The notes below the pieces were generated by a model. It did no database searches. It was not told where the DNA came from and saw only the letters and a program-made list of their open reading frames with translations. This document shows positions 1-64,000 of a DNA stretch of 64,000 nt, piece after piece (positions within the stretch are counted from its first letter, which is position 1; the number at the start of each line of letters is the position of its first letter). Source of the DNA: an uncultured archaeon (GTDB lineage: Archaea > Asgardarchaeota > Heimdallarchaeia > Heimdallarchaeales > Heimdallarchaeaceae); contig CAZHRF010000003.1 of the NCBI GenBank assembly GCA_964534625.1, positions 32,001 to 96,000 of the forward strand. Reading direction: 5' to 3'. Position numbers and translations under genes: made by a program.

Positions 1-343
1 TTTTACTTGGCCCATTGAATATTAAGTCACCATACTCAAAATGACTTTTTTTCGCCAATAACATTTCAAAGTAAGACATTACCTCAAGCCCCATGTGTAA
101 CTCTTTTGCTGTTTCCAGAACTTTACCCAAGTAATTTGCTTTCACTGCATAACTAATAAAATGATTTGGTACATGTTTATCAAGTGCCTTCTTAAAATCC
201 GTATAATTTTCTTTAAATCGTTCTTGAAGAAATATAAAAAACGGAGTATTATAACCTCCAATTATCTTTTCTATTGGATTACCATAAAGTTGTAAATCAT
301 TCTCTTTATACTTAAGATATGAATACGTCTGCAAATTTTCCAT
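1..343 (-). CDS. PLP-dependent group IV decarboxylase (diaminopimelate/ornithine decarboxylase family), N-terminal part; runs off window
   Basis: Hand translation from ATG at 343: MENLQTYSYLKYKENDLQLYG...TPFFIF...ISYAVKANYL...GLEVMSYFE...LIFNGPSK. YAVKAN is the PLP-lysine motif; IFNGPxK is also typical. Confidence 0.85.
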   Translation of the reverse strand, partial: MENLQTYSYLKYKENDLQLYGNPIEKIIGGYNTPFFIFLQERFKENYTDFKKALDKHVPNHFISYAVKANYLGKVLETAKELHMGLEVMSYFEMLLAKKSHFEYGDLIFNGPSK

Positions 344-460
344 ATATATTCATCCACTATTACTTACTAAACTACTTTATTAATAAATCAAACTATGACA
401 GAAAATAGTTTAATTGTCTTCATACAGTACATTTTAGAAATACCTCTTTAATATTACCCT

Positions 461-1615
461 ATGAAACGAGAGACATTTATCGAACAACTTAATCATGTTC
501 AGAAAAATGTCAACTTAGCGGAAGGTTTACACGGTCTTATACGCGTTTTAGCCTTAATTGACCGAATACCAGGCACAGGAACAAAAATTCTTTCTCAAAA
601 AAGTAATTTGCCAGTTCCACTAGTTGTAGCAATAATAAATGAGTTCTTAAGTGTTGGTTGGTGTAAAAGGGCTTATGGCAACTACATAACCGATAAAGGC
701 AAAGAAGTAATTGAAACTTTAGGTGGAACAAATAGAAGATTTATTTGTACGAATTGTAATGGTTATGGATATGTTTTTCCTTTAGAGCAGTTTACTGATA
801 AGTTAACTATTTACAAGAAATATACAAACATGCGAGGTAAACCAGACACTACAATTGATCAATCATTTGCTACAGCTGAAACTAGTTTAAAACGAGTATT
901 GTTCATGATTCATAATTATGATCTTTTCATCAGTAATTGTGCATTTATTGGAGATAGTGACTTAACAAGTATTGTATTAGCATTGTTTGCACCCAAAGAT
1001 ATTAGAATCACTGTTTTTGATATTGATGTGAGAATAAGAAAAATTATTGAACAAGCAAATTCCGATCTTGATCTAAACATTGAGTTTGTTGAACATAATC
1101 TAAGAGAACCGATTCCATCTCAATACCAAAAGAAGTATAGTTGTATCAACACCGATCCCCCCTATACAATTAATGGTTGTGATTTATTTGTCTCTCGTGC
1201 ACTTGACCTTGTTGATAAGAAACTTGGTGGAACGATTTATCTTTCGTTTGTTAACAAACCGCCTTTACAGATGCTAGATATTCAAAAGACACTAGTAAAT
1301 AAGGGATGTTTAATTACACATATCATTCCCCGTTTTAATGAATATATTGGCGCACAAAAAATAGGCGGCGTTTCTACTCTCTTCCGTATGAGAGTTCAAA
1401 AGTTACCTATCCAACCAATTGATTTTTATGACTGTCCAATCTATACTGGACAGAAGAACCCTTTAGTCAAATTCTATCGCTGTAAAAACTGCGGAACAGT
1501 TATTAAAATAGGTGTGAAAAAAAATATTAAAACTATTGAAGAACTCAAGAAGACAGGATGCAATAATTGTGGTGCTAAAACTTTTTTGAAAATAAAGGAA
1601 GAAAAAGTAATTTAG
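461..1615 (+). CDS. bpsA: Branched-chain polyamine synthase (N4-bis(aminopropyl)spermidine synthase)-like protein with N-terminal wHTH and Zn-ribbon extensions
   Basis: IDQSFAT, IGDSDLTS, VFDIDVRI and TDPPYT motifs of BpsA/DUF43; CxxC pairs before and after the catalytic domain. Confidence 0.8.
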   Translation: MKRETFIEQLNHVQKNVNLAEGLHGLIRVLALIDRIPGTGTKILSQKSNLPVPLVVAIINEFLSVGWCKRAYGNYITDKGKEVIETLGGTNRRFICTNCNGYGYVFPLEQFTDKLTIYKKYTNMRGKPDTTIDQSFATAETSLKRVLFMIHNYDLFISNCAFIGDSDLTSIVLALFAPKDIRITVFDIDVRIRKIIEQANSDLDLNIEFVEHNLREPIPSQYQKKYSCINTDPPYTINGCDLFVSRALDLVDKKLGGTIYLSFVNKPPLQMLDIQKTLVNKGCLITHIIPRFNEYIGAQKIGGVSTLFRMRVQKLPIQPIDFYDCPIYTGQKNPLVKFYRCKNCGTVIKIGVKKNIKTIEELKKTGCNNCGAKTFLKIKEEKVI

Positions 1616-1665
1616 ACAAGCTTGATGTGGATATCCTTTTTATACTCTTTCCCTAAGTATAAGTT

Positions 1666-2334
1666 ATGAAATTGCCAAGTAACATACATATTATTGGGAC
1701 GCGTGCAAAGTCTTATCTTATTGAACGTGAAGATTATGCCATTCTTATTGATACTGGTAGATCAAAAAATGCCAAAAAAATTATTCAAAAAATAAAAGCC
1801 TTTTGTCACAATAAACCCTTAAAAACAGTATTTATCACTCACTCCCATCATGATCATATAGGCGGATTGGAATCAATAGGTCAATTATATGGACCTAAAA
1901 TTGTGTGCCACAAAAAAGAAAAGAAATACATACTAAATGCAGCTCATTTTAAAAAACATGGTTTTAAAGGGTTTAGTCTTTATTTATTTCACAAACTTAA
2001 AAGAATCGGGTACACGGTAGATCAAGTTGTAACTGATTATGATGTAGTTGATGAGATGAAGATTTTTCACGTTCCTGGTCATACTGAAGGAACTATTGCT
2101 ATTGAAGAACCACGTTCTCATGCTTTGTTTGTTGGTGATTCTATTAATATAAACCAAAAAGGTACAAAAATCAAACCACCTTCAAGATTGTTTTCCTTTG
2201 ATTATAAAACAGCAATTTCCTCATCAGTAAGATTACTCAAACATGCAACTCCCAAATATATTCTTCCAGGTCATGGTTCTGTTCTATACACACCTGAACA
2301 GGCAATTAAAAGTTATTTGGAGAAATATGATTAA
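1666..2334 (+). CDS. MBL-fold metallo-hydrolase
   Basis: LIDTG, THSHHDHIGG, PGHTEG, GDS and PGHG motifs. Confidence 0.9.
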   Translation: MKLPSNIHIIGTRAKSYLIEREDYAILIDTGRSKNAKKIIQKIKAFCHNKPLKTVFITHSHHDHIGGLESIGQLYGPKIVCHKKEKKYILNAAHFKKHGFKGFSLYLFHKLKRIGYTVDQVVTDYDVVDEMKIFHVPGHTEGTIAIEEPRSHALFVGDSININQKGTKIKPPSRLFSFDYKTAISSSVRLLKHATPKYILPGHGSVLYTPEQAIKSYLEKYD

Positions 2335-2745
2335 GTATTTGTTAATAATATTAGGAAATAGACGATATCATTTATGTTTGATTTAGGATAAACAGCACTT
2401 TTATAAGGGAGTAGTTTTTTTCAATGATAGTGGATACTGGAGAGTGGCCAAGTGGAACAGTCTAAAGTTAACCCCATGTAAGTTAAACAGGATAATAATG
2501 GGATATATAAGCAATAGTTTAGACTATTCGTGTAAGAAGAAACAGTTTTTACACATTTTTATTACTTCAAACTACTTGATTGGTTTTCTAATAAATCTCA
2601 TTGAAACATTCGCTTGGTCTTATCTATCTTGGTATTTACCCCCAAACAAAATTAGTCAATATTCATCAGAGCAGATTAATATACTACGTGTCCATACCAA
2701 GATCAGATGTATTTTCCTTATTATTCAGAGAGGTGTTAACAACAA

Positions 2746-4803
2746 ATGAGTGAAAAATGGATAATTACAGCAGCTTGGCCTTATTCAAATGCAGTGCCTC
2801 ATTTAGGTACTATGTTGCAATTGCTGAGTGGAGATGTTATCACCCGTTATCATAAAATACAAAAGCATGATGTTATTTATGTTAGTGGATCTGATAGCCA
2901 CGGTACACCAATTATAGTCGCTGCAGAAGCGGAAGGTTTGACTCCCAAAGAACTATCTCATAAATATCATAAGATTATTGTGCAATCTTTAAATGATTGG
3001 AATATCCAATTTGATAATTACACTATAACATACAATCCGGTTCATACTAAATTTGTTCAAGAGTTCTATAAAAAAATATACGATAACGGTTACATGAATC
3101 TTAAAGTTTCTCAACAATATTATTGTGAGAGTTGTTCTAGATATTTACCAGACAGATTTGTCGAAGGCACATGTCCCAAATGTGGTAAAATAGGCGCGCG
3201 CGGTGACCAATGTACAAATCCCGATTGCGAGATTCTTTTAAAGCCCACAGAATTAATAGAACCATATTGTGCTACATGTAAAAATCAACCAGTATTAAAA
3301 GAAACTGAGCACTTTTATTTCGATCTTCCTGCTTTTTCAGAACAACTCACCGAGATGATTAAAGATAACGACAACATTCCTTCTTTTGCAAAGCAAAAGG
3401 CTTTAAGCATGATTGAAGAAGGGTTAATCGAACGTCCCATAACCCGTGATCTTGACTGGGGTGTACCAGCAGAACCCATCTTTGGAGCAAAAGGTAAAAA
3501 TAAGGTGCTATATGTTTGGTCTGAAGCTGTTGTCGGATATATTTCCGCTGTTAAACAATGGGCAGAAGAGAAAGGAAGTGCTGCTCTTTTTGATCAATAT
3601 TGGCATAATTTAGAGACTAAAACAGTTTATTGTATTGGAAAAGATAATCTTATCTTCCATATAATTCTCTTTCCTGCGTTATTAATGGCTACAAAAGATG
3701 AATACCCGCTTCCTCATGCTGTGGCTACAACGAATTTTATAATGTTCAAGGAAGGACCTTTCTCCAAATCCTTAGGTATTGGTCTGTGGGTCGACGAAGC
3801 TATTGATATTCTTGCAGCAGATTATTGGCGATATTATCTCATTGCCAATCGACCTGAAGCTAAAGATAGTTACTTTGATTGGAAAGAATTTGAACGTACT
3901 ATTAATGTGGAATTAAATGACGTTATAGGCAATTTTATACATCGTACAACTACGTTTATTTCACGTTACTTTGGTGGAAAAGTTCCTAAAAGAGGAAAGT
4001 TAAAAAAAGAAGAGAAAGAGTTGTTAAGAGACATAGAAAAATCTATCGAAGAGTATACTCAGGCTATGAATGAATTTAAACTAAAAGATGCCACTAATAT
4101 TGCCTTAACTCTTGCTAGAAAAGGCAACTCATATCTATCTTCAACTCAACCTTGGCATTTAGTTAAAAATAATAAAGAATATGCAGCCACAGTGTTGAAT
4201 CTTCTTGCCAAAGTAACAGAAGTATTAGTAGTTTTATTATGGCCAATAATCCCAAATGCGACTCAGACAGTTTGGATGGCACTTGGGTTTAATGAGGATC
4301 TTGTTGTATATGGACTTGACGGGATAGATATTAACAATACACTTGAAGAACAAAATATAAATGAAATTACCCCCATCTTCCATAAGGTTAAAGAAAAGCA
4401 GCTATTAAAAAAGTTGGAGAGTTATAGAAAAAAAAATAAAGAAGAAAAGAAATTAAAAAAGGAGAAGAAGACTATGAGTGATAAAATTGCATATGAAGAT
4501 TTTCAGAAAGTACAGCTTAAAATTGCTACAGTCAAAAAAGCCGTACCTGTTGAAAAAAGTAGAAACTTAATGAAAATTATTGTAGATCTAGGTGAAGAGG
4601 AAAGACAAATTGTTGCTGGGATTAAACAATATTATGATGTAGAAGACTTAGTTGGGAAACAAATCGTTGTTGTAGCTAATCTAGAACCCGCAAAATTAAT
4701 GGGTATTAAATCAGATGGAATGCTTTTAGCAGCGGATCTTGATGGAGAACCAATTATCTTACATCCCGATAAAAAAGTACCAGCAGGCACTAAAATCAAA
4801 TAG
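2746..4803 (+). CDS. metG: Methionine--tRNA ligase with C-terminal tRNA-binding domain
   Basis: AAWPYSN..PHLG, Zn knuckles, FSKS (KMSKS-like) and a C-terminal Trbp111-like domain (IVVVANLEPAKLMGIKSDGMLL). Confidence 0.97.
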   Translation: MSEKWIITAAWPYSNAVPHLGTMLQLLSGDVITRYHKIQKHDVIYVSGSDSHGTPIIVAAEAEGLTPKELSHKYHKIIVQSLNDWNIQFDNYTITYNPVHTKFVQEFYKKIYDNGYMNLKVSQQYYCESCSRYLPDRFVEGTCPKCGKIGARGDQCTNPDCEILLKPTELIEPYCATCKNQPVLKETEHFYFDLPAFSEQLTEMIKDNDNIPSFAKQKALSMIEEGLIERPITRDLDWGVPAEPIFGAKGKNKVLYVWSEAVVGYISAVKQWAEEKGSAALFDQYWHNLETKTVYCIGKDNLIFHIILFPALLMATKDEYPLPHAVATTNFIMFKEGPFSKSLGIGLWVDEAIDILAADYWRYYLIANRPEAKDSYFDWKEFERTINVELNDVIGNFIHRTTTFISRYFGGKVPKRGKLKKEEKELLRDIEKSIEEYTQAMNEFKLKDATNIALTLARKGNSYLSSTQPWHLVKNNKEYAATVLNLLAKVTEVLVVLLWPIIPNATQTVWMALGFNEDLVVYGLDGIDINNTLEEQNINEITPIFHKVKEKQLLKKLESYRKKNKEEKKLKKEKKTMSDKIAYEDFQKVQLKIATVKKAVPVEKSRNLMKIIVDLGEEERQIVAGIKQYYDVEDLVGKQIVVVANLEPAKLMGIKSDGMLLAADLDGEPIILHPDKKVPAGTKIK

Positions 4804-4972
4804 ATTACAAGAAGTCATCACCAATAACGCCACCTCTTTTTCTTTTTTAATAGCACTAACGCTTGTTTCGAGACTTTGAATTTACAGGAAGAATACTAAT
4901 ATATAAAAATCGTGTTTAAGCTATACTTTAATCGCATTTAATTAGGAGAAAATATCTGGCAACTTACACTGG

Positions 4973-4990
4973 AAATTACTCGGGTAATTT
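4973..4990. promoter_or_regulatory. Inverted repeat AAATTAC-N4-GTAATTT upstream of the RHH gene; candidate operator
   Basis: Perfect 7-bp arms about 60 bp upstream of ATG 5048. Confidence 0.3.
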
Positions 4991-5047
4991 GTCGATATTA
5001 CATCTATTATTAATATCTATAAAATGTTATAGACTAAGTGATAAAAA

Positions 5048-5203
5048 ATGAAATTAGTAACAGTCCATGTTCCGGCTTCTTTCCTTCAAGATCTTGATGA
5101 ACTAGTAAGACAGAAAAGGTACCCAAATAGAAGTGAAGCTATTAGAGTAGCCATTCGAGACTTACTTAAAGATGAAGCTTGGGAAAGAAAAATAGCATAT
5201 TAA
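5048..5203 (+). CDS. Small ribbon-helix-helix protein (CopG/CdrS-like), 51 aa; not in the ORF track
   Basis: MKLVTVHVPASFLQDLDELVRQKRYPNRSEAIRVAIRDLLKDEAWERKIAY; PNRSEAIR is the CdrS/CopG-type RHH signature. Confidence 0.88.
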   Translation: MKLVTVHVPASFLQDLDELVRQKRYPNRSEAIRVAIRDLLKDEAWERKIAY

Positions 5204-5368
5204 AGGAGAATATTCTATCATAAGTGAATAATGTCTCCACCCTTTATTTTCTTCACATCTTATTTTTACTCTAATATGTTAAGGATTTTTAATTTAAATT
5301 ATAGTAGAGTAACTCTGAAGGATTAAAATAAAGAAGGAGAGATAATTCAAAAAAGTAAACAAAAGAAC

Positions 5369-5634
5369 TAAATGGTACGAAGATTAAAAAGAAAATCAAA
5401 GAAGTTTTTCCAATTCATCTACGAAATAGTCATATTGCTCCATACCTTTCTTCCAGAAATCAGAATCAGAAATATTTACACTCATTTCTTTACCCAACTC
5501 TTCAGGAGACTTACTACCACCAGCAGAAAGCAGATTTTTGAATTTTGGAATAAAGGATTGACCTTCTTCTTGATAAATCCTATACAAAGCGTAAAAAAAT
5601 AATTGAGCAAAAGTTTAGAATAATTATAGAAACG
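5369..5634 (-). pseudogene. Degenerate second copy of the pepF 3' end plus the last codons of a paralog of the 846-aa ORF (direct repeat of 8222-8492)
   Basis: 8 substitutions over ~200 nt by hand alignment with 8253-8450 and a 1-nt deletion near the junction. Similarity continues past the pepF stop (KWYED* vs KWYEN*). Confidence 0.92.
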
Positions 5635-8492
5635 GGAGATAGATAGCGAATGTTTTTAACTTAAATACTTAGGTCTCATAATATTGAGTAAGAGATGAAT
5701 TGATGAAAGATAGTATGGGACAGTGGAACTCAACTACTAAAGAGAAGGGAGAGATATTCATCAAAAAGAGACTCGAGGATATAAATCGTCCTAAAATTAT
5801 TACTATACACAAATATATTCAAAAATCAGACCAAGACATATCAGCTATTTTCTCCCAAGAGATCAATCATCTAAAGAATTTTATTAGAATTACTGGACAA
5901 AAAAATGAAGAAGAAATAGTAGCTGTTGAATTTTTAAAATTACTTTTACAAAAAGTAAAAAAAAGAGATCCTTATATCAAGAATTTAGGTGAGTGGCCAA
6001 AATCAATATTGTTATTCTGGAGAGAATATTATAACTTACTAATCTTAAACCAAATAAATAAATTGAAATTGGGTAACTACAAAAACACCAGATATTTGAA
6101 AAAAGGTGAGCTAGAAGCACTACTAAGGTTATTTCTTCACTTCAGTGGAGTAAAACAAAAAAATTACACCCAAAAGCACGCAGAAAACTTGCAAAAAGTT
6201 TGGATAAAACTACATAGTAAATATGATATATTATTACAAAGAATCAATGAATTACAAATAGAGAATGTTCTTTTTGAAGGTTTAGACAAAGCCAACACTA
6301 CGGGTGGTCTAGATAATATTCAAATATATAAATTGTCTAAAAAAACAAAACTTGCTTATGTTTTTACAACACTAAAATTGGGAAATACTGCAAAAAAGGA
6401 GTTTTATTACTACCATCACACGAAAAGTGATGGGAATTATTCAAGTAAGTGGTATGAAAACTTCATTAAAGCAGGTTTGAAAAAAAATCTTGTCCAACAT
6501 ATCGATTCAATGTTGAAGAATTTACCATATATTTCTACTGAGAAAAAGAAATATATCAAACAATTGCTTCTACTCAGATACAGATTTGTACAAGATTCAA
6601 TGGGCGGAGATTTCTTAAATAAATTAAACCAGCAAAGTAAATTCAATTTAGAAAAATCCATTGCTAAATCTTTAGCTAATTCAAGAACCTATAAGTACAA
6701 TGTTAATGTCCATATGAATGGACTGATTAAGCTCAATCAATTGGTTGAGTTATTTCAGAATGGAGGAACAAGAAGAATTACTAAAAACAAGAACCAACAT
6801 CAAAGAGTTTCAAATGATGTCCTCTCCGCTATAGAAATGAAAATGAAAAAAGCAGAAAAAACTTGCAATTTTATAGTTCATGCAAGTTCATTTTATCCTC
6901 TTCTTGAAGTTGACAACAACCAGATTTATGTTAGTGTTAAAGGATTCAATCTGGAAAAATATAACAAGGGAAGTCAAGAGTATTTTATAGCTAAATCCTT
7001 AAATTCCTTAATTAAAGAGATATCAGAAAATACAGCCCAAGAATTTGGATCTAATCTAAAGATTCAGAAGTTTTTACAGAGTGATAAAACAATTGTTGAG
7101 CTTATCACAAATTATCAACGAAAACTATTGAATAGAATGATCAAAAGGGGATTTATTCAAGAATTCACAAACTATTGGGATGAAAAAAATAGTTTCTTTA
7201 CTTTTTCAACGATGTCAGAACAACCAGAAACAATAAATAAGGCAGTTTACAGAAAGTTACGAATATATAGTGTATTTCCATATGATATCATACAACATTG
7301 GGATTTTCCAACAAATAATACACTTAAAGAATTATTAAAAATAAATACCTTTCCATCAAAAATCTGGGAGGACTATCACAAATCAATTTTCCAGCTAATA
7401 AAAAGGAAAAATTTCAATAAAAATATGTTAGAAATTAAGGGGGAGTTTCAAAGTAATAATATCGACATAGATAAAAAGGGAATAGCAATTCTAAAGTCTA
7501 CTAGTTCTTTCATCTGCTTACCTGGTAGTGGAATGGGAAATGCACATCTGTTTTTTGGACAAAAAAGGGAAAAACTTGTTTTCACTTTTGTTGATGAACA
7601 AGGTAATGTACTAACTATACCAAAACGAAGTAGAGGCGTAGTATTATATTATGAGTTTAATCATAAACTAGAAAATAAAAAAAACGAGACATATGATGGA
7701 CTGATCTTACCACTATGGGTTAATTGGGATAATGAAATATTAAGAGTGAGATTTCAATGTGGTAAAAAAAGGATATTAAAATACTGGTTAAGTAATTTAG
7801 AGATGGAATATGGATTACCAAAGAATATTATTAATAAAATGAAAAATGGGGTCGTCTTAAATCAAGTTGATACTGAATTAATGGTTGTTTTTGTACTTAT
7901 TTGTCAAATATTCGTTAAAAACTGGGATATACATCTAGAAAAAATGTGGAAATCTCGAGAAATAAGAAAGTGGTTAAAAACGGAAAATGTTGAAGTATTA
8001 CGTGATAATGATAACAAATGGACATTTATCCATCAAAACACAAAAATGCAAGTATATCCTGCTATTGCAAAAAAAAGAGCTAAAGCCAATAAGCTTCAAT
8101 CAGGACCCTTTTTAATACCACATAAGAACAGTATACTTGGAAAGTATATTGATAATCTTGTGAAAAGGTTAAAGAAACTAATAAGAGAGAATCCAGATGA
8201 TGAAGCGGTAAAAAAAATAAGTAAATGGTACGAAAATTGAAAAGAAAAAAAATCAAAGAAGTTTTTCCAATTCATCTACAAAATATTCATATTGCTCCAT
8301 ACCTTTCTTCCAGAAATCAGGATCGGAAATATCTACACCCATTTCTTTACCTAACTCTTCAGGAGACTTACTACCACCAGTAGAAAGCAGATTTTTGAAT
8401 TTTGGAATAAAGGATTGACCTTCTTCTTGATAAATCCTATACAAAGCGTAAACAAATAATTGGGCGAAGGTATAAGGATAATTATAAAAACG
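5635..8492. mobile_element. Putative single-gene integrative element inserted in the 3' end of pepF
   Basis: Orphan gene bracketed by a ~270-bp direct repeat that includes the pepF C-terminal coding region; no recognisable integrase. Confidence 0.55.
5700..8240 (+). CDS. Large Lys/Asn-rich hypothetical protein (846 aa)
   Basis: Long uninterrupted ORF with a TATA-like TTAAAT at 5661-5666; no family recognised. Confidence 0.85.
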   Translation: MMKDSMGQWNSTTKEKGEIFIKKRLEDINRPKIITIHKYIQKSDQDISAIFSQEINHLKNFIRITGQKNEEEIVAVEFLKLLLQKVKKRDPYIKNLGEWPKSILLFWREYYNLLILNQINKLKLGNYKNTRYLKKGELEALLRLFLHFSGVKQKNYTQKHAENLQKVWIKLHSKYDILLQRINELQIENVLFEGLDKANTTGGLDNIQIYKLSKKTKLAYVFTTLKLGNTAKKEFYYYHHTKSDGNYSSKWYENFIKAGLKKNLVQHIDSMLKNLPYISTEKKKYIKQLLLLRYRFVQDSMGGDFLNKLNQQSKFNLEKSIAKSLANSRTYKYNVNVHMNGLIKLNQLVELFQNGGTRRITKNKNQHQRVSNDVLSAIEMKMKKAEKTCNFIVHASSFYPLLEVDNNQIYVSVKGFNLEKYNKGSQEYFIAKSLNSLIKEISENTAQEFGSNLKIQKFLQSDKTIVELITNYQRKLLNRMIKRGFIQEFTNYWDEKNSFFTFSTMSEQPETINKAVYRKLRIYSVFPYDIIQHWDFPTNNTLKELLKINTFPSKIWEDYHKSIFQLIKRKNFNKNMLEIKGEFQSNNIDIDKKGIAILKSTSSFICLPGSGMGNAHLFFGQKREKLVFTFVDEQGNVLTIPKRSRGVVLYYEFNHKLENKKNETYDGLILPLWVNWDNEILRVRFQCGKKRILKYWLSNLEMEYGLPKNIINKMKNGVVLNQVDTELMVVFVLICQIFVKNWDIHLEKMWKSREIRKWLKTENVEVLRDNDNKWTFIHQNTKMQVYPAIAKKRAKANKLQSGPFLIPHKNSILGKYIDNLVKRLKKLIRENPDDEAVKKISKWYEN

Positions 8493-10040
8493 AAAGTTGG
8501 GCATATAGTAATGCGGTTTCATCGTCCATTCCCATTTCATTTCTTCAAAGTATTCCATTGCTTCTCCATATACTTTGTCTCTTCCTTTTTCCCATCTTTC
8601 CGCTATCGCTTTTCCATCCAACATTGTTCCTTCTTTTATCGCTTCATAGAGACTTTCTTCAAACCAATATCTTGCACTTACTTGAAATATAGCCATCCCC
8701 GCTCCGTCCAGTATATTGCACAAAATTGCTTTCTTTTCCTTATCATTTTCTGCTTTTTTCAGTAACATATCAGTTAGGAGTAACTCGCCAAAAATTGATG
8801 CCGTTTCCGCTATCACCATTGGTGCTCTAGAGTTGAATCTTGTTTGATTAGCATATGAATAGTAATTGTGTGTTGCATGCCCCAATTCATGAGCTAGAGT
8901 ATATATATTATCCAATGAACCAGTATACGTTTGAAGTATAAATGATGTTTCGTTCATATATGATCCCGAACAAAAAGCCCCATTTCTTTTTCCAAATCTT
9001 GGACTAGCATCTATATGGTTTAGTTCAAACATATTTTTCACACATGTCGCATATTCTTCATCAAAATCCTCGTATGCCTTAGTTACTGTTTCTCTTGCTT
9101 CTTTCCATGAGTAGTTCACTTCATCTGTTGTAATGGGGGCGACTACATCATAGTTTTGTAGGGGTACAGGTAATTCCATTATCTTTGCTTTTAGTCTTAA
9201 ATATCTTTGATACAAAGGAGCATTGGTTTCTACTGATGTCATTAAGTTATCAATGATTTCTTGTGATACGTCATTTATTAAATAACTAGCATCTTTTGCT
9301 GTTTTAAAATTTCTACGATTAACAATTTGCATCCAGTCCCCACAGACATTTCTAAGTGCGGAAGAAAATATTATCTCGTCTTTACCTAGACCAGCATAAA
9401 TAGCCCTATATGCTGACTCTCTTGTTGCTCTATCAGGGTGAGTAAACAAGCCATTGGCTTGACCATACGAGAGTTCTTTTTTTTCTCCTTCTACTTCTAC
9501 CTCAAACATTCGGGTATTAAGCCATTTAGATTGAAGTTGATTCCATCCGCTAACTCCAAATTGGTCTTTCTCGATAATTAATTGTTCTTCAACCTCGCTA
9601 AGCTGGTGAGGAACGCGGTTTTTTAATTTTTCCAGATAGTGTTCATAAACAGCTAATTCATCACTTTCCATAAACTCGGGATGATCATAGATCCACTTTC
9701 CTAGTTCAAGATCAACAAAAGCCAACTTTTTTTCAATTTCGGAACTAGCATCTTGAGACATATTAAACAAGGACTGAGTGTCTGATAAAGTCATATTCGC
9801 AGAAAAACTTAAGCTGGCAAACTGAGCCATATTTGTATACTCACTTAAGAAATTCTCCATGGTTTCAATAAGGTGATAGGCGTCTTTAGTAGAAAAACTT
9901 TCCGTATTTATTTTTCCTTTGTATTTATTTTCTATCTTAGAGGCCTTCGCTTTTAATTCTTGGAACTTTTCTTTAACCTTAGGCAAGTCTATACTTGGAT
10001 AAAGTACAGATAAATCCCAAGTAATTTCCTTTTCGTTCAT
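8253..10040 (-). CDS. pepF: Oligoendopeptidase F (M3B)
   Basis: WDLSVLY N-terminus, KRNGAFC, HELGH zinc motif, AETAS, HYY...FYNYPY. Confidence 0.96.
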   Translation of the reverse strand: MNEKEITWDLSVLYPSIDLPKVKEKFQELKAKASKIENKYKGKINTESFSTKDAYHLIETMENFLSEYTNMAQFASLSFSANMTLSDTQSLFNMSQDASSEIEKKLAFVDLELGKWIYDHPEFMESDELAVYEHYLEKLKNRVPHQLSEVEEQLIIEKDQFGVSGWNQLQSKWLNTRMFEVEVEGEKKELSYGQANGLFTHPDRATRESAYRAIYAGLGKDEIIFSSALRNVCGDWMQIVNRRNFKTAKDASYLINDVSQEIIDNLMTSVETNAPLYQRYLRLKAKIMELPVPLQNYDVVAPITTDEVNYSWKEARETVTKAYEDFDEEYATCVKNMFELNHIDASPRFGKRNGAFCSGSYMNETSFILQTYTGSLDNIYTLAHELGHATHNYYSYANQTRFNSRAPMVIAETASIFGELLLTDMLLKKAENDKEKKAILCNILDGAGMAIFQVSARYWFEESLYEAIKEGTMLDGKAIAERWEKGRDKVYGEAMEYFEEMKWEWTMKPHYYMPNFRFYNYPYTFAQLFVYALYRIYQEEGQSFIPKFKNLLSTGGSKSPEELGKEMGVDISDPDFWKKGMEQYEYFVDELEKLL

Positions 10041-10233
10041 AATAATCTTGATACGAGAGATATATATACATAAAAGGATAACGCAAGGACAAACTTTGAT
10101 TTATACTGAAATTCAGAGAATATTTGAAAAAAATAAGCAAAAGATAGAGACCCTTTTTTTACTGAAGAGGGGTTATTATTTGAAAGTTATTCAGAATAAT
10201 GAAAATTAATAAAGTTCAACATAAGGCGGAATA

Positions 10234-10599
10234 TTACATATTAACAAAATCTTCAGGAACATATCCTTGATTTACTAACCAACGAACTTCATTTCTTCTA
10301 AATCTATGAACAAGTTCTCCACGTTCTTCAGGATGAGACATACCATAATTGGGCATCACAATTACAAGGTCACCAACACGACACCACATCCGTTTTCTGA
10401 ATCTCCCGGGGATCCTTATTTTTCTTAAATTGCCATCTAAACAATTAACCAACAAATATCCTGCGCCTAATATTTGGACTACAACACCAAATATCTCGCC
10501 TTCACCAGGCAATTTGGCTCTAATTGCGTCAGAATATTCTGAGACCCAATCGTCTGAGCCCTTATTTTTGCTTTTTCCGCCTTTTTCTTTTTTAGACAA
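10234..10599 (-). CDS. eif1a: Translation initiation factor aIF-1A
   Basis: EIFGVVVQILGAG, CLDG, RIPGRFRKRMW..GDLVIV. Confidence 0.95.
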   Translation of the reverse strand: MSKKEKGGKSKNKGSDDWVSEYSDAIRAKLPGEGEIFGVVVQILGAGYLLVNCLDGNLRKIRIPGRFRKRMWCRVGDLVIVMPNYGMSHPEERGELVHRFRRNEVRWLVNQGYVPEDFVNM

Positions 10600-10874
10600 T
10601 ATGTATTACCTCAAGTCTTCATTAATGACGTTCTTAAAATAGTTTTTGATGTTTATGAATAAAATAGTAAAAATGATTAGCAAAAAAAAAGATAATAGAA
10701 AAAATTTGTTAAAAAATCTGTTAAAAAATAACCATAAAAAAAGGCTAGCACAATTTGTAAAAATTCTTAAAATAATTAATTATCGTGAACTTGAAATAGT
10801 ATAATAAAAATAAATTTCCAATCAAACGAAACAGAAAAAAAGGCATAATTATTCTTTAACTTGGTGTCCTAAAA

Positions 10875-11285
10875 ATGGAATATGATGATTTATTGAAGAG
10901 AGCACGTAAAGACTTACCAGATACTATCTTTAAACAAACACGTTTCGAAATCCCCCACGTTCGTTCAAATATTGAAGGAAATAAGACATTTTTAACCAAT
11001 ATTCGAGAGATATTAGATACAATAAACCGTGACGGAAATCACTTTCTAAAATATTTAGCGGGAGAATTGGCAACCGCTGTAAATATGGAAGGTAACAGAG
11101 CAGTGTTCGCAGGAAAACATGCAAGATTAACACTACAAAAACTTTTAGAAAAATATATCGAGGAATATGTTTTCTGTAACGAGTGTGGAAAACCCGATAC
11201 TAAGTTGATAAGCGAAGATAGAATGATGAAAAAACGTTGTGCAGCATGTGGGGCTAAAATTGCCGTTAAACCACTAAGAAGATAA
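10875..11285 (+). CDS. eif2b: Translation initiation factor aIF-2 beta subunit
   Basis: MEYDDLLKRA, RFEIP, EGNKT, YVFCNECGKPDT...CAACGA. Confidence 0.96.
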   Translation: MEYDDLLKRARKDLPDTIFKQTRFEIPHVRSNIEGNKTFLTNIREILDTINRDGNHFLKYLAGELATAVNMEGNRAVFAGKHARLTLQKLLEKYIEEYVFCNECGKPDTKLISEDRMMKKRCAACGAKIAVKPLRR

Positions 11286-11300
11286 ATACAAAAGCGTAAA

Positions 11301-11624
11301 TTGATGCGAATGAAGAAATATTATATGAAAGTAATAGAACGACCTAATGAAAAACTCGTTACCGTATGTGACGAAGAGATAATGGAGACAGTATTGCTTT
11401 CAAACAACGTAAAAATTAAACCAACTAAAAAATTCTACGGAACAGAACTTGTGAATCAGAAGGAATTGCTTGATGCACTAAGAAATTGCACATCTGCAAA
11501 TGTAATAGGAACAAATATAGTGAACTTCATGATACAAAAAAAACTCATCCATGAAAGATCAGTTTTGTGGTTAAAGTATCCTGATAAGAAAGGAAAAGTA
11601 GGACACGCAATATTGATACGATAA
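11301..11624 (+). CDS. DUF424 family protein
   Basis: LVTVCDEEI, KFYG, ANVIG; usual neighbour of aIF-2beta and NMD3. Confidence 0.85.
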   Translation: MMRMKKYYMKVIERPNEKLVTVCDEEIMETVLLSNNVKIKPTKKFYGTELVNQKELLDALRNCTSANVIGTNIVNFMIQKKLIHERSVLWLKYPDKKGKVGHAILIR

Positions 11625-11694
11625 AGAAAAAAAAGACACCAAAGAAAATTAGTATGGAAAAACAATACTTATTTTATGGCAAGAACTATTTTTT

Positions 11695-12804
11695 TTGAAG
11701 ATAAAAATGTCGAGTAGATTTTGTGCTATTTGTGGAACTAAGCAAGGACCTTTTGTAAAGAACCTCTGTGAAGAATGTTATAAAAAGGAATATCCTCTAA
11801 AAATAAATATCCCAGATAAAGTAGAAATAGAGATTTGCCCAAGTTGTAGAGCAATAAAACACAAGGGCGTAACTATACCCACATGGGACGAGGAAGAAAT
11901 AGGGGGTATCATCGGAGATTTAGCAAGAAGTATCGTGAGTGAAAAATTAAGAGTGCGGTTTCCTTACACGTTGAAATTTGATGATAATATAGAAGAAAGA
12001 AAAATAATGAATAAAGGAGTAAAGTTTTTTGAATTAAAGACAATAATCCAAGCACGCCCATATGAAGAATTTGGAGAAGTGAAAGAAGAACATATAACAA
12101 AGATATACACAATGAAAGTTCCATGCAATGAATGTACAAAATTAAAGGGAGGATATTTTGAAGCAATAATACAAATTAGGGCGGAAAATAGAAAACCTAC
12201 TGATGATGAGATTAATACAGCAGACCAAATAATTACACAAGTGTTGAATGACCATGCTAATTCCAAATTGATGTATATTTTAGACTATAAGATAGATAAA
12301 AATGGCATTACAGGGAAAGTTAGTTCAAAATTGCTAGCAGAAGAAATGGCAAAAAAGATCAGGGATTCTCTCGCTGCAACATATAGTGTGGCTTATGAGT
12401 TGAAAACTGTTTCAAGCGAAGGACAAAAAGTATATACAAATACATACCTGGTAAAACTATCAAAACTAACTAAAGAGGATATAGTAGAATTTGAAGGAAC
12501 AATGTGGAAAGTTTTAGATATACATAAAAGTTTGATTAAGAGTGAAAATCTTGAAAATCATGAAATAAAATACTTGCACAGAAGAACAATGGAAGAACAA
12601 TCGGAAAAGAGAAATGAACAAATAATAGAAAGAGAATATATGGTACTGGCAAAAGAGAACGATATAGCAATGATGATGACAATGGATAACTATGAAAATT
12701 ATGAAGACAAATGGGAAAAGCTACCACAAGGAACAGAAGTGGGGAAAACAGTCAAAGGATTTCTGTTTGAAGAGAAAAACTATTACGTAGAAGAAAAAAA
12801 ATAG
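11695..12804 (+). CDS. NMD3-like large-subunit biogenesis protein
   Basis: Four CxxC pairs (CAIC, CEEC, CPSC, CNEC) and GGYFEAIIQIR. Confidence 0.93.
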   Translation: MKIKMSSRFCAICGTKQGPFVKNLCEECYKKEYPLKINIPDKVEIEICPSCRAIKHKGVTIPTWDEEEIGGIIGDLARSIVSEKLRVRFPYTLKFDDNIEERKIMNKGVKFFELKTIIQARPYEEFGEVKEEHITKIYTMKVPCNECTKLKGGYFEAIIQIRAENRKPTDDEINTADQIITQVLNDHANSKLMYILDYKIDKNGITGKVSSKLLAEEMAKKIRDSLAATYSVAYELKTVSSEGQKVYTNTYLVKLSKLTKEDIVEFEGTMWKVLDIHKSLIKSENLENHEIKYLHRRTMEEQSEKRNEQIIEREYMVLAKENDIAMMMTMDNYENYEDKWEKLPQGTEVGKTVKGFLFEEKNYYVEEKK

Positions 12805-12861
12805 CTATCAATTGTTCTATAACCATTGAACAGATTTAAGTGCAACTAAAAATAACTTAAT

Positions 12862-12992
12862 TGGGAACAAACCATAGATGCGATGATAAAAAATTGGTTT
12901 GATGATCATTAGAGAGGAGTAGACTCTGGAGCAATGAGCAGAAAATGGTTGAAGTGCAAAACTGGTAACCACAGAATTGCACACAGTTCCCA
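12862..12992 (+). ncRNA. Box C/D guide sRNA predicted to methylate C34 and C39 of pre-tRNA-Trp
   Basis: TATA-like TTTAAG 12835-40; terminal stem TGGGAAC/GTTCCCA. Boxes: C GCGATGA 12880-86, D' ATGA 12902-05, C'-like AGAGGA 12913-18, D ATGA 12934-37. Guides of 9 bp and 12 bp are complementary to the adjacent pre-tRNA. Confidence 0.75.
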
Positions 12993-13141
12993 CTAAAAAA
13001 TCAGATTTTGAGTAATTTATGAAGGGTTTCTACTTGTTTTCATATTGTTTTTGTATGTTTTTCACCAAACAACTTAAAATTTGAATTTAAGGCTCAAATC
13101 ATATAGTTATAAATTTGAGTAAGAGAAATTTAATAAAAAAT

Positions 13142-13248
13142 TGGTGGGGACTAGGATATTTGAAATCCTGACCAACTGGTTTTTTCGCGTGACCGATTAC
13201 CGGTCAGACTCTGGAGCCAGCCACTCTACCTGACTGAGCTAAGTCCCC
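13142..13248 (-). tRNA. tRNA-Trp(CCA) with a 30-nt intron at 37/38 (13181-13210), CCA encoded
   Basis: GGGGACT/AGTCCCC acceptor stem, GCTGG-CTCCAG|A-CCAGT anticodon arm, AGGAT-TTCAAAT-ATCCT T arm; TTTAAA about 21-26 nt upstream. Confidence 0.95.
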
Positions 13249-13603
13249 TGTATGCGCGCTAGGCGCCGTTTAAATGTGTTTTGTGTGTTCCCTAAGTAAG
13301 GGATTCTTTTGTATTTTCTTTTTTTCTTTTCATCTTTTAAGGATTTCTGTTATTTCAGTACTTCCGAAATAGCGTAAGGAAACATCAAAATCAAGAAATA
13401 AGGCGAATTATTTTTGTTCTGAACATTTCAAACAGGATATCAACTGCTTAATTCGGGAGTATTATATTTCTAGTACATACAAAAATGATTTCCTACCCTA
13501 TTTGGAAATATTTTGTTTACTTGGGTAGTTGAAAGTCTTTAATGCTGCTTCTTTTATCATTATCTATTTTCTCTTTACCACTCTTTTTTCAACTATTTTT
13601 TAT

Positions 13604-14002
13604 CTATGCTTAGCCAGAAGACCCACTCCTTGAGGGGTGAGATGAATGGCAAAAAAACACAACAAAAGTCAGTTTTAGCATACAAACATTTTGTAAGGAT
13701 GCTGTCTTTGTGTACGTGTTTTGGTACCATCTCGAAAACCAAGAGTGGTAGGAGACAAGAAGAACAAGATGGAAGTAGAAGATAGGGCTACACATTAAAC
13801 AACGATAATGGGTATACGTATCTACCTAAGTAAGGGTATTGAGGACTTCCGATGTAGAGTCGGTACGTTGTGTGTACTAGAACCATGTACCGTCGGAACA
13901 ACGGGACCTATAGACGACGGTTGTGGAGAAGAGTTCAGCCCTCATTTTGAGGCCACTTCGTTGAAGCAAGAAACCATCTGCCTTTAGGTAGTGGTAGTTC
14001 AT
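13604..14002 (+). mobile_element. Non-autonomous IS200/IS605-family derivative (no tnpA/tnpB) with omegaRNA-like right end
   Basis: Left-end hairpin (AAGA-CCCACTCCTTGAGGGGTGAG-ATGAATGG) preceded by TTAT. Right end GAAA-CCATCTGCCTTTAGGTAGTGG-TAGTTCAT. TnpB-3'-type GTACCGTCGGAACAACGGGA...TGTGGAGA segment. Confidence 0.8.
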
Positions 14003-14665
14003 TTAATGTATCTGAAATGTTCTGATTATCTTTTCTTTCAGGCTCAGATGCTTTCCTTCTCCTTTTGTTTCTCTTTTTCTTATTTTTTCCAACAATTCTT
14101 CTACTGTTTCAACTTTTTCTCCCACTCTCGTATATGCCATGCCTATATCTTTTATTCTATGCGCATCACTTCCTCCTGTTTCTCCCAGTTTGTTTTTTTG
14201 TGCATATTGCTTTGCTTTTTCGTTGAACTTTTGTATAAATGTTGCCCCATTTTGTGTTTCTATTATCACATTTTGCAGTTTTTCCATTCTTTTTCCCACC
14301 CCTTTTCTCATAAAATCATATGGATGAGCCATTACCACCTCTCCCCCTTCTTCTCTTATTTTTTCTACTGTTTCCTCTAATGTCATTCTTTTTTGAATAT
14401 TTTCTCTTACTCCCAACCCTATTACGTGTCCTCCCTCTGTTGATATTTCTATCCCAGGAACTATCAGTATACCTGTTTCTATTTTTACTCTTTTATGGAA
14501 TTTTACCGTATCATGATCTGTTATTGCTATTCCTTTTAGTCCCATTTTTTCTGCTGTTTTTATTATTACCTTAGGTTCGCTCTTGCAATCTGCAGAATAC
14601 TTACTATGTACATGTAAATCATAGTGGAAAACAGATTTTCTTCCTTCTTTTTCACTTTTCTCCAT
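14003..14665 (-). CDS. PHP-domain metal-dependent phosphoesterase
   Basis: DLHVHS, AITDHD, GIEIST, AHP and GGSDAH motifs. Confidence 0.93.
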   Translation of the reverse strand: MEKSEKEGRKSVFHYDLHVHSKYSADCKSEPKVIIKTAEKMGLKGIAITDHDTVKFHKRVKIETGILIVPGIEISTEGGHVIGLGVRENIQKRMTLEETVEKIREEGGEVVMAHPYDFMRKGVGKRMEKLQNVIIETQNGATFIQKFNEKAKQYAQKNKLGETGGSDAHRIKDIGMAYTRVGEKVETVEELLEKIRKRETKGEGKHLSLKEKIIRTFQIH

Positions 14666-14686
14666 GTTTATTGCTCTTTTTCAGTC

Positions 14687-15355
14687 CTATTCTTCATCTT
14701 CTTCTTGTTCTGCTTCATCTTCTTCTTCAAACACTATTCTTTCTAATTGATCCAAATCTGTTATAGTTACTTTATCTTCTTCTTTATTTGGATTTATCCA
14801 TAATTTGCTTCTATTTCGCTTTATTTCTTCTATTTTCTTATTTATAAACGCATATACACTCCCATGTTTTGCCCCTCCAATCAGTCTTTCTATTGCTTCT
14901 CTCGCTATTTCCATTTGTTCATATGACCCTATTATTCCTATTGTATTGCCATAAACAGATATATATGCCCCTGTTGCATTTTCTATGTATCTTCTTGTTC
15001 TTCCTTTTGCCCCTATTATCCTTGCTTTTACTGTTCTTATCAAGTTTGGCGAATTTCCCAATCTATCTCTCAAATTTATTAACATGAACTGATTATCGTT
15101 TTCCGCAATTGTCAACGCTTTTTGTGGGTTAAAACCTCTTGCTATTGCTTTTACCACTTCTCTTGCTTGCATATGTACAATAGGATTTTCTATTTCTTCT
15201 TTTTCTTCTTTTACAATTATTACATCTCCCGACTGACTATCTATTTGCAATTCACACTCTGTCAAGTCTTCTATCTGTTTTTTTACTTCTCCATTTGAGC
15301 CTATTAGTACTCCTAATCTTTTTCTTGGGACGCGTATTAAGTATTCATTTGACAT
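14687..15355 (-). CDS. KH-domain pre-rRNA processing protein (Dim2/Pno1-like)
   Basis: GVLIGSNG, KAIARGF, RIIGAKGRTR, GAKHGSVY; follows Rio1. Confidence 0.93.
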   Translation of the reverse strand: MSNEYLIRVPRKRLGVLIGSNGEVKKQIEDLTECELQIDSQSGDVIIVKEEKEEIENPIVHMQAREVVKAIARGFNPQKALTIAENDNQFMLINLRDRLGNSPNLIRTVKARIIGAKGRTRRYIENATGAYISVYGNTIGIIGSYEQMEIAREAIERLIGGAKHGSVYAFINKKIEEIKRNRSKLWINPNKEEDKVTITDLDQLERIVFEEEDEAEQEEDEE

Positions 15356-15395
15356 TTTTTACACCGTTTATTCTTTACTTTTCACTTATTTTCAT

Positions 15396-16226
15396 TCAAT
15401 ATTTATCATAGAGTTGAAATTTCGGGTCTGGTTTACTTCCTACTATTGCTTCATAAAGTTCATCATTTTGGACAACATTTGCTCCTAAATAGCCAAAATG
15501 TCCATTAATGTTTCTTATATCTCTATATAAGAAATAATGTGCAAAAGGATGACCAATTAATACTGATTGTGACACATCTATAATTATTGGTTCATCTTCA
15601 TAATACAGTATATTGTATTCACTTAAATCAGCATGAACTATTTCTCCTTCTTTATACATTAATTTGATATATTTTATTATTTTCTTGTAAACTTTCTCTA
15701 TTTTCTCTTCATCTAGTTCAACTTCTCGTAACAATGGCGCAGCTTGTTGTTTTTTTCCTATGTACTCCATCACTAGTATATTATTTCGTATATAGTATGA
15801 TTCTGGTACTCTCACTCCCACTTTTTTCATTCTCTGTAAATTTTTGAATTCTTTTTTTGCCCAGAGGTACACAAATGAATACGTACCTTTCTTATAGTGT
15901 TGAAATCTTGGGTCACCTTGTACATATTTCCAGTTTTTCTTGAATTCTGCTGTTGTTGTTCGGTATATTTTTATGGCTAATTCTTCATTCTCTTTATTAT
16001 ATCCATGATATACATTTGCTTCCTTTCCAGTGGCAATAACAAAGTTAATATCCTTTATTATACCCTTATTCATCATTTTTACGAGATCATATCGCGTTTT
16101 CCTATCGAATACAGATTCTAGTACCTTTAACGCATCTGAATCTTTCTCTATATTCCTTCTCCTTTCTTTGTCGATTTTATTCTCTATTTTGTCTTGTTCA
16201 TAGGGGTCATCATATCTTGGAACCAT
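15396..16226 (-). CDS. rio1: RIO1 family serine kinase/ATPase
   Basis: ATGKEANVY, AIKIYR, WAKKEFKNL, VHADLSEYNIL, IIDVSQSV. Confidence 0.96.
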   Translation of the reverse strand: MVPRYDDPYEQDKIENKIDKERRRNIEKDSDALKVLESVFDRKTRYDLVKMMNKGIIKDINFVIATGKEANVYHGYNKENEELAIKIYRTTTAEFKKNWKYVQGDPRFQHYKKGTYSFVYLWAKKEFKNLQRMKKVGVRVPESYYIRNNILVMEYIGKKQQAAPLLREVELDEEKIEKVYKKIIKYIKLMYKEGEIVHADLSEYNILYYEDEPIIIDVSQSVLIGHPFAHYFLYRDIRNINGHFGYLGANVVQNDELYEAIVGSKPDPKFQLYDKY

Positions 16227-16370
16227 TTATTTCACCTCTTCCCCTCCATCTGAAAAAATATTTGTCATATTCATTTGGAGGTAATCATTGGAAACAATAT
16301 ACTAAATATAACGCTTATACTATTTAGAATAAATTTTAATTAAAAAGGTAAGGATTATGCCACTTTTTTA

Positions 16371-17699
16371 TCACGTTTTTCCATGTTTGTTTTTTTCCCA
16401 ATCTTCATATTGTTCAAGTAATGAATTTATAACCTCTGTTATATCTTCATTTTCTTTATTTTTTCTATCAAAAAACACTTTATTGTCTTCCACTTCTATC
16501 ATGAATTCTTCAGGTAATCCATATATCCATTTTAATAATTCAGTTTTAGAAACAAATTCTAATAATTCCATTAATACATCTATAGTTATCGATTCAGTTT
16601 TTTTTACTAAACGGTTAAATGTTTTTACTCTTTCTTCTTTTTTTCTTTCTTGTTCTTCAACCATTTTTTTCTGTTCTTCTTTTTTTCTTTCTTCCCTCTC
16701 TTTTTCTTTTCTCTTTTTTTCTTCTACTTCTTCATGTTTTTTTCTAATGGTTTCTTGTTCTAGCATTCTTGCTTGTTTTTCACTTTCAATTTTTCTTTCT
16801 TCCTTTACTCTCTGTTCTTCCCATATTTTTGGTGCCCATATACTTAATCTATTCGCTGTTGATGCCACATAAATATAATTCCCATCTGCTATTACTGATT
16901 TTATTCTACCTCTATACTTTAATGCTATGACTTTGGTCCAATTACTCCTTCTCCATACTGTTATTAATGAATCACTCGTCCCAACATACACATAATTTTT
17001 ATCTGCATAGATACAATAGATAATTGATAATGGTGAATGTTTTAATTTTTGTTTTTTTTCAAATCCATCTTTTTTCCATATATGTAAAAATTTCTCACTT
17101 GAACCCACAAAAATGTATTCGGAATCTACGTGTATTGCGTGAACACCTGTAAATAGAGGTAATTTTATACGCTGATATTCTCTCCAATTGGCTTTGTCCC
17201 AAACGATTATATTTTGACCACAACCAGCATATACAAAATAGTAATCTTCTGCTAATGCTTTTATTTCTCCTTGATGTCTAATTGCCTTTTCAAGTTTCCA
17301 TTTATCTTTTGTCCATATTCTCAAATAAAAATCCGTGGAACCAGTATACAACCGTTTATTATCGGATACAATTGATTGAACAAAACCATCGTGTTTCAAT
17401 GTTATAATTGGTTCAAAAGTTTTCTTTGACCATACTTTAACTGTTCCATCATTGGATGCTGAATAGAGATATTTCTTATCTACATATACTTGATTTACAT
17501 CACCATTATGTTCTAGTTTTACGATTTCATTCCAAGTATGTTTTTCCCAGACGCGAACAAAATCATCGTTACTCCCAGTATATACATATTTTTTATCAAC
17601 ACACACAGATGAAACTTCATCTTTATGTTTAAACTCCTTTACTTTTCGTATCTCTCTCTCTTCTTTTGATGACATTTTCTTGTAGTTCTTTCTCATCAA
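16371..17699 (-). CDS. WD40-repeat beta-propeller protein with charged coiled coil and small C-terminal domain
   Basis: About 7 repeats of H..V..V..D..YLY.GS.D...RVW followed by an E/K/R-rich helix. Confidence 0.88.
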   Translation of the reverse strand: MMRKNYKKMSSKEEREIRKVKEFKHKDEVSSVCVDKKYVYTGSNDDFVRVWEKHTWNEIVKLEHNGDVNQVYVDKKYLYSASNDGTVKVWSKKTFEPIITLKHDGFVQSIVSDNKRLYTGSTDFYLRIWTKDKWKLEKAIRHQGEIKALAEDYYFVYAGCGQNIIVWDKANWREYQRIKLPLFTGVHAIHVDSEYIFVGSSEKFLHIWKKDGFEKKQKLKHSPLSIIYCIYADKNYVYVGTSDSLITVWRRSNWTKVIALKYRGRIKSVIADGNYIYVASTANRLSIWAPKIWEEQRVKEERKIESEKQARMLEQETIRKKHEEVEEKKRKEKEREERKKEEQKKMVEEQERKKEERVKTFNRLVKKTESITIDVLMELLEFVSKTELLKWIYGLPEEFMIEVEDNKVFFDRKNKENEDITEVINSLLEQYEDWEKNKHGKT

Positions 17700-17810
17700 G
17701 TGTAATAAATATTTTCAAAGGCATAATTACTCACCAATCATACAATCATAATAATCAGATAAAATCTAATAATAATAATAATAATAAAAACAATTCAGAT
17801 CGAATTCTCT

Positions 17811-18119
17811 TTACTCTAAATTCCACATTTCTTTTTCTTCCATTGTTATTTCAGTTACATATTTTATCATTCTTTTATATGCTTCAAGAAAACGGCCTCC
17901 CCGTCTAGTGGCGATATATGCTGAATCTATCCTCTTATCATCGCTTTCTATTTGTGCCACGAGTCCTCTTTTAATCAAAAAATCCAACATTTTTCGAACA
18001 CGATCAACCGGTATATTGGCTCGTCGTCCTATTTGAGAAACGCCCGCTTCTCTATAAAATTCGAGTACCATCAACATCTCTGCATATATATCATATCTCG
18101 TTCTATTTTTCACTAGCAA
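17811..18119 (-). CDS. Winged-helix DNA-binding protein (ArnR1-like/HTH_45)
   Basis: RTRYDIYAEML, IGRRANI, LIKRGLV, YIATRRGGRFL. Confidence 0.8.
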   Translation of the reverse strand: MLVKNRTRYDIYAEMLMVLEFYREAGVSQIGRRANIPVDRVRKMLDFLIKRGLVAQIESDDKRIDSAYIATRRGGRFLEAYKRMIKYVTEITMEEKEMWNLE

Positions 18120-18191
18120 GTTTCTCCTATGATTTTTCTCTAATTATTTTAAAAAAGTTTAGTAAAGTAAAAGGAAAAAAGATCATTTTAC

Positions 18192-19415
18192 TCACTTATC
18201 AGACGAATCTTTTAGTTCTAGATGCCCTACTTCTGCATTATCAGCAATAAAGGCTTCATCAGCTATTATTTCGTCAACCTCTGCATACTCTTTAACTACA
18301 ACTTTACTTGCTTTGTATCGACCTTTTGCTTTTGATCTTTTTTCTATGATGATTTCCCTTGCATTTGCTTCATCAACTTCGATTTTACCTGCTACTTGTA
18401 TCGTATCTGCCTTAAGCTTCTTTCCAATAAACTTTCCATTTATTGTAAAAGTATTTTCCAATTCAACAGAGTTATTGTTATTCATTGATCCATTTAATTC
18501 TATTGTATCTCCTTTGACTTCATTTTCAGCTTTAAAAGACCCACTAATAGAAACATCAGTAAAATAAAAATTGTTATTAATTGTCGTTGATCCATTCACT
18601 TCTAAGGTTTTTACTTTTAGAGAACCCCCAATTTTTAATGACCCATTCACTTCTATTTCATTTACTACGAGATCCTCTTCACTCCTTAAACTCCCACCAA
18701 CTTCAAGTATTCCCTCTATCTCACCCGAGATAATTTTTCCACTACCTCCAAGAAAAGCATTTTTTGCTTTAATAATTCCTACCTTCAAAGAGCCACCAGT
18801 GTCGATACTTTCACAACAAATTTCTTCGCCAATCTTAATCGAGCCACCTACATCAACTTTTTTACATTTGAGGGAGCCTTTTATGGTAACAGAACCACCC
18901 ACATCCAGTTCATTGTCTATAATGACATCAGTTAGAGCGCTTAAAGAACCATTTATCTCAACCCCATTACTGTAAAGATTCTTTATGTGTTTAGCAGAAC
19001 CATTCACTTCATATTCATCTATCTTCGTTACACCTTCTATTTTGCATGAACCATTAATATGAGCTTTGTTTGATAAGCAGTCCTTACCAACTACTAAACT
19101 GCCGTCAGTCTTGATAATGGAGCTCTCTAATATCCCACCCACAGTCAACTGAGATCCATTCCTTAAACCAGTAGATAGCACAATAACTTCATCCGCTTTA
19201 AGGTCAGAAGTAATATCTAAATCACCATCATGATGTTTCAAAATTGCAGTTTCAACTTTACCATCAATTTTAATATCTCCATATGTTTTCAATGTCCCCG
19301 TTACAACCAACTTTTTGTCTTTTGGAATGGTTACAACAGCACCCGTATGTACAATTAGATCACCCTCAACATACGTTAATTCTTTATTTTCATTTTTTTC
19401 AACTTTTTCCGTCAT
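18192..19415 (-). CDS. Long beta-helical polymer-forming cytoskeletal (bactofilin-like) protein
   Basis: Many ~17-aa repeats of the form (E/D)V(N/G)GS(L/V)xxxxxL. Start moved to ATG 19415 (MTEKVEK), which has a GTGA RBS. Confidence 0.75.
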   Translation of the reverse strand: MTEKVEKNENKELTYVEGDLIVHTGAVVTIPKDKKLVVTGTLKTYGDIKIDGKVETAILKHHDGDLDITSDLKADEVIVLSTGLRNGSQLTVGGILESSIIKTDGSLVVGKDCLSNKAHINGSCKIEGVTKIDEYEVNGSAKHIKNLYSNGVEINGSLSALTDVIIDNELDVGGSVTIKGSLKCKKVDVGGSIKIGEEICCESIDTGGSLKVGIIKAKNAFLGGSGKIISGEIEGILEVGGSLRSEEDLVVNEIEVNGSLKIGGSLKVKTLEVNGSTTINNNFYFTDVSISGSFKAENEVKGDTIELNGSMNNNNSVELENTFTINGKFIGKKLKADTIQVAGKIEVDEANAREIIIEKRSKAKGRYKASKVVVKEYAEVDEIIADEAFIADNAEVGHLELKDSSDK

Positions 19416-19482
19416 ATTTATCACTAATTTTTGTCTAAGAATAAGTAATACGAGTATATTAATAAAGAAACACCACAAGATA

Positions 19483-19512
19483 TGTTCACAAATTGTGAAC
19501 ACAAATTGTGTT
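19483..19512. promoter_or_regulatory. Overlapping palindromes TGTTCACAA-A-TTGTGAACA and AACACAA-A-TTGTGTT; candidate tandem operator
   Basis: Perfect 9-bp and 7-bp arms sharing the core CACAAATTGTG, upstream of the bactofilin-like/wHTH genes. Confidence 0.5.
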
Positions 19513-19524
19513 TAATTTGAGAGT

Positions 19525-20175
19525 TTATTCTGTGTTAAAAGCTCGATCTCCTGCATCCCCAAGACCAGGTACAATATACCCTTTTTTATCTAATACCGGA
19601 TCAATATCCCCAGCTAGTATAATTAATTCATCATACTTCCCCTTCAATCTTTTTAAACCATAATTAGAGGCTATAGCGCATAAGATAATAATCTTAGTCG
19701 GATTTTGATGATATAACTTGTCTACAAGATAAAGAAGAGTTGAACCGGAAGCCAACATAGGATCAACAAGTATTGCTACTTTATTTTCTAAATAGGGAAC
19801 ATTAAAGTAGTCACCATCTATTCTAAAATCTGTTCCTTGTTCATTCAACATTTTTCCTCTTGATGCAGAAACAAAACCAACAGAGGCGTGCTTATATTGG
19901 GATAAAACACCTTCCGCCATTGGAGCGGCAGCTCGTAAAATTGATATAACGCTAATATCATCCGCTATCACCTTCATTTTTTTGTTCCCTAATGGTGTTT
20001 TAACCACAGTATCTTTTTTTGATAAATACTTGGAAGCTTCGTAGGCTAGATATATACCCAACTCTCTCAGATTGTGTCTAAAAACAGGTGGTTCAGTGTT
20101 CTTATTCCTCAACTTTGCAATTACTTCTGAACATAAAACATTCGTTTGGCTAATATTATTAATCATAAATCTCAC
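19525..20175 (-). CDS. upp: Uracil phosphoribosyltransferase
   Basis: SILRAA, VDPMLASGST, YIVPGLGDAGDR. Confidence 0.96.
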   Translation of the reverse strand: MRFMINNISQTNVLCSEVIAKLRNKNTEPPVFRHNLRELGIYLAYEASKYLSKKDTVVKTPLGNKKMKVIADDISVISILRAAAPMAEGVLSQYKHASVGFVSASRGKMLNEQGTDFRIDGDYFNVPYLENKVAILVDPMLASGSTLLYLVDKLYHQNPTKIIILCAIASNYGLKRLKGKYDELIILAGDIDPVLDKKGYIVPGLGDAGDRAFNTE

Positions 20176-20495
20176 ATATTTTTAATCTTCATTTAACATT
20201 CAAACGTATATACCAAAAAGTTTTTTGTAATTTAGAATCACTACAACATATTCATCATGGCAATGTATGATAATAGAAAGAATAAAAACTAAACCCTTAA
20301 TCAATCTCTCTTCTCTGGGATTGAGCCAAATTTCAATGACCCCTTACCAGGGTTGTTATAATGATTGTTATGATAGAATAGGCTAATATTCGTTTTAAAA
20401 TGATCCAACACTTGAATCTTTTCTTAATTCGGTAGTACTATTCCTTTAGAAATCCTCAAGTTCCACATAATATTAGTCGTAAAAACAAATGCAAA

Positions 20496-21197
20496 TTGTT
20501 TTTAAAGGTTAAAATTATTATTATCTTGTTAGCAATGTTTCCACAATCAGGGGGTAGTGCAGTCCCTCCCAATAAGTATATAGAGCAATTAATTATTCAA
20601 GCAATTCAATCTTTCTATTTAGAAGATTACGAATCTGGTGCTCATTTTCTTGAAGAAATTCGTAGAGCATTACCTAGAATGATGTATCAACTCAATCCTA
20701 TTTTACGCAGTCTTTGTAAAGAAATAATAAAGATAGTTCAAGGTGGTTTAGTAAAACAAAGGGAATCTAAAACAAAGCACCCTTCAGAAATACCAATCAG
20801 AGATAAGAATTTCATCGTTTCGGATTCAGACACCTCTTCAACCGACAAAACTAGTACAAAATCGGCAATGCCAACTCATGAAAAAAACGATAAAAATACA
20901 CCAACCAAAGAGGATACATTTTCAGACAAACCAACTAAAAGCATCATCGATGGACCCAGCGCACCACTAGAAGACCCATTCAATGATAATACACCTCAAA
21001 AACCAAAGAGACAATCTTCAAGCTCCGCTATGACTGATTTTTCACTTCCAGATACAGATACTCAAATAACTGCTACTGAAAGAGCATTAATATCCGAAAT
21101 CAGTTCTGTTGTTAAGAAGAAAAAAGACAAGAAGTTAGATGAGATAGAAGATAGTCTTACTGGAACACTATCTGATTTACAAGACTATGATGATTAA
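20496..21197 (+). CDS. Hypothetical protein with a central S/T/D/P-rich disordered region
   Basis: ORF only; the true start may be the ATG of MFPQ. Confidence 0.7.
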   Translation: MFLKVKIIIILLAMFPQSGGSAVPPNKYIEQLIIQAIQSFYLEDYESGAHFLEEIRRALPRMMYQLNPILRSLCKEIIKIVQGGLVKQRESKTKHPSEIPIRDKNFIVSDSDTSSTDKTSTKSAMPTHEKNDKNTPTKEDTFSDKPTKSIIDGPSAPLEDPFNDNTPQKPKRQSSSSAMTDFSLPDTDTQITATERALISEISSVVKKKKDKKLDEIEDSLTGTLSDLQDYDD

Positions 21198-21206
21198 ACA
21201 TACAAA

Positions 21207-21608
21207 CTATTGATTCAGGTTATATTCATCAGGTATATTTTCCCAATTTTTTTCTATTAAATCATATACTGCTTCTTCTACTGAATACAATGTTTTCTTC
21301 AACCTTTCTTTTAGATTGGATTGGTCTACAGCCTTATATATGTTTCTTACACTACCCTCCGGAATATCTCGGACTTCAACTTTCACTAATCCTTGATCTA
21401 TCAATCCTTTTATTATTCGTACTACCGTTGTTCTATCTCTATCAACATATTCCGCAATTTCTTTAATATTTTTTTCAGGATTCTTGACTAGGTAAAAATA
21501 TATTTTTGTGTGTATGGGTCTAAGTCCAAATAGACAACTGAAAATATCGCATCTTGCTCCTGTGCTCAAAGTTTCTGCTAAATTCATAAAACAGCCATCA
21601 ATTGTCAT
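21207..21608 (-). CDS. TrmB-like HTH transcriptional regulator
   Basis: CDIFSCLFGL followed by IKEIAEYVDRDRTTVVRIIKGLIDQGLV. Confidence 0.85.
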   Translation of the reverse strand: MTIDGCFMNLAETLSTGARCDIFSCLFGLRPIHTKIYFYLVKNPEKNIKEIAEYVDRDRTTVVRIIKGLIDQGLVKVEVRDIPEGSVRNIYKAVDQSNLKERLKKTLYSVEEAVYDLIEKNWENIPDEYNLNQ

Positions 21609-21738
21609 TTTATCATATATCCTTTTTTAACGAAGTCAATTAAATATTGTGTTATAACAAAATTTTTCAACACTTTAGTTGTAAAAACCAACAATTTAAA
21701 AGTAGATGAATAGGATGTACCATGTATGTTAATTAATA

Positions 21739-22200
21739 TTGCACACACTTATGGTGACTATGATGACGGATTCTGAGATAGAAAAGATTAAACAAAAGAA
21801 GATACTGGAAATGATGAATACAGAAAAGAACAAAGATACTCCTGCAGGAAAAGCAATAGAATTAAACGATAATCAATTTGAAAGTTTCATTAAGAAAAAA
21901 GGAATAGTTGTTGTCGATTGCTGGGCACAATGGTGTGGCCCATGTCGTACAATGGCCCCCATAATGGATCAGTTAGCCCAAGAATGGAAAGATAAAGGCG
22001 TTCATATTGGTAAAATTAATGTTCAACAATATACTCGTTCTGCAGCTAAATATGGTGTTTCATCAATTCCAAACTTTTTAGTGTTTAAAGATGGGAAATA
22101 TTTAGGTAATGTTTTAGGTGCTGTAGGAAAAAAACCTTTTGAAGAATTATTCAAAAAAATATTAAGAGGAGATTTTGATAAAAAGGAAGGGTATGCATAA
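21739..22200 (+). CDS. trxA: Thioredoxin
   Basis: DCWAQWCGPC, YGVSSIP. Confidence 0.95.
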   Translation: MHTLMVTMMTDSEIEKIKQKKILEMMNTEKNKDTPAGKAIELNDNQFESFIKKKGIVVVDCWAQWCGPCRTMAPIMDQLAQEWKDKGVHIGKINVQQYTRSAAKYGVSSIPNFLVFKDGKYLGNVLGAVGKKPFEELFKKILRGDFDKKEGYA

Positions 22201-22219
22201 TCTCCTTTTGTATTTATTT

Positions 22220-24094
22220 TCATTGGTGGATGTAATCAAATAAACTCGTTTGTACTTCTTTTTTAACTTTAATGGGCGTTGAATATAGTCTTTCGCTAAA
22301 TTCTCTATTTCTTGTTGTTACAATAATCAAAAAATTATCTTTTACATCATTCAAGACTGTTGCTAATAACTCAAGCCTTTTACCATCTAGGGCATTTTCT
22401 GGACTGTCTATTATTAACATACCGTATTTTGCATATCCTTTGTTTATAAGATATTTCCATACAGCAATTCGTAAAGCTATATCTATGAAATATTTTTCAC
22501 CGCCTGACATGCTTTCATAGGCTCTATTACTCCCATCAACTAATAATGATAGGGTCATAAATTTGGGGTCTATATGCATTCCATATCCAAAAACGTCTAA
22601 AGCTGTTTCTGAAAATTGCTTTAAAATTTGTGTCCTCTCAACAGTTGAAGGTTCATTAGCTTTTAATTTTAATAATTCCTCTTGAATTTCTTGTAACTTT
22701 TGTTTTAGAGACTCTTTTCTCGATATTATTGCATTTAAATTAATGTTTTCTTTAATAAAATCCATTTGAGTTTCCACAAGGGTTATACTCTTTACGGATT
22801 GATTGATCTCTTTCATTATTCCTTTAATTACTTGGTCATGTTGCTTTATCTTTGCTCTAATACTTGATATTGTCTCATGTAATTGTCGTTCTTGTTGTTT
22901 TTCTTGCTTAAACTCCTCTTCAGTTTGTTTTAACTTTTCATTCAATTCAATCAATTCAGCTTCTGTTTTTGCCAAATCTTCTTCTAAACTTTGACTTTCC
23001 GGCATTTCTTGTTTCTCTATGTTAAACAAACCTTCTTTTAGTGAAGCAGGTAATCGATGCCATTCGGTCCCACAAATTGGACATCCAACCTGTAGTCTCC
23101 TATCCCAATTACGTTCAAGATTGGTATGACAAAATTCACACATTGGTTTTTGACTAATTTTTGTTTTTAAATAATCGTACTTTTCACTCCCCACTTTTTC
23201 CGCTACATCCAAACTCTTGAGTATAGTTTCTCTTTTTCGCGCTAAATTGTTTCTGTTTGTTCTTATTTTGTCAATTTCTATCCTCATTTCATAATTTTCT
23301 TCTTTTTTTGCAAAGAGTAACTCATTCAATTTTTCTTCTTCTTTTTCCAATTCTTGAATTTTCTCTTCTTCTATTTCAATGATTTCTTCCTTTTGTTTTC
23401 TTTGTTTTTCAAGTTCCTTATATCTTTCAGTTAATATCTGCTCACTTACTGCTTCTATCCCCAGTAATTGCATGGCTGAGCGTATCTTCTCTTCTGTTTC
23501 TTCTAACTTTTTCACTTGATCCATAGTATCTTTTCTTTTTTGCTCTTTTTCACGTATTTTTTGTCTTAACTGGTAGTCTTCTGGAGCTCCACTCGTATAT
23601 TTATGTATTAATCTAAAAAAGCTATAGAGATCATTTTCTTCCTCTCTTCCCAGCAATGTATGAGAATCTTCTCGCTTAAAATACAAACTTTGATATAAAT
23701 CTTGAAGGTCATCTAAAGAGATCTTTAGCTTACGAAAAAGGTAATTAGAGTATTCTTGTTTTGAATAACTTCTTGTTCCTTTTCCTGATTCGGAAACATG
23801 TGTTCGTATTCCTGCATCAGTTAAATTTTGTTTAATTATTGCCTCTTGACTAAAAAACCATGTACTTTTGATATAAGCGTCTTTTGACGCCCGTTTTCTA
23901 GAAAAAGAACTATATCGTTGTGCATGGGCATCCGAACATAATGCCCTTTCTATTATATCACACAAAGTTGTTTTTCCGTGGCCATTATTTGCTAGCAATG
24001 AATTAATGCCACTTTCAAATTTAATTATATGTGTAGAAGATTCTGATAATGGAATAATATCACTAAACTCTAATTCTGAAAGAATCGGTAACAT
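22220..24094 (-). CDS. SMC/Rad50-like coiled-coil ABC ATPase with a central Cys4 motif
   Basis: Walker A NNGHGKTT, long coiled coils, CEFC...CPIC, signature MSGGE, Walker B LIIDSPE. Confidence 0.85.
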   Translation of the reverse strand: MLPILSELEFSDIIPLSESSTHIIKFESGINSLLANNGHGKTTLCDIIERALCSDAHAQRYSSFSRKRASKDAYIKSTWFFSQEAIIKQNLTDAGIRTHVSESGKGTRSYSKQEYSNYLFRKLKISLDDLQDLYQSLYFKREDSHTLLGREEENDLYSFFRLIHKYTSGAPEDYQLRQKIREKEQKRKDTMDQVKKLEETEEKIRSAMQLLGIEAVSEQILTERYKELEKQRKQKEEIIEIEEEKIQELEKEEEKLNELLFAKKEENYEMRIEIDKIRTNRNNLARKRETILKSLDVAEKVGSEKYDYLKTKISQKPMCEFCHTNLERNWDRRLQVGCPICGTEWHRLPASLKEGLFNIEKQEMPESQSLEEDLAKTEAELIELNEKLKQTEEEFKQEKQQERQLHETISSIRAKIKQHDQVIKGIMKEINQSVKSITLVETQMDFIKENINLNAIISRKESLKQKLQEIQEELLKLKANEPSTVERTQILKQFSETALDVFGYGMHIDPKFMTLSLLVDGSNRAYESMSGGEKYFIDIALRIAVWKYLINKGYAKYGMLIIDSPENALDGKRLELLATVLNDVKDNFLIIVTTRNREFSERLYSTPIKVKKEVQTSLFDYIHQ

Positions 24095-24161
24095 TAGTAT
24101 TAAGTATATTTAATAACTTTTTAAACCTTTTTCGTTTATTATACTTAACCCAATTAAGATA

Positions 24162-28888
<4,727 letters not shown>

Positions 28889-29185
28889 TTAAAAAGGGCT
28901 CTAACCTATTGTTTTTAACGTGAATCTTATTTTTTTATCATTTAAAAATCAATTGGTTGTATCGCATTTCAAACTATTCTGCTAACACTTTTTACTTTGA
29001 CACATAGAGTCTGAGTCTGAGTGAAAAACCATCAAAAAAAACACTTTATTCTTACTTAAACAACGAATAATGATAGGGATTTGTAATTATCTACACAGTT
29101 AACCAAACCAAGAAAATAAGCATGTGAAGTTTAGAAAGATAAACTTACATATTAAATGACAAAGAATATCTGTCAATTTTTAAAT

Positions 29186-30133
29186 CTAAGGAACAATTCT
29201 CGTTCCACTAGTTCCCTTTATTGCTTCTTTTACAGTTTCAGGGTTAGTGATTATCGCCGTACCTTGTGTTTTCTTTACGTATTTTATAGCGGCTTCTACC
29301 TTTGGTCCCATACTACCTTCTATAAAATGTCCTTCTTTATAATATTGCATAGCTAATTCCAAATTTATTTCTCCCAGCTTCTGACTATTTTCTTTATTGT
29401 AATTTAAATAGGCATTAGATACGTCAGTTAACACAATAAAATACTTAGCGTTTACTTCTTCAGCAAGAATTGATGTTGCCCGATCTTTATCAATGACTGC
29501 GATTGCTCCTTCCAACATACCATCTTCTTTTTCTATAATAGGTATACCTCCCCCACCTGTACAGTAAACTAAAGCACCAGTATTAACAACAGCCATAATC
29601 TCTTTCTTTTCAACTATTTTCTGTGGCCATGGCGAAGCCACAAACAATCTGTAACCACGATCTGCATCATTTTTATAAGGTCCCTTCTTTATTTTATTAA
29701 ACTCGTCAGCTTGCTCTTTGGTATAAAAACGACCAATGGGTTTTGTAGGTTTTTTGAAAGCGGGATCATCCTTATCAACTATAACGCGTGTACAAATTGT
29801 CACTACAGATAAATCAAGTCCTCTTCGTTTAAATTCATTCTGCAAAGTCATCGATATCATGTATCCAATCTGTCCTTGGCTCATAGCTCCTGCAACATAT
29901 AATGGCATACTAGGGGTATCTTTGTAACCTTGTTGGGCTAAAATATTACCTACTTGCGGCCCATTACCCGATGTTAAAATAATTTTATACCCTTGTTCAT
30001 ACAAATCAGCGATAGTTCGGGCTGCGTCTCTTGTATTTTCCATTTGTTCTTCAAATGACCCTTTTTGTCCTCTCCTTAATATCATGTTGCCGCCCAAAGC
30101 AATAACAATTATCTCTTGTTCCATTGATTTCAC
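29186..30133 (-). CDS. arcC: Carbamate kinase
   Basis: ALGGN, GNGPQVG, PTKPIG, GGGGIP, AVIDKD, GSMGPKV. Confidence 0.95.
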   Translation of the reverse strand: MKSMEQEIIVIALGGNMILRRGQKGSFEEQMENTRDAARTIADLYEQGYKIILTSGNGPQVGNILAQQGYKDTPSMPLYVAGAMSQGQIGYMISMTLQNEFKRRGLDLSVVTICTRVIVDKDDPAFKKPTKPIGRFYTKEQADEFNKIKKGPYKNDADRGYRLFVASPWPQKIVEKKEIMAVVNTGALVYCTGGGGIPIIEKEDGMLEGAIAVIDKDRATSILAEEVNAKYFIVLTDVSNAYLNYNKENSQKLGEINLELAMQYYKEGHFIEGSMGPKVEAAIKYVKKTQGTAIITNPETVKEAIKGTSGTRIVP

Positions 30134-30216
30134 CTATAGATAAAAGCGAATTTAAAAAAGGATATATAAATTCTTCTTCAGTATAGGATTTATAGAGAAG
30201 ATAAAATTAGAAAAAA

Positions 30217-31608
<1,392 letters not shown>

Positions 31609-31655
31609 TTAGATTATCATTCACATTAGTATAACTTAAGTGAGTTGTTATTAAT

Positions 31656-32312
31656 TTGAGATTCTTTGAGAATGAACAATACATATTCTTGTACTTAGCT
31701 GATATTGTTAATGGAGAGTTAAAAGAAAACCCAGATAATCCGTATGACATAACACTAATAACCAGTAATGATGAGGAAATTAAGAGAACAAGATTAATAG
31801 GTACCGTTGTTGATAAATATTTCAGCCCCGGAACAGAAGAAAAAAAAGCATATACAGCTTTAGTTATTGATGATGGTACAGATACACTAAGACTGAAAGG
31901 CTGGGAAGATATGGCGGAGAGAATGAATGAAATGCTCATTGGAGATGAAATAGAAGCATATGGAAGACCAAACGAAGATGAAAATGAGAGATATATTGTT
32001 CCAGATAAAATAATTAAAATTAAAGATTATAAAAGGGAATTATATTTACGAGCCATAAAGGTAAAACGATATGCAAGTAATAATCTAAAAATACCAAAAA
32101 TTAGTGTTAAAAAAACAACAGATGAAGAGGAGACCAATATTGCCAAGGAAGACATAAGGAACCTTATCTTTGATAATGAAGAAGGTATGACATTAGATGA
32201 ACTGATGAAAACAACAGATATAGATCGCCCAACGATAGAAGAGGCAATTCAAGATCTTGCAAACGATGGAGACATTTATGAGCCTGAAACGGGGTTATTC
32301 AAGAGAGTTTAA
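31656..32312 (+). CDS. RPA2/RPA32-like ssDNA-binding subunit (OB fold + winged helix)
   Basis: RTRLIGTVV, IDDGTD, C-terminal LANDGDIYEP wHTH. Confidence 0.85.
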   Translation: MRFFENEQYIFLYLADIVNGELKENPDNPYDITLITSNDEEIKRTRLIGTVVDKYFSPGTEEKKAYTALVIDDGTDTLRLKGWEDMAERMNEMLIGDEIEAYGRPNEDENERYIVPDKIIKIKDYKRELYLRAIKVKRYASNNLKIPKISVKKTTDEEETNIAKEDIRNLIFDNEEGMTLDELMKTTDIDRPTIEEAIQDLANDGDIYEPETGLFKRV

Positions 32313-32378
32313 ATTAAAGTTGTCTCCTACATTTCTTTCTGTAAAAAGATAAAATTAAAAAATTTGACTAAATTGATC

Positions 32379-32720
32379 TTAATTGCAATATTCTGATAGA
32401 AGTGAAATAAACTTTTCTTTCAAGTCTAATCCCCTATATTTAAAACCTAGTTTTTTGATACATTTAGCAAGTTTTTTTTCTTCCAAAACATAATACAACC
32501 AAGAACTCAAATCACTAAACACTTGATTCTCTGAATCTAAGCGGTATATATGATATTCAATACTATAATATGGGACAAAAGGTAAAATGTGATATAATTC
32601 ACATAAAGTAGTAGCACACCCAAAAAGTGTATTAGGGTCATTAGGGTCCCTAAATGTAAAGGGAGGACTAATGGGTTTAGCTGGCTTAATGAAGTCATTT
32701 TTGGGTATAGATTTTGTCAT
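32379..32720 (-). CDS. DUF5752-like protein
   Basis: PFTF...ATTLCEL...SIEYH...SDLSSWL...L..KKLA pattern. Confidence 0.65.
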   Translation of the reverse strand: MTKSIPKNDFIKPAKPISPPFTFRDPNDPNTLFGCATTLCELYHILPFVPYYSIEYHIYRLDSENQVFSDLSSWLYYVLEEKKLAKCIKKLGFKYRGLDLKEKFISLLSEYCN

Positions 32721-32866
32721 TTACTCTTCCTTCAGATTATGAGATTTAAGTGAATCTTAAAAATATCTATTTAAAATTTATCCTATGAATTCTTTATGGT
32801 TTTAGAATAAGATGAGAGAAACATATAAGAAGTGAACAAACAGTATATAGGATATCACAACATCAA

Positions 32867-33171
<305 letters not shown>

Positions 33172-33256
33172 GACATTATATTGAAGCACAGAACAATAAA
33201 TTTGTTTTACAAAGGATTGAAGAAAACTATTCGCAATCAACTATAAGAATTAAGCA

Positions 33257-33339
33257 TGGAGCCACGACGGGGATTTGAACCCCGGAGCCTAAAGGCAATG
33301 CCTTAGCAGAGCATCTCCATACCGCTTGGATATCGTGGC
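33257..33339 (-). tRNA. tRNA-Ser(GCT), CCA encoded
   Basis: GCCACGA/TCGTGGC acceptor stem, ATGCT-CTGCTAA-GGCAT anticodon arm, variable arm GCC-TTTA-GGC, CGGGG-TTCAAAT-CCCCG T arm. Confidence 0.93.
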
Positions 33340-33554
33340 ATAGTGTGGAACAAACTTAGAGTGAAGTAATTCCGAGTGTAACAAGATCAATTATTTATTA
33401 TAATTACCCTTATTAATCAAAAACAAACCTTCACTATTCTATTTTAAATATTTCGACCGATTAGCTTTTTACACATAGATATGTATCTTCATACAGTCAA
33501 TAGTATCTTTTTCATAGCCAGGTATTGCTTACTCAGTCATATCTTCATCTTTAA

Positions 33555-36996
<3,442 letters not shown>

Positions 36997-37048
36997 GCAA
37001 AGTTAACATGTTTTTTGGTGTTTATATAATATATACATATTATAATAT

Positions 37049-37492
37049 ATGAGCGTAATGTCAAATATTATCCCTAATCTCACCCAAAATAAGTCAAATG
37101 AGTCAGAAAAAACCATCTTTCAAAAAATGACACAAGAGGAAGAGAAAAAGAGAGAGAAAGCAAGGAGATTGTTATTAAAAGAAGAGATTGACTTAACGAT
37201 TAAAAAATTATGGCGATTAATACCAGGATTATCAAATAATTTTCAGCAGATTAGAATTGAATCCTACAAATTGATTGACCAGGGAATAATTCCAGATAGA
37301 CCAAAACATGATGCTGCGCTAATAATGGTTATTGCTTTGTTTAAATATCATCTACCATTTGAACCATTGAAACAAGTAGCATTGTGTCTATTAAGAACAG
37401 ACACTATAAATGATCTACAAACATTAAACACACAAATTTTAGAGTATGAAAAAGATATAGAGAACATTGTACCATTCCAATATAGGATTTAA
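37049..37492 (+). CDS. Hypothetical protein, possible single TFB/cyclin-like helical repeat
   Basis: IKKLWRLIPGL...YKLIDQGIIPDRP...AALIMVIAL...P resembles a TFIIB core repeat. Confidence 0.5.
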   Translation: MSVMSNIIPNLTQNKSNESEKTIFQKMTQEEEKKREKARRLLLKEEIDLTIKKLWRLIPGLSNNFQQIRIESYKLIDQGIIPDRPKHDAALIMVIALFKYHLPFEPLKQVALCLLRTDTINDLQTLNTQILEYEKDIENIVPFQYRI

Positions 37493-37554
37493 ACAATGTT
37501 TATTACATCTTAAGCTTATATTAGACCTGTTTGGGTTTTTTTTCAATAAGCCTC

Positions 37555-37888
37555 CGACTGAAATCGCCCATAGAACCTGTAGTTCGACCTCACGTCAGAA
37601 GCCGTTTCCACCTTATCAGCTCCACACCGATTATTACGTGCATCACACATCGTTCTTAGGGGTGCTTACTTCCGTACCTAACCCATTTTGAACTAAACCT
37701 TTCTAATGCTCCCCTCCGGGAACACCTCTGGTTTGCGCAATCTCGTAAGTCGATGCTTCAACGCGTACTAAGGAAGGCGTATCTTTCCTCAGTAAGGCCT
37801 CGGCAACAGTATTCGTCCCAGCATATAGAGCGTTTCTGGTTATAGGGTAGCCCTAACACCCCGACTAGTTTTCTACCGATTTCAGTTG
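37555..37888 (-). ncRNA. ffs: Signal recognition particle RNA (archaeal 7S)
   Basis: Helix 8 TAGG-TAC-GGAA-GTA-AGCA (within 37660-84), helix 6 with a GGAG loop, Alu-domain CCCTATAACCAGAAA, terminal helix ACTGAAATCG/CGATTTCAGT. Confidence 0.93.
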
Positions 37889-38007
37889 ATTATTGTCATA
37901 ACCAACATTATAACATTTAAACATTATCATCTTTGGTTTATAGAGTATTATTGCACTATTACTGACATAAAGAAGTATTTATCAACGTACTTATAACTTT
38001 ACACACA

Positions 38008-38568
38008 ATGTGTTCAAGAGTGATAGAAGATTTTACTCCGGAATTCAACAGTCTATTTGATGAATTCTTGTCTGGTGTAACTTCTTTAGCAATTTTGGGG
38101 ATCGGTAATGAAATGAATGGCGATGATGCGGCTGGTCTTCATGTTATTTCAACTCTAAAACAATTCCAGTTACCCTCATGGATCACTCTTTTTTATTGTG
38201 AAAAAGCCCCCGAACATTTTCTCGGTAAACTCTATACTCAAAAACCCAACAGAGTTATTGTTATTGATGCTGCCAATTTATCTGGTCCACCTGGTGCCAT
38301 AGGTATCATTCCTACTGCTCTTATTTCCAAACAACTAAATTTTTCTACTCACACTTTATCTTTAACTTTGTTAGCTGATTTTTTAAAACCCGTTACTGAT
38401 GATTTTGATATCATGTTTATTGGTATTAAACCAAAATTAATGCTATTCGAAACACCGCTTTCCTTTGAAGTAAAGGAAGCAGTAGGGGAACTTGCACAAT
38501 TCTTATTTACCAAGCTTACAAATACAACTCATACTCACAAAATCAATTCTAGTAGGCAGACTACATGA
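38008..38568 (+). CDS. hycI: Hydrogenase maturation endopeptidase (HycI type)
   Basis: LGIGNEMNGDDAAG, APE, IDAA, FSTH. Confidence 0.92.
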   Translation: MCSRVIEDFTPEFNSLFDEFLSGVTSLAILGIGNEMNGDDAAGLHVISTLKQFQLPSWITLFYCEKAPEHFLGKLYTQKPNRVIVIDAANLSGPPGAIGIIPTALISKQLNFSTHTLSLTLLADFLKPVTDDFDIMFIGIKPKLMLFETPLSFEVKEAVGELAQFLFTKLTNTTHTHKINSSRQTT

Positions 38569-39674
38569 TAAGTGATAAAAATTTCCGAGATAAAAAGTTA
38601 GTCCAAAAAATACTTTTACAGTTACAAGCTGAAGCAAAGAAATTAGACAATCCTATCAAGATAATGCATGTTTGTGGTACTCATGAACATGAGGTTTCGC
38701 GCTGGGGTATTAGAAGTCTTCTTCCCAATAACATTTCTCTCATTGCGGGACCGGGTTGTCCAGTCTGTGTTTGTTCAGCTAAAGATATTGATGAAGTTTT
38801 ATGGATTGCCAAGACCCATAATGTCACTATTTGTACGTTTGGGGATATGATGCGCGTTCCTTCTTCTTCCGATTCACTTTATCAGGCACAGAGTAAAGGC
38901 ATTAATGTTAAAGTTGTATACAGTATAAGTGATGCAATTAAACTTGCTAAAAAAAATCCCAATACGGACTATCTTTTTTTTAGTGTCGGATTTGAGACCA
39001 CCGCTTGTACTACCGCCCTTGAAGTATTTAGGACAAAACTCCCCAATTTCTCCATCTATTCTTCTCACAAATTAATTCCTCCTGCAATGGAGCTCTTGTT
39101 ACAACGAGATGATATAGATTTTGATGGATATCTGGCACCAGGTCACGTTTCTACTATAATAGGTAGTACACCATATCAGATTTGTACAGAAAAATATAAC
39201 TTCCCAGTTTCGATTGCAGGTTTTGAACCTGTTGATATACTAAAAGGCATGTTTTCACTCACCAAACAGATTGTTAAAGGAGAGGCACGCGTTTCTAATG
39301 ACTATAGAAGATATGTAAAAGACGAAGGAAACGTTGCGGCCTTGAGTCTTATGGAAAGGGTTTTTACGATTTCTAATGCGAGATGGCGCGGATTGGGAGT
39401 ACTAGATAAAACAGGTTATGAAATTCATGAATCTTATTCTAGTATAGATGCTAAAAGCAAGTATAAGATCCCCGATCTACCCTTCAATGATTTACGTGGT
39501 TCTTGTATCTGTGACCAAGTTTTAATTGGAAAGAGTAAACCCAATTCTTGCAAATATTTCATGAAATCATGCACTCCTGAAAATCCCATAGGTGCTTGCA
39601 TGGTCTCTCATGAAGGTACTTGTAACATTGCAGCTGCGTATGAAGATATATTTTCAAAGGATCTTAACCCATAA
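38565..39674 (+). CDS. hypD: Hydrogenase maturation protein HypD
   Basis: MHVCGTHE, GPGCPVC, GFETT, PGHVS, GACMVSHEGTC. Confidence 0.97.
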   Translation: MISDKNFRDKKLVQKILLQLQAEAKKLDNPIKIMHVCGTHEHEVSRWGIRSLLPNNISLIAGPGCPVCVCSAKDIDEVLWIAKTHNVTICTFGDMMRVPSSSDSLYQAQSKGINVKVVYSISDAIKLAKKNPNTDYLFFSVGFETTACTTALEVFRTKLPNFSIYSSHKLIPPAMELLLQRDDIDFDGYLAPGHVSTIIGSTPYQICTEKYNFPVSIAGFEPVDILKGMFSLTKQIVKGEARVSNDYRRYVKDEGNVAALSLMERVFTISNARWRGLGVLDKTGYEIHESYSSIDAKSKYKIPDLPFNDLRGSCICDQVLIGKSKPNSCKYFMKSCTPENPIGACMVSHEGTCNIAAAYEDIFSKDLNP

Positions 39675-39730
39675 ATTTGGTTAAATGCAAAAAGTTAATT
39701 AGTTGGATTCTTTGCTTCACTTGATAAATT

Positions 39731-39973
39731 ATGTGTTTAGCAATACCTGCCAAAATCTGTGAATTTTTGGAAGAAAATCGTGTCATGGTAGACATATCTG
39801 GTGTAAAAAGAGAAGCTGATACCTCACTTATCTCCGAAGATTTAGCTATTGGTGATTATCTCTTGCTTCATACAGGTTTTGCTATTGCAAAGTTAGATCA
39901 CCAACAGGCACAAGATAGTCTTAAAGTATGGGATCAAATTGCAGAGTTAACACTAGAGTCCGATATTCAATAA
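39731..39973 (+). CDS. hypC: Hydrogenase chaperone HypC
   Basis: MCLAIP N-terminus, GDYLLLHTGFAI. Confidence 0.96.
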   Translation: MCLAIPAKICEFLEENRVMVDISGVKREADTSLISEDLAIGDYLLLHTGFAIAKLDHQQAQDSLKVWDQIAELTLESDIQ

Positions 39974-39980
39974 TTTCCCG

Positions 39981-40020
39981 TATAACTTTACCTAACATAG
40001 ATAATTTCGGTAAAGTTATA
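39981..40020. promoter_or_regulatory. 12-bp perfect inverted repeat TATAACTTTACC-N16-GGTAAAGTTATA
   Basis: Direct inspection; the right arm overlaps a BRE/TATA-like AAAGTTATAT. Confidence 0.45.
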
Positions 40021-40051
40021 TAGTTAGAAATTATCTAACATATGATTAACA

Positions 40052-40735
40052 ATGACTTTCAATAATGAAGATTCCAATGCACAAATATTAAGACTCATTA
40101 TTGATTTTTCTATAAAATCAAATCAGTTTTTGACTACTCATTTGTTAAAAGTTCTACCTGATGTCTTAGAACAAGAGAACTGCTCTTTGGATAACAATGA
40201 GATAAAACCGTTGGATGCCCTTTCTATGCTTAAAACTGAAAAAAAAGCACTCAATAACATAGATATAGCTTATATGATTATCCTTACCTGTCGTGGATAC
40301 AAATTTAAGAAGGGGATGGCAGATACAATATTTCTTTGTGAAAAAGACGCCATAAATCCTGATTTTACAGATTTAGCTAATGATAGACCACAGTTATCAC
40401 AAGAGTTCGAAATTAAAACAATAATATTAAAATCTATTCTCGAATCGTATAATAAAGATAATCAAACCTTAATTACTAATATACGTAGATCACTCCCCAT
40501 ATTTATTGAACGGGCAGAAGGAGTATCATATTCAGGAAGAAAATTAACAATAAATCAATGGATAAAGGAAAAGGAGAGTAATGGGGAATGGATAGGAACT
40601 GAAGTTTTGCGCAGCAATAGCCTTAACATTATCACATGGGCAATTGGCAATCTGATTATACTACAAACGAGAGGATACTATTTACAAGAAGTTCCTGCAT
40701 TAAAGGAAAATGAATACATATTCATTAAGGCATGA
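40052..40735 (+). CDS. Hypothetical protein with two internal repeats
   Basis: Both halves end in IIL(TC/QT)RGY; no family recognised. Confidence 0.7.
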   Translation: MTFNNEDSNAQILRLIIDFSIKSNQFLTTHLLKVLPDVLEQENCSLDNNEIKPLDALSMLKTEKKALNNIDIAYMIILTCRGYKFKKGMADTIFLCEKDAINPDFTDLANDRPQLSQEFEIKTIILKSILESYNKDNQTLITNIRRSLPIFIERAEGVSYSGRKLTINQWIKEKESNGEWIGTEVLRSNSLNIITWAIGNLIILQTRGYYLQEVPALKENEYIFIKA

Positions 40736-40907
40736 AGCATTCCACAATTTTTCCTTTTTATTTGAATCTATTTTTTAGATTGTCTTATTGTCAAAACCTT
40801 TATTTTACAAAAAAGTATTATACACGCTATTATAGTCGTTAAACCAAATCTTTTTTATATTCTTCAAACTCTTCTAAATTAGTCTTGAGTTGATAGAGTA
40901 GATAACC

Positions 40908-41417
40908 ATGTGTGAAAATTGTAAAGAGCTTAACAAAATTTTGAATACTCAACTTCCAGATAAGCTCATTGATAAAATTTCTAAGGTTGAAAGAAACCAT
41001 TTTGACATAGAGACGACTCCTGATAAAGCTTATAATCTAATGAAGTTCCTTCATGAAGAAGTTGGCATTTACTTTTTAAGTACAGTTTCAGGTTTCGAGG
41101 AGAAAGATCACTTAAGTGCTTGTTATCATGTTATGCACAGAAATGAACAAGATGAAACTGAAATTCCCATCAATTTTTATGTTTTAGGTATAGACAAGGA
41201 AAAACCTATAACGCCCTCAATGTGTGATTTTTTTATCAGTGCTGATTATTACGAGCGCGAGATTCATGATTTTTTTGGTATAGTCTTTGAGGGTCATCCC
41301 TATTTAGAACGAATAATTCTTCCTGAGGATTGGCCTTCAGATATTTATCCATTACGTAAAGAATATTCTTGGCAAGAATTAAAAGAGAAAGCAGAGGAGA
41401 TAGTTAGAAATGAATAA
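40908..41417 (+). CDS. Group 4 [NiFe]-hydrogenase NuoC-like subunit
   Basis: YEREIHDFFGIVFEGHP, LPEDWP...YPLRK. Confidence 0.93.
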   Translation: MCENCKELNKILNTQLPDKLIDKISKVERNHFDIETTPDKAYNLMKFLHEEVGIYFLSTVSGFEEKDHLSACYHVMHRNEQDETEIPINFYVLGIDKEKPITPSMCDFFISADYYEREIHDFFGIVFEGHPYLERIILPEDWPSDIYPLRKEYSWQELKEKAEEIVRNE

Positions 41418-42669
41418 AGAATTTCGCTCAAAATTTCGAATGGATCCTTATGGAAAAGGGGATGAACCCGAGGGGAGCGACTATAAGATTTTTGTTGGTC
41501 CTCAACATCCTTGGGCTGAAGAAGCTTGCAGATTTATCATACATTTAAAAGGTGAGGTTGTATCAGAAGCAGATATACGTATTGGCTTCAGTTTTAGAGG
41601 TATTGAAAAAGCAATGGAAAATAGAACATGGGTGCAAAACATCATGTTAGTTCCTCGTGCTTGTGGTATCTGTGGCGCCGTACATCAAACTGTCTATGTA
41701 CATGTCATTGAGGCTCTTGCGGGCGTAACCGAAAAAATATCCGATAGAGCGCGCTATATAAGAATGATATCTCTAGAAGCTGAACGCATTCATAGTCATA
41801 TGTTATGGTATGGCATATTAGCTCATGATGCGGGTTTCGATACTCTATTCCACATCGCTTGGAGAGATAGAGAAATAATAATGGATATTATGGAAGACAT
41901 AGGCGGGAATAGAGTCCATTATAGTCTTTCTTTACCTGGTGGTACTAGAAGAGATATAGATGCTACAAAAATTAAAAGAAATCTAGAAAAATTAAAAGAA
42001 TTAGAGAAACAGGTATTATATCATAAGCGCGTATATGAGGAAGAAGCGACACTAAGAGATCGTATCGCCGGTTTAGGTAGATTGTCAAAAAAAGATGCAG
42101 AATTATTGAATTGCGTTGGTCCCAATGCCAGAGGGTCGGGTGTTCCTTATGATGTAAGAAAAGCATATCCCTATGAACTTTATGATAAAATAGATTGGAA
42201 ACCGGTTTATTATACGGGGGGAGAACCTTATGACGTGGGTTTAACACGACTAGATGAAGTTTTAGAGTCTATCAATATTATGAGACAATGTTTTGATGCT
42301 TTAGAAACAGAGCATGGTGAAACGCTCATAAAAGTCAGCAATAGACTGCCAGAGGGGCGACACATATCTAGAGCTGAAGCTCCAAGAGGTGAAGACATAC
42401 ATTTTGGCATAGCAAATGGAACAGACACACTTGATAGATATAAAATAAGATCACCTTCTTTAGCTAATATAGATGCTACACTAAAGAGATTAGATGGAGA
42501 ATATATAGCAGATGTACCTGTAATTTTAAGAACATATGATCCTTGTTTCTCTTGTACAAATAGGATCCTTTTAATAAAGGAAGATACTAATGAGAAGATG
42601 CTTCTAACTCAAGATGAATTTGCTAGAAAAGCGACAATGGCAAAGAAGTATAACAGGAGATTTTTCTAA
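41410..42669 (+). CDS. Group 4 [NiFe]-hydrogenase large catalytic subunit
   Basis: GPQHP, RACGIC (L1), EAPRG, DPCFSCTNR (L2) and a cleavable C-terminal extension. Confidence 0.95.
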   Translation: MNKEFRSKFRMDPYGKGDEPEGSDYKIFVGPQHPWAEEACRFIIHLKGEVVSEADIRIGFSFRGIEKAMENRTWVQNIMLVPRACGICGAVHQTVYVHVIEALAGVTEKISDRARYIRMISLEAERIHSHMLWYGILAHDAGFDTLFHIAWRDREIIMDIMEDIGGNRVHYSLSLPGGTRRDIDATKIKRNLEKLKELEKQVLYHKRVYEEEATLRDRIAGLGRLSKKDAELLNCVGPNARGSGVPYDVRKAYPYELYDKIDWKPVYYTGGEPYDVGLTRLDEVLESINIMRQCFDALETEHGETLIKVSNRLPEGRHISRAEAPRGEDIHFGIANGTDTLDRYKIRSPSLANIDATLKRLDGEYIADVPVILRTYDPCFSCTNRILLIKEDTNEKMLLTQDEFARKATMAKKYNRRFF

Positions 42670-42672
42670 CAG

Positions 42673-43176
42673 GTGGAAAAGATGGAAAAAAAACAAAAGA
42701 GACCTAAAAAGAAACTATTAACAATGGGAGCAGAAGCAATTAAAAATCAAGCTTTGGGCCCCGTAACAATGCATGTACTAGAAAGAATAGAAAAACATCC
42801 ACCACCAGAAGATATCCGCGGATTACCCAAAATAATTGAAGATCGGTGTATCTTATGTGCCACTTGTGTTCGGGTTTGTCCAACACATTGTCTAGAAATA
42901 GAGAAGGCAAAAGGAAGAGAAGGAAAAGACAATGGAATGATATGGATCCTTCGTCCGCAATGTATGGTGTGTGGAAATTGCCAAACATATTGTCCAACAG
43001 ATGCAATTATAGTAAATGGGGGAGAATGGTTAAGTGCAACATTTGATTTACACCATGATTATGAGATTTTAGTGGCAAAAGGTACCTACAAAGAAAAGGT
43101 AAAAGAAAAAATGGAACAATTACGAAAACAAGGCGATGAAGTTGAAAAAGGGAGAAAGGCATTTAGAGGAGAATAA
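42673..43176 (+). CDS. 2[4Fe-4S] NuoI-like hydrogenase subunit
   Basis: CILCATCVRVCP and CMVCGNCQTYCP. Confidence 0.92.
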   Translation: MEKMEKKQKRPKKKLLTMGAEAIKNQALGPVTMHVLERIEKHPPPEDIRGLPKIIEDRCILCATCVRVCPTHCLEIEKAKGREGKDNGMIWILRPQCMVCGNCQTYCPTDAIIVNGGEWLSATFDLHHDYEILVAKGTYKEKVKEKMEQLRKQGDEVEKGRKAFRGE

Positions 43177-43188
43177 GGAGGAAAAAAA

Positions 43189-43710
43189 TTGAAACTTGCA
43201 GAAAAAATAGCCTGGAAAGCGAGATTAAAATCTCCATGGATAATACATTTCAACTCAGGAGGCTGTAATGGTTGCGATATCGAAATAGTAGATATGCTAA
43301 CACCAAGGCATGATATCGAACAATATGGAATGTTACTAAAAGGAACACCAAGACAAGCTGACATATTGGTGTGCACAGGTCCAGTAACAGTACAGGTGGC
43401 AAAAAGATTAAAGAGAATATATGAGCAAATGCCAGAACCAAAGTTTGTAGTGGCAATAGGAAATTGTGCAACGACAGGAGGAGTATTCCAAGAATGCCCA
43501 TTTGTTATGGGAGGTATAGATAAAATATTACCTGTTTCAGCTTGGGTATATGGATGTCCCCCCCGTCCAGAAGCTATGATCGCCGCGATTGCAAAATTGT
43601 TGGCTAAAGCCGAAGAAGATATGCTAGGGATTAAGGAGAACAGTAAGGAAAACGATAATAGAAATGTTACCGAACCCAAAAATATTCATGAACACAAAAA
43701 ACAAGAATAA
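43189..43710 (+). CDS. Group 4 [NiFe]-hydrogenase small (NuoB-like) subunit
   Basis: GCNGCDIE, PRQAD, GNC, GCPPRPE. Confidence 0.95.
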   Translation: MKLAEKIAWKARLKSPWIIHFNSGGCNGCDIEIVDMLTPRHDIEQYGMLLKGTPRQADILVCTGPVTVQVAKRLKRIYEQMPEPKFVVAIGNCATTGGVFQECPFVMGGIDKILPVSAWVYGCPPRPEAMIAAIAKLLAKAEEDMLGIKENSKENDNRNVTEPKNIHEHKKQE

Positions 43711-43724
43711 TTTTTCTTCTTTGT

Positions 43725-44675
43725 CTATTTTATACTTTCCAGTCTCTCTTTCAACCAACAAGCCTTACAAAGGTTTCCTGCTGTTGCTTCACCACATTTA
43801 TGACAGTCTTTTAATTGTTTTTTTGATTTTATGTTCTGTAGTAGAGGTAATAACTTATCATAGCCAGCTAGTATGTTAAATGCTATCATTGGTTGCTCGT
43901 TTTGTGCTTTAAACATGAACTCTCTTATCACCCCTCTATATGCTTCAACAGCATATGGACAAGGAATTTCTTGATAGTCTAAATCATTTAAGTAACAGTA
44001 CATTACTATTTCTGCTTGTGGCACCATTCTAAAAGGTTTAGCCCGAGGTACTAAACTTTCATGTATCTTTCGAGGAGTTGGATTTAATCTAGCTAACCTC
44101 ATTATATCGCCTCTAGTGATATTCAGTAATATTGTCTCTGCTTCATCTTCTAAATTATGTCCTGTTGCTACCACATCTACTTTCTCTTCTCTTGCTGCTT
44201 GATTCAACAACTTTCTTCTCAGTATCCCACAATAGCTGCATGCACCGTATTTCCTTTGTTCTCCGCGTTCTCCCAATTGTTCAATTAAAGCATCCAAACT
44301 ATATCCAAAATCCTGTTTAAAGGATAAAATCTGATGTTCAATATCAAGTTGTTGTACATGTTTTCTGGCATAGAATAATCCTTCATCTCTATAACCCTCG
44401 ATTCCTTCATCAATTGTTATTGCCATTAATTCGGATTTTGGGAAATCTTCTTCTATTTTTTTTAAAACGTGTAATAAAGCGATACTATCTTTTCCGCCTG
44501 ATATACCCACCCCAATCCTATCTTTTCTTCCAAAGAGCTTGTACTTCGATATAGTCTTTTTTACTCTGCGTTCTAATTGTTCATTAAAATGATGATGACA
44601 TAAAGGAGATTTATCATAAGGACGAACATACACAACTTCATCTGTTCCACAAAACATACATTTCATATTAATCAC
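43725..44675 (-). CDS. tRNA 2-thiolation enzyme (NcsA/TtuA/Ncs6 family)
   Basis: SGGKDS PP-loop, CSYCGILRR, TGHNLED, CPY, terminal Zn fingers. Confidence 0.92.
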   Translation of the reverse strand: MINMKCMFCGTDEVVYVRPYDKSPLCHHHFNEQLERRVKKTISKYKLFGRKDRIGVGISGGKDSIALLHVLKKIEEDFPKSELMAITIDEGIEGYRDEGLFYARKHVQQLDIEHQILSFKQDFGYSLDALIEQLGERGEQRKYGACSYCGILRRKLLNQAAREEKVDVVATGHNLEDEAETILLNITRGDIMRLARLNPTPRKIHESLVPRAKPFRMVPQAEIVMYCYLNDLDYQEIPCPYAVEAYRGVIREFMFKAQNEQPMIAFNILAGYDKLLPLLQNIKSKKQLKDCHKCGEATAGNLCKACWLKERLESIK

Positions 44676-45862
44676 AGTAAAAGCATAGAAAGCAAAATGT
44701 TTGACACTATTAATGCCAGACTACAAATTCTGATTATACGCATTAATTTTTTTATCTCGTTTTCTTTTTTACCTCTGTTTTCTAAATAAGACTCTAGTAT
44801 TTTATCTCCATCTGTAATCTTTAAGGGTAACATATTCATGAATACAGCTATTACTCCAATGTTTATTGTGTATAATACTTCTGTCTTCCAATAATAAGGT
44901 ATAAATGGGTTCAGAGATCCTTTTGGTGGAAAATAATTCGTAATACTAATCCCTAGATAATATGAATCGGTCTCTTGCTCTGTTATTGGATTATTTCTTG
45001 TTGGTATAAGAGAGATATTTTTCTCATCCAAAAATAAAATAATTATTAATTGGTTTTCTGTTAAATTCGAGATATAATTAAGATAGTCATTAGTTCCATT
45101 TAGGCGCGTGTATTCAATACCATTATCATTATCTTTTATACTGCCAAAATGGGTGATTACATCTCCTTTGACAATTCCAGCTTCATCTGCAGGTGTATCT
45201 TCATATATTTTTGTTACAAGTACTCCACTTGTTTCCTTGTAACCTATTTGATTAAATACTGGCGTTAAAAGTAATAAGATTAAGAAAACAAGTGCGATCA
45301 CTGCATTAATAATTGAGCCATTTAACAAAATTTTTAATTTTGATTTAAAAGAAGCTTTTTTCATTCTTTCTTCTACAAGTTCAACAAATCCCCCAAAAAG
45401 GACACCAAATAAGAAAATACCAGCTGATTCGATTCCCACCCCTTCTCTAACGGCCATTACTGCGTGCCCTATCTCATGAGAAACCAAAATCAGTACTATT
45501 GGGACTACCAGCAATAGCATTTGCTCCCAACTTACTGTAACACCAGGAATGATAACTTGTATTCCCGTAGCTGCTATTGAACCAAATACTAACAAAAATG
45601 GATTAACGACAAATAACACCAATAATAGAACACATATCAATCCTACTGGTACAATACCTATTCTAAAAACAAAAGTCCATAATTTTTTTCCTTTTTCTCC
45701 TAGTTTTGCTAGCATTTTATTAAAACGCTTTATTCGAAATAAAAACCCTAGTGGGGTAATATATACACCATATTTGTCTAATCTCAATTTATTTCCTAAT
45801 AAAGATAACATAGTCATTACTATGAAATACCCTAGGACCACAATTAGTACCGTAATATCCAT
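44672..45862 (-). CDS. Site-2 protease (M50) with PDZ domain
   Basis: HEIGH, NMLP...DG, TM segments, TPADEAGIVKGDVI. Confidence 0.92.
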   Translation of the reverse strand: MDITVLIVVLGYFIVMTMLSLLGNKLRLDKYGVYITPLGFLFRIKRFNKMLAKLGEKGKKLWTFVFRIGIVPVGLICVLLLVLFVVNPFLLVFGSIAATGIQVIIPGVTVSWEQMLLLVVPIVLILVSHEIGHAVMAVREGVGIESAGIFLFGVLFGGFVELVEERMKKASFKSKLKILLNGSIINAVIALVFLILLLLTPVFNQIGYKETSGVLVTKIYEDTPADEAGIVKGDVITHFGSIKDNDNGIEYTRLNGTNDYLNYISNLTENQLIIILFLDEKNISLIPTRNNPITEQETDSYYLGISITNYFPPKGSLNPFIPYYWKTEVLYTINIGVIAVFMNMLPLKITDGDKILESYLENRGKKENEIKKLMRIIRICSLALIVSNILLSMLLL

Positions 45863-46018
45863 TTTTTCTCCTTGTATTGCTTTATCTTATACCCTTTAAT
45901 AATTATTGTTTTGTCTGGTTTTGTGCTCATCTTTATTCGTTGTACATCATTTTAATTAAGCTTCTATCTAGTAATTAATGCAATTATTTTTATGTAACGT
46001 CTATTGATACCCACATAG

Positions 46019-47131
46019 ATGGGGCAGCTAATAAAATGGTATGGAGATAAAACAACGGGTAAACCTCCAAAAGGATGCGAGTTATGTGCTTTAGGTGCTA
46101 AATTGGTTATATTTATTACGGGAGTCTGTCCAAACAGGTGCTATTACTGTTCTATCTCAAAAGAAAGAAGATATAAGATTACCTTTGCTAATGAACAGCC
46201 TATTACAGATATTTCTGAAGCAATTACTGAAGCGGAAAAGATATCAGCTCTTGGAGCAGGAATTACTGGTGGAGAACCCACTCTTGAAATCAACAAAATT
46301 TTGCAATATATTACTGCTTTCAAATTACATTTTGGATCAGAGTTTCACTTTCATCTTTATACTTCGGTTCCATTAAATCATGATGAATTATTCTCTTTAC
46401 ATAAAGCAGGTCTTGATGAAATACGATTCCATCCCCCAAGATTAGATTTAACTCAAAAAATGAAAAACACGATATTCCATGCAAACCATCTAAATTGGGA
46501 TTTGGGCTTTGAAATCCCAGTAATCCCAAATTTACCCCATAAAGTAGAAACAATAATACACTTTGCCATCAATAATAATATTGATTTTATAAATTTTAAT
46601 GAATTTGAATTTACTCAAACGAATTATCACGAATTAAAAAAAAGGGGATTTAAACCTAAAAACAGCTTTACTGCTGCTGTTCAAGGAAGTGAAGAAATTG
46701 CGCTCGGACTACTTAAAAAATATGAAGAAGAAAACATCATCTTGCATTACTGTTCTTCCAGTTTTAAAGATGGAGTACAATTAACTAATCGATTTCTACG
46801 ACGGGCAAAGAATACAGCCAGACAGTTTGATGAGATAACACCAGAAGGACTACTTAATCGAGGTAGAATAACAACTACCAATAAACAATCACTCCATGAG
46901 ATAGCTCAATTTATTAAAGAGCAACTAGAAGTTCCTGAAGAATTAATAGAAATACAGAACGAAGTAAATACAATTCTTACCCATTGTTCAATAGTAAAAG
47001 AGATTGGCCAAGAATTAACAGAAATATTTCCAGATATTACTCGAGTAGATATAATCGAACAATATCCGTATCCAAACGGTTTTGTTACTTATAGTGACCC
47101 GATTTATGAAAAAGAAGAAAAATCCACTTAA
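46019..47131 (+). CDS. Radical SAM protein (conserved archaeal family)
   Basis: GCELC, CPNRCYYC, ITGGEP, LDEIRFHP. Confidence 0.9.
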   Translation: MGQLIKWYGDKTTGKPPKGCELCALGAKLVIFITGVCPNRCYYCSISKERRYKITFANEQPITDISEAITEAEKISALGAGITGGEPTLEINKILQYITAFKLHFGSEFHFHLYTSVPLNHDELFSLHKAGLDEIRFHPPRLDLTQKMKNTIFHANHLNWDLGFEIPVIPNLPHKVETIIHFAINNNIDFINFNEFEFTQTNYHELKKRGFKPKNSFTAAVQGSEEIALGLLKKYEEENIILHYCSSSFKDGVQLTNRFLRRAKNTARQFDEITPEGLLNRGRITTTNKQSLHEIAQFIKEQLEVPEELIEIQNEVNTILTHCSIVKEIGQELTEIFPDITRVDIIEQYPYPNGFVTYSDPIYEKEEKST

Positions 47132-48270
47132 ATTGTTGGTAAGGGGAACCTTAACAAAGCCGCTACTCCTCCTAGTTCAGATAATTTTTCACCTGTTTCA
47201 TGCATTATCGACATAAAAACGGTTTTTCCTCCTTTTTGTTTAGTCTCTTCCACTAATTCATCAATTAATGCTCGTTTTTCAACATCCAAAACTTGTAACA
47301 TATCATCAGAGATCATTAAAGTCTCCACAGCTCCCATTTCTATTGCCCTTCTCACACTATCTAAACCATAAGTAGCGTTGTCTGTTTCTTTTCCTATTCT
47401 TCTATAAAATTCTTCCAATAACTGAGTTTCAAAGACCACTCTTTGTTTTTTTGCTATTTTTTCAGGTAATTTCCTTGATAAAACCTCATGCAAGCCTACT
47501 TTTCCTCCCGTATGTGCATGGACATGTTGTATTTTTTCTAGTAAACTTGGATCCCGTTTTTTTACAAAATCGAGGAATTCTTCTGCAGTAAAACCCGGAC
47601 CAGCTATAATAATAACCTCGGGTTCATATTGATCTGTGGTGTCTTTAATAATTTGATGTAACTCTTTAAAGAAATTACCTTTTGTTGTTGAATGTTGCTT
47701 TGCATCACTAAACTTACGAGTTATAGCTGAAGAAACTTCAGTAATAATTTTCACTTGAAAAGGAGTAACCAATGCTATACAAGCAGTACCCTCATCTAAG
47801 GTAATAATTAATATTTGGGAACGCATGGAATCTTCTTTAGCCTCTTCTATTATCTGTCTTTCTGAAGATTTCCATTCGTTTTTTGTCAATCTTGCTTTTT
47901 CCATAGTTGAAAGGGCAATTGTGTGATAACTACCTAAAGATATAAGATCCTCGTTTCCTGCAACAATAATTCCCTTGACACGTAAAGTATCACCAAAACC
48001 ACCAAAAGCGAATTCTTCAACTTCTATTTCTAACGTCATCTTTACCCGTTCACCAGTATCAGCACGACCGAACTCATCATTTCTTCTAATTCTTCTGCTA
48101 GTTTCAGCCCTAAGAAGATCACTTGGTTTTAGAATTCGATATATAGCATAAAGATCACCCGAAGTTTCGGGAATAAATTCTATAATTCCATGATTATAAT
48201 CTAAAGTTAAAATTTTCAAAGTAATTTCACTACTATTATAATAAAAAAGATACAAATAAAAAACTTTCAT
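47128..48270 (-). CDS. pelA: Pelota (ribosome rescue factor)
   Basis: LRVKG, GSYHT, IAGPGF, YG...GAVETL, LGGVAALLRFP; the true start is probably slightly downstream. Confidence 0.95.
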   Translation of the reverse strand: MKVFYLYLFYYNSSEITLKILTLDYNHGIIEFIPETSGDLYAIYRILKPSDLLRAETSRRIRRNDEFGRADTGERVKMTLEIEVEEFAFGGFGDTLRVKGIIVAGNEDLISLGSYHTIALSTMEKARLTKNEWKSSERQIIEEAKEDSMRSQILIITLDEGTACIALVTPFQVKIITEVSSAITRKFSDAKQHSTTKGNFFKELHQIIKDTTDQYEPEVIIIAGPGFTAEEFLDFVKKRDPSLLEKIQHVHAHTGGKVGLHEVLSRKLPEKIAKKQRVVFETQLLEEFYRRIGKETDNATYGLDSVRRAIEMGAVETLMISDDMLQVLDVEKRALIDELVEETKQKGGKTVFMSIMHETGEKLSELGGVAALLRFPLPTI

Positions 48271-48365
48271 ATTCAGAGATTTAATAAAGAATGCCTATAT
48301 ACTCATCGCATTTTCAATATAGTTTTTATATCATCATATTATGATATAAAAGTGGAGAAAATCAC

Positions 48366-48776
48366 ATGGGAAAAAAACTAGCATCGGATTATGAGAGAAG
48401 ATTAGCGAATAAATTTTGGGATAATGGTTTTGCGGTTATTAGGGCGCCATCTTCTTCAGGGACATCTAGAATGCCTCGACCAGATATTTTTGTTGGTTCA
48501 GCAGAGAAGAATCAAATGTATGCTATTGAAATTAAAACATCGAGACAAGATACTTTCTATGTACAAAAAGATCAAATTGATGGGTTGATCCTATTTTCAA
48601 AAAGAATGGGGGCAAAATCACTCTTAGCTGTGAAGTATGTAGGGTATCAAATGAGGTATAGGTTTTTAAGAGTACCCGAAGATTTAGTTGAAAGTAGTGG
48701 TAACAGTTATCGCGTAAATATAGACTATGTAAGAGAATATGGATTAACGTTTACTAAATTAGTGTTTAAAAAATAA
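48366..48776 (+). CDS. hjc: Holliday junction resolvase Hjc
   Basis: ERRL...GFAVIRAPSS...PDI...IEIK. Confidence 0.92.
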   Translation: MGKKLASDYERRLANKFWDNGFAVIRAPSSSGTSRMPRPDIFVGSAEKNQMYAIEIKTSRQDTFYVQKDQIDGLILFSKRMGAKSLLAVKYVGYQMRYRFLRVPEDLVESSGNSYRVNIDYVREYGLTFTKLVFKK

Positions 48777-48797
48777 TTATGAATAACAGAAAACATC

Positions 48798-49265
48798 TTG
48801 GGGGCGAATGATATCTCAAATAGTAATATTAGGGTAATGGGAAAAGAGGATTTAGATGTTGTTTATAATATCGAACGTAAAACATTCCCTAATCCATTCA
48901 ATCAGACATTAATTCGTAGTATTTTTTTTCATAATCCTCATTTATGTTTAATTATTGAAATAAATACAAAAGTAATTGGATTTGTGTTAGGTGGGAAAAC
49001 ATCACATACGAATCAGAATCACATACTCTCATTTGCAATATTAAAAGATTATCAAGGAAAAGGGTATGGAAGTGAACTTCTTAGAAAGTACATAGATCTC
49101 TCGAAAATGTTTGGATATGAATCAATTATATTAGAAGTACGTATAGATAATCAGCAAGCCATTAAACTATATGAAAAATTTAAGTTCAAGAAAACACACA
49201 CTATCAGAAAATACTATGAAGACAAATGTGATGCATATGTATATGTATTAAACATTAGAAACTAA
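48798..49265 (+). CDS. GNAT N-acetyltransferase (RimI/Ard1-like)
   Basis: HILSFAI, YQGKGYG, LEVR..N..AIKLY, YYED. Confidence 0.92.
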   Translation: MGANDISNSNIRVMGKEDLDVVYNIERKTFPNPFNQTLIRSIFFHNPHLCLIIEINTKVIGFVLGGKTSHTNQNHILSFAILKDYQGKGYGSELLRKYIDLSKMFGYESIILEVRIDNQQAIKLYEKFKFKKTHTIRKYYEDKCDAYVYVLNIRN

Positions 49266-49307
49266 AAACTAAATTAAACCAGGTTTTCATATTGTGTATC
49301 AAGAGTT

Positions 49308-50786
49308 TTATTCTTTCTTATTCATTATATACTCATCAATACTTTGAGCAGCTATTTTACCTGTACCCATTGCAGCGATGACAGTAGCGGCACCAGTAGC
49401 TACATCACCACCCGCAAATACTCCTTCTTTGCTAGTTTTACCCGTTTTAAGGTCGGTGACTATTGTACCCCATCTTGATACGTCTAAATCAGGTGTTGTT
49501 GAACTGATTAACGTATTAGGTTTATTCCCTATTGCGATGATTACTAAATCACATTCAATCAAATGTTCCGAACCGGGTATTGGAATGGGTTTAGCTCTTC
49601 CCGATTCATCGGGTTCTCCCAAATCATATCGAAGACACTCTATCGCCTTTACTTTGCCCAAAGCATCTGGAATTAGTCTTACTGGGTTATTCAAAAATTT
49701 AAAGTCTATACCTTCTTCTTCTGCATGATGGATCTCATCTTGTCTTGCTGGACACTCCTTTCTGCTTCGTCTATAAACTATAATAGACTCTTCTGCCCCT
49801 AGTCTTTTTGCTGTTCTTGACGCATCCATAGCTACATTTCCTGCCCCTATGGTTACCACTTTTTTAGCTCGTTTGACAGGAGTCTGATATTCTGGAAATT
49901 TATAACCGCGCATTAAATTAACCCTTGTTAAATACTCATTAGCAGAATAAACATTTATCAAATTTATTCCTTTGATATCCAACAAACGAGGTGCTCCTGC
50001 TCCCGAACCTATAAATACTGCATCATATTTATGTAGTAAATCATCAATTGTCTTATTTCTGCCTACAATGAAATTATTGTGGATTTCCACACCCAATTTT
50101 TTAACATAGTCTACTTCATATTTTACAATTTTTTTTGGCAATCTAAATTCAGGAATTCCATAGACTAGAACACCGCCTGATTTATGCAATGCTTCAAATA
50201 TTTCCACTTTATGGCCCATTAGTGCCAAATCACTAGCACATGTAAGACCTGCAGGACCAGCACCGACTATCGCAATTTTTTTACCAGTTGAATTAGGGAT
50301 GTTTGGAATTGTTTCTCCATGTTTCCTAGCATAATCAGCAACAAAACGTTCTAGATTACCTATAGCAACAGGTTCATATCTACGACCCATAATGCAGCGC
50401 GCCTCACATTGACTCTCTTGCGGGCATACTCGCCCTGTTATGGCAGGTAAACTGTTTTTTGTTTTAATCAATTCAGCAGCTTCCATATATGCTCTATTTT
50501 TAATTAAAGTAATGAAGTCTCTAATAGGTACTTCAACAGGGCATCCTCTTTGACATGGGGAGTGTTTACAATTAAGACATCTAGAAGCTTCTATCAAAAC
50601 TTCCTCTTCTGAGTATCCTAAAGGAACTTCTTTAAAATTATATCTTCTTTCAATTGGATCTTGCGATGGCATAGGAGTCTTTTGCTTTATGAGTGATTGC
50701 CTTTTTGTCGATTTAGGCTTATTTTCTTCATTCATGCCTATCACCTTAAGCTTTTTTTTTCTTCTTTCGATATTTTTCCATAGCAA
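49308..50786 (-). CDS. nfnB: NfnB/SudA large subunit (NADH-dependent ferredoxin:NADP+ oxidoreductase)
   Basis: RCLNC...C..GCP, GRVCPQE.QCE, GAGPAG, YGIPEFRLP, GAGNVAMD. Confidence 0.9.
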   Translation of the reverse strand: MLWKNIERRKKKLKVIGMNEENKPKSTKRQSLIKQKTPMPSQDPIERRYNFKEVPLGYSEEEVLIEASRCLNCKHSPCQRGCPVEVPIRDFITLIKNRAYMEAAELIKTKNSLPAITGRVCPQESQCEARCIMGRRYEPVAIGNLERFVADYARKHGETIPNIPNSTGKKIAIVGAGPAGLTCASDLALMGHKVEIFEALHKSGGVLVYGIPEFRLPKKIVKYEVDYVKKLGVEIHNNFIVGRNKTIDDLLHKYDAVFIGSGAGAPRLLDIKGINLINVYSANEYLTRVNLMRGYKFPEYQTPVKRAKKVVTIGAGNVAMDASRTAKRLGAEESIIVYRRSRKECPARQDEIHHAEEEGIDFKFLNNPVRLIPDALGKVKAIECLRYDLGEPDESGRAKPIPIPGSEHLIECDLVIIAIGNKPNTLISSTTPDLDVSRWGTIVTDLKTGKTSKEGVFAGGDVATGAATVIAAMGTGKIAAQSIDEYIMNKKE

Positions 50787-51588
50787 TACGTTCCTCTTCT
50801 TTATATGCAGTCATTCTTTGTGCCATCTCTTCCCAATCCACTTTATGTGCATCAAAATCGGGACCGTCAACACATACAAGTTTTGTCTCACCACCAACTG
50901 TTGTACGACATGCCCCACACATTCCCGTACCATCTAACATGATTGTATTTAGGCTGGCTATCGTTTTAATGGGGTTTTGCTGTTCTTTGGTGATTTTAGA
51001 GATAAATTTCATCATCAGCGGTGGTCCTACAACAAAACAAGTTTTGTAATCCTTACCTGCTTTTATTTGTTTTTTGAGTTCTTCTGTTACATAGCCTTTT
51101 CTACCCTTCGATCCATCGTCGGTGCACACATATAGATTATCAGCAAAAGATTTTATCTCCTCTTCATTAAACAAAAGTTTTTCTTTTCTTGCTCCAATTA
51201 TGACATCAACAGAATTGCCTGCTTTTTTAAATGCTCGCGCAACAGGAGTAGCGATAGCGATACCTAAACCCCCACCTACAACGACAGTATATCCCGCATT
51301 TTTAACACTTGTTGGATGACCTAAAGGCCCAGCAACAGCTTCTAACTCATCACCTACTTTAAAATCAGATAATCTATAAGTTCCAGCGCCCACTAACTGA
51401 AAAACAACCTTAATCCACCCGTCTTCACTATTCCAATCAGATAAAGTCAAAGGAATTCTTTCACTTGTTTCTTTTCCCATTAGAATAACAAATTGACCAG
51501 CTTTACACACTTTCGCGATATTTGGTGCATGGATCTTAAACATAATTGATTCATCAGTTACATATTCTTTCTCAAGCAGTTTGTACAT
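50746..51588 (-). CDS. nfnA: NfnA/SudB small subunit
   Basis: GQFVIL, ERIPLT, GPLG, GGGLG, DGTGMCGACR, CVDGP. Confidence 0.92.
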   Translation of the reverse strand: MYKLLEKEYVTDESIMFKIHAPNIAKVCKAGQFVILMGKETSERIPLTLSDWNSEDGWIKVVFQLVGAGTYRLSDFKVGDELEAVAGPLGHPTSVKNAGYTVVVGGGLGIAIATPVARAFKKAGNSVDVIIGARKEKLLFNEEEIKSFADNLYVCTDDGSKGRKGYVTEELKKQIKAGKDYKTCFVVGPPLMMKFISKITKEQQNPIKTIASLNTIMLDGTGMCGACRTTVGGETKLVCVDGPDFDAHKVDWEEMAQRMTAYKEEERIAMEKYRKKKKKA

Positions 51589-51721
51589 GTCATGGTAGAC
51601 TTTAAATCAATACTTAAAAGTATATCACTCTGTATAAACGGGTTCTCTTGTCCCGAAAGACCAATATACAACTTTGTGTAAGTAATATACATTTTAGAAA
51701 AATTTATATGTCATACAGATA

Positions 51722-51740
51722 TTTGTAATATAGTTACAAA
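51722..51740. promoter_or_regulatory. Inverted repeat TTTGTAA-N5-TTACAAA in the divergent nfnA/ArsR promoter region
   Basis: Perfect 7-bp arms just upstream of the ArsR-like gene. Confidence 0.4.
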
Positions 51741-51766
51741 ATAATAATTCTTAAAGGTGGTTTAAA

Positions 51767-53161
51767 GTGTCAGAAGACGATGAAATAAAAGAATTAAAGG
51801 ATGAAGTTTCAGAATTAAAAAAACTAATTAAGGATCTAACAAAAGCAAAATCTGGATTATACAATTCTAAAGGTATAGAACATACCAGTGAGCATAATAT
51901 GGAAACTGGTTCTAATTTTGAAAGAAAAATAGACGGAAATGTTAATGATGAAAATAGTTCTGGACATAAGAACCAGTTCAGGAAATCATTAAGACCAGAA
52001 GTGAAACATGGTAAAAGATCATTTGATAATTCAAACGCATCTAAAGCCTCAACGCCCCCAGACCAATCAGTAAGACATCCCAGAAGGTTTAATGGCGAAG
52101 AAAAAAAATCGACCATAGACTTGGATATTGATTTTGCCAAAATTGCAGAAAGCATAGATAAAACAATTAAAAGTGTTGAAATCATTAGTGAAAAAGGTAT
52201 GACTATTGCGGAAAATATCACAAAAACAATTACAGATAAGATCCAAAAAGGAATTGACAAAAAAATCCTTAAACTTCAAGACATGCCAGATATATCTAAA
52301 AAAGAGTATGAAAAGTTACGAGAGGATCTAGAAAAGTTACGTGATGAAATGGAAAAAGAAGAAGCAGAAGTCAATCGAATAACCTATGAACTCACAAAAG
52401 CACGAGAGGATTTATTAAATGCACGTATTGATTTAGATAAAGCAACTCTTGCTGGTAATGATAAGGAAAAATTGAAAGCTGAACAGAAATTACTAGCTGC
52501 CGAAAAGAAATTGGATCAAACTTCAACAGAACTAAATACCACAGAATATAAATTAAGACAAACAAAACGGATCTTTCATCGTTTACAGAAAAAACTACAG
52601 AGAAAAAGATTTGGGTTTTATTCTCCGCATGGTCAAGAATCATCACATACTGCTTGGAAGTGGGATGAAACAATTAGTGACTATATGGAAAACGTGCTTT
52701 CCTCAATTGCTAAAAACATAGAATCATCTTTCAAATCAGCATTTATTGGGGGAAAGAGGATATACAAGGAAATTAGCAAACCAATTACAAGTTCATCCAT
52801 CCTTTCTTCTATTGACGAACTTACAGGTGAAACTCTTGAAGAGTTTGTTGAAACTGCATCGGAAATTCTTTCTTCAGTTAGCGATAAAAAACGCTTGTTA
52901 GTTCTAAAAATACTAGAAAATGGTCCTGAATACCAAAAAGAATTATCAGCAAAAACAGATCTAAAAGGAGGATCATTTAAACATCATACAGATATTTTAC
53001 AAGATGCGGGGTTAATCACACAAGAGGCTGTACGTGGTCGATATATTATCACACAATTAGGTATTGAAACTCTTAAATTGGCGGAAATGATTTATGTTAG
53101 AGACAAGAGTTTGAAAAAATCCAAAGATGACGATGAAAGTTTTGAGATTAATATTGAATAG
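51767..53161 (+). CDS. Coiled-coil protein with C-terminal ArsR-type wHTH
   Basis: KRLLVLKILENGP...ELS...GGSFKHHTDILQDAGLI...GRYIITQLG. Confidence 0.8.
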   Translation: MSEDDEIKELKDEVSELKKLIKDLTKAKSGLYNSKGIEHTSEHNMETGSNFERKIDGNVNDENSSGHKNQFRKSLRPEVKHGKRSFDNSNASKASTPPDQSVRHPRRFNGEEKKSTIDLDIDFAKIAESIDKTIKSVEIISEKGMTIAENITKTITDKIQKGIDKKILKLQDMPDISKKEYEKLREDLEKLRDEMEKEEAEVNRITYELTKAREDLLNARIDLDKATLAGNDKEKLKAEQKLLAAEKKLDQTSTELNTTEYKLRQTKRIFHRLQKKLQRKRFGFYSPHGQESSHTAWKWDETISDYMENVLSSIAKNIESSFKSAFIGGKRIYKEISKPITSSSILSSIDELTGETLEEFVETASEILSSVSDKKRLLVLKILENGPEYQKELSAKTDLKGGSFKHHTDILQDAGLITQEAVRGRYIITQLGIETLKLAEMIYVRDKSLKKSKDDDESFEINIE

Positions 53162-53175
53162 AAAGAGGACAAAAT

Positions 53176-53826
53176 ATGAGCTTACGACTAGAAAACAGAC
53201 CTATCAAAATCACACACAATATCGAACACACATTTATACCCAATCAAACACAGCTCAAAATAAAAAGAAAAACAAAGTTATTTCCTCTATTCGATATGAG
53301 CAATGATATACAAATAGGGTTCTTCTTTAATGGAAAAGTTGAAATTCTATCAGATTTACTAATTCACTCTAATAATGGCGTGGTAGGTAAAGTGGTAGAA
53401 AATATATTTTCTAAAGGATTAATTTTACCTGCCCAACTACCTTTCTTTACAGAACGAAATACAAAAAAGATCTCTAAATTTGACGAAGAAAATTTTCATA
53501 TTGTTCTATTATGGTTACAGAGACACCTTGAATCAAATATGAGAATATTTTTAGAGAGAACAAGTGAGGACTTTAAAATAATGTTACTGAACAAGAGTCC
53601 ATTAAAATTTTGGTCAATTCAGAATGAAACAGTCATTCATCTAAATCAAGGAGAGATAATGATGAAGAACGCAGATAAATATTTTGCATGGGTCTCTTCT
53701 TATTATGGGATGTATTGTGTTAATGAACAGGGGAAATTATCTTACACTAGTATTGAAGAACATTTGAACCCAAAAGAACAATTATATACTTTTGGATCTC
53801 TTAAATGTAATAAAATCTCTTCATAA
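53176..53826 (+). CDS. Hypothetical protein
   Basis: ORF with a GAGG RBS, 14 bp after the ArsR-like gene. Confidence 0.7.
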   Translation: MSLRLENRPIKITHNIEHTFIPNQTQLKIKRKTKLFPLFDMSNDIQIGFFFNGKVEILSDLLIHSNNGVVGKVVENIFSKGLILPAQLPFFTERNTKKISKFDEENFHIVLLWLQRHLESNMRIFLERTSEDFKIMLLNKSPLKFWSIQNETVIHLNQGEIMMKNADKYFAWVSSYYGMYCVNEQGKLSYTSIEEHLNPKEQLYTFGSLKCNKISS

Positions 53827-53848
53827 TTTTAGATCGGTTAACTTAAAT

Positions 53849-54829
53849 TCATTCTGTTTTTTTCATTATTTTTTCTGCGATCAATCGGGATATTATTGGA
53901 GTTACAGCTTCACCTACTTGATCATATTGTTGGTCTATTCTTCCTGAGAAGAAATAAGAATCATCAAATCCCATTAAACGAGCATGTTCACGAACAGTCA
54001 AGGGTCTATTTTTTCCATAATGAATAAATCTTGATTTTCCCATTACAGTAGGAGCTACAGATGCTTTAGGTAGTTTCATCCAATTTGTTTTTTCAGTTTT
54101 AGCACCTCTAAAATATACTGCCGATTGACCCTCAGATAATTTGTGCACTCTCTTTAATACTCTTTTTGGAAAAGGGAGATGGACATGATTCTTGACATGG
54201 TGTAATTCATTAACTTCAGGCAGATCACCTATTGCTTCTTCAACTGTTGGAGGTTTGTTTCTTTTTAGCTTTAAAGAGAGATTGGACATATAAACACGAT
54301 TTCGTCGAGAAGGACACCCATGTTGTGATGCTTCAATAACATTAAAATATACGTTATTATATCCTACTTGTTCAAATTCATCTTTTATTATACTCTTACC
54401 TTCCCCATTTATCATTGGTACTACGTTTTCTATAACAAAATATACTGGTTCTAAATCCCCAATAATCCTAATCGCCTCAAAAATTAAGTCACCCATTGAA
54501 TCTTTGAAAAAACGATCCCAAGGCGTTTTCTGTCTTTTTTTATTTGCACTAGTAAAAGATTCACATGGTGGTGACGCCAAAATCACTGTTGGTTGCTTCC
54601 CTATTTTATTAATTATATCGATTGAATGTACGTTTCTAATATTTCTTCTAAAAATGTAAGCACTTTTATTATTATACTTATATGATCTAGCGTGTGTTTC
54701 ATTTATTTCTATAGCACATAGATCTCTAAAACCTGCTTTTACAAAACCCGAACTAAAACCGCCTGCACCAGCAAATAGATCACAAAACGTATAATCAGTT
54801 TCACTTCCAATTTTGTTCATTCTTATCAA
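53849..54829 (-). CDS. Cytosine-C5 methyltransferase (solitary)
   Basis: DLFAGAGG, SPPC, ENV, RNR, REHARLMGF, VGEAV. Confidence 0.92.
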   Translation of the reverse strand: MIRMNKIGSETDYTFCDLFAGAGGFSSGFVKAGFRDLCAIEINETHARSYKYNNKSAYIFRRNIRNVHSIDIINKIGKQPTVILASPPCESFTSANKKRQKTPWDRFFKDSMGDLIFEAIRIIGDLEPVYFVIENVVPMINGEGKSIIKDEFEQVGYNNVYFNVIEASQHGCPSRRNRVYMSNLSLKLKRNKPPTVEEAIGDLPEVNELHHVKNHVHLPFPKRVLKRVHKLSEGQSAVYFRGAKTEKTNWMKLPKASVAPTVMGKSRFIHYGKNRPLTVREHARLMGFDDSYFFSGRIDQQYDQVGEAVTPIISRLIAEKIMKKTE

Positions 54830-54894
54830 ACCACTTATGTTTCACTTATATAAAAGTAGCATTATTTGGGGATTTACAAACATTTGTTGAATAT

Positions 54895-54970
54895 TGGTGG
54901 GGCAAGGCGGAATTGAACCGCCGACTTTCGCTGTGTGAGAGCGATATCATAGCCACTAGATCATTGCCCC
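54895..54970 (-). tRNA. tRNA-Val(CAC), CCA encoded
   Basis: GGGGCAA/TTGCCCC acceptor stem, TCGCT-CTCACAC-AGCGA anticodon arm, GGCGG-TTCAATT-CCGCC T arm. Confidence 0.96.
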
Positions 54971-55037
54971 GATTATTTTTATTGTTCTCCTTCCAGAGTT
55001 ATTCTTTATATCTATTTCTGTTTCATTCTCAATTTTT

Positions 55038-55265
55038 GGATGTAGCTCCAGGGGCTAACTCTGTTTTTCATCTTTGGGATTATCCCACATCCAACAGTTG
55101 AGCTTGCCTAGGAGCGGATGTTGCCTGCGGGGGTTGACTCTCCGTCACCGATGAGCATCACGCTCTACTCTGGTTAGAGCCCGTTTACTGCAGTCTGTTG
55201 CCTCTTTTTTGCTCTTTCTATCATAGTTGGCCTAAGCCCACTCTAGAAAGTCCTCGAACGAGGCA
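55038..55265 (-). ncRNA. Three-hairpin H/ACA pseudouridylation guide RNA
   Basis: BRE/TATA CAAAG-TTAAAT upstream. Three stem-pocket-stem units are each followed by ACA (55196-98, 55119-21, 55041-43). GA...ATGA K-turn motifs in hairpins 1 and 3. Confidence 0.8.
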
Positions 55266-55573
55266 TATTACAACTATTATTTCAAGTATTTAACTTTGTG
55301 ATTATATAGTTTTCATTTCCTCAAATAGTCCACTATGTTTATCAAAGTATTTTCTTGAAGGTTCGAGAAGATCACATAAAAATAGTTAATTGGTAAAGAG
55401 AAAATGCTCCAAGTCTTTTTTAATTCGGATAAAAGATTTACTTTAGAGGTAATAGATATTCCAAGGGCAGTATCTCTAACAAGAAAAAGAAAAGTTATCT
55501 AATAAAGATTTTCCTTCAAAATAGTATATTGAACTTAGAGACATCAAATAAAAACTCCACCATGAACCTAATA

Positions 55574-55658
55574 AGTATCTTTTATACAACAGTATCTTTT
55601 ATACAACAGTATCTTTTATACAACAGTATCTTTTATACAACAGTATCTTTTATACAAC
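55574..55658. repeat. Tandem repeat, 5 perfect copies of AGTATCTTTTATACAAC (17 bp)
   Basis: Direct inspection; no spacers. Confidence 0.97.
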
Positions 55659-55705
55659 ATGATAAAATAATAAAAAAAAATACAGGAAAGGAATAGAAGA
55701 AAGTG

Positions 55706-57130
55706 TTACAAATTTTTATATTCAACAATTTTTAGTGCAGAGGGTTTTTTTGTTAAATCGCCCATTCTTGCACATATAATCATAGATATACCCTTATTGT
55801 ATGCAACCTCTAAAACTCGTTGGGTTGCTATCCCATCTAATATTAAAGTATTGGCTTTCTCAATTGATAAAAGCTCGTCGTATATGTTTTTTGCTTCTGT
55901 CTTTAGAATTTGTTTCTGATTTTCATCAATCACAACAGCTTCTAATTTCTGTTTTATCTCTTTTAATGCAGCATCAAGATGATCAGGTAAATGTACTTTT
56001 CGTTCTTGATATCTTGCACTTCGATCTTTATATCTTTTTGATTGATATTTTGAAGACCTTGTTCTCTGTCCAGATTTTGAATACTTTGAACTTTTTTGAG
56101 ATTTGGGTGGATGTCTATGTTTTGTAACGTGGGATGTGGTTTTTCTTGCCTCGTGTTTTACGTCCTTCTTTGGTTCTCTTTTTTGAACTTCTGGTTTTCT
56201 TTCTATTTTTGTAGGTTTTTCTTCTTCAATAACAAAAGTATTTTTTGCTTTTGTTTTCTTAATAAATTCTTTAACTGTCAGCCCTTCATGAGACCCAGTA
56301 AGAAATATAGCGTTTTTTACAGTAGTAGCATTATCTAAAGCTTCTTTAATTTCATCACTCTTTAAATCTTCCACTTCTTTTCCTTCTGGAGCACGAGCTA
56401 CTTTATCAATATTGGCCACTTGTAAGAGTTCTTTTAATATTAAATCGCCACCTCTGTCCCCATCTAGAAAAGCAGTTACTGTTTTGTCTTTAAGTATTGA
56501 TTTTAAAGATCTTGGAACGCTAGTTCCATCAACAGCGATTGTATTGTCGATTCCTACTTTTAACAAATTTATAATATCAGCTCTTCCTTCCACCAAAATT
56601 ACTTTTGATGAAGTTTCAAATCCTCGTCCCGCAGTAATTTTTTCTTTACCCAACTTAATTACGGAACTAGGAGTTTTGGCTGATTTTTCAACTTCAGAAG
56701 TGATAGAAGATACAAAGGGACTAACATTCTGATCCCAATTTCTTATGATTTCAGAAGCTCGATTTACAATAGATTTACGTTTATCTACGCGTACATCAGT
56801 AATTTCTTGTAAATTTATTTGACAAGTACAAGGTCCCACTCGATCCACAGTTTCAATTGTTGCTGCAAGAATAGCTGTCTCCGTTCTAGCCAAACTCGTT
56901 GGAATTAAGATTGTTCCACTAGTTTTTCCTCTTGAACTTCTAAGTTCAACATTAATCCTACCTATCTTACCTGATTTTTGTAGTTCTCTAATATCTAATT
57001 CTTCACTTAAAAGGCCGTCTGTTTGACCATAAAGAGCCCCTATAATATCGGGGCGCTCTACAATCCCATCGACCTCAAAATGTGCTTTTATTTCATATTT
57101 TGTTGTTGAAGCGTCAGTTTTTGCGCCCAT
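55706..57130 (-). CDS. dnaG: Archaeal DnaG (exosome-associated TOPRIM protein)
   Basis: KYEIKA..EVDGIVERPDIIGALYGQTDGLL, VEGRAD, FLDGDRGG. Confidence 0.95.
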   Translation of the reverse strand: MGAKTDASTTKYEIKAHFEVDGIVERPDIIGALYGQTDGLLSEELDIRELQKSGKIGRINVELRSSRGKTSGTILIPTSLARTETAILAATIETVDRVGPCTCQINLQEITDVRVDKRKSIVNRASEIIRNWDQNVSPFVSSITSEVEKSAKTPSSVIKLGKEKITAGRGFETSSKVILVEGRADIINLLKVGIDNTIAVDGTSVPRSLKSILKDKTVTAFLDGDRGGDLILKELLQVANIDKVARAPEGKEVEDLKSDEIKEALDNATTVKNAIFLTGSHEGLTVKEFIKKTKAKNTFVIEEEKPTKIERKPEVQKREPKKDVKHEARKTTSHVTKHRHPPKSQKSSKYSKSGQRTRSSKYQSKRYKDRSARYQERKVHLPDHLDAALKEIKQKLEAVVIDENQKQILKTEAKNIYDELLSIEKANTLILDGIATQRVLEVAYNKGISMIICARMGDLTKKPSALKIVEYKNL

Positions 57131-57863
57131 TAAACATCACCTTTAATTGATTAATTAGTGTATTGCTACAAAAACAGAAGATTTTACGCCCGTTCCCCTC
57201 TATCTCAGTAAGTCTATGTATAACAAATATGTCATACAAGTAACCTTTTGATTTTCTAGGTTTTTTTCTCTTGGTTTCATATAGTCTTCATAATGAATTG
57301 AATATGATATTTGAAATGATGAGCATAATTTATTAAATTAACTTATAATCTTATATACTCTCTGTTCTTGAAAGATTGCCATACACTCTTATGATTATTT
57401 GTTTAAAGTTTTACAGTAATTTTATTTGTCTGAACTTTCAATATAGTTTTTCAGACCTCATGAAATATAAAACAAAGCATGTTAAAAAAGTTACTCATAT
57501 ATCACTCATGATACTTTACAAAGTATCGCCTAATTATACTTAATGTAAGCTAAAGTTACTTCACAAAAGTTTCGTTACCCCTTGAATCATACGTTTTCTT
57601 AGTCATTTACAAACAAGAGGATTTTATTGACCACGCGAGAATACAGGATCAACTCATATGTCTCCTCATCGAACTCTTCTTGTTTCACAGCGGCTATTGT
57701 ACGCTTTATTTTGATTATTGAGTATGAAAACTTATGTAACAAAATAGTACTAGACTTTTGTAAAGGCACTCTAATAGACTGGTTTAACCAGAAAAATATC
57801 ACTCTAACTGAAATGTTGTTTCCAATTAGCCAAGATATTTATAGTTAATCCACTGATAATATT

Positions 57864-58283
57864 TTGATGACAAACATTTATCTATATCTAGGAATTTTTT
57901 TAGGATTAATCTTTATAGGGATAATTTTATACTTAATTTTAAAAAAACAAGGTAAAGATACACATCCTGTAATTAGTCGATCTAAAGATATGATCATAAT
58001 AATCAACCAACGAATAAACACAGTTTATAGGGAAATACAGCAAAAAGATAAAAAAGTTAATGAACTTGTAATGAAACAAGAAAAAACTCAATCTTCAGAA
58101 AAAACGGAAAAAGTTTCCCAATTAAATACAGAAATACAAGAATTGATAGCAGATATTGAAGATTTAAACGAATTTAAGAACAATATTGAGGAAAAAATTA
58201 AGAAGCCTAAAAGGATCAATATTGATGAATTACAAGAATATCTCACCTATGTTGCGGATAGAATTAAGTTTCGATATACTTAG
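57864..58283 (+). CDS. Membrane-anchored coiled-coil hypothetical protein
   Basis: N-terminal hydrophobic helix followed by a heptad-rich region. Confidence 0.7.
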   Translation: MMTNIYLYLGIFLGLIFIGIILYLILKKQGKDTHPVISRSKDMIIIINQRINTVYREIQQKDKKVNELVMKQEKTQSSEKTEKVSQLNTEIQELIADIEDLNEFKNNIEEKIKKPKRINIDELQEYLTYVADRIKFRYT

Positions 58284-58411
58284 TAGTCAATAAAGAAATA
58301 AAATATTATATTGGTTCCTCATTTTCTTTAACAATAAAAAAACATCCAACGAAATTTTTTTAATAGAGGTAAAAAGTTTGAAATAAGAACAAAGTATAGG
58401 TGACAAAAAGA

Positions 58412-58570
58412 ATGCCCGTAACCAACCCTGAATACCGTGCTATCGCCCGAAAACACTTAATGAACAAAAAAGTTTGCAGAAAATGTTATGCAACCAACTC
58501 AGCTAGAGCTGTAAAATGTAGAAAATGCAGATCTACTGAACTTAGAATGAAACGTTCTGATAGAAAATAG
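58412..58570 (+). CDS. rpl40e: 50S ribosomal protein L40e; not in the ORF track
   Basis: MPVTNPEYRAIARKHLMNKKVCRKCYATNSARAVKCRKCRSTELRMKRSDRK. Confidence 0.95.
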   Translation: MPVTNPEYRAIARKHLMNKKVCRKCYATNSARAVKCRKCRSTELRMKRSDRK

Positions 58571-58694
58571 AAGCACAGATGATACCAATTGTGATTTGTC
58601 ACAATATTTAAATTACTCTTCATTCTCTTATAGAATAGAAAGGAGAGTGACTTTCGCAATGTTCTTTACTCCTATAATACTTCGGAGTGACTAA

Positions 58695-59609
58695 ATGAAT
58701 TCCAGCACCGAGATTGATAATAAGAAATCTATGCTTAAAGAGAAGCGAGAACGTCTTTCTGAATTACGCTCGAACAAACGAGACTTAATTGATGAATTAA
58801 AAAGAACTAGTAAACTTCGTAATGAGAAACGTTCCTTACGTGATAAGTTGAATTTCCAAGCTAAAGAAGCATTTATTACTGCTAGAGAAAGCAGAAATAA
58901 AAGAGATCAAATTAACGAAGAGGTTCAAGTTCGAAAACAGATGAGGGATATTCTTCGTGAGGACGCAGAACGCATTAAGAAACGTTTAACTGAACTAAGT
59001 TCTCAGATGAAAGGATATGGACGAGGAAATAAAAATCATCGAGTATCTGAACGGATTAAACACTTAGAACGTCGTTTGGAAACTACACCATTCCTAACAA
59101 AAGAAAAGGAAAGAGAGACATTACAACAGCTAGAAGAACTCAGCGAAGAATTTGAGAGATTAGAAGAATTTCGTGAACTTCGTGGAGAATTCCGAGAAAT
59201 AAAAAGCAAGTTACGTAATATGCAAACAGAAATTAAAGCATATCATACTAGCGTTACTACATTAGCACAAGAATCTCAAGTTCATCAAGAAAAGATGCTT
59301 GACTCAACAAAATCTGCTAAAAAGATTAAAGATGAAGCAGATAAAACTCATGCAGAAGTTATCGAGTATAGTAAAAGAATCAAAGAAATTCGAAATCAAC
59401 TTGATCAAATATCAGCTGAGATAAGGAAAATCTCTAGCGAAGTACAAGATAAATCCCAGGCTATGAGAATAGCACGTAAAACACACGCTAAAAGAGCCAG
59501 AGAGAGAAGACTCGATGTTAAAGCTGAAGAGATATTGTCAAAATACAAAGATGGCGATAATCTGACTTTAGATGAGTTTAAGGTCTTAATGGAAAGAGGA
59601 TTGATTTAG
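58695..59609 (+). CDS. Conserved archaeal coiled-coil protein (COG1340-like)
   Basis: KRDQINEEV, LETT..LTKEKE, ADKTH, KAEEI..KYKDGDNLTLDE. Confidence 0.85.
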   Translation: MNSSTEIDNKKSMLKEKRERLSELRSNKRDLIDELKRTSKLRNEKRSLRDKLNFQAKEAFITARESRNKRDQINEEVQVRKQMRDILREDAERIKKRLTELSSQMKGYGRGNKNHRVSERIKHLERRLETTPFLTKEKERETLQQLEELSEEFERLEEFRELRGEFREIKSKLRNMQTEIKAYHTSVTTLAQESQVHQEKMLDSTKSAKKIKDEADKTHAEVIEYSKRIKEIRNQLDQISAEIRKISSEVQDKSQAMRIARKTHAKRARERRLDVKAEEILSKYKDGDNLTLDEFKVLMERGLI

Positions 59610-59741
59610 TTCGCTATATTAACGTTTATTTTTGTTTTTATTTTATTTTATTTTCATATAAGAGGTAAATAATTTAACTCGTTATACAAAATTTTTAAAT
59701 CTAAACAAATTGTTGTCTTTTATAGCGGGTTAGTAAGACTA

Positions 59742-60245
59742 ATGAAACTTCCAATATGCACCATAGATGCACGAACAGGTAGTTTGTGTGCAAAGTGTAA
59801 AAAAGCACTAAGACAGGGGGATATAACAGAAACAGATATTGAGATATCTGAGGAACTTGTATCTTTAGCCAAAACCAATAAAGACTTAAGTTCAATAAAA
59901 GTATATTCTTGCATTGATTTAAGCGATACAATATTAGTATTAACAAAAGATACAGATATACCGATATTATCTTCTCCCAGCATCAAAAACAGACTTGAAA
60001 ATAGAGTTCACAAGAAGATCCGTTTTTTACAAAAAACAAATGATCCAAAGAAAATAGTTGAGAAATTGATTGCACCAATACCAGTCATAGCTGTTACAAT
60101 ACTGTTCTTACCTCCCTTCAGCGAAAAGGAATACAAAATAGAGATTGATAAAAAATACAGAAATCAGCTACCTATTACAAAAGAGACCATAGTAAAGACA
60201 GTTTCTTCAATACTAGATACTGCGGCTTATTTAGAGTTTGTTTAG
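59742..60245 (+). CDS. Archaeal NusA-like protein with N-terminal Zn motif
   Basis: MKLPIC..DARTGSLCAKC...GDIT..DI..S. Confidence 0.75.
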   Translation: MKLPICTIDARTGSLCAKCKKALRQGDITETDIEISEELVSLAKTNKDLSSIKVYSCIDLSDTILVLTKDTDIPILSSPSIKNRLENRVHKKIRFLQKTNDPKKIVEKLIAPIPVIAVTILFLPPFSEKEYKIEIDKKYRNQLPITKETIVKTVSSILDTAAYLEFV

Positions 60246-60320
60246 TCATTTAACTTAAATTTTTTTTAAAACTTAGATATAACATCACCCATTTAAAGGT
60301 AATATAGATAAAAAGAAGGA

Positions 60321-61574
60321 TTAGTACTTGAAAAATTCTTTTAATAGTACAGTGGCATATGATCCCTTCTTTAGTCTAAAATCAAGAGTTGTTTTTGTCA
60401 TATTTTCATTTAATTCATCATGATTTATATTATGAATTTTTAGATCTTGAATTTTCATTAATATATTACGATATGTTCCTTTTGCTCCTAATTTTTTAGC
60501 TAACTGCGAATCAAAACTTTTAAGTGTTATATTTTCAGTCTCTAATATCCTTTGGTATATTTCAGCTGAATCACCCTTTAAATCCACCTTAGATCCAATT
60601 ATAGGTGCATATACTTCGCCATCCCTCTTAACTTCACCTTTCAATGGTTCTGAAAATGGTTGATTATATTCAAGCATTCTTATTTTTAGATATTTGTTAA
60701 ATAACGCTGACTGATATGCGTGTATAAACAATTTTCTTAAACCATAAGATAGAGAATTAAATGCTTGAATGTAATCCATTTGTGTTTCCACCAATTTTTT
60801 AAGCAACTTTCTTTCTATTTTTAAGTAAGCAGGAAAATGCTTCAAACTAACTTTAGGGTCTTGATTTTCTAAATACGCCATTCTTGCTTTTTTTGCTTCT
60901 TCAGGTTCATTTTCGAATACTGTCCCAATATAGCTTTTTACAGCTTCTTCAACAGTATTATCAAGAAGCTTTCTTCCAACAATATGAGTAATTGGTCTTG
61001 TTTTACCAAACCTCTGATAACCAAACGCATTAGGTACTCCACCAAAGCGAGAAATCTCATTAAGTCCTGCACCTATAATTTTCCTTATTGCGGGTTCTTC
61101 ATGTTTGAGATTTCGTATTGTTATTTCAAATTTGTTTCCCCAGAGATTACCTAACCTTTGTTCTCTCATTCTAAAACATAAAGAATGCGTTTTTATCTTT
61201 GATAAGTCAATAGGTTTCAAGTCTCCTTTTTCAACTCTTTTTCTAACACCCCATAAAGATACTCTTTGTGCAGTAAGAGCTCTTTTATCTTTAGTTCCAG
61301 CGATACCAAAATCATTTATTGGTACAGACCATAACTTTGACAGTAGAGATAATGCAGATTCAGTAGAGATGTCCTTTTTTACTAAAACAAAATGAAGAAA
61401 TAAGCCTGATCGACCAGGTAGATTAATAATCTGTTCACTTTTTGGATCAAGAATTTGCCCATTTGGCAAAATTTCAGAGACCATAAAATCTCTTGGTATT
61501 TGTTTAATAATCCCCCTCAGCTGATTTACATCCACAATACGGGGGGGATAAATAACGGTTTGCTCTCCAAACAT
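60321..61574 (-). CDS. truD: tRNA pseudouridine(13) synthase TruD/Pus7
   Basis: DFMVSE, AGTKDKRALT.Q, GNKF, PNAFGYQRFG, HAYQS, GSYAT. Confidence 0.95.
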   Translation of the reverse strand: MFGEQTVIYPPRIVDVNQLRGIIKQIPRDFMVSEILPNGQILDPKSEQIINLPGRSGLFLHFVLVKKDISTESALSLLSKLWSVPINDFGIAGTKDKRALTAQRVSLWGVRKRVEKGDLKPIDLSKIKTHSLCFRMREQRLGNLWGNKFEITIRNLKHEEPAIRKIIGAGLNEISRFGGVPNAFGYQRFGKTRPITHIVGRKLLDNTVEEAVKSYIGTVFENEPEEAKKARMAYLENQDPKVSLKHFPAYLKIERKLLKKLVETQMDYIQAFNSLSYGLRKLFIHAYQSALFNKYLKIRMLEYNQPFSEPLKGEVKRDGEVYAPIIGSKVDLKGDSAEIYQRILETENITLKSFDSQLAKKLGAKGTYRNILMKIQDLKIHNINHDELNENMTKTTLDFRLKKGSYATVLLKEFFKY

Positions 61575-61585
61575 TTTATTTCATC

Positions 61586-61954
61586 CTATAAGAGTTTTAA
61601 ATTACCTGTTATCCTATCGACTGTAGCTTCAAGTGCGGGTCCAATTGCTATTACAGTTGTTGTACCTGGAGTTAATTCGGTTAAACCAGCGTCATTTATT
61701 ACAGAGTATGGGAGATTTGCTTGGTGTGCCTTTGTCGCTAGATCTTTTACGTCATTTTCTGTTCTTACTTTAACAGTAACTTTTTTTTGCCCTTCTCTAA
61801 TCCAATTTGCGACCCAATCGGGATTGTGCCGTTTAGCAACAATATAAGCAGAAACAGACCCATGAGCTACTTGGACAGCTGTTTTTCCCTTCGACATTTT
61901 TAAATCAGTTCTAACTGCAATTACTTGTTTATAATTGAATCTTCGCATATTCAA
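61586..61954 (-). CDS. pth2: Peptidyl-tRNA hydrolase Pth2
   Basis: RTDLKMSKGK..VQVAH, DAGLTE..PG...IGP, TGNLKLL. Confidence 0.96.
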   Translation of the reverse strand: MNMRRFNYKQVIAVRTDLKMSKGKTAVQVAHGSVSAYIVAKRHNPDWVANWIREGQKKVTVKVRTENDVKDLATKAHQANLPYSVINDAGLTELTPGTTTVIAIGPALEATVDRITGNLKLL

Positions 61955-62081
61955 ATACCAATTGCTATATCTAAATATCTATTAAGAGCATTGTTGTTTA
62001 TGACAAATAAGATTTGCATATCTTAAAAACAAACAGTATGTTTTTTAACATTTATCAGAGATAGTTATTGTGTGATATACA

Positions 62082-63293
62082 ATGCATGTTGAGGTGTCAG
62101 TTGTTGGCGGTGGACCAGCTGGCTTACTAACAGCCCTTAATATAGGTTTAGAAGGCCATCAGGTGCACTTGTTTGAATCTAAAGAAACCATAGGAAAAAC
62201 AGAACATTGTGCGGGACTTCTCAGTCTTGATGGTTTAGATAAAATCGGACTAGATGCTTTACCATCAGGGATTATACAGAATGATAATATTTTAGGAGGA
62301 AAATTATACTCTCCAACAGGTAGAGAATTGATAGTAAAAAAAAGTCAATCTCATGCTATTGTTGTAAATCGCGCTAGATTTGATCAATATCTTGCTAATT
62401 TGGCTCAACAAAACAATGTAATAATTCATACATCATCACGAGTTGTTAACATAAATAGAAAAAAGAACAATTTAGAACTCATACTTGGAAGAAAAAAAGA
62501 GTATTCAAAATTTTCATCAAATTTGGCGATATTAGCAGAGGGAAGATTTCCAAGACTAAATTCTAAAGTGGGATTACCCGTCCCTAGAAAGAGTGATATC
62601 GTATTTACCACACAATTCCTTGTTAGTAACATTAATAATTTAGACCCACAATTCGTTGAGCTCTTTCAGACAAATCAATATGCACCGGGATTTTTTGCTT
62701 GGATTATACCTATAAGTAAAACAACAGCAAAGATTGGTTTAGGTTCAGTAAACAGACCAACAAAGAATTATTTGGAACAGTTCATGTATAATCATCCTTC
62801 AGTAAAAGACAGATTATACAATGCCAAAATCCTTCAGAAAATGAGTGGTGCCATTCCTTTAGGAGGCCCCATTAAACGAACATATACAGATAATGTCCTT
62901 ATTGTTGGTGACGCAGCAAGTCAAACAAAACCAACAACAGGGGGAGGAGTTGTATTTGGAGGAATAGCTGCTTTACACGCCGCAAATATTACAATTCAAG
63001 CCATAAAAGAACAAGATTATTCATCAAAAATCTTATCAAATTATGAAAAGGCTTGGAAAAAAAACCTGAAAAAAGAATTGTTTTATATGAGATGTGTTAG
63101 AAAGTATTTGAATTGTATTTCAGATAAAGACACAGACAGACTCTTTGAGCTACTGAATGATTCAAAGATAAAAGATCTTTTTACCAATTATGGTCATGTT
63201 GATAATCAACGAAAAATTGTCCAAAAATGTCTTCTTGAACCACGATTATGGCCATTTATTCTCAAAACTGGCCTAAAATTTCTGTTTTCATGA
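62082..63293 (+). CDS. Geranylgeranyl reductase family flavoprotein
   Basis: GGGPAG, CAG, RARFD, APGFFAWIIP, GDAASQ.KP.TGGG. Confidence 0.9.
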   Translation: MHVEVSVVGGGPAGLLTALNIGLEGHQVHLFESKETIGKTEHCAGLLSLDGLDKIGLDALPSGIIQNDNILGGKLYSPTGRELIVKKSQSHAIVVNRARFDQYLANLAQQNNVIIHTSSRVVNINRKKNNLELILGRKKEYSKFSSNLAILAEGRFPRLNSKVGLPVPRKSDIVFTTQFLVSNINNLDPQFVELFQTNQYAPGFFAWIIPISKTTAKIGLGSVNRPTKNYLEQFMYNHPSVKDRLYNAKILQKMSGAIPLGGPIKRTYTDNVLIVGDAASQTKPTTGGGVVFGGIAALHAANITIQAIKEQDYSSKILSNYEKAWKKNLKKELFYMRCVRKYLNCISDKDTDRLFELLNDSKIKDLFTNYGHVDNQRKIVQKCLLEPRLWPFILKTGLKFLFS

Positions 63294-63450
63294 TAAACAT
63301 ATATAACACTTTTTTTATTCAGAGGACTAAGTTCATTCAAAGACAACATATATATTAGTAAAGCTTATATGTAAAATCAAGAAGATACACGTGTTACAAT
63401 AATATTAGTTAACTACTACGTATCAAATACTCTTATAAAGGAAGATTTTC

Positions 63451-64000
63451 ATGAGCGGATTCTCCCCTACTTGGACATCAAAAGGCAGTGACAAGCTTAG
63501 AGCTTTACAAGTAACAAAAATTTTGATGAACACATTAAAAAGATTAATTCTATCTTTTGACTTATCTGATGATAAAAATCAAAGTTTTTTAATTTCAACA
63601 ATAGCAAATACTATTTATACCCACTTTACTCCTAATAAGGATCTAAAAATTGAAGAGCAATATTCGATGTTGCTAGAATTTTTAGGATGGAAAACAATGT
63701 CATTTGAAAGACAGAAAGATATAACTTTAGTCAAACTAGGTGCCAACAGGTACTTGTCTTCTAACACAAAAGATCAATCTTATCTTATCTTGATATCGGG
63801 AATAATATCTGCATTAGGATATTATATTTATGAATCCAATGTTGTCTTAGAAGAAGTTCCTAGTCAATTCGATAGTAAACAAATAGAGATAGTTTTACGA
63901 AAAATTGATGAAGATATCCCTACAGAAGGTGAATTATCAAATAAAATAACAGCCACCATCCCATCTAAAAAAAGCAAAAAATCCACGTTTGACACTAAAG
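63451..64000 (+). CDS. Hypothetical protein, N-terminal V4R/Bet3-like fold; runs off window
   Basis: Open from ATG 63451: ...LLEFLGW...LISGIISALGY...; the fold call is tentative. Confidence 0.55.
   Translation, partial: MSGFSPTWTSKGSDKLRALQVTKILMNTLKRLILSFDLSDDKNQSFLISTIANTIYTHFTPNKDLKIEEQYSMLLEFLGWKTMSFERQKDITLVKLGANRYLSSNTKDQSYLILISGIISALGYYIYESNVVLEEVPSQFDSKQIEIVLRKIDEDIPTEGELSNKITATIPSKKSKKSTFDTK

Follow-up and report, generated by a model that had tools for sequence, protein, structure and literature searches.

How can a large orphan gene come and go in an archaeal chromosome when it carries no recognisable mobile-element machinery? This question is raised by a locus in the window, a 64,000-nt stretch of DNA from an uncultured member of the Heimdallarchaeaceae, where a gene for an 846-aa protein without known domains lies between two direct copies of a segment that contains the 3' end of pepF. 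The source genome is a 120-contig metagenome-assembled genome, 90% complete. All features of the locus are listed in Table 1.

Table 1. Features of the orphan/pepF locus; positions are those of the window.
Feature	Position	Strand	Description
RHH/CopG gene	5048-5203	+	Conserved flank, also in the relative; outside the unit
Left repeat copy (R_L)	5355-5645	none	Decayed duplicate of the junction between orphan 3' end and pepF 3' end; 263/291 identical to 8208-8502
Copied last 11 codons of the orphan	5355-5385	+	VNKRTKWYED*; the relative's empty site carries VKKRTKWYED*
pepF 3'-end pseudogene, last ~83 codons	5396-5645	-	1-nt deletion near 5614; stops in RFYNY beside ATAATTAT
Inferred crossover interval	5464-5476 (R_R: 8321-8333)		Relative resembles R_L leftward and R_R rightward; 5464 is the sole out-of-order site
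Orphan leader and promoter region	5646-5699	+	TATA-like run ATGTTTTTAAC some 50 nt ahead of the 5703 ATG
Orphan gene, 846 aa (845 from the ATG at 5703)	5700-8240	+	pI 9.8, no known domain
Right repeat copy (R_R)	8208-8502	none	Functional junction: orphan tail, 12-nt spacer, intact pepF 3' end
pepF, M3 oligoendopeptidase F, 595 aa	8253-10040	-	Intact; convergent with the orphan

The repeat pair and the gene between its copies

The two repeat copies are 291 nt (R_L) and 295 nt (R_R) long and are identical at 263 of 291 positions (about 90%), with three indel events; their starts are 2,853-2,857 nt apart. A core of 230 nt (5388-5617 against 8245-8474) reaches 94% identity, and about 70 nt inside the repeat are perfectly identical. 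Each copy contains, in this order, the last 11 codons of the orphan, a spacer of 8-12 nt and, on the minus strand, the final ~83 codons of pepF. The orphan tail reads VKKISKWYEN* in R_R and VNKRTKWYED* in R_L.

An earlier, sequence-only reading had described the direct repeat around the orphan, its continuation past the pepF stop into the last codons of the orphan (KWYEN* in the right copy, KWYED* in the left) and the frameshift in the distal pepF copy, which ends near the RFYNY motif; all of this is borne out. It had further described the pepF changes as mostly non-synonymous and the orphan similarity as continuing, degenerate, further left. Neither description holds: before the frameshift there are 6 synonymous and 6 non-synonymous changes, and the similarity of 5204-5354 to the orphan is at chance level (p = 0.59-0.82). 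When the spacer 5300-5354 is compared with orphan codons 5-23 a p-value of 0.057 is obtained, which we take as non-significant.

In a whole-genome self-BLAST of this 90%-complete genome the repeat is present twice only. No inverted pair linking the insert ends was found, and a duplication of 291 nt is unlike the short target duplications made by transposons and insertion sequences. No tRNA gene was found within 4000-14500.

In three source runs R_L and R_R are found on separate unitigs at flank depth, while their identical core is about twice as deep. The segment between them sits at chromosomal depth: 79.1 against 78.6 and 81.5 for the two flanks, 148.7 against 148.7 and 153.6, and 18.8 against 21.4 and 22.5. 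The last of these (run X3) was considered as a sign of cells lacking the unit, but the difference is too weak. A joint from 6209 to 8233 in the source runs was also set aside: one of its sides spans no more than 21 nt and its depth is low, and we take it to come from another organism or a repeat.

The inserted unit holds one open reading frame of 2.5 kb, is single-copy in the genome, and has an in-frame stop 13 nt ahead of position 5700 in the orphan leader. No integrase, transposase, reverse transcriptase or nuclease signature was matched in it (Pfam, NCBIfam, PADLOC, PHROGs), in agreement with the earlier reading, which saw none of the first three. The flanking genes (MetRS, RHH and pepF) include no mobility gene. 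Searches of the orphan for defence, nuclease or methyltransferase domains gave no Pfam, PADLOC or PHROGs match, with the reservation that the structure model is weak and could miss a nuclease fold.

The full-length AlphaFold model of the orphan has a pLDDT of 39.7, and its N-terminal ~590 residues are without a usable model. The best modelled part, residues 590-846 (257 residues), reaches a pLDDT of 60.9 and a pTM of 0.65. The fold search suggested by the sequence-only reading gave nothing above noise for this part: the best E-value of Foldseek against the PDB is 0.29, and the best Z-score of VIA-align against 48,161 chains is 4.1. A feature search of the ESM Atlas gave no usable match, and a profile of four family members gave one match among PDB sequences, at E = 0.37. 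The idea that the orphan derives from pepF was rejected, as BLASTP between the two gives only E = 0.37.

The orphan is a lineage-specific gene with few relatives. A word-index search returned only the orphan itself, an exhaustive HMMER search found one other relative (548 aa, 26% identity), and none was found on viral and metagenome contigs. The family is patchy, being present in 4 of 61 genomes at differing loci; the three homologues are distant and located elsewhere than at pepF.

Two observations bear on the history of the orphan. The motif SKWYEN of its tail is found a second time within the protein, at residues 249-254, encoded there with three synonymous differences (chance p ~4.5e-4), and because of this recurrence the tail within the left repeat is probably derived from, and native to, the orphan. 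Further, the pepF copy in R_L has decayed, with indels and a frameshift, but the orphan has kept its 2.5-kb frame open, and selection therefore appears to maintain the orphan.

A site without the unit and a second locus

The sequence-only reading had proposed to look for empty sites at the pepF loci of relatives, and one was found. Contig L042, from an independent microbialite metagenome, has a pepF that is 95% identical and shows the same locus with a single repeat copy and without the orphan. The order there is NMD3-DUF424-eIF2beta-eIF1A-pepF, a spacer of ~200 nt, and RHH-MetRS. When aligned to the window it joins 5389 to 8245, skipping 2,855 nt, and the two genomes differ by 2,855-2,857 bp. 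This supports what that reading had described, a discrete unit of gain or loss of ~2.86 kb that consists of the promoter, the orphan and one repeat copy.

The relative's single copy is identical to R_L at 264 of 291 positions and to R_R at 275 of 294. In a three-way alignment the sites unique to either copy are not evenly spread. All 10 sites unique to R_R lie at or left of 5468, while the 19 unique to R_L, mostly changed to A/T, lie at or right of 5464, save one 2-nt difference in poly-A length at 5386. The partition is significant (Mann-Whitney: p = 9e-5 over the whole repeat, p = 0.023 in the pepF part alone). It fits the signature that a single crossover between already diverged repeats would leave; the inferred exchange would be ~170 nt from the right edge of the repeat and ~110 nt from the left edge. 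Uneven selection could partly account for the partition: the right end of R_L, which adjoins the upstream side of the orphan, has mostly changed to A/T, and the left end of R_R is coding.

Over the whole repeat, R_L is no closer to R_R (263/291) than to the relative (264/291), and the repeats therefore diverged before or around the split of the two lineages. The two copies are mutually closest only in the central ~200 nt, where they have 8 differences, against 10-12 to the relative. The genus is represented by two lineages only in the data, and these fit a gain here as well as a loss in the relative.

A second locus of the same genome is arranged alike: next to tbp lies an orphan of 1,233 aa, with a repeat of 187 nt. 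The orphans at the two loci are unrelated to each other, and the repeats share no common motif (p = 0.25-0.66); the orphan leaders resemble each other (local alignment p = 0.07). At both loci the repeat begins 11-17 codons inside the orphan, and the insert begins just upstream of the promoter. The read-through of the orphan into the repeat amounts to 11 codons at pepF and 17 at tbp; the frequency of stop trinucleotides, 0.066, corresponds to a mean chance run of 15 codons. Derivation of the second orphan from TBP was rejected as well (BLASTP against TBP only E = 0.25). In the search for an empty site at tbp, TBP is too conserved to single out a close relative, and the left neighbour is itself rare.

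Known insertions of similar design

Insertions with long target duplication are known from bacteria, where most of those described concern restriction-modification genes (Nobusato et al. 2000, Gene 259:99; Furuta, Abe & Kobayashi 2010, PMC2853133). Their repeats are 46-423 bp long and often span a stop or start codon, and no archaeal case passed the screen of PMC2853133. The locus at pepF fits this class, a known but poorly understood scar, and not a new self-moving element. By the definitions of Furuta 2010 it has a repeat of more than 30 bp that is not multi-copy, an empty site that aligns with both copies and an insert of less than 20 kb, with no mobility gene in or beside it.

The resemblance goes further. 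In both cases a small gene unit without a mobility gene is flanked by direct repeats that by far exceed transposon duplications (46-423 bp there, 291 bp here), the empty site of a related genome holds a single repeat copy, and a stop codon falls within the repeat, which leaves the target gene whole; fusion of genes at the joint is also reported for the class. The present locus differs in that it belongs to an Asgard archaeon, carries an orphan in place of a restriction-modification system, and has, as part of the repeat, what appears to be the native tail of the inserted gene itself. The repeats are also old here (90% identical), R_L being no closer to R_R than to the empty site.

For rRNA operons in which the insert is 21 nt long, an alternative pathway has been put forward (PMC3457768). 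It likewise gives a repeat-insert-repeat product without any element-encoded function, and allows the gene's own tail in the repeat. For the present locus it is a candidate route only.

Two groups of elements use gene 3' ends in a comparable manner. Phage 21 and e14 at icd, as well as integrative plasmids that target tRNA genes, bring a replacement 3' end of the target gene; they encode a tyrosine integrase, and the crossover takes place in a short core where the homology ends. As in these elements, the displaced 3' end of pepF is a pseudogene at one end of the insert, with a functional copy at the other, but no integrase was matched here and the mapped crossover is inside the homology. CIMEs, cis-mobilisable elements, are att-flanked remnants of ICEs or IMEs without an integrase of their own; their att repeats are short, and a partner element shares their site. 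The unit at pepF is similarly a recombinase-less segment that lies at a gene's 3' end between direct repeats; in contrast, neither a partner nor a third repeat copy was found in this 90%-complete genome.

Possible histories of the locus and their meaning

We consider it somewhat better than an even bet that the unit is a passive one-gene cassette, gained or lost by host homologous recombination. One reciprocal crossover within the repeat, between copies that had already diverged, would be enough. Either the 2,857-bp unit was looped out in the relative, which is slightly favoured, or a circle of the unit was integrated Campbell-style in the source lineage. In such an event pepF would be kept whole, and the orphan would be selected cargo, not the engine of movement. 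A history of repeated targeting of pepF, as the sequence-only reading had it, is not supported: a single crossover between old repeats suffices to account for how the two genomes differ, and six related pepF loci show neither a second pepF tail nor an orphan homologue. What speaks against the passive cassette is that the tidy boundaries at both loci are unexplained by random duplication and erosion.

Another history starts from a site that was never occupied: after the split of the lineages the unit would have been freshly inserted, with the 291-nt target copied on both sides and the orphan frame running on to the first stop. The features that define the class of PMC2853133 agree with this, as do the presence of the "tail" sequence in the relative's empty site, the lack of similarity left of the repeat and the lower number of differences between the copies in the central ~200 nt (8, against 10-12 to the relative); in addition, read-throughs of 11 and 17 codons match the chance mean of 15. 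However, over the whole repeat the copies are mutually no closer than each is to the relative, and both repeat ends would need faster-than-neutral change. The internal SKWYEN match (p ~4.5e-4) would be left to coincidence or to a joint guided by microhomology, and the start of the insert just upstream of the promoter in both loci has no account. We regard a fresh insertion as unlikely.

The history put forward by the sequence-only reading requires two steps: an older copy of the orphan was lost by deletion except for its last 11 codons, and the unit later came back as a circle from a diverged donor that integrated in the pepF tail. This appears doubtful to us. The two events would explain both repeat boundaries, the tail in the empty site looks orphan-derived, and the reciprocal pattern of sites fits a single crossover with a donor repeat ~10% diverged. 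But neither the relative's metagenome nor a set of 5.8 billion proteins yielded a donor lineage or a second orphan allele, the pepF tails of six other genomes are without sign of occupation, and the same two-step history would be needed at tbp too. On present data it is also indistinguishable from loss in the relative.

That the unit is a site-specific mobile cassette aimed at the 3' end of pepF, with the orphan as a new recombinase or with CIME-like mobilisation in trans, is very improbable. Its tidy boundaries from promoter to repeat, the ~70-nt perfectly identical stretch and the like design at the second locus would suit a cassette of this kind, and so would a large, basic protein (pI 9.8) from a family that is found patchily, at different loci in 4 of 61 genomes. 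Against this, no integrase, transposase, reverse transcriptase or nuclease family was matched in the unit, and the best-modelled 257 residues have no fold match. The unit is single-copy, and with the repeat present only twice in this 90%-complete genome no partner element was found at the same site. The orphans at pepF and tbp are unrelated, and the crossover maps to the body of the repeat, not to a core at its boundary. The earlier suggestion that the orphan might be a mobility enzyme is not supported: the gene is single-copy and very rare, with homologues at other loci. Nor do these homologues always abut a duplicated gene tail: the one with enough flank, in G017, has no flanking repeat of at least 40 nt.

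An assembly artefact, conceivable in a 120-contig metagenome-assembled genome, or a chance repeat has next to no probability: the copies are diverged and in three runs fall on separate unitigs as deep as the flanks, with the shared core at ~2x, and 291 nt at 90% identity is far above chance.

The locus is a clean empty-site case of a large orphan gene coming or going in an Asgard archaeon without mobile-element machinery, while the housekeeping neighbour pepF is intact throughout. The mechanism behind insertion with long target duplication, the class that this locus joins, is still unsolved. The mapped crossover between diverged repeats indicates that ordinary recombination can reverse such insertions, and the finding that one archaeal genome has the identical design at two loci suggests that the process is general. 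Further, the decayed pepF copy provides a rough neutral yardstick for the orphan, which is worth functional study.

A wider reading goes beyond the passive cassette at pepF, and we give it, taken as a whole, only a small chance of being right. Heimdall-group archaea would carry recombinase-free, homology-armed one-gene cassettes, each combining a promoter and a lineage-specific gene with a copied 3' end from a housekeeping gene, which is pepF in the present case and tbp at the other locus. These cassettes would circulate between strains as circles via host homologous recombination, always restoring the target gene. If this is true, orphan genes in the archaea most closely related to eukaryotes would have a distinct and recurrent path of gene flow.

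The repeat and its surroundings

As the sequence-only reading had proposed, the 846-aa orphan is enclosed by a direct repeat. Its two copies, each bearing the 3' end of pepF, agree at 263 of 291 aligned positions and differ by three indel events. They are near-identical at the centre, with an identical run of about 70 bases, and far more diverged at both ends. From the orphan each copy carries the last 11 codons and from pepF the last ~83, with a short A-rich spacer between them. An assembly artefact is ruled out: separate unitigs represent the two copies at flank depth in three source runs, where the common core is about twice as deep.

In the left copy pepF is a pseudogene, whose unique changes are mostly to A or T. 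These changes had been described as mostly non-synonymous; however, six synonymous and six non-synonymous ones precede a 1-nt deletion near 5614. A degenerate orphan tail had also been reported further left, but sequence left of 5355 is no more orphan-like than chance.

Coordinates of the features at the pepF locus (window), the tbp locus (contig C32, L043) and the C11 locus (L044) of the same genome
Feature	Location	Strand	Remark
MetRS	2746-4803	+	
RHH/CopG gene	5048-5203	+	51 aa
Spacer	between RHH/CopG gene and left repeat		150 nt
Left repeat	5355-5645		
Leader	between left repeat and orphan		54 nt
Orphan ORF	5700-8240	+	846 aa, likely ATG at 5703
Right repeat	8208-8502		
pepF	8253-10040	-	M3 oligoendopeptidase F
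tbp-locus orphan	L043 3649-7350	+	1,233 aa, no Pfam domain, convergent with tbp
tbp	L043 7404-8033	-	
tbp-locus repeat copies	L043 3382-3568 and 7299-7485		187 nt, 96% identical
C11 repeat copies	L044 3769-3998 and 6607-6836		231 nt, 85% identical; looser third case

The source genome is metagenome-assembled, from microbial mats (3.37 Mb, 120 contigs, ~90% complete), and the named relatives of its pepF are Heimdallarchaeaceae. To the right of pepF follow eIF1A, eIF2beta, DUF424 and NMD3, genes that mark the host as an archaeon. The placement of pepF varies by genus within the family (window 2746-16226 against six related pepF loci, L035-L040, and the microbialite contig L042). In one genus it is co-directional and follows NMD3, in two complete genomes it is inverted, and in the window and its close relative it has relocated and now lies beside MetRS. 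The same comparison shows a three-gene block that moved the opposite way to pepF. In one genus-g2 genome (G001; L037 10873-19788) a 2,971-aa ORF is convergent to pepF, one gene off.

An empty site and a probable exchange between repeats

Among 5.8 billion proteins one pepF is 95% identical to that of the window; it lies on a 6.7-kb microbialite-metagenome contig from a separate study. This contig carries NMD3, DUF424, eIF2beta, eIF1A, pepF, a ~200-nt spacer, RHH and the end of MetRS, and its pepF locus is without the orphan. In its alignment with the window, 5389 is followed directly by 8245, with 2,855 nt skipped in between. Because the contig crosses the single repeat unbroken, the empty site is genuine. 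No orphan-like contig at a likeness of at least 85% was matched in the relative's run. The spacer of the empty-site contig, orthologous to 5204-5395, contains a tail-like VKKRTKWYED followed by a stop.

The relative agrees with the left copy at 264 of 291 positions and with the right copy at 275 of 294. In a three-way comparison the 10 right-copy-only differences are all at or left of 5468, and the 19 left-copy-only differences are at or right of 5464, the exception being a 2-nt poly-A length difference at 5386 (Mann-Whitney p = 9e-5 overall; 0.023 in the pepF part alone). The relative thus resembles the left copy on the left side and the right copy on the right side, as expected if repeats that had already diverged underwent one reciprocal exchange near 5464-5476. 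This exchange could have looped the unit out in the relative or, in the lineage sampled here, integrated a 2,857-bp circle in Campbell fashion. Uneven selection could contribute to the pattern, as the right end of the left copy lies just upstream of the orphan, maybe reshaped as promoter-proximal DNA, and the left end of the right copy is coding.

The orphan tail within the repeat could be target DNA, if the orphan frame ran into flanking DNA up to a stop: an ORF entering DNA of 32% G+C meets a stop after ~15 codons on average, and the tails are 11 (pepF locus) and 17 codons (tbp locus) long. On the other side, SKWYEN, the last six residues of the orphan, recurs at residues 249-254, encoded with three synonymous differences; a 6-mer from the tail recurs in 0.045% of shuffled proteins, and there are further 5-mer repeats inside the orphan. 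The tail is taken as native to the orphan. The matching sequence at the relative's empty site would then be orphan-derived, and the orphan or the repeat structure would be older than the split of the two lineages, which favours loss of the orphan in the relative. The unit may also have been lost and then re-gained, as first proposed; either course is favoured over a fresh insertion into a site never occupied before.

The orphan and similar loci

The orphan matches no family in Pfam, NCBIfam, PADLOC or PHROGs, and Atlas and PDB sequence searches gave no usable match. It is basic (pI 9.8), and protein and DNA searches alike show one copy in the genome. An exhaustive search of 1.8 billion representatives returned one relative, and a six-frame search of 60 related genomes three distant ones (21-26% identity). 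In G017 the relative is two overlapping ORFs of 289 and 548 aa (L041 8234-10746), through a frameshift or as two genes; in G011 it is cut by the contig end; and in G026 it is a C-terminal fragment with a stop (L004 1516-1959). The split in G017 and the fragment in G026 suggest that the family decays readily. The three have no neighbouring genes in common, and no flanking repeat of at least 40 nt surrounds the G017 relative. The orphan itself is probably under selection, since its 2.5-kb frame stayed open while the left pepF copy gained indels and a frameshift.

The structural models are weak: the full-length one has a pLDDT of 39.7, and that of residues 590-846, at 60.9, gave no fold match. 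Exact 5-6-residue repeats occur within the orphan: LKLGN (residues 122/225), FNLEK (315/416), IAKSL (321/430) and SKWYEN (249/841). In three of these pairs the spacing is ~100 residues, a hint of a repeated module.

Whole-genome self-BLAST found one further locus of this layout, at tbp: a single large ORF is enclosed by two repeat copies, one intergenic and one spanning two convergent 3' ends. The spanning copy takes in the last 17 codons of the tbp-locus orphan, 52 nt of spacer and, from tbp, the final 27 codons; the intergenic copy lies ~80 nt upstream of the start of that orphan and has a premature stop in its tail. No empty-site relative was found for the tbp locus. Neither orphan is related to the other or to its own neighbouring gene. 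The leaders of the two are alike (window 5650-5710; L043 3606-3660): in both, ATGTTTTTA precedes AATTGATG, which lies at the start codon, by ~45-55 nt. This likeness (local alignment p = 0.07) may be a common promoter/start architecture, or chance. A 5,237-aa frame in G001 has a ~155-residue stretch in common with the tbp-locus orphan.

At the C11 locus the duplicated sequence is the 5' end of a SAM methyltransferase gene; its second copy lies 2,838 nt upstream, within a 120-aa ORF, and the two copies enclose a 702-aa NHL/beta-propeller + CBM56 gene. On contig C4 a 61-nt direct repeat (42393-42453 and 55802-55862; 95% identical) surrounds seven ORFs over 13.4 kb; one copy is near the 3' end of a 519-aa ORF, and the whole resembles a conventional integrated element.

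Relation to known insertions

The pepF-locus structure is neither an integrase-type element nor a transposon, nor is it an aloposon, a class that targets tRNA and carries giant genes (PMC8813620). It is like insertion with long target duplication (PMC2853133): the direct repeats are long, with one copy at the empty site, there are no mobility genes, the repeat is unique in the genome, and it spans the stop codon so that the target survives. In that work an archaeal case was not found, the class was linked to restriction-modification genes, and the mechanism was left open. In an alternative pathway (PMC3457768) a segment is first duplicated in tandem and then recombines with a genome that does not have it; this would allow the inserted gene's own tail within the repeat, as at the pepF locus.

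The original observation at pepF is correct, and the unit is a real gain/loss cassette. Repeated targeting of pepF is not supported, as six related pepF loci have no second pepF tail or orphan homologue, and neither is a mobility role for the orphan. Host recombination acting on old repeats best accounts for the movement of the cassette, within a known scar class. What goes beyond this explanation is the recurrence of a tidy design, from promoter to tail and at a housekeeping 3' end, at two loci.

Follow-up and report, generated by a model that had tools for sequence, protein, structure and literature searches.

Box C/D guide RNAs that direct methylation of the anticodon arm before splicing have been described for archaeal tRNA-Trp and tRNA-Met. 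The guide for positions 34 and 39 of tRNA-Trp has been reported as "always intronic" and that for C34 of tRNA-Met as always exonic; both pair with the intron and act before its removal, and evidence that the intronic Trp guide can act in trans was obtained in vitro (PMC2584109; reviewed in PMC7994747). A further C/D sRNA, Pyrobaculum sR26, has been predicted for C34 of tRNA-Trp (PMC6009581). The ATP-dependent ligase Rnl closes ordinary C/D sRNAs into circles, and the Trp intron is circularised by way of its BHB motif (PMC9014305); the terminal BHB motifs of pre-rRNA and of the Thermoproteus SRP RNA are cut by the splicing endonuclease, with closure by RtcB (PMC7994747, PMC7714728). We found no published free-standing C/D sRNA flanked by a BHB. 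Trp, guides and box C also go unmentioned in a 2026 preprint devoted to tRNA introns in Asgard archaea (10.64898/2026.10.13.758758).

Here, we analyzed a 64,000-nt stretch of DNA (the window) from a 3.37-Mb genome of 32% GC belonging to the Heimdallarchaeaceae (family f1; 31 genomes in five genera, g1 to g5). A box C/D RNA core at 12883-12937 on the + strand faces an intron-containing tRNA-Trp(CCA) gene on the - strand, with 150 nt separating the predicted end of the RNA (12992) from the end of the tRNA (13142; Table 1). An earlier note on this DNA had described the same arrangement and both guides, as well as a tRNA intron of only 30 nt; we recover all of these at the same coordinates, and no C/D boxes were found in 13210..13181. 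Boxes C, D' and D occur in the order expected of an archaeal box C/D sRNA, with D and D' reading ATGA rather than CTGA and with a C' box that is degenerate here and clear in relatives. Among the Rfam C/D families, the best match at the locus is sR39 (16.6 bits against a gathering threshold of 50, E 0.11), and RF01133 (sR3) gives none.

The C/D core is found 75 nt past the stop of an ORF (11695-12804) that we take to encode NMD3, as judged from gene order and sequence features rather than from a family scan. Folding suggests that the RNA is probably larger than its core, namely a structured transcript of 131 nt with tRNA-like flanks in which a terminal stem closes the whole, a second stem carries the C/D core and, after a linker of 3 nt, a hairpin takes the position of a T-arm; both transcript ends (12862 and 12992) are predictions of this model. 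The guide may have its own promoter, the candidate being a single TATA-like hexamer of a kind common in a 32% GC genome. The upstream regions of tRNA genes in this genome gave no usable TATA spacing, and a sigma-70 promoter scan was set aside as not applicable to archaea.

Table 1. Features of the guide RNA locus and of the facing tRNA-Trp gene (window coordinates).
Feature	Position	Strand	Remarks
TATA-like hexamer, candidate guide promoter	12835..12840	+	28 nt before stem start; putative
Predicted host transcript of guide, 131 nt	12862..12992	+	Fold -33.9 kcal/mol, z -3.3; also a constrained fold
7-bp terminal stem, tRNA acceptor stem-like	12862-68 / 12986-92	+	Closes the predicted host transcript
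5' arm of stem closing the C/D core	12870..12881	+	12870-75 pairs with 12945-50; 12879-81 with 12938-40
Box C	12883..12889	+	One mismatch to RUGAUGA; TGA invariant in 21 aligned copies
D' guide	12892..12900	+	G12897 pairs with C39; compensatory changes in genus g5 and family f3
Box D' (ATGA)	12902..12905	+	Invariant in 21 aligned copies
Box C' (degenerate here)	about 12915..12921	+	Aligns with ATGATT of relatives, clear there
D guide, spanning the exon 1-intron junction	12921..12932	+	G12929 pairs with C34; 8-nt core invariant in 21 aligned copies
Box D (ATGA)	12934..12937	+	ATGA D box also in the intronic guides of family f5
3' extension	12945..12992	+	Stem strand, 3-nt linker, hairpin 12954-82 at the T-arm place, acceptor-like 3' strand
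tRNA-Trp exon 2, CCA encoded	13142..13180	-	A38 = 13180, C39 = 13179
tRNA-Trp intron, 30 nt, at 37/38 (after G37)	13181..13210	-	No C/D boxes; BHB central helix with 2/4 standard pairs
tRNA-Trp exon 1	13211..13248	-	C34 = 13214
TATA-like hexamer of the tRNA-Trp gene	13269..13274	-	26 nt before tRNA start; putative

The 12-mer that forms the D guide is the exact complement of the precursor from G31 to intron position +6 (12/12), across the 5' splice junction, whereas the D' guide forms 9 bp (one G-U) with the segment from intron position -2 to U44. The fifth base upstream of box D (G12929) and of box D' (G12897) each make the N+5 Watson-Crick pair, with C34 and C39, respectively; as the earlier note had pointed out, this is the assignment of the intronic guide. 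Throughout the 3.37-Mb genome the 12-mer occurs three times, in the guide, in the tRNA and in one apparently coding stretch, and of the 86 C/D-like patterns with a terminal stem only this one offers a guide of at least 10 bp to any pre-tRNA. The two guides differ in their preference for the precursor. Here, the D guide and the precursor form 12 Watson-Crick pairs and one G-U pair, compared with 8 bp on mature tRNA, and its pairing is longer with the precursor in every genome tabulated, often by only 9 versus 8 bp. For the D' guide of this genome, mature tRNA gives 10 bp (-11.3 kcal/mol) versus 9 bp (-9.4 kcal/mol) for the precursor. The D' guide is also broken in some relatives, namely four g4 genomes (G016, G024, G013 and G043), which makes C34 the firmer target and C39 the weaker claim. 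We conclude that the RNA very probably guides methylation of C34, and regard guidance at C39 as probable.

These properties place the RNA closest to the euryarchaeal intronic Trp guide (Haloferax volcanii; Pyrococcus sR50), with which it shares both targets, 34 and 39, and the pairing across splice junctions, although position 39 is C here and U in Haloferax. It differs in lying outside the tRNA gene, on the opposite strand, with a tRNA intron in the 27-38 nt range that holds no boxes. The guides of g4/g5 relatives further resemble the intronic type in still being enclosed by a BHB; that of the present genome has no canonical one. The RNA probably works like sR50 and descends from it, though it is not an intronic member of the type. 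The Met C34 guide (Pyrococcus sR49; Haloferax sR-tMet) is likewise a separate gene that pairs with part of an intron and must act before splicing (PMC2584109, PMC4033218), but it targets one position in another tRNA, and in the cited literature we found no derivation of it from its target's own intron or from a tRNA-like cassette. Pairing across the intron is inherited rather than new, having been described for both the Trp and the Met guides (PMC2584109). Pyrobaculum sR26 is also a C/D sRNA for Trp C34, but it was predicted on mature tRNA sequences and for one site; given this prediction, a non-intronic Trp guide is probably not unprecedented (PMC6009581). Finally, the g4/g5 cassettes are predicted to undergo the same BHB cut and closure as pre-rRNA and Thermoproteus SRP RNA, in contrast to the cassette in the window, which lacks a canonical BHB.

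Within family f1, the guide pattern was detected in 23 of 31 genomes (none in the reversed control), and a sequence model found matches at E<1e-11 in 27 of 31. Named Heimdallarchaeota genomes also match the pattern, among them Ca. Heimdallarchaeum aukensis PM71 and Ca. H. endolithica PR6. The guide lies on the same contig as tRNA-Trp, 88-4288 nt away, in all 19 genomes checked; among these, it is downstream on the same strand in g2, g3 and g4, upstream and divergent in g5, and convergent in the present genome only, a peculiarity that, like the tRNA-like flanks, goes beyond the earlier note. Different genes are inserted between tRNA-Trp and guide in the g4 loci L160-L172 (0 to 4.3 kb), in the manner of an insertion hot spot. 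Free-standing guides also occur in two other families of the order, in 11 of 12 genomes of f3, as detected with a tighter pattern, and in two of three of f4. These are ordinary short-stemmed sRNAs without tRNA remnants and, where checked, lie on other contigs than the tRNA, so they are uninformative on the route by which the guide left the intron. A loose phylum-wide pattern returned mostly chance matches and was discarded. Outside f3, the tighter pattern gave only scattered, apparently coding matches, including 9 of 135 in family f20, which we read as "not found" rather than "absent". The f20 Trp introns (L240-L242) are short (about 22-30 nt), the BHB helix of most of them is mismatched opposite C34, and no guide was found nearby or by pattern.

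Covariation of guide and intron ends, proposed as a check in the earlier note, is indeed present. The D guide tracks the first bases of the intron (AG/CU in f1, AUU/AAU in f3, ACU/AGU in f4 and UG/CA in G019), the D' guide of g5 matches exon U41 and the intron -1 U, and when D guides were paired with each other's targets, 10 of the 12 rows had the guide's own target in first or joint first place. Separately, a C/D-like RNA that stands free at around position 1500 of L201 (genome G084) contains an antisense element to CUCCAGAU, although the Trp intron of G084 starts with AG and contains a guide itself.

In the other orders of this class, as well as in additional Asgard families, the guide resides inside the Trp intron: f5 and f6 have complete dual guides, f13 has four boxes, and f7, f9 and f27 have partial guides consisting of an antisense element and a C'/D' motif. 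Trp introns of about 55-70 nt in L129, L231-L234 (family f7), L291 and L299 contain a clean C'/D' motif and an antisense element to C34 without recognisable terminal C and D boxes, and possibly represent half-guides. A match in G116 was rejected because it is not a tRNA. The intronic state also occurs inside family f1, where genome G019 and metagenome contig L262 hold a whole guide in a Trp intron of about 85 nt; their tRNA-Trp directly follows NMD3, placed and oriented as the free guide is in the window. The two form a clade (100% support) sister to the rest of g4 (rest 76%, g4 98%), and the RpoB tree resolves the genera as g5, (g1, g3), (g2, g4), with weak support at the base. Because outgroup Asgard families and the early-branching G019/L262 lineage carry the guide in the intron, the intronic form is most likely ancestral for the class and the free-standing form derived. 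We therefore hold with considerable confidence that the free-standing guide descends from an intron. Relatives' tRNA-Trp genes often have a second intervening sequence (L147 from G019, L148 from G020, L238, L239, L019, L262 and L259), which interrupts the T-loop, the variable region, the D-loop or the anticodon stem and causes standard tRNA scans to miss these genes.

The flanks of the free-standing f1 guides contain tRNA-like parts, and which parts depends on the genus. A canonical BHB encloses the guide in 17 of 23 loci versus 1.1 expected from shuffles, and in one fixed register the motif occurs in 23 of 23 g4 and g5 loci examined, with compensatory changes; as the loci are kin, these counts cannot be taken as independent. 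The central helix of the motif opens with CU, as at tRNA positions 32-33, and the predicted excised piece measures 83-90 nt. The flanks in g2 match the T-stem and acceptor of the genomes' own tRNA-Trp (P 0.007 and 0.011; two related genomes), while the 3' flanks of g3-g5 show no significant likeness to tRNA-Trp. In the present genome, the stem around the core has at most a relaxed BHB-like geometry, and the 3' extension is weakly similar to tRNA 3' halves (P 0.016, best of 46 tRNAs; P 0.11 for its own Trp exon 2). Within that extension, 12961-67 matches exon 2 over 7 nt, but relatives do not conserve this match and it was dropped. Together, the BHB in g4/g5, the acceptor and T-stem in g2 and the acceptor-like stem here suggest duplication of the pre-tRNA-Trp gene followed by a decay that took a different course from genus to genus, an origin that we favor with some reserve.

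Whether the guide left the intron once or repeatedly bears on this history. A single early exit in the order, with the guide re-acquired by G019/L262 through gene conversion between neighbouring tRNA and cassette, would fit the presence of the free-standing form in all five f1 genera, f3 and f4, the tRNA-then-guide order that g2 shares with its sister g4, and the same changed central helix in the g4 and g5 cassettes. It is also the shorter path: under equal costs, a single exit followed by re-entry in the G019 lineage is more parsimonious than several exits. However, the intronic lineage branches first in g4, the position and orientation of the guide differ between genera, and the cassette stems resemble, by eye, the anticodon stem of their own genus (CAG/CUG in g5, GUU/AAC in g4). 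On balance, we consider this course of events unlikely, though it is the alternative that fares best.

The short intron itself has a weak splice motif. Its BHB central helix has 2/4 standard pairs, compared with 4/4 in 11 other canonical introns of the genome, and is imperfect in 31 of 31 genomes tabulated, mostly opposite C34. This weak helix may ease opening of the arm by the guide. The idea that it evolved to buy time for a guide in trans, as a consequence of externalisation, was rejected: the helix is also imperfect in the intronic-guide forms (G019, f5) and thus predates the guide's move. Just upstream of the TATA-like box of tRNA-Trp lies a short inverted repeat (13289-13303), flagged as terminator-like on the + strand, and a GC-rich stretch (13251-13265) separates that box from the tRNA start.

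The earlier note had further proposed that the mini-intron forces methylation before splicing. For the D guide and C34 the longer precursor pairing speaks for this view; the D' guide does not discriminate here, so that for C39 the pairing speaks for neither order. One might instead suppose that the RNA acts mainly on spliced tRNA, or serves as a folding or splicing chaperone for the weak splice motif with methylation secondary. That the D' guide pairs with mature tRNA as well as with the precursor, that the D guide still forms 8 bp there, and that the Trp helix is imperfect where those of 11 other canonical introns are complete would all agree. Against it, the guides change along with the intron from genus to genus, no copy departs from strict N+5 geometry on C34, the weak helix is shared by the intronic forms, and G37 is modified in archaeal tRNA-Trp (PMC7668247), which should shorten pairing with the mature molecule. 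We therefore regard this role as improbable.

A still more doubtful alternative reverses the direction, such that the free-standing guide is older and was captured by the introns of euryarchaea and other Asgard archaea. Free-standing position-34 guides do exist elsewhere (Met, PMC2584109; Pyrobaculum sR26, predicted for Trp C34, PMC6009581), and the f3/f4 guides have no intron remnants. Intronic guides, however, are found in other orders of the class, in further Asgard families and in at least 29 archaea (PMC2584109), and a guide with no past inside a tRNA is difficult to reconcile with the BHB and tRNA remnants that flank it in f1. Between the two options of the earlier note, externalisation and a pre-capture state, the outgroup families with the guide in the intron thus favor the former. 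That the pairing is a chance match or a non-functional local duplication of the tRNA antisense strand, as an AT-rich genome with many TGA words, the non-canonical boxes and a best Rfam C/D match below threshold might suggest, is refuted by conservation and covariation across three families and by the empty reversed-pattern control, and has a negligible chance of being correct.

The genome encodes fibrillarin, Nop5 and L7Ae-family proteins, along with two splicing endonuclease subunits, one with the catalytic His and one without, which fits the (alpha-beta)2 type. Endonucleases of this type have a relaxed substrate range. The guide and tRNA-Trp lie in a cluster (8253-18119) that, going by sequence features, comprises eIF1A, eIF2-beta, DUF424, NMD3, a PHP phosphoesterase, a KH protein and RIO1 kinase. 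Compared with genus g4, both the tRNA and the PHP-KH-RIO1 block have a different arrangement in this genome. Elsewhere in the window are an archaeal SRP RNA (37568-37878), tRNA-Ser(GCT) (33257-33339) and tRNA-Val(CAC) (54895-54970). Among the loci collected, L085 and L113 contain near-identical stretches beside tRNA-Gln in bins labelled Bathyarchaeota and Methanosarcinales, one of which is probably misbinned.

We consider it probable, taking the explanation as a whole, that the RNA is a free-standing, trans-acting guide of intronic descent, likeliest by way of pre-tRNA-Trp duplication. L7Ae, Nop5 and fibrillarin together with the guide would open the anticodon arm of pre-tRNA-Trp in trans, and 2'-O-methylation of C34 by the D guide, and probably of C39 by the D' guide, would most likely precede removal of the intron. 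The guide would have originated in the tRNA-Trp intron, where other Asgard archaea and euryarchaea have it; following duplication, the likeliest route, one pre-tRNA-Trp copy would have kept its exons and shrunk its intron, and the other kept the guide and lost tRNA function. The tRNA remnants, differing by genus, probably serve maturation of the guide, by the splicing endonuclease where the BHB survives and by RNase P and tRNase Z in cases like the present one, with an acceptor-like stem left. In a fuller scenario, which we put forward tentatively as somewhat short of probable, the tRNA-Trp gene was duplicated in the Heimdallarchaeaceae and the two jobs were split, perhaps more than once; the pseudo-pre-tRNA copy would yield only the guide, matured by tRNA-processing enzymes (in g4/g5 by the endonuclease, with RtcB closing a circle, and in g1/g2 by RNase P and tRNase Z), and the intronic, cassette and plain stand-alone states would survive side by side in one order.

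Neither the chemistry nor the machinery of this system is new. The locus does provide a counter-example to the published rule that the Trp 34/39 guide is "always intronic", and a natural variant restricted to action in trans, for a system in which the choice between cis and trans in vivo had been left open (PMC2584109). Our model predicts a circular 83-nt cassette RNA, as well as Cm34 and Cm39, in Ca. Heimdallarchaeum aukensis and Ca. H. endolithica, for which complete genomes are available. These relatives of the eukaryote ancestor present a series of states from an intron-hosted to an independent guide gene, and, if the fuller scenario is true, the surviving states would show that passage to have been stepwise.
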